Shown: piece after piece, positions 1 to 64,000 of the stretch
Layout of the letters: every line of letters begins with the position of its first letter
Numbering within the stretch: position 1 is the stretch's first letter
Assembly: GCA_964016885.1 (NCBI GenBank)
Contig: OZ024764.1
Coordinates: 310,001-374,000 of the forward strand
Direction of reading: 5' to 3'
DNA length: 64,000 bases
From: Eledone cirrhosa
Taxonomy: Eukaryota
Program-made: the position numbers and the translations under genes
Notes under the pieces: model-generated
What the model was told of the DNA's origin: nothing
Database searches by the model: none
Seen by the model: the letters and a program-made list of their open reading frames with translations, nothing else

Positions 1-320
1 GCCTCCTCGTATATACTTGAATATAAGTCCATCTGAATATAAGCTGACAAAGATCCCTTCTTCAAAAGATTAATAAAAGAAACTAGTATTTAAGGGTTCG
101 TGTTCACAACATGTTAGTACAAAGTACAGATGCATTGAGGTCAGAATCCCTGCATTTGATCTTTAGCTATGTACTTTTCCACAAACTTTTTGAAGCACTC
201 TTGTATAAGCAGAAAAAATGCACACATAAACACAGTTAGATGAGATAAAGAGAAAACTTAATTTGAACCGCATCAGCCACCTTCTGGTGTGCACTTGTGC
301 GCGTGTGTAAGACAACTCAC

Positions 321-403
321 CAAAATTGATCCTGTCCTTTGCACTTCTTTTCAGTAACTTCAGTAAAAGGTCTTTCAACTCTGCTGAAGTTCCAGATGGT
401 ATT
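321..403 (-). CDS. ULK1: ULK kinase exon (SIPSGTSAELKDLLLKLLKRSAKDRINF)
   Basis: Subdomain XI resembling ULK1 IPRETSAPLRQLLLALLQRNHKDRMDF; ctgtag| and |gtgagt; 83 nt, phase 2-1 matches previous exon. Confidence 0.92.
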
Positions 404-473
404 CTACAGATAGATAGACATTCAGAAAGTTACTAACAATTGGTCCATGACATATTAGCTATATATATATATA

Positions 474-946
<473 letters not shown>

Positions 947-995
947 TCCTAGACTCTGTTTTGAAATCCATATCTCACTTCCATTTTAAATAAAA

Positions 996-1066
996 TTCAT
1001 TCTGGTGATTGAAGGCAGACGTATGTGCTAAACTCGTCTGTCTTCGTGAAACCTTTGGTAAATGAA
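996..1066 (+). ncRNA. Degenerate type I hammerhead ribozyme motif
   Basis: ttcatt-CTGGTGA-(gaaggcagacg/cgtctgtcttc stem II)-GAAA-cctttgg-TA-aatgaa; core has G in place of conserved A6. Confidence 0.55.
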
Positions 1067-1094
1067 ATAATTATATCTTATGTTGTTTATTACA

Positions 1095-1139
<45 letters not shown>

Positions 1140-3124
1140 TATTTTCCGTAGTGTTGTAATATAAATATTACACACAGTAGATGGACAGCTCACGTAGTTT
1201 GCTCGACGATTCCAGTTGTAGTTCCAAACGTAATCCGGAGAAAAATAGAAGGATTTAAATGGATACAGTTTAGTTGAAAGGAATTTATTGACACGTGTTT
1301 CTATAACAGTTACATAACCTGAAAACAGCTGCTATCTACAAAGTATTAGTTATGCAGACATTCAATATTTCAATGTTATTATCAACTGTCATTTCATCGG
1401 AATAATTTTACTGAGGACCTGTTTGGTTTTTATAGAGAATATTAGGAGGGAGGGGTGAAGTTGTTAGAAGAATAGTTGAGGGAGTGGTTTTTTGATAGCA
1501 GTGAGAATTTTTGGTGGCAGTGAGTAATTAGATTCCCATCTGTTGTTTTGAAATTTTTATAGAATATATTATTGGTTATTTTTCTAAATCTATAGAAGGA
1601 TTAGAGATAGTATAAATATGCGTGGTTGGTTTTGGTTTTGCACTTAATTAACATTCAGACTTAAATTTTTCTTTCAAGTGTACGTATCCTTTCGCCCACG
1701 CATTCACACACAAACATATATGCACACCTCTACAAAATACATATACTCACATACACATACTTACATGCTCATACTTACATACATATACACATGCATACAT
1801 ATATATATATACACATATAATATATAGTAAGAAACACAGTAAACCGTGTGTCTAAAATTACAAGGGTTGAAAAACCACATATGCTTGAAATATTTAACCA
1901 AGAAACAGACAGAATGACAAAATGAAAATAAAAATATATTATCATAATAATACAAACCGCCTCAATAACCATTATATCTCTCGGACAGATTATCCCTAAT
2001 CTGTTTCGCCCTGAGTGTGTTTGTAACAGATAATCCTGGGCTTCATCAGCGAGAGATTGTGATTAAATGTCACAAACACTATTTGCCAACGTTCACACAG
2101 AAAGATGAATTTATCACCTCGTGCTCCGCCAGTCAAACGTGGTAAGCGCGTATTGAACAGAAATAACAGTCCAACACGCACAACTTAATAGCTCAACTTG
2201 TAAGGAAGCAGAAATATATATATATGAATTAGAACCCTGTAACCATTATACACACATATATACATGTACATACATACGCGTTCATGTGTATACATTTTCA
2301 TACTCAACTTATCTTTATATACACACATATAGACACACACATATATACATACATACTCCAGTCTATGTGTATATATATATATATATATATAAACACTTTA
2401 ATACATGAATACACTTACATCTAACTATACACATCAAACATATATATATATTTACTTATTTATATACATTTTCACATATATATACATACTTATGGTCGCT
2501 TTTAGACACATTCATTATAGCATATTTACACCTATTCTCATCAGCATATCTTTCCATTATTAGTGTGGTAATTTAAGGTTATTAATATACATATATATGT
2601 TGAGAAGAGATTGTTTTTATATTTTTCTAACTAGATTGAGGTTTATATAGTTGGGGGGATGTCCCTCTTTTATGTAATATTCAGCTTGTAGTGGGAAAAA
2701 AGGGTTTTAGTTCGGTGACGGCAGAATAATATTCGTTCAATTCTGTTATTCAGCAATTTCCTCTTGTGTGTGATTATGTAATAAATCTCAAGATTACACA
2801 ATTTGCAGAAATTTTAGCTCCTGGAAAAGCTTTGGGTTTTAGCTAATTTCTCCCATTTTAAATTCTCACTGCTATCAAAAAACCACTCCCTCAACTATTC
2901 TTCTAACAACTTCACCCCTCCCTCCTAATATTCTTTATAAAAACCAAACAGGTCCTCAGTAAAATTATTCCGATGAAATGACAGTTGATAATAACATTGA
3001 AATATTGAATGTCTGCATAACTAATACTTTGTAGATAGCAGCTGTTTTCAGGTTATGTAACTGTTATAGAAACACGTGTCAATAAATTCCTTTTAACTAA
3101 ACTGTATCCATTTAAATCCTTCTA
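1140..3124. mobile_element. Rearranged Penelope-like element remnant
   Basis: Minus 2860-2700 reads LKWEKLAKTQSFSRS*NFCKLCNLEIYYIITHKRKLLNNRIERILFCRHRTK, the CxLC..E..LLNxRxE..CRH end of PLE GIY-YIG domains; ~265-bp inverted repeat 1246-1511/2861-3124; internal hammerhead; (TA)n flanks. Confidence 0.72.
1976..2057 (-). ncRNA. Type I hammerhead ribozyme
   Basis: atctctcg-CTGATGA-a-gccc...gggc-GAAA-cagatta/ggga/taatctg-TC-cgagagat: intact core, 8-bp stem I, 7-bp stem III, GUC site. Confidence 0.88.
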
Positions 3125-3261
3125 TATATATATATATATAGATATATATAGTAATAATAATAAATGCGAAGACTAAAATCAAAAGAGGGCTCGATAAGGA
3201 TAAATATATATCAAATATATAAGAACCCTAGAGCAAATATTTATTAAAATAACAGATTAAA

Positions 3262-3310
3262 GTTTAAGCAAAGAATCGCTGCTTTCACCCTGAACGGGAT
3301 CTTCTGAAAC
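3262..3310 (-). ncRNA. Degenerate hammerhead-like motif
   Basis: gttt-CAGAAGA-tcccgttcagggt-GAAA-gca...tgc-TT-aaac; U4 mutated; lies between inverted arms 3151-3236 and 3454-3539. Confidence 0.4.
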
Positions 3311-3395
3311 ATAATTATATATATATATATATCATCACTGATTTTCTTGAATGAAACATTTCTAGTCCTGCAGAGGCCATTTCTATATTAAACAT

Positions 3396-3429
<34 letters not shown>

Positions 3430-4078
3430 ATTGTGGGGGTGGGGGTGGGGGGGTTGCTCTATGGTTCTTATATATTTGATATATATTTCCTTATTGAGCC
3501 CTCTTTGGATTTTAGTCGTTACATTTATTATTATTACTATATGTATATATATATATATCATCATCATCATCATCATCGTTTAATGTCCATGTTCCACGCT
3601 TGCATAGGTTTGGACGGGAGTTTTCCCACTTGAGGCAAGAGTGGTTGTCTTGCTCATATAGGACTGTCTGGCGGGTTTTCTACAGCTGGATGCCCTTCCT
3701 AACACCAACCACATTTACAGTGTGGGGCTGGGAGGTTTTTACTGTGTTGCCTTCACGGCCACATTACAGCGTGGACTGTCTGGCGGGTTTTCTACAGCTG
3801 GATGCCCTTCCTAACACCAACCACATTTACAGTGTGGGGCTGGGAGGTTTTTACCGTGTTACCTACACGGCCACATTACAGCGTGGACTGTGTGTTTTTT
3901 TAATAATATTATTTATAGTTATGTATACACTATATACAACTATAAACAGGAAAGGTCAGTAATTCATTACTACCTTATTACCAGTTAGAAAAATAGCTCA
4001 ATGTAAATACATCAGATGTTTTACAGAGAAGGAATATAAATTACACAACAATCAAAGCTATGTTCAAATCATTCTATA

Positions 4079-4123
4079 GCTGACAATCGTTTCTTCCAAA
4101 CTTTCGTTTGGAATCATCGGAGC
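4079..4123 (-). ncRNA. Hammerhead motif, U4C variant of the 9803 family
   Basis: gct-CCGATGA-ttccaaac gaaa gtttggaa-GAAA-cgattg-TC-agc. Confidence 0.6.
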
Positions 4124-4267
4124 ACTAGCAATGTTTGTACATATAATTAACCTCCTATTCAACTGAACAATCATATAGATACATGGATATTAATGTTGTC
4201 ATCAGTTTCGTATTTACAGAGTGGATCGTATTTACAAGGGAATTGTATAATAATTAAAATTAAAACT

Positions 4268-4328
<61 letters not shown>

Positions 4329-4435
4329 ATATATATATATATATATGTAAAAGGTAAACAGAAATAACAACACAATCGGTAGAGTATATCAGAAGGGATA
4401 TATTAGGTTAACACTTGAAATAGCAAGAAGAGGGT

Positions 4436-4470
4436 TTTAACGTTTCGGACACTAGTCCTTCATCAGAAGA
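4436..4470 (-). ncRNA. Minimal hammerhead ribozyme motif (Penelope type)
   Basis: CTGATGA-a-ggac tagt gtcc-GAAA-cgt-TA with palindromic AACGTT at stem III. Confidence 0.75.
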
Positions 4471-4603
4471 AAGAATGAGAAATAAGATAGATTGAAGGGA
4501 TGGGTGGGGTGGAATTGGAAAAAATGCCTTTAGATAAAAATAACAGGTCCATTCATGTTGACATCTCTTGCAAAACTCTATATATATATATATATATAAA
4601 TAT

Positions 4604-4937
4604 TCATTTCATTTCATTTTACGTCCGCTTTTCCCTGCTTGCAAGGGTGGGACGGGAACTGATTCTGGCTTGATTTCTACAGCCGGATGCCCTTCCTAAC
4701 ACCAACCTCATTTACAGTGAGTGCTGGGTGCTTTTTTGCCGTGGCACCTCCACAACCACTTTACAGTGGAATGATAGGGACCCCAGTCCCTATCATCTCA
4801 TTTCTACAGCTGAGTAAACTGGAGCAATGTGAAATAAAGTGTCTTGCTCAAGGAAACAACACATCACCCAGTCTGAGAATTGAACTCACAACCTTTCGAT
4901 TGCAAGGCCAATGCTCTAACCACTAAGCCATGTGCTT

Positions 4938-4939
<2 letters not shown>
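4604..4939 (-). mobile_element. SINE family A
   Basis: Near-identical to 474-822. Confidence 0.9.
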
Positions 4940-4989
<50 letters not shown>

Positions 4990-5382
4990 TATATTTACAC
5001 AAACACACACACATATATATACATATATATACACACACACATATATATACATATATATACACACACATATATATATATATATAGCTACATATACACACAG
5101 ACAACAAGATAATATATATACATCTACTCACGTTAACACTATACAATGTATGTTTATACCCAAACTGTATACACACCATTTTATACACTAAATTATTTCA
5201 ACATTGACATAATATTTACATTACAATTAATAACAATAACACCAACACTGATAACAGTGATGACGGTGGTGATGACGGTGGTGGTGGTGATGACGATATT
5301 CTGATGGTAAACAACAACAATAACAGGACTGATAACAGTGGTGGTGATGGTGATGATGATGATAATGATATAGTGATGGGGA

Positions 5383-7190
5383 TGTAGGTGTCATGACAAA
5401 CAACACCAAGTCACCACTGTAAAGTGGTCATGTAGGTGTCACAACAAAAAGTACCCAGCCCACACTGTAAAGTGGTCATGTAGGTGTCACAACAAAAAGT
5501 ACCCAGTCCACACTGTAAAGTGGTCATGTAGGTGTCACAACAAAAAGTACCCATTCCACACTGTAAAGTGGTCATGTAGGTGTCACAACAAAAAGTACCC
5601 AGTCCACACTGTAAAGTGGTCATGTAGGTGTCACAACAAAAAGTACCCATTCCACACTGTAAAGTGGTCATGTAGGTGTCACAACAAAAAGTATCCAGTC
5701 CACACTGTAAAGTGGTCATATAGGTGTCACAACAAAAAGTACCCAGTCCACACTGTAAAGTGGTCATGTAGGTGTCACAACAAAAAGTACCCAGTCCACA
5801 CTGTAAAGTGATCATGTAGGTGTCACAACAAAAAGCACCCAGTCCACACTGTAAAGTGGTCATGTAGGTGTCACAACAAAAAGTACCCAGTCCACACTGT
5901 AAAGTGGTCATATAGGTGTCACAACAAAAAGTACCCAGTCCACACTGTAAAGTGGTCATGTAGGTGTCACAACAAAAAGTACCCAGTCCACACTGTAAAG
6001 TGATCATGTAGGTGTCACAACAAAAAGCACCCAGTCCACACTGTAAAGTGGTCATGTAGGTGTCACAACAAAAAGTACCCAGTCCACCCTGTAAAGTGGT
6101 CATGTAGGTGTCACAACAAAAAGTACCCAGCCCACACTGTAAAGTAGTCATGTAGGTGTCACAACAAAAAGTACCCATTCCACACTGTAAAGTGGTCATG
6201 TAGGTGTCACAACAAAAAGTACCCAGTCCACACTGTAAAGTGGTCATGTAGGTGTCACAACAAAAAGTACCCATTCCACACTGTAAAGTGGTCATGTAGG
6301 TGTCACAACAAAAAGTACCCAGCCCACACTGTAAAGTGGTCATGTAGGTGTCACAACAAAAAGTACCCATTCCAGACTGTAAAGTGGTCATGTAGGTGTC
6401 ACAACAAAAAGTATCCAGTCCACACTGTAAAGTGGTCATATAGGTGTCACAACAAAAAGTACCCAGTCCACACTGTAAAGTGGTCATGTAGGTGTCACAA
6501 CAAACAACACCCAGTCCACTCTGTAAAGTGGTCATGTAGGTGTCACAACAAACAACACCCAGTCTACACTGTAAAGTGGTCATGTAGGTGTCACAACAAA
6601 CAACACCCAGTCCACACTGTAAAGTGGTCATGTAGGTGTCACAACAAAAAGTACCCAGTCCAAAATGTAAAGTGGTCATGTAGGTGTCACAACAAACAAC
6701 ACCCAGTCCACACTGTAAAGTGGTCATGTAGGTGTCACAACAAAAAGTACCCAGTCCACAATGTAAAGTGGTCATGTAGGTGTCACAACAAACAACACCC
6801 AGTCCACTCTGTAAAGTGGTCATGTAGGTGTCACAACAAAAAGTACCCAGTCCACAATGTAAAGTGGTCATGTAGGTGTCACAACAAACAACACCCAGTC
6901 CACACTGTAAAGTGGTCATGTAGGTGTCACAACAAACAGCACCCAGTCTACACTGTAAAGTGGTCATGTAGGTGTCATAACAAATAGCACCCAGTCCACA
7001 CTGTAAAGTGGTCATGTAGGTGTCACAACAAACAACACCCAGTCCACACTGTAAAGTGGTCATGTAGGTGTCACAACAAACAGCACCCAGTCTACACTGT
7101 AAAGTGGTCATGTAGGGGTCACAACAAAAAGTACCCTGTCCACACTGTAAAGCAGTCATGTAGGTGTCACAACACCCAGTCCCCACTGTA
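5383..7190. repeat. 48-bp minisatellite, ~37 units
   Basis: Unit cacactgtaaagtggtcatgtaggtgtcacaacaaaaagtacccagtc. Confidence 0.95.
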
Positions 7191-7531
7191 AATATGGTGA
7201 CATTACGTCAGTGGTATGATAACACTTTTGTCAATATGGTGACAACATTGTGAAGGCTAACAACAACAACAGTGACAATGGCATGTTGACAACAACAATG
7301 TTATAGCGGTGTGGTGGTGGTGGCGGGACAATGGTAGTGGTGGTGTGGTGAAATGACATCAACACCACCAACAACAACAACAATATACTACAATGGCTTA
7401 CCTAGACACAAGGTCATAAATATTTTGGGTGGTGACTTCATGGGTGGGATGGGGTGGGGTGGTAGTAGTGGAGGTGGAGGGGAAATGTTGGTGTGATGGT
7501 GTTGGGATGATATTTATATATATATATATAT

Positions 7532-7880
7532 GGAGGCACATGGCTTAGTGGTTAGAGCATTGGTCTTGCAATCGAAAGGTTGTGAGTTCAATTCTCAGAC
7601 CGGGTGATGTGTTGTTTCCTTGAGCAAGACACTTTATTTCACATTGCTCCAGTTTACTCAGCTGTAGAAATGAGATGATAGGACTGGGGTCCATATCATC
7701 CCACTGTAAAGTGGTCGTGGAGGGGCCACGGCAAAAAAGCACCCAGCCCTCACTGTAAATGAGGTTGGTGTTAGGAAGGGCATCCAGCTGTAGAATCAAG
7801 CCAAAATCAATTCCCGTCCCACCCTTGCAAGCAGGGAAAAGCGGACGTAAAATGAAATGATGATGATGATGATGATGATA
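7532..7880 (+). mobile_element. SINE family A
   Basis: Full-length copy. Confidence 0.9.
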
Positions 7881-7904
7881 TATATATATATCATTAGACA
7901 GTAG

Positions 7905-8582
7905 AAGTCGCATTGATAGACACATTCTTCAAATGCAGGAGGGCGCTATAGAAGTGGTGGATAGCTTCCGGTACCTAGGAGATCAGATTAGCATGGGAGG
8001 AGGGTGTTCCGAGGCCATAGTATCTAGAATAAGGACGGGTTGGAAGAAGTTTAGGGAGCTGCTTCCTCTGTTGACGAAGAAGGGTTTCTCCCTGCGTACG
8101 AAAGGCCGGTTGTATGATGCTTGTGTGAGGAGCGCGATGCTGCATGGTAGTGAGACATGGGCAGCATCTGCAGAGGATATGCGACGGCTGGAGAGAAATG
8201 AAGCAAGCATGCTCCGTTGGATGTGCAGTGTAAATGTGCGTGAACGACCCAGCATAAATGTGTTGAGAGAGAAACTGTGTCTGAGAGGGATAGAATGTAG
8301 TGTACGGAGGAGGAGACTGAGGTGGTATGGACATGTGATGCGCATGGAGGATGACCGATGGGTGAAGAAGTGCCAGGAATTGCCAGTTGAAGGAAGACGT
8401 GGTAGAGGTAGACCACGAAAAACATGGGCGGAGGTGGTGAGAACAGACCTCAAATCATTGAAGCTCACGGTGGAGATGACGAGGGACCGTGACGAGTGGA
8501 GATATGCTGTGCTGAATAAGACCCCTCCTTCCTTTGCAAGCAGGAAAAAGCGGACGTAAAATGATGATGATGATCATCATCA
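7905..8582 (+). mobile_element. RTE LINE 3' fragment
   Basis: FRYLGD...GSETW...RLRWYGHVMRM...RGRGRPRKTW, (GAT)n tail. Confidence 0.92.
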
Positions 8583-8729
8583 TCCCCAGCACCATCACAC
8601 CAACATTTCCCCTCCACCTCCACTACTACCACGCCACCCTATCTCACCCATGAAGTCACCACCCAAAATATTTATGACCTTGTGTCTATGCATATATATG
8701 TATATGTGTTTGTATATGTGTATATATGA

Positions 8730-9150
8730 ATCATCATCATCATCATCATTGTTTAACGTCCATGTTCCATGCTTGCATGGGTTTAGACGGGAGTTTTCCC
8801 ACTTGAGGCAAGAGTGGTTGTCTTGCTCGCATAGGACTGTCTGGCAGGTTTTCTACAGCTGGATGCCCTTCCTAACACCAACCATATTTACAGTGTGGGG
8901 CTGGGAGGTTTTTACCGTGTTACCTACATGGCCACATTACAACGTGGATGTGTGTGTTTTGTCGTGACACCTACACAACCTCATTTGTTTCGGACTGGAT
9001 GTTGTGGTACCAACATAACTTTACAGAGAGAAGGTGGTGTGGATGGGGTGGTGGTAGTGGGACGGGGGTGTATTTTTGTTAGAGGTGCCTACTGACTGTA
9101 GTAGGTTTCACTTTGTACTTAGGCAAGGGGGGTCTTCTGTATTACTGTGT
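8730..9150 (-). mobile_element. 5'-truncated copy of the RTE 3' UTR of 38060-38465
   Basis: Colinear with the LINE ORF end and UTR; other fragments at 3557-3898, 15655-15790, 48948-49080, 49944-50076. Confidence 0.82.
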
Positions 9151-9802
9151 AGCGCCAAATATATGTGTATATATATATAATAATTGTTTCTACTTTTAGG
9201 CACAAGGCCAGCAAATTACCCAGTGCATTACTGGTACTTTATTTTATCGACCCCATAAGGATGAAAGGCAAAGTTTAAATAATAATAATACTATTTATAG
9301 TTATGTATATAATATAAACAACTATAAACAGGAAAGGTCAGCAATTTATTACTACCTTATTACCAGTAAGAGAAATAGCTCATCAGTTGTTTTACAGAGC
9401 AGGAAAATAAATAAATTAGACAATTATCAAAGTTGTGTTCAAATCATTTGTTTAAAATACAGTATTTATTTATCTATATATGCCTAATAACTTTGTTTAT
9501 TTCCTTCTCATATATATGACTAACGCATGTGCACTCTCCACACGTCTGCATATGTACTGCTAATGAACTCTTTCTTTCTCAATGCCTCTTTAATTATTAG
9601 ACAATTCTCTTGTATTATCTGTTGCATGTATTCCACTCTGTGCTTTTAATTTGAATTTGAATTTTTGTATAATTCTCGTAAAATATGTCGCATCCATTCC
9701 ACCCTGTAAATACGAAACTGTTGCTCACAACATCAATATATATGTATCTATATGATTGTTCAGTTGAATAGGAGGTTAATTACATGTACAAACATTGATA
9801 AT

Positions 9803-9847
9803 GCTCTGATGACTCCAAACGAGAGTTTGGAAGAAACGATTGTCAGC
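9803..9847 (+). ncRNA. Minimal type I hammerhead ribozyme
   Basis: gct-CTGATGA-c-tccaaac gaga gtttgga-a-GAAA-c gatt g-TC-agc. Confidence 0.82.
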
Positions 9848-10305
9848 TATTAAATGATTTGAACACAATTTTGATAATTGTCTAATTTATTTATATATAT
9901 ATGTATATATGTGTTTGTATATATGTATATATATGTGTATATATATATATGTGTGTATAGATGTGTATGTATGCATGTATATATGTGTATGTATGTCTAT
10001 GTGTATATATATAAGTATATATTATTGTATATATGTGTAAATATCATCATCACATTGTTTTACGTCCATTCTTCCAAGCTAGCATGGGTTAGACGGGTTG
10101 TCCTATTGTGGGCAGTGTCTGGACAGCTGAGCATGCCTTGCTTATACGGGATGTGTATATATGTATATATATGTGTGTGTGTGTGTATGTGTATATATGC
10201 GTATAAGTATATATATGTGTATGTATGTGTGTGTATATATGCGTATAAGTATATATATGTGTATGTATATGTGTGTATATATGCGTATAAGTATATATAT
10301 GTGTA

Positions 10306-10356
<51 letters not shown>

Positions 10357-10749
10357 GTGTGTGTGTGTGAGTATGTATATGTGTATATATATGTATATAT
10401 ATATATATGTATGTGAGAGGTGGTGGAGGCGGAGGGGGGGGGGGGTAAACAAACCAATGATCATATCAACAAAGTACTTGACTGTTCCATTTAATCTTAT
10501 CACCACTACCCTCCCTCCATCCCACAGGAAGTTGGTTTAGATAAGTCTGACATGAGGCACTTCTATGCTATGGAAGGTCAGAGAAGATTTTTGACAGTTC
10601 AAATATGACGAATCTGTGTGTGTTTATGTATGTATGTGAATGTGTGTATAGTGCAGACTCACACATCCACCCAGGGGACACCTCTTAATCCACTACACCC
10701 CCCTCCTTCCATACACCACCCTCCCATTTCTGCTCACACCACTCTTACT

Positions 10750-11860
10750 CTGTAAAGTTATATTGTTATCACAAAAGCACCCAGTCCACACTGTGAAGTG
10801 GTCATGTAGGTGTCACAACAAAAAGTACCCAGTCCACACTGTAAAGTGGTCATGTAGGTGTCATGACAAAAAGCACCCAGTCCACACTGTAAAGTAGTCA
10901 TGTAGGTGTCACAACAAAAAGTACCCAGTCCACACTGTATAGTGGTCATGTAGGTGTCACAACAAAAAGTACCCAGTCCACACTGTAAAGTGGTCATGTA
11001 GGTGTCACAACAAAAAGTACCCAGTCCACACTGTAAAGTGGTCATGTAGGTGTCACAACAAACAACACCCAGTCCACACTGTAAAGTGGTTGTGTAGGTG
11101 TCACAACAAACAACACCCAGTCCACACTGTAAAGTGGTCATGTAGGTGTCACAACAAACAACACCCAGTCCACGCTGTAAAGTGGTTGTGTAGGTGTCAC
11201 AACAAACAACACCCAGTCCACACTGTAAAGTGGTCATGTAGGTGTCATGACAAAAAGTACTCAGTACACACTGTAAAGTGGTCATGTAGGTGTCATGACA
11301 AAAAGTACCCAGTCCACACTGTAAAGTGGTCATGTAGGTGTCACAACAAAAAGTACCCAGTCCACACTGTAAAGTGGTCATGTAGGTGTCACAACAAAAA
11401 GCACCCAGTCCACACTGTAAAGTAGTCATGTAGGTGTCACAACAAAAAGTACCCAGTCCACACTGTATAGTGGTCATGTAGGTGTCACAACAAAAAGTAC
11501 CCAGTCCACACTGTAAAGTGGTCATGTAGGTGTCACAACAAAAAGTACCCAGTCCACACTGTAAAGTGGTCATGTAGGTGTCACAACAAACAACACCCAG
11601 TCCACACTGTAAAGTGGTTGTGTAGGTGTCACAACAAACAACACCCAGTCCACACTGTAAAGTGGTCATGTAGGTGTCACAACAAACAACACCCAGTCCA
11701 CGCTGTAAAGTGGTTGTGTAGGTGTCACAACAAACAACACCCAGTCCACACTGTAAAGTGGTCATGTAGGTGTCATGACAAAAAGTACCCAGTCCACACT
11801 GTAAAGTGGTCATGTAGGTGTCATGACAAAAAGTACCCAGTCCACACTGTAAAGTGGTTG
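10750..11860. repeat. 48-bp minisatellite, ~23 units, with a 528-bp higher-order duplication
   Basis: Same unit; variant pattern repeats at 11090 and 11618. Confidence 0.95.
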
Positions 11861-12422
11861 GTGTGTATGTATGTGTGTGTAGGTGTGTATGTATGTGTGT
11901 GTGTAGGTGTGTATGTATGTGTGTGTGTAGGTGTGTATGTGTGTGTGTGTGTAGCCAGACAGAATGGAGGGAGGTAGACAGAAAGATAGTAGGTGGGTAA
12001 ATAGATAAATAGCTACGTAGGTAAGCAGGAAGGTGTTCATGTATCATGGCAGGCTGGCAGTGAAATAGGTAGATAGGAATGTGGGTGGGTAGGTAGGTAG
12101 GTAGGTAGGGATGTATGTAGGTAGGAAAGTAAATAGGTAATTAGGCAGCAGACATAAAGGTAGATAGGTAGACAGACAGGTAAGAGTACGTACGAGGGTT
12201 TCAATTCGCTATGTTGGTAGGTAGACAGGTAAATAAATAAGTAGACAGGTAAGAGACAGGTAAGAGTACGTACGAGGGTTTCAATTCGCTATGTTGGTAG
12301 GTAGACAGGTAAATAAATAAGTAGACAGGTAAGAGTACGTACGAGGGTTTCAATTCGCTATGTTGGTAGGTAGATAGGTAAATAAATAAGTAGACAGGTA
12401 AGAGACAGTTAAGAGTACGTAC

Positions 12423-12583
12423 GAGGGTTTCAATTCGCTATGTTTCTCATAGAACTGCTTCAGTTGTTGGGGGGTCTGTGCCTGGAACGGGGCTTTGCCA
12501 GTTAAACATTGAAAGACAATAGTCCCAATACTCCACAGGTCAGCTTTGGCATCGTATTGGAGGGACATTATTACTTCTGGGGC
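12423..12583 (-). CDS. ULK1: ULK kinase exon (APEVIMSLQYDAKADLWSIGTIVFQCLTGKAPFQAQTPQQLKQFYEKHSELKP)
   Basis: APE and DLWS motifs; tttttcag| and |gtacgt; 161 nt, phase 0-2. Confidence 0.95.
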
Positions 12584-13720
12584 CTGAAAAATACATATTG
12601 GGGGGACATTATTACTTCTGGGGCCTGAAAAATACATATTGGGGGGACATTATTACTTCTGGAGCCTGAAAAATACATATTGGAGGGACATTATTACTTC
12701 TGGGGCCTGAAAAATACATATTGGGGGGACATTATTACTTCTGGGGCCTGAAAAATACATATTGGGGGGACATTATTACTTCTGGGGCCTGAAAAATACA
12801 TATTGGGGGGACATTATTACTTCTGGGGCCTGAAAAATACATATTGGGGGGACATTATTACTTCTGGGGCCTGAAAAATACATATTGGGGGGACATTATT
12901 ACTTCTGGGGCCTGAAAAATACATATTGGAGGGACATTATTACTTCTGGGGCCTGAAAAATACATATTGGGGGGACATTATTACTTCTGGGGCCTGAAAA
13001 ATACATATTGGGGGGACATTATTACTTCTGGGGCCTGAAAAATACATATTGGAGGGACATTATTACTTCTGGGGCCTGAAAAATACATATTGGGGGGACA
13101 TTATTACTTCTGGGGCCTGAAAAATACATATTGGGGGGACATTATTACTTCTGGGGCCTGAAAAATACATATTGGGGGGACATTATTACTTCTGGAGCCT
13201 GAAAAATACATATTGGAGGGACATTATTACTTCTGGGGCCTGAAAAATACATATTGGAGGGACATTATTACTTCTGGAGCCTGAAAAATACATATTGGGG
13301 GGACATTATTACTTCTGGGGCCTGAAAAATACATATTGGAGGGACATTATTACTTCTGGGGCCTGAAAAATACATATTGGGGGGACATTATTACTTCTGG
13401 GGCCTGAAAAATACATATTGGGGGGACATTATTACTTCTGGAGCCTGAAAAATACATATTGGAGGGACATTATTACTTCTGGGGCCTGAAAAATACATAT
13501 TGGAGGGACATTATTACTTCTGGAGCCTGAAAAATACATATTGGGGGGACATTATTACTTCTGGGGCCTGAAAAATACATATTGGAGGGACATTATTACT
13601 TCTGGGGCCTGAAAAATACATATTGGGGGGACATTATTACTTCTGGGGCCTGAAAAATACATATTGGGGGGACATTATTACTTCTGGGGCCTGAAAAATA
13701 CATGTATACAACATTATATA
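12555..13720. repeat. 41-bp tandem array containing a ULK splice acceptor and exon start
   Basis: Minus unit tgtatttttcag|GCCCCAGAAGTAATAATGTCCCYCCAATA; 27 units upstream of the real one. Confidence 0.95.
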
Positions 13721-13734
13721 TATGAAAAAAGAAA

Positions 13735-25222: not shown

Positions 25223-25315
25223 AGGTGTATATATATTTTTGGGGGAAATCCTGTATATATATATGTATATGATGCTTTAAGCAAACCACATTTTATTATT
25301 ACAGTAATTGTTACG

Positions 25316-25782
25316 ATCTGAGTTCAAATCCAGCCGAGGTTGACTTTGCCTTTCATCCTTACGGGGTCGATAAAATAAAGTACCAGTAATGCACTGGGTA
25401 ATTGCTGGCCTTGTGCCTAAAGTAGAAACAATTACTGTAATAATTGTTTCTACTTTAGGCACAAGGCCAGCAATTACCCAGTGCATTACTGGTACTTTAT
25501 TTTATCGACCCCGTAAGGATGAAAGGCAAAGCCAACCTCGGCTGGATTTGAACTCAGAATGGCAAGGGCCGTAACTCTATACTACAGTAAGGGCGGTGGA
25601 TTGGCAGTATCAGTAGAGGGTCGGACGCCATGCTTTGCAGCAAAGAGTTACGGCCTTTAAGGTCTGAGTTCAAATCCCGCCGAGTTTAACTTTGCCTTTC
25701 ATCCTTACGGGGTCGATAAAATAAAGTACCAGTAATACACTGGGGGTAATTGCCTGCCTTGTGCCAAAAGTAGAAACAATTA
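25316..25782. mobile_element. SINE family C cluster including a tail-to-tail inverted pair (25319-25557)
   Basis: gagttcaaatcc...ctttgcctttcatccttacggggtcgataaaataaagtaccagt; other copies at 9181-9275, 22996-23135, 24712-24898, 27297-27420, 30412-30810, 56773-56835. Confidence 0.85.
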
Positions 25783-26125
25783 TTACAGTAGAAGGTAGTG
25801 TGGTGTAGTGGTGGTGATGGTGTGACAGTATATCTGGTGTGGTGTTGGTGACAGTAGTGGTGGTGTGGTGTTGTAGTAACCATTGTTGCTATAGTTTAGC
25901 CCTAGGCCAGCCAGATCCATCAGACCTCTTCTAACACAGGACACAATACCAACATGTATTCTGAGATAACAACAACAAAACATATTTCTGCCCAACTAAT
26001 TATGGTTGACAATTAGCGAGTTTAATTAGTGGACAATGTTTTAATGGTGACACAACATAAATTGGATATTGGTCTGAATTTAGGACAACACAGACAGATG
26101 GTGGTGGGGTTTATTGTGTGTATAT

Positions 26126-26462
26126 GGAGGCATATGGCTTAGTGGTTAGAGCATTGGCCTTGCAATCGAAAGGTTGTGAGTTCAATTCTCAGACTGGGTG
26201 ATGTGTTGTTTCCTTGAGCAAGACACTTTATTTCACATTGCTTCAGTTTACTCAGCTGTAGAAATGAGATGATAGGGACTGGGGTCCCTATCATTCCACT
26301 GTAAAGTGGTCGTGGAGGTGCCACGGCAAAAAAGCACCCAGCACTCACTGTAAATGAGGTTGGTGTTAGGAAGGGCATCCAGCTGTAGAAATCAAGCCAG
26401 AATCAGTTCCCGTCCCACCCTTGCAAGTAGGGAGAAGCGGACGTAAAATGATGATGATGATG
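26126..26462 (+). mobile_element. SINE family A
   Basis: Full-length copy. Confidence 0.9.
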
Positions 26463-26899
26463 GATGTGTGCGAGTTTGTGCAGTGTATATATATTTAGTA
26501 TATATATATATATATTTAGTCTTCAAATTTATATATATATAAGTGGCTTCCTTGTTCAATCATCTTACCAGAAGCCTGACATTATTTATGTAAGCGGACG
26601 GTACTTGATTTAGGAGCCGCAGACACCCAAATACTGGATTTTACCAACCTTCCAGGGGTCCGGGTAAATTTTCAATACCCGAATTACTTGATCGTTTTTT
26701 TTGGCTATGCGAATGATTGTTTAACCATCGTCTCAGTGTGTTTGGCCTTTAACGTATGTTATAGCTCTGGTTCATCTGAATCATTGAGCACTTGCCTCAC
26801 ATCTCGGAGGTTGTTTTTCGTTATTTCGTGGGCCGAAATGCGAATCTCGATAATTTATGTTTGTATATATATATATATATATGGCCTTGCAGTGGTACT

Positions 26900-27292
26900 T
26901 GTGAAGGGCCCTTCGTCTGTCCTGGCATGACTCAGTGTGAAACAAGGAAATCCTGCAGAGAGCCGCATCGTAGACACTACAGAGGATGGTCACGGAGGGT
27001 TGGTGTCAACTGGCTGGCTACCAGACGGTGGTCACCGAGGGTTGGTGCCGCCTGGCTGGCCATATTCTGCACCTGCCTGACGAACAACACTCGAAAACAG
27101 CGATGAACTGGTCTCCTCCTGGTGGCAAATGGAAGCAGGGTTGCCCCAGGATTACCTGGTGACAAACATTCCAGAGAGACCTGACGGCAGCCAACATCAC
27201 TTGACACGGACAAGAAAAAGCCGCCACTGGTCGTGACCTTTGGTGACTACTTACTGCTTGATGTGGTGAAAGGTGCGGGAGAACCTAAGACT
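26900..27292 (+). mobile_element. Decayed RTE LINE 3' fragment
   Basis: RxxWLGHIL and GGKWKQGCPRITW-like remnants with frameshifts. Confidence 0.65.
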
Positions 27293-27540
27293 AATATAAC
27301 TGTTTCTACTTTAGGCACAAGGCCAGCAATTACCCAGTGCATTACTGGTACTTTATTTTATCGACCCCATAAGGATAAAAGGCAAAGTTAACCATGGTGG
27401 GATTTGAACTCAGAATGGCAGCCTAAGACTAATATAATAAATACTGTACAAACTAGCAGAAAAACCACGCTTCGGGTGGTTTTCTGCTGGCATGTGTAGT
27501 GTGTATATTGATATATATATACATATATATGTATATATAT

Positions 27541-27890
27541 GGAGGCACATGGCTTAGTGGTTAGAGCATTGGCCTTGCAATTAAAAGGTTGTGAGTTCAA
27601 TTCTCAGACCGGGTGATGTGTTGTTTCCTTGAGCAAGACACTTTATTTCACATTGCTCCAGTTTACTCAGCTGTAGAAATGAGATGATAGGGACTGGGGT
27701 CCCTATCATTCCACTGCAAAGTGGTCGTGGAGGTGCCACGGCAAAAAAGCACCCAGCACTCACTGTAAATGAGGTTGGTGTTAGGAAGGGCATCCAGCTG
27801 TAGAAATCAAGCCAGAATCAGTTCCCGTCCCACCCTTGCAAGCAGGGAAAAAGCGGACGTAAAAAATGAAATGATGAAAAATGAAATCAT
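27541..27890 (+). mobile_element. SINE family A
   Basis: Full-length copy. Confidence 0.9.
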
Positions 27891-28928
27891 TAACCCCTGT
27901 CCCACTACTCACACCCCATCCACACCACCCCCTTAAATGTGAAGTTATGTTGGTACCACAACATCCAGTCCGAAACAAATGAGGTCGTGTAGGTGTCACG
28001 ACAAAAAAAAAACACAGTCCACGCTGTAATGTGGCCGTGTAGGTAACACGGTAAAAACCTCCCAGTACACACTGTAAACGTGGTTGGTGTTAGGAAGGGC
28101 ACCCAGCCGTAGAAAACCCGCCAGATGTGTAGGTGTCACGACAATAAAACACACAGTCCACGCTGTAATGTGGCCGTGTAGGTAACACGGTAAAAACCTC
28201 CCAGTTCACACTGTAAACGTGGTTAGTGTTAGGAAGGGCACCCAGCCGTAGAAAACCCGCCAAACGTGTAGGTGTCACGACAATAAAACACACAGTCCAC
28301 GCTGTAATGTGGCCGTGTAGGTAACACGGTAAAAACCTCCCAGTCCACACTGTAAACGTGGTTGGTGTTGGGAAGGCCAACCAGCCGTAGAAAACCCGCC
28401 AGACGTGTAGATGTCACGACAATAAAACACACAGTCCACGCTGTAATGTGGCCATGTAGGTAACACGGTAAAAACCTCCCAGTCCACACTGTAAACGTGG
28501 TTGGTGTTGGGAAGGGCATCCAGCCGTAGAAAACCCGCCAGACGTGTAGGTGTCACAACAATAAAACACACAGTCCACGCTGTAATGTGGTTGTGTAGGT
28601 AACACGGTAAAAACCTCCCAGTCCACATTGTAAACGTGGTTGGTGTTAGGAAGGGCATCCAGCCGTAGAAAACCCGCCAGACGTGTAGGTGTCACGACAA
28701 TAAAACACACAGTCTACGCTGTAATGTGGCCGTGTAGGTAACACGGTAAAAACCTCCCAGTCCACACTGTAAATGTGGTTGGTGTTAGGAAGGGCATCCA
28801 GCCGTAGAAAACCTGCCAGATAGTCCTGAGCAAGACAACCAATCTTGCCTCAAGTGGGACAATTCCCGTCCAGACCCATGCTAGCGTGGAAAATGGACGT
28901 TAAATGATGATGATGATGTTGATGATGA
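27890..28928 (+). repeat. RTE 3' UTR copy with ~6 tandem 139-bp units
   Basis: Period 139 (repeated ORF starts at 28380, 28519, 28658). Confidence 0.88.
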
Positions 28929-29399
28929 TATACATGCAAATATATATACATGTAGATATAATACATCAAATAAAATTGTAATTGACAACATACACAGAAA
29001 TTGAAGAGAGACTGTGTTACACTGTCTTCTGTAATCAGTAAAGTAATCCATGATACATTAAAAAAAGACGATATTATATATAAACTGTATTACGGTGACA
29101 TGTAATGAAACCTTATATAACGATGCAAATATATGGATTTGTTACATAAGCGATGTAATAAGTGTTATGATATAACGGACGCTAACTGGAAGTATTGACA
29201 TTTGAACATTTTAAAGAAGTGAATCTTTAAATAAGCAATAAAATTATTTATATTTAATCAACAGCTACGAAATTTAGTAGATAAATTATGTAATATTCAT
29301 TCATTATTTATTCAAAGTAATCCAACTTATTTTACTAACGGGATAAAAAGATATAAACAGGACACAGTCCCGCACTCCTTACTTTATTATAGTATATTA

Positions 29400-30299
29400 T
29401 CTATATATATAAAACTGTGGTTGTCTGTCTGTCTATCGATTTTTGGCACACATCTCCTCTTAGAATCTCTCACGGAATTGCACCGAAATTGCTATACTTG
29501 TACATTGAGCCCTAGCGAAGACATCGGAAAAAAAATATTTCAAATTGACCCGCCCTATCTGACGAAATCGAATATAATGTATCGATTTTTGAGCGTAAGT
29601 GATCAGTTATTTCCCTTTGTTCTGTTTACATTGAGCGTCTGCGTGCAAAAATTAAAAAAATTACGCTGGCTTTCTCAGCGTTAGCCTTTTAAAACAATAT
29701 TTTTACTTGAAAACAAGTCTATTTAAAGACTACGTAAAACAAGCAAATATTTCGTAAAAAAAAGCAAAAATTATATAAGTTTATTTAAAATATATGTATC
29801 TGTAAATTTCGTTAGGCGTGCAGACAGACAGTCGTGCAGACAGACAGTCGTGCAGAGAGGTGATATAGGCGTGCAGACAGACAGTCGTGCAGAGAGGTGA
29901 TATAGGCGTGCAGACAGACAGTCGTGCAGAGAGGTGATATAGGCGTGCAGACAGACAGTCGTGCAGAGAGGTGATATAGGCGTGCAGACAGACATAACTG
30001 ATAATTTGGTTACACTAATGTTTTTCTCTGCGTTGCAGTGTTTACATTTTCGATCTTTGTTAATAAATAACCAGTGCAGTTTCTATCCCCAGCATCCTCT
30101 TTTGTTATAACATTCGGGTTATCGTTATGTTTTCTTAACTTCATAAGGCATATTGTTGGTTGAGGGAATATTAATCAAAAACACCACATGCAAGTCTGCA
30201 CAGTAGACACTACAGTTTTTAAGCCAAAAAAGAAACTTAACATTGTAACTTTAACACAGCTACTGAGCGACCCCGAGCAACGCCGGGCTTTACTGCTAG
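29400..30299 (+). mobile_element. Non-autonomous Helitron with internal 37-bp tandem repeat (29815-29993)
   Basis: A|TC start, same hairpin cccgagcaacgccggg, CTAG|T end. Confidence 0.82.
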
Positions 30300-30326
30300 T
30301 ATATTATATATAGGAATACAACTCAC

Positions 30327-30377
30327 CTTACAATCCAACAATGCCACAACATTTTCATGATGTAATCCTGATAATTC
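30327..30377 (-). CDS. ULK1: ULK kinase exon (ELSGLHHENVVALLDCK)
   Basis: HENVVAL subdomain IV; ttttttcag| and |gtgagt; 51 nt, phase 0-0. Confidence 0.93.
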
Positions 30378-30875
30378 CTGAAAAAACACACAAACAATAT
30401 TATTATTATTATGGCAGTAGATTGGCAGAATCAGTAGAGCATCAGACACTGTGCATTTCAGCACAGAGTTATGGCCCTTTGCGTTTTCAGTTCAAATCCC
30501 GTTAGGTTAATTTTGCCTTTCTTCCTTACGGGGTTGATAAAATAAAGTACCAGTCACGCACTGGTGTCGATTCAATTAACTTTCCTCTACCCCAAAATTG
30601 CTGGCCTTGTGCTTATATAAGAAATCATTATTATTATTAGAGCAGTGGATTGGTAGTAGAATCAGTACAGCATCAGACACCGTGCTTTGCAGCATAGAGT
30701 TATGGCCCTTTGCGATCCAAGTTCAAATCCTGCCAAGGTTAGTTTTTTTTGCCTTCCGTCCTTACAGGGTCGATAAATAAAGTACCAGTAATACACTGGC
30801 GTCAATTTAAACCATCTTGCTTGCGATCTACCCCTGAGTCTCCTGCCATTTGGTTTAGCCTGTAAGATCTGTCCA

Positions 30876-33170
30876 GAGATTCTTTCCTGAGACATTCTAA
30901 CCACATGTCTGTAGTATCAGAGCTGTGGTCTCTCAATTCAGAGATTCTTTCCTGAGACATTCTAACCACATGTCTGTAGTATCAGAGCTGTGATCTCTCA
31001 ATTCAGAGATTCTCTCCTGGGACATTCTAACCACATGTCTGTAGTATCAGAGCTGCGATCTCTCAATTCAGAGATTCTTTCCTGAGACATTCTAACCACA
31101 TGTCTGTAGTATCAGAGTTGTGATCTCTCAATTCAGAGATTCTGTCCTGAGACTTTCTAACCACATGTCTGTAGTATCAGAGCTGTGATCTCTTAATTCA
31201 GAGATTCTTTCCTGAGACGTTCTAACCACATGTCTGTAGTATCAGAGCTATGATCTCTTAATTCAGATTCTTTCCTGAGATGTTCTAACCACATGTCTGT
31301 AGTATCAGAGCTGTGGTCTCTCAATTCAGAGATTCTTGCCTGAGACATTCTAACCACATGTCTGTAGTATCAGAGCTATGATCTCTCAATTCAGAGATTC
31401 TTTCCTGAGACATTCTAACCACATGTCTGTAGTATCAGAGCTGTGATCTCTAAATACAGAGATTCTTTCCTGAGACATTCTAACCCCATGTCTGTAGTAT
31501 CAGAGCTGTGATCTCTCAATTCAGAGATTCTTTCCCGAGACATTCTAACCACATGTCTGTAGTATCAGAGCTATGATCTCTCAATCCAGAGATTCTTTCC
31601 TCAGACATTCTAACCACATGTCTGTAGTATCAGAGCTGTGATCTCTCAATCTAGAGATTCTTTCCTCAGACATTCTAACCCCATGTCTGTAGTATCAGAG
31701 CTGTGATCTCTCAATTCAGAGATTCTTTCCTGAGACATTTTAACCACATGTCTGTAGTATCAGAGCTGTGATCTCTCAATTCAGAGATTCTTTCCTGAGA
31801 CATTTTAACCACATGTCTGTAGTATCAGAGCTGTGATCTCTCAATTCAGAGATTCTTTCCTCAGACATTCTAACCACATGTCTGTAGTATCAGAGCTGTG
31901 ATCTCTCAATTCAGAGATTCTTTCCTGAGACATTCTAACCACATGTCTGCAGTATCAGAGCTGTGATCTCTCAATTCAGAGATTCTTTCCTCAGACATTC
32001 TAACCACATGTCTGTAGTATCAGAGCTATGATCTCTCAATTCAGAGATTCTTTCCTGAGACATTCTAACCACATGTCTGTAGTATCAGAGCTGTGATCTC
32101 TAAATACAGAGATTCTTTCCTGAGACATTCTAACCCCATGTCTGTAGTATCAGAGCTGTGATCTCTCAATTCAGAGATTCTTTCCCGAGACATTCTAACC
32201 ACATGTCTGTAGTATCAGAGCTATGATCTCTCAATCCAGAGATTCTTTCCTCAGACATTCTAACCACATGTCTGTAGTATCAGAGCTGTGATCTCTCAAT
32301 CTAGAGATTCTTTCCTCAGACATTCTAACCCCATGTCTGTAGTATCAGAGCTGTGATCTCTCAATTCAGAGATTCTTTCCTGAGACATTTTAACCACATG
32401 TCTGTAGTATCAGAGCTGTGATCTCTCAATTCAGAGATTCTTTCCTCAGACATTCTAACCACATGTCTGTAGTATCAGAGCTGTGATCTCTCAATTCAGA
32501 GATTCTTTCCTGAGACATTCTAACCACATGTCTGCAGTATCAGAGCTGTGATCTCTCAATTCAGAGATTCTTTCCTCAGACATTCTAACCACATGTTTGT
32601 AGTATCAGAGCTGTGATCTCTCAATTCAAAGATTCTTTCCTGAGACATTCTAACCACATGTCTGTAGTATCAGAGCTGTGATCTCTCAATTTAGAGATTC
32701 TTTGCTGAGACATTCTAACCACATGTCTGTAGTATCAGAGCTGTGATCTCTCAATTTAGAGATTCTTTGCTGAGACATTCTAACCACATGTCTGTAGTAT
32801 CAGAGCTGTGATCTCTCAATTTAGAGATTCTTTGCTGAGACATTCTAACCACATGTCTGTAGTATCAGAGCTGTGATCTCTCAATTCAGAGATTCTTTCC
32901 TGAGACATTCTAACCACATGTCTGTAGTATCAGAGCTGTGATCTCTCAATTCAGAGATTCTTTCCTGAGACATTCTAACCACATGTCTGTAGTATCAGAG
33001 CTGTGATCTCTCAATTCAGAGATTCTTTCCTGAGACATTCTAACCACATGTCTGTAGTATCAGAGCTGTGGTCTCTCAATTCAGAGATTCTTTCCTCAGA
33101 CATTCTAACCACATGTCTGTAGTATCAGAGCTGTGGTCTCTCAATTCAGAGATTCTTTCCTCAGACATTT
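30876..33170. repeat. 65-bp minisatellite, ~35 units, derived from RTE coding sequence
   Basis: Unit gagattctttcctgagacattctaaccacatgtctgtagtatcagagctgtgatctctcaattca; minus strand runs into QILQAKPNGRRLRGRSQARW. Confidence 0.92.
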
Positions 33171-33173
33171 CAT

Positions 33174-33560
33174 GGAGGCACATGGCTTAGTGGTTAGAGC
33201 ATTGGCCTTGCAATCGAAAGGTTGCGAGTTCAATTCTCAGACCAGGTGATGTGTTGTTTCCTTGAGCAAGACACTTTATTTCACATTGCTCCAGTTTACT
33301 CAGCTGTAGAAATGAGATGATAGGGACTGGGGTCCCTATCATTCCACTGCAAAGTGGTCGTGGAGGTGCCACGGCAAAAAAGCACCCAGCACTCACTGTA
33401 AATGAGGTTGGTGTTAGGAAGGGCATCCAGCTGTAGAAATCAAGCCAGAATCAGTTCCTGTATGAGCAAGACATGATCAGCCGACCGGACACCGCCCACA
33501 ACAGGACAACCTGTCTAACCCATGCTAGCATGGAAGAACGGACGTAAAATGGTGATGATG
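33174..33560 (+). mobile_element. SINE family A with a different 3' tail
   Basis: Family A to 33460, then gagcaagac...acccatgctagcatggaagaacggacgtaaaat. Confidence 0.85.
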
Positions 33561-33910
33561 AAATATATATAAAAAGGATCGATCGACTTTCGTCAAATCG
33601 GACCGTGGAAACAATGTTTCCATTGGTCTTTCCAGTTGCTAGTACTATCTATCGGTCGCAACTCCAGGTAGAAGGAGCAATGTGAATAAAGTGTCTTGCT
33701 CAAGGACATAACGCATCGCCCAGTCCGGGGATCGAACTCACAACCTCAACATTGTGATCCAGTTCTCTAACCACTCAGCCACACGCCTTCATATATATAT
33801 ACATATATATATATCTATATAGGGGGCTGCAACAGTCGTCATGGTAACACCTCCACACATAAACACATCTTAACAACAACAACAACAACAACATTAGCAA
33901 TAAGGTTTAC

Positions 33911-34003
33911 CTTAAGAATCTTGATTTCTTTGCTTAGAAGGCTCTGAGACTTCCCCAAGTTCTTTTTGGTGATACTTTTGATAGCGACGGTGGTACAGGG
34001 GCG
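33911..34003 (-). CDS. ULK1: ULK1/ULK2 (Atg1/unc-51) kinase, first coding exon found in window (RPCTTVAIKSITKKNLGKSQSLLSKEIKILK)
   Basis: VAIK catalytic-lysine motif and alphaC Glu in a ULK-like context; ttccag| acceptor, |gtaaac donor; 93 nt, phase 0-0. Confidence 0.93.
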
Positions 34004-36560
34004 CTGGAATATAGTAACAGAGGGATATAGATTATATACACAGACATATATATACACAGGCATATATATACACAGACATATATACACAGACATATATATA
34101 CACAGACATATATATATATATATATAGACGGTGGTACAGGGGCGCTGGAATATAGTAACACAGGGATATAGATTATATACATATATATACACAGACATAT
34201 ATATACACAGACATATATATACACAGACATATATATACACAGACATATATATACACAGACATATATATACACAGACATATATATACACAGACATATATAT
34301 ACACAGACATATATATATATATATATAGACGGTGGTACAGGGGCGCTGGAATATAGTAACAGAGATATAGATTATATACACAGACATATATATACACAGA
34401 CATATATATACACAGACATATATATACACAGACATATATATACACAGACATATATATACACAGACATATATATACACAGACATATATATACACAGACATA
34501 TATATATATATATATAGACGGTGGTACAGGGGCGCTGGAATATAGTAACACAGAGATATAGATTATATACACAGGCATATATACACAGACATATATATAC
34601 ACAGACATATATATACACAGACATATATATACACAGACATATATATATATATATATAGACGGTGGTACAGGGGCGCTGGAATATAGTAACAGAGGGATAT
34701 ATAGATTATATACACAGGCATATATATACACAGACATATATATACACAGACATATATATACACAGACATATATATACACAGACATATATATACACAGACA
34801 TATATATACACAGACATATATATACACAGGCATATATATACACAGACATATATATACAGACATATATATACACAGACATATATATACACAGACATATATA
34901 TACACAGACATATATATACACAGACATATATATATATATATATAGACGGTGGTACAGGGGCGCTGGAATATAGTAACAGAGGGATATAGATTATATACAC
35001 AGACATATATATACAGACATATATATACAGACATATATATACACAGACATATATATACACAGACATATATATACACAGACATATATACACAGACATATAT
35101 ATACACAGACATATATATACACAGACATATATATACACAGACATATATATATATATATATAGACGGTGGTACAGGGGCGCTGGAATATAGTAACACAGAT
35201 ATATATAGATTATATACACAGACATATATATACAGACATATATATACACAGACATATATATACACAGACATATATACACAGACATATATATACACAGACA
35301 TATATACACAGACATATATATACACAGACATATATATACACAGACATATATATACACAGACATATATATATATATATATAGACGGTGGTACAGGGGCGCT
35401 GGAATATAGTAACAGAGGGATATAGATTATATACACAGACATATATATACACAGACATATATATACACAGACATATATATACACAGACATATATATACAC
35501 AGACATATATATACACAGACATATATATATATATATAGACGGTGGTACAGGGGCGCTGGAATATAGTAACAGAGAGATATATAGATTATATACACAGACA
35601 TATATATACAGACATATATATACACAGACATATATATATATATATATAGACGGTGGTACAGGGGCGCTGGAATATAGTAACAGAGGGATATATAGATTAT
35701 ATACACAGACATATATATACACAGACATATATACACAGACATATATATACACAGACATATATATATATATATAGACGGTGGTACAGGGGCGCTGGAATAT
35801 AGTAACAGAGAGATATATAGATTATATACACAGACATATATATACAGACATATATATACACAGACATATATATATATATATATAGACGGTGGTACAGGGG
35901 CGCTGGAATATAGTAACAGAGGGATATATAGATTATATACACAGACATATATATACACAGACATATATACACAGACATATATATACACAGACATATATAT
36001 ATATATATAGACGGTGGTACAGGGACGCTGGAATATAGTAACACAGGGATATATAGATTATATACACAGACATATATATACACAGACATATATATACACA
36101 GACATATATATACACAGACATATATATACACAGACATATATATACACAGACATATATATACACAGACATATATATACACAGACATATATATACACAGACA
36201 TATATATATATATATATAGACGGTGGTACAGGGACGCTGGAATATAGTAACACAGGGATATATAGATTATATACACAGACATATATATACACAGACATAT
36301 ATATACACAGACATATATATACACAGACATATATATACACAGACATATATATACACAGACATATATATACACAGACATATATATACACAGACATATATAT
36401 ACACAGACATATATATATATATATATAGACGGTGGTACAGGGACGCTGGAATATAGTAACACAGGGATATATAGATTATATACACAGACATATATATACA
36501 CAGACATATATATACAGACATATATATACAGACATATATATACACAGACATATATATACA

Positions 36561-36597
<37 letters not shown>

Positions 36598-36740
36598 GGT
36601 GGTACAGGGACGCTGGAATATAGTAACACAGAGATATATAGATTATATACACAGACATATATACACAGACATATATATACACAGACATATATATACACAG
36701 ACATATATATACACAGACATATATATACACAGACATATAT
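34004..36740. repeat. Composite array: ULK acceptor/exon-start block plus variable (cacagacatatatata)n
   Basis: About 15 copies of gacggtggtacaggg(g/a)cgctggaatatagtaaca. Confidence 0.93.
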
Positions 36741-38465
36741 TGATCTAGATGAAATGCAGTTCGGATTTGTGTCAGGCAAAAGTACCACAGACGCTCTTTT
36801 CATTGTACGACAACTACAGGAGAAGTACCTAGCTAAAAGTAAACCCCTATACTTAGCTTTCGTCGACTTGGAGAAAGCCTTCGACAGAGTCCCCCGCTCC
36901 ATTATCTGGTGGTCTCTTAGAAAACTAGGTGTTGACGAATGGCTTGTGAGAGCTATACAAGCCATGTATAAAGAAACAGTCAGTAAGGTTAGAATTAACA
37001 ACGAATATAGTGAAGAGTTTAGCGTAAAAGTTGGTGTCCATCAGGGCTCTGTTCTTAGCCCCCTACTATTTATTATTGCCCTTCAGGCTATAACAGAGGA
37101 GTTCAAGACCGGCTGCCCATGGGAACTCCTATACGCAGATGATCTAACGCTCATAGCTGAATCAATGACCGAACTAGAGAAGAAATTCCAAACATGGAAG
37201 CACGGCCTAGAATCAAAAGGCCTTAAAATTAACCTGGCTAAGACTAAAGTTCTAGTTTGTAGGAAAGAAAATAAGGCGGCAGTCCCATCTGGGAAATGGC
37301 CATGCTCAGTGTGTAGGAAAGGCGTAGGTAGAAACTCCATTTTATGTCCCAAATGCAAAGTATGGGTGCATAAAAGATGTAGTGGGATCACAGGTAAGCT
37401 AACTAAGAACATAGATTTTACATGTGGCCGGTGCTCTGGTGCAATAAGTAGCAGCAAGTGCCCACAGAATACTAGCTCCTTCAACTGCGCAGAGGGTTCT
37501 ATAGAAATAGTGGACAGCTTCCGTTACCTGGGTGACAAAATCAGCAGTGGGGGAGGGTGCTCTGAAAGTACAGTAGCTAGAGTCAGAACTGGATGGAAAA
37601 AGTTCAGAGAGCTTATACCACTATTAGCCGCTAGAGGGTTCTCCCTAAAAATGAAAGGCAGGTTATACGATGCCTGCATACGAACAGCAATGCTGCATGG
37701 CAGTGAGACCTGGGCATTGTGTGCAGAGGATATACGCAGACTAGAGAGGAACGAAGCTTGCATGCTCCGCTGGATGTGCAATAGTAATATACGTGAACGG
37801 CAAAGCATAAACGAACTAAGGAAAAAATTAGAAATAAGAGGGATCAGATGTTGTTTACTCGAGAGAAGGCTACGTTGGTATGGTCACGTGATGCGCATGA
37901 AAGACGACAGCTGTATAACAAAGTGCAGGGCAATAAAGATAGACGGTAGCCACGGAGTAGGCAGACACAGAAAATCCTGGGACGAGCTGATAAATTCCGA
38001 CCTCACACACTTACACCTCTCCAAGACAATGTCACTGGACCGAGACCTTTGGCGGTACTCAGTAATAGAGAAGACCCGCCTTGCCTAAATACAAAGTAAA
38101 ACCTACTACAGTCAGTAGGCATCTCTAACAAAATACACCCCCATCCCACCACCCCACCCCATCCACACCGCCCCCCTCCTATATAAAGTTATGTTGGTGC
38201 CACATCCAGTCATAAATAAATGAGGTCGTGTAGGTGTCACGACAAAAACACAGTCCACGCTGTAATGTGGCCGTGTAGGTAACACGGTAAAAACCTCCCA
38301 GCCCCACACTGTAAACGTGGTTGGTGTTAGGAAGGGCATCCAGCTGTAGAAAACCCGCCAGACAGTCCTATGCGAGCAAGACAACCACTCTTGCCTCAAG
38401 TGGGAAAACCCCACGTCCAAACCCATGCAAGCGTGGAACACGGACGCTAAACCTGATGATGATGA
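36740..38465 (+). mobile_element. 5'-truncated RTE-clade LINE with uninterrupted 444-aa RT ORF (36754-38088) and 3' UTR ending in (GAT)n
   Basis: QFGF, FVDLEKAFDRV, GVHQGSVLSP, LYADD, Cys-rich PHD-like insert, GSETW, RLRWYGHVMRM. Confidence 0.95.
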
Positions 38466-38711
38466 TATATATATATATATATATATAGACGGTGGTACAG
38501 GGACGCTGGAATATAGTAACACAGGGATATATAGATTATATACATATATATACACAGACATATATATACACAGACATATATATACACAGACATATATATA
38601 CACAGACAGTGGTACAGGGACGCTGGAATATAGTAACACAGGGATATATAGATTATATACACAGACATATATATACACAGACATATATATATACACAGAC
38701 ATATATAAATA

Positions 38712-39050
38712 TATGGGAACGACCCAGCATGAATGTGTTGAGAGAGAAACTATGTCTGAGAGGGATAAGTTGTGGTGTGTGGGAGAGAAGACTGAGGTGG
38801 TATGGACATGTGATGCGCATGGAGGATGACCGATGGGTGAAGAAGAGCCAGGAAATGCCAGTTGAAGGAAGACATGGTAGAGGAAGACCACGAAAAACAT
38901 GGGCGGAGGTGGTGAGAACAGACCTCAGATTGGTGAAGCTCACAGAGGAGATGACGAAGGACCGTGACGAGTGGAGAGATGCTGTGCTGAATAAGACCCG
39001 TCCCACCCTTGCAAGCAGGGAAAAGCAGACATAAAATGATGATGATGATA
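38712..39050 (+). mobile_element. RTE LINE 3' fragment
   Basis: RRLRWYGHVMRMEDD...RPRKTW. Confidence 0.9.
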
Positions 39051-39052
39051 TA

Positions 39053-39332
39053 TATCATCATCATTCATTTCATTTTACGTCCACTTTTCCCTGCTTGCAA
39101 GGGTGGGACGGGAACTGATTCTGGCTTGATTTCTACAGCTGGATCCCCTTCGTAACACCAACCTCATTTACAGTGAGTGCTGGGTGCTTTTTTGCCGTGG
39201 CACCTCCACGACCACTTTGCAGTGGAATGATAGGGACCCCAGTCCCTATCATATCATTTCTACAGCTGAGTAAACTGGAGCAATGTGAAATAAAGTGTCT
39301 TGCTCAAGGAAACAACACATCACCTGGTCTGA
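39053..39332 (-). mobile_element. SINE family A, head truncated
   Basis: Matches family A up to cctggtctgag. Confidence 0.85.
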
Positions 39333-39460
39333 GTAACACAGGGATATATATATATATATAACACAGGGATATATATATATATATAACACAGGGATATATA
39401 TATATAACACAGGGATATATATATATATATAACACAGGGATATATATATATATATATATA

Positions 39461-64000: not shown

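What the first reader, a model, noticed from the sequence alone, without database searches (positions are those of the whole stretch)
1976..2057. Best-formed hammerhead lies on the ULK sense strand, inside a Penelope remnant
Seen: intact core, 8-bp stem I, 7-bp stem III and a GUC site on the minus strand, in the 12-kb intron before exon 403-321. It has no nearby antisense partner. It sits in a region with a PLE GIY-YIG C-terminal remnant (2700-2860) and a 265-bp inverted repeat, tying the ribozymes to PLEs in this window. A segment of loop II (gattatctg) closely duplicates stem III sequence and could allow an alternative fold. Inference: it could cleave as a monomer and cut ULK pre-mRNA co-transcriptionally.
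Basis: partly seen in the sequence, partly recalled or inferred. Interest (0 to 1): 0.7.

Follow-up and report, generated by a model that had tools for sequence, protein, structure and literature searches.

The report
Self-locking retrozyme copy in ULK intron
This hammerhead self-cutting RNA motif is real, but it is one of hundreds of copies of a young non-coding jumping repeat that landed inside a separate Penelope transposon in an autophagy-kinase intron, and neighbouring sequence is predicted to fold it shut, so it is likely a passenger rather than a regulator of the gene.

Summary
The type I hammerhead at 2057-1976 (minus strand, ULK1/2 sense, intron 12422-404) is confirmed, with an extra A after A9. 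It does not belong to the surrounding Penelope remnant. It lies in a 430-bp piece (1819-2248) of a 472-bp non-coding tandem unit with 220 exact-core and about 800-900 looser matches genome-wide. The piece was inserted secondarily into the Penelope pseudo-LTR; 0 of 49 other loci of that Penelope family carry it. Family insertions show Penelope-type footprints: two fixed 3' ends in (TA)n, 5' truncation and inversion. It is a non-LTR retrozyme; this scan reported similar octopus retrozymes on other DNA before. It drops the predicted nested hammerhead fold from about 0.4 (82-mer) to about 0.001 in context. The complementarity persists in older subfamilies, without compensatory changes. It is either a lock or a pseudoknot; energies cannot decide. 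Cleavage of ULK pre-mRNA is untested, no RNA run was listed, and the insertion is very young, so regulation is unlikely. New member of a known kind, with a testable structural twist.

The parts
1976..2057 (-). Type I hammerhead ribozyme (stems 8/4/8 bp, extra A at 2042, 26-nt loop II 2037-2012, GUC, predicted cut 1984/1983)
2061..2079 (-). 5' flank strand of the flank-loop II helix (2079-2068 pairs with 2028-2017, 12 bp; 2065-2061 pairs with 2035-2031, 5 bp); predicted lock or pseudoknot
2017..2035 (-). Loop II strand of the same helix; includes the segment that resembles stem III
1819..2248 (-). Retrozyme insertion: 430 bp of a 472-bp non-coding unit, one ribozyme only, 3' end at the unit's internal TA site (unit position about 405), 99% identical to family copies
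1808..1819 (.). Left copy of an imperfect 12-14-bp target-site duplication (right copy 2247-2260, one extra CA unit)
1245..2860 (-). Host Penelope-like element remnant: ORF C-terminus 2860-2670 followed by pseudo-LTR, interrupted by the retrozyme (some loci extend the match to about 1091)
2860..3125 (+). Inverted 5' arm of the PLE insertion (mirror of 1245-1510)
2964..3012 (+). The PLE's own minimal hammerhead-like motif, core CCGAUGA (U4 to C) in this copy; mirror at about 1406-1358 on the minus strand
12423..12583 (-). ULK1/2 kinase exon upstream of the intron
321..403 (-). ULK1/2 kinase exon downstream of the intron

Best explanation
The hammerhead is part of a young, non-coding 472-bp tandem repeat family (a non-LTR retrozyme) that is likely copied by a Penelope-type enzyme; a single sub-unit-length copy sits inside a separate Penelope remnant in the ULK intron, where a flank-loop II helix is predicted to keep it mostly folded shut, so it is likely a near-neutral passenger. 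Shown: ribozyme anatomy, family, unit length, nesting, insertion footprint, conserved complementarity. Inferred life cycle: tandem copies are read through, the ribozymes cut out unit-length RNA, it is circularised, and a PLE RT/endonuclease nicks (TA)n and reverse-transcribes it from one of two internal start sites, giving partial tandems and inversions. Inferred role of the helix: it forms first during transcription, slows cleavage and protects the circle. This copy has one ribozyme, so it cannot release a unit circle; at most it makes a slow single cut in the intron.
For: Family: 40 of 40 scored candidates (of 1,322) gave 46 matches, full-length ones 97-100% identical; 220 exact-core matches, control 0; 886 (control 2) and 790 (control 0) with looser patterns. 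Unit 472 nt, 35% GC; same-strand spacing 472 in 4 of 24 distinct young events; a 7-copy 457-bp array listed. Nesting: the two PLE halves are contiguous without the unit in 16 empty-site alignments from 15 of 19 PLE loci; 0 of 49 PLE-family loci carry the unit and 2 of 129 retrozyme loci (some overlapping) have that PLE nearby, neither nested; no unit similarity to 64 loci of two PLE families other than the L087/L181 fusion and TA/AT runs. Footprint: 33 termini in 23 of 24 events end at two sites about 65 nt apart (17 and 16), each followed by a TA run; 10 of 10 events with two opposite-strand termini use one site at each end, like the one-sided PLE tail (PMC8557442 passages; PMC11167929). Lock: nested-fold probability of the hammerhead 0.38-0.43 with up to 15 nt of flank, 8e-6 with 22 nt, about 1e-3 in the whole insertion and in the circle, same at 12 and 20 C; duplex -22.2 kcal/mol against shuffle mean -7.5, 1 of 2000 equal; both strands conserved in 34 copies picked on stem III only, 90.5% of cells paired. 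Slow intronic ribozymes did not affect splicing (Fong 2009 as cited in PMC10919898).
Against: No RNA, circle, cleavage or expression data. The helix shows 0 of 17 pairs with a compensatory change and the covariation score is not above shuffles (57 of 500); one pair is broken in 26 of 34 copies. The lock dominates in 16 of 18 young/intermediate copies but only 4 of 16 older ones. ViennaRNA ignores pseudoknots; a rough hammerhead-plus-pseudoknot estimate (-29 to -34 kcal/mol, recalled penalty range) overlaps the lock (-34.1). No autonomous partner was identified by sequence. Only 4 of 24 young events hold two same-strand ribozymes.
Confidence: 0.7

Rival explanations
1. Same retrozyme, but the flank-loop II helix is the stem I/stem II tertiary pseudoknot of a fast ribozyme (and keeps the loop II decoy away from stem III), so this copy would cut ULK pre-mRNA often enough to lower spliced mRNA as an unselected side effect.
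For: About 40% of hammerheads use such a pseudoknot, including the human C10 intronic one (PMC3088659 passages). Rough energies overlap. Stem I can form in the loop of the helix, and an upper stem I partner is equally conserved (93.5% paired). In several sister copies the flank restores stem III (for example 0.02 to 0.88). Stem III of 8 bp removes the need for a dimer.
Against: The full 17-bp helix leaves only 2+5 nt to close stem II (geometry inferred). Only 1,580 nt separate the cut from the 3' splice site against 9,931 nt for CPEB3; measured retrozyme rates are about 0.8 and 0.1 per min. No covariation.
Confidence: 0.18
2. The copy has been domesticated as a regulator of ULK (autophagy) mRNA, like CPEB3 or the conserved amniote intronic hammerheads.
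For: Sense orientation, intact core, kinase-domain intron, single copy.
Against: 99-100% identical to dispersed family copies, so the intact core reflects youth; nested in a PLE copy itself about 99% identical to its family; any intronic insertion has an even prior chance of being sense; no conservation data in other species.
Confidence: 0.05
3. The 472-bp unit is simply the pseudo-LTR of an autonomous PLE not yet sampled, and all copies seen are 5'-truncated products.
For: PLE-type footprint; Xenopus retrozymes are related to pLTRs (bioRxiv 10.64898/2026.07.22.740005); one older copy abuts a PLE endonuclease fragment (L087).
Against: 5' ends run into a previous unit, not into an ORF; PLE-protein hits in 130 loci are separated by microsatellite, lie 3' of the unit or belong to other insertions in the four inspected; pure head-to-tail arrays exist; the ribozyme is not the minimal PLE type.
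Confidence: 0.07

Closest known systems
Metazoan non-LTR retrozymes (Cervera and de la Pena 2020, PMC7229834; Li, Clavereau and Pollet, bioRxiv 10.64898/2026.07.22.740005)
   Same: Non-coding, low-GC (35%) tandem unit with one type I hammerhead; monomers, dimers and arrays; long TSD; PLE-rich genome; about 43% of Xenopus copies are intronic, so an intronic copy is ordinary.
   Different: Unit 472 nt (above the 170-400 nt first described, inside the 51-972 later range); stem III 8 bp instead of about 2; 26-nt loop II; hammerhead predicted to be blocked by a local helix, whereas most metazoan circles were predicted to leave it free (some mussel circles excepted). Expression and circles not shown here.
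Penelope-like elements, EN+ clades (Neptune-like by the Cys linker, label recalled and from PMC8557442 passages) and their minimal pLTR hammerheads (PMC4209133)
   Same: [quoted passage not shown]
   Different: No ORF; no sequence similarity to the pLTRs of the two PLE families tested; full stem III rather than a minimal palindromic one.
Pseudoknotted hammerheads (Perreault et al. 2011, PMC3088659) and self-blocked plant retrozyme/viroid hammerheads
   Same: Base-paired contact between loop II and sequence extending stem I; blocking by a complementary strand is the known viroid/plant solution.
   Different: Helix here is 12+5 bp, longer than the 4-6-bp contacts seen in the passages; role undecided; no compensatory changes.
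Functional intronic ribozymes (CPEB3, PMC10919898; RECK/C10orf118 hammerheads)
   Same: Sense-strand self-cleaving motif in an intron of a protein-coding gene.
   Different: Those are single-copy and conserved across species; this is a very young copy of a multicopy mobile family.

Membership tests
Type I hammerhead ribozyme | CUGANGA / GAAA / UH core with stems I-III, stem I open | tested here: met
   extra A after A9 is a described variant (PMC4209133)
Type I hammerhead ribozyme | Variation pattern consistent with the fold | tested here: inconclusive
   Stems 97-99% paired, one compensatory pair in stem I, N7 variable; overall covariation score not above shuffles (57/500); stem III was the selection pattern
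Type I hammerhead ribozyme | Rfam gathering score | tested here: not met
   HH9 14.6 bits against 52; long loops II and III are outside the model
Type I hammerhead ribozyme | Self-cleavage at the predicted site | not testable with these tools
   needs an assay
Non-LTR retrozyme | Short non-coding low-GC unit with one type I hammerhead | tested here: met
   472 nt, 35% GC, no ORF of note
Non-LTR retrozyme | Head-to-tail tandem copies with a ribozyme in each unit (family level) | tested here: met
   4 of 24 young events, plus longer arrays
Non-LTR retrozyme | Two consecutive ribozymes at this locus (active copy by Li et al.) | tested here: not met
   one ribozyme, 430 of 472 bp
Non-LTR retrozyme | Expressed as linear and circular unit-length RNA | not testable with these tools
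   no RNA holder listed
Part of the surrounding PLE remnant | Ribozyme unit present in other copies of that PLE family | tested here: not met
   0 of 49 loci; empty sites
PLE-mobilised element | Fixed 3' ends with one-sided tail, 5' truncation and inversion, microsatellite target | tested here: met
PLE-mobilised element | Sequence shared with the pLTR of an autonomous partner | tested here: inconclusive
   none in two families tested; many other PLE families untested (59,858 first-look candidates)
Domesticated intronic ribozyme | Conserved at the orthologous intron across species | not testable with these tools
   no relatives held for this genome; youth argues against

The most novel reading that the evidence does not exclude
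An animal retrozyme lineage carries a built-in, locally encoded conformational switch: a monomer-competent hammerhead whose loop II is captured by a 12+5-bp flank helix that became stronger in the youngest, expanding subfamilies, protecting the circle and sparing host pre-mRNAs such as ULK, and opening only on refolding or PLE-protein binding. This would answer, for one family, how animal retrozyme circles avoid cutting themselves and how sense intronic copies are tolerated.
Probability: 0.3. Interest if true: 0.6.

Novelty: new member of a known kind. Interest (0 to 1): 0.36.

Why it matters
The locus itself is probably an ordinary recent insertion. Its value is as a test bed. Cervera and de la Pena (2020) left open how animal retrozyme circles escape self-cleavage; this family offers a specific 19-nt flank element whose deletion and compensatory mutation decide between lock and pseudoknot in one experiment, with natural subfamilies of differing helix strength as a series. 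The footprint adds to the case that PLE enzymes mobilise retrozymes.

Tried and rejected
Rfam on the whole window listed no hammerhead among the 150 of 201 matches shown; the local scan gave only a sub-threshold HH9. RNA evidence: no RNA holder listed; the runs laid were contigs of unrecorded kind and show neither ends nor expression; no joint skipping the retrozyme or the PLE at this locus was listed, which says nothing about polymorphism because the flanks are repeats. A covariance model was built but could not be run on this genome, so remote relatives outside the three patterns are unexamined. Pfam and PDB gave no hit for the PLE ORF; its identity rests on motif reading and the Atlas (clusters with RVT_1, GIY-YIG, HTH_animal at 0.95-0.98). 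Search for an autonomous partner in two PLE families found no shared pLTR sequence. Rows dropped before alignment A3: 18 of 52 sequences (truncated, deleted or near-duplicate). One 'site2' line (L012) is an internal deletion, not a terminus, and L027 was not caught. The one shuffle that equalled the observed duplex energy may be the original sequence regenerated. Literature searches that found no description of this family or of a locked cephalopod retrozyme; subscription papers are largely outside the library, Miller and Silver 1991 was not held, and bioRxiv supplements were not seen. A genome-wide sense/antisense test of intronic copies was not possible without annotation.

Full report
Observation. 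On the minus strand 2057-1976 reads as a type I hammerhead: stem I 8 bp, core C3-A9 at 2049-2043 followed by one extra A (2042), stem II 4 bp, a 26-nt loop II, GAAA, stem III of 7 bp plus A15.1-U16.1 closed by GGGA, and GUC with the predicted cut between 1984 and 1983. The isolated 82-mer folds this way (z -2.54). The extra nucleotide between 9 and 10.1 is described for PLE and some canonical hammerheads (PMC4209133, parts 1-2 of 4 read). Rfam gives only a sub-threshold HH9 match. The host gene is ULK1/2 on the same strand: exons 12583-12423 and 403-321 match consecutive parts of the human ULK1 kinase domain across a GT-AG intron 12422-404. The cut would lie 10,438 nt after the donor and 1,580 nt before the acceptor.

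The ribozyme belongs to its own repeat family. A DNA search of the 3.0-Gb genome gave 1,322 candidates; the 40 scored yielded full-length matches of 97-100%. Exact patterns give 220 (control 0), 886 (control 2), 251 (control 2) and 790 matches (control 0). Homology of the 29 other loci to the window is confined to 1819-2248, simple repeats and short pieces of other repeats aside. Tandem loci define a 472-nt unit, 35% GC, without coding capacity; 4 of 24 distinct young events have two same-strand ribozymes 472 nt apart, and longer arrays occur. Older subfamilies at 85-89% and about 70-80% identity exist. The window holds 430 bp, one ribozyme and no antisense copy.

The Penelope remnant is a separate, earlier insertion. 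Region 2560-3125 has 2,419 candidates. Its relatives carry an RT plus endonuclease ORF (Atlas clusters with RVT_1, GIY-YIG and HTH_animal; several open 785-aa frames; no Pfam or PDB hit). The window keeps the last 63 codons with one stop, the pseudo-LTR, and an inverted arm (266 nt, 99%). In the relatives, window segments 1245-1819 and 2247-2860 are adjacent; 16 empty-site alignments from 15 of 19 loci show a short TA/CA tract where the window has the unit, with an imperfect 12-14-bp duplication. None of 49 loci of this PLE family carries the unit, and 2 of 129 retrozyme loci have that PLE nearby without nesting. The PLE has its own minimal hammerhead-like motif, with U4 changed to C in this copy. 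So the position is a nested insertion into a shared TA-rich target.

The link to PLEs is in the footprint. In 23 of 24 young events, 33 termini end at two sites about 65 nt apart (17 and 16), each running into a TA tract; in 10 of 10 events with termini on both strands, one end uses each site. 5' ends vary through the unit and into the previous unit, and about half the events have an inverted 5' part. This matches the tandem/inverted structure with a one-sided tail described for PLEs (PMC8557442, passages) and the two internal RT start sites shown in vitro (PMC11167929, parts 1-2 of 4; that paper also found hammerhead cleavage dispensable for insertion and protein-assisted). The 3' ends do not coincide with the cleavage site (unit position 240), which fits a circular or multimeric template (inference). 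One older copy is fused at its 3' end to a truncated endonuclease fragment of a second PLE family (L087), a single possible template switch. No shared pLTR sequence was found in the two families tested, so the partner is unknown.

Flank 2079-2068 is complementary to loop II 2028-2017 (12 bp) and 2065-2061 to 2035-2031 (5 bp). With up to 15 nt of flank the constrained hammerhead holds about 0.4 of the ensemble; with 22 nt 8e-6; in the whole insertion and in the circle about 1e-3; the result holds at 12 and 20 C. The duplex is -22.2 kcal/mol against a shuffle mean of -7.5 (1 of 2000 equal). In 34 copies chosen on stem III alone (34 of 52), both strands persist while upstream columns vary: 90.5% of cells paired, 11 of 17 pairs varying on one side only, none with a compensatory change, one pair broken in 26 of 34; the overall covariation score does not beat shuffles (57 of 500). 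The helix dominates in 16 of 18 young or intermediate copies but 4 of 16 older ones; the middle pairs are mismatched in old subfamilies and paired in the youngest. An upper stem I for the same flank bases is equally conserved. A rough estimate for hammerhead plus 12-bp pseudoknot (-29 to -34 kcal/mol, penalties recalled) overlaps the locked fold (-34.1). So the helix is likely real, but lock and pseudoknot cannot be told apart by computation.

How it most likely works. Family level, inferred from the anatomy and the published model (PMC7229834, passages and sections 14 and 17; PMC7761336 passages): read-through transcription of tandem copies, cleavage to unit length, circularisation, then reverse transcription by a PLE enzyme at TA tracts. 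Locus level: one ribozyme cannot release a unit; it can only cut once. To disturb ULK splicing it would have to beat the polymerase over 1.6 kb, under a minute at the mammalian 3.5-4 kb/min quoted for CPEB3, whose ribozyme has 9.9 kb and a 2-3 min half-life; slow synthetic intronic ribozymes had no effect (PMC10919898 passages, citing Fong 2009, which I did not see). Long introns may splice later and a cold-water animal may transcribe more slowly, so some cutting is not excluded. Measured retrozyme rates are about 0.8 (coral) and 0.1 per min (mussel). The copy is 99% identical to its family inside a PLE about 99% identical to its own, so an intact core is no sign of selection for the host. Intronic copies are common in Xenopus (42-44%), with modest depletion (bioRxiv 10.64898/2026.07.22.740005, parts 1-3 of 5, supplements not seen), where 1 of 9 tested dimers cleaved.

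Comparison and novelty. It meets the sequence-testable features of a non-LTR retrozyme at family level and fails membership of the surrounding PLE. It differs from the described animal retrozyme ribozymes in the 8-bp stem III, the 26-nt loop II and the predicted local block; Cervera and de la Pena state that most metazoan circles are predicted to leave the ribozyme free, some mussel circles excepted. Pseudoknots between stems I and II are common in hammerheads (PMC3088659 passages), and attenuation by an alternative structure is known from a plant satellite RNA (Miller and Silver 1991, title only in the reference list of PMC6155905). Searches found no description of this family. Earlier notes of this scan report other octopus retrozymes with PLE footprints, two in this genome; none matched this sequence or the lock wording. 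The label octopus-like comes from those notes and recall, not from a call of mine.

Verdict. Observation confirmed; interpretation partly supported. New member of a known kind, interest 0.36. The boldest reading not excluded is a built-in conformational switch that protects the circle and host pre-mRNAs (probability 0.3, interest 0.6).

Noticed in passing
window 13700-12580 (-): About 29 tandem copies of a 39-bp unit that duplicates the ULK splice acceptor and the first codons of the APEVIMS exon, giving many competing in-frame acceptors.
   Followed up: no
window 14856-14796(-), 15927-15873(-)/16113-16167(+), 16509-16467(-), 16950-17014(+), 18691-18621(-)/18810-18880(+), 18400-18478(+): Further hammerhead-like motifs, most of the minimal type with palindromic stem III, several in inverted pairs.
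   Followed up: no
L087 1845-2810 (G000:C1 about 71.016 Mb): Older retrozyme copy with 5' inversion fused at its 3' end directly to a 5'-truncated endonuclease fragment of a second PLE family, same strand; possible template switch.
   Followed up: partly
G000, e.g. C4:296252793, C5:61860212, C11:3559313: The PLE family of the window remnant has several copies with an open 785-aa frame and 98% identity; candidate active element.
   Followed up: partly
L105, L121, L130, L131 versus window 1997-1992: The stem III loop occurs as GGGA in young subfamilies and as its reverse complement TCCC in intermediate ones, suggesting a micro-inversion within the hairpin.
   Followed up: no
alignment A3 columns 50-53: Subfamilies carry one to three extra nucleotides between A9 and G10.1.
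   Followed up: partly
window 5255-8100 and 61500-63650: Long 48-bp minisatellite arrays giving spurious long open frames.
   Followed up: no
G000:C1 217.43-217.66 Mb (L072-L075): Four identical inverted retrozyme insertions about 30-110 kb apart, probably a segmental duplication or assembly repeat.
   Followed up: no
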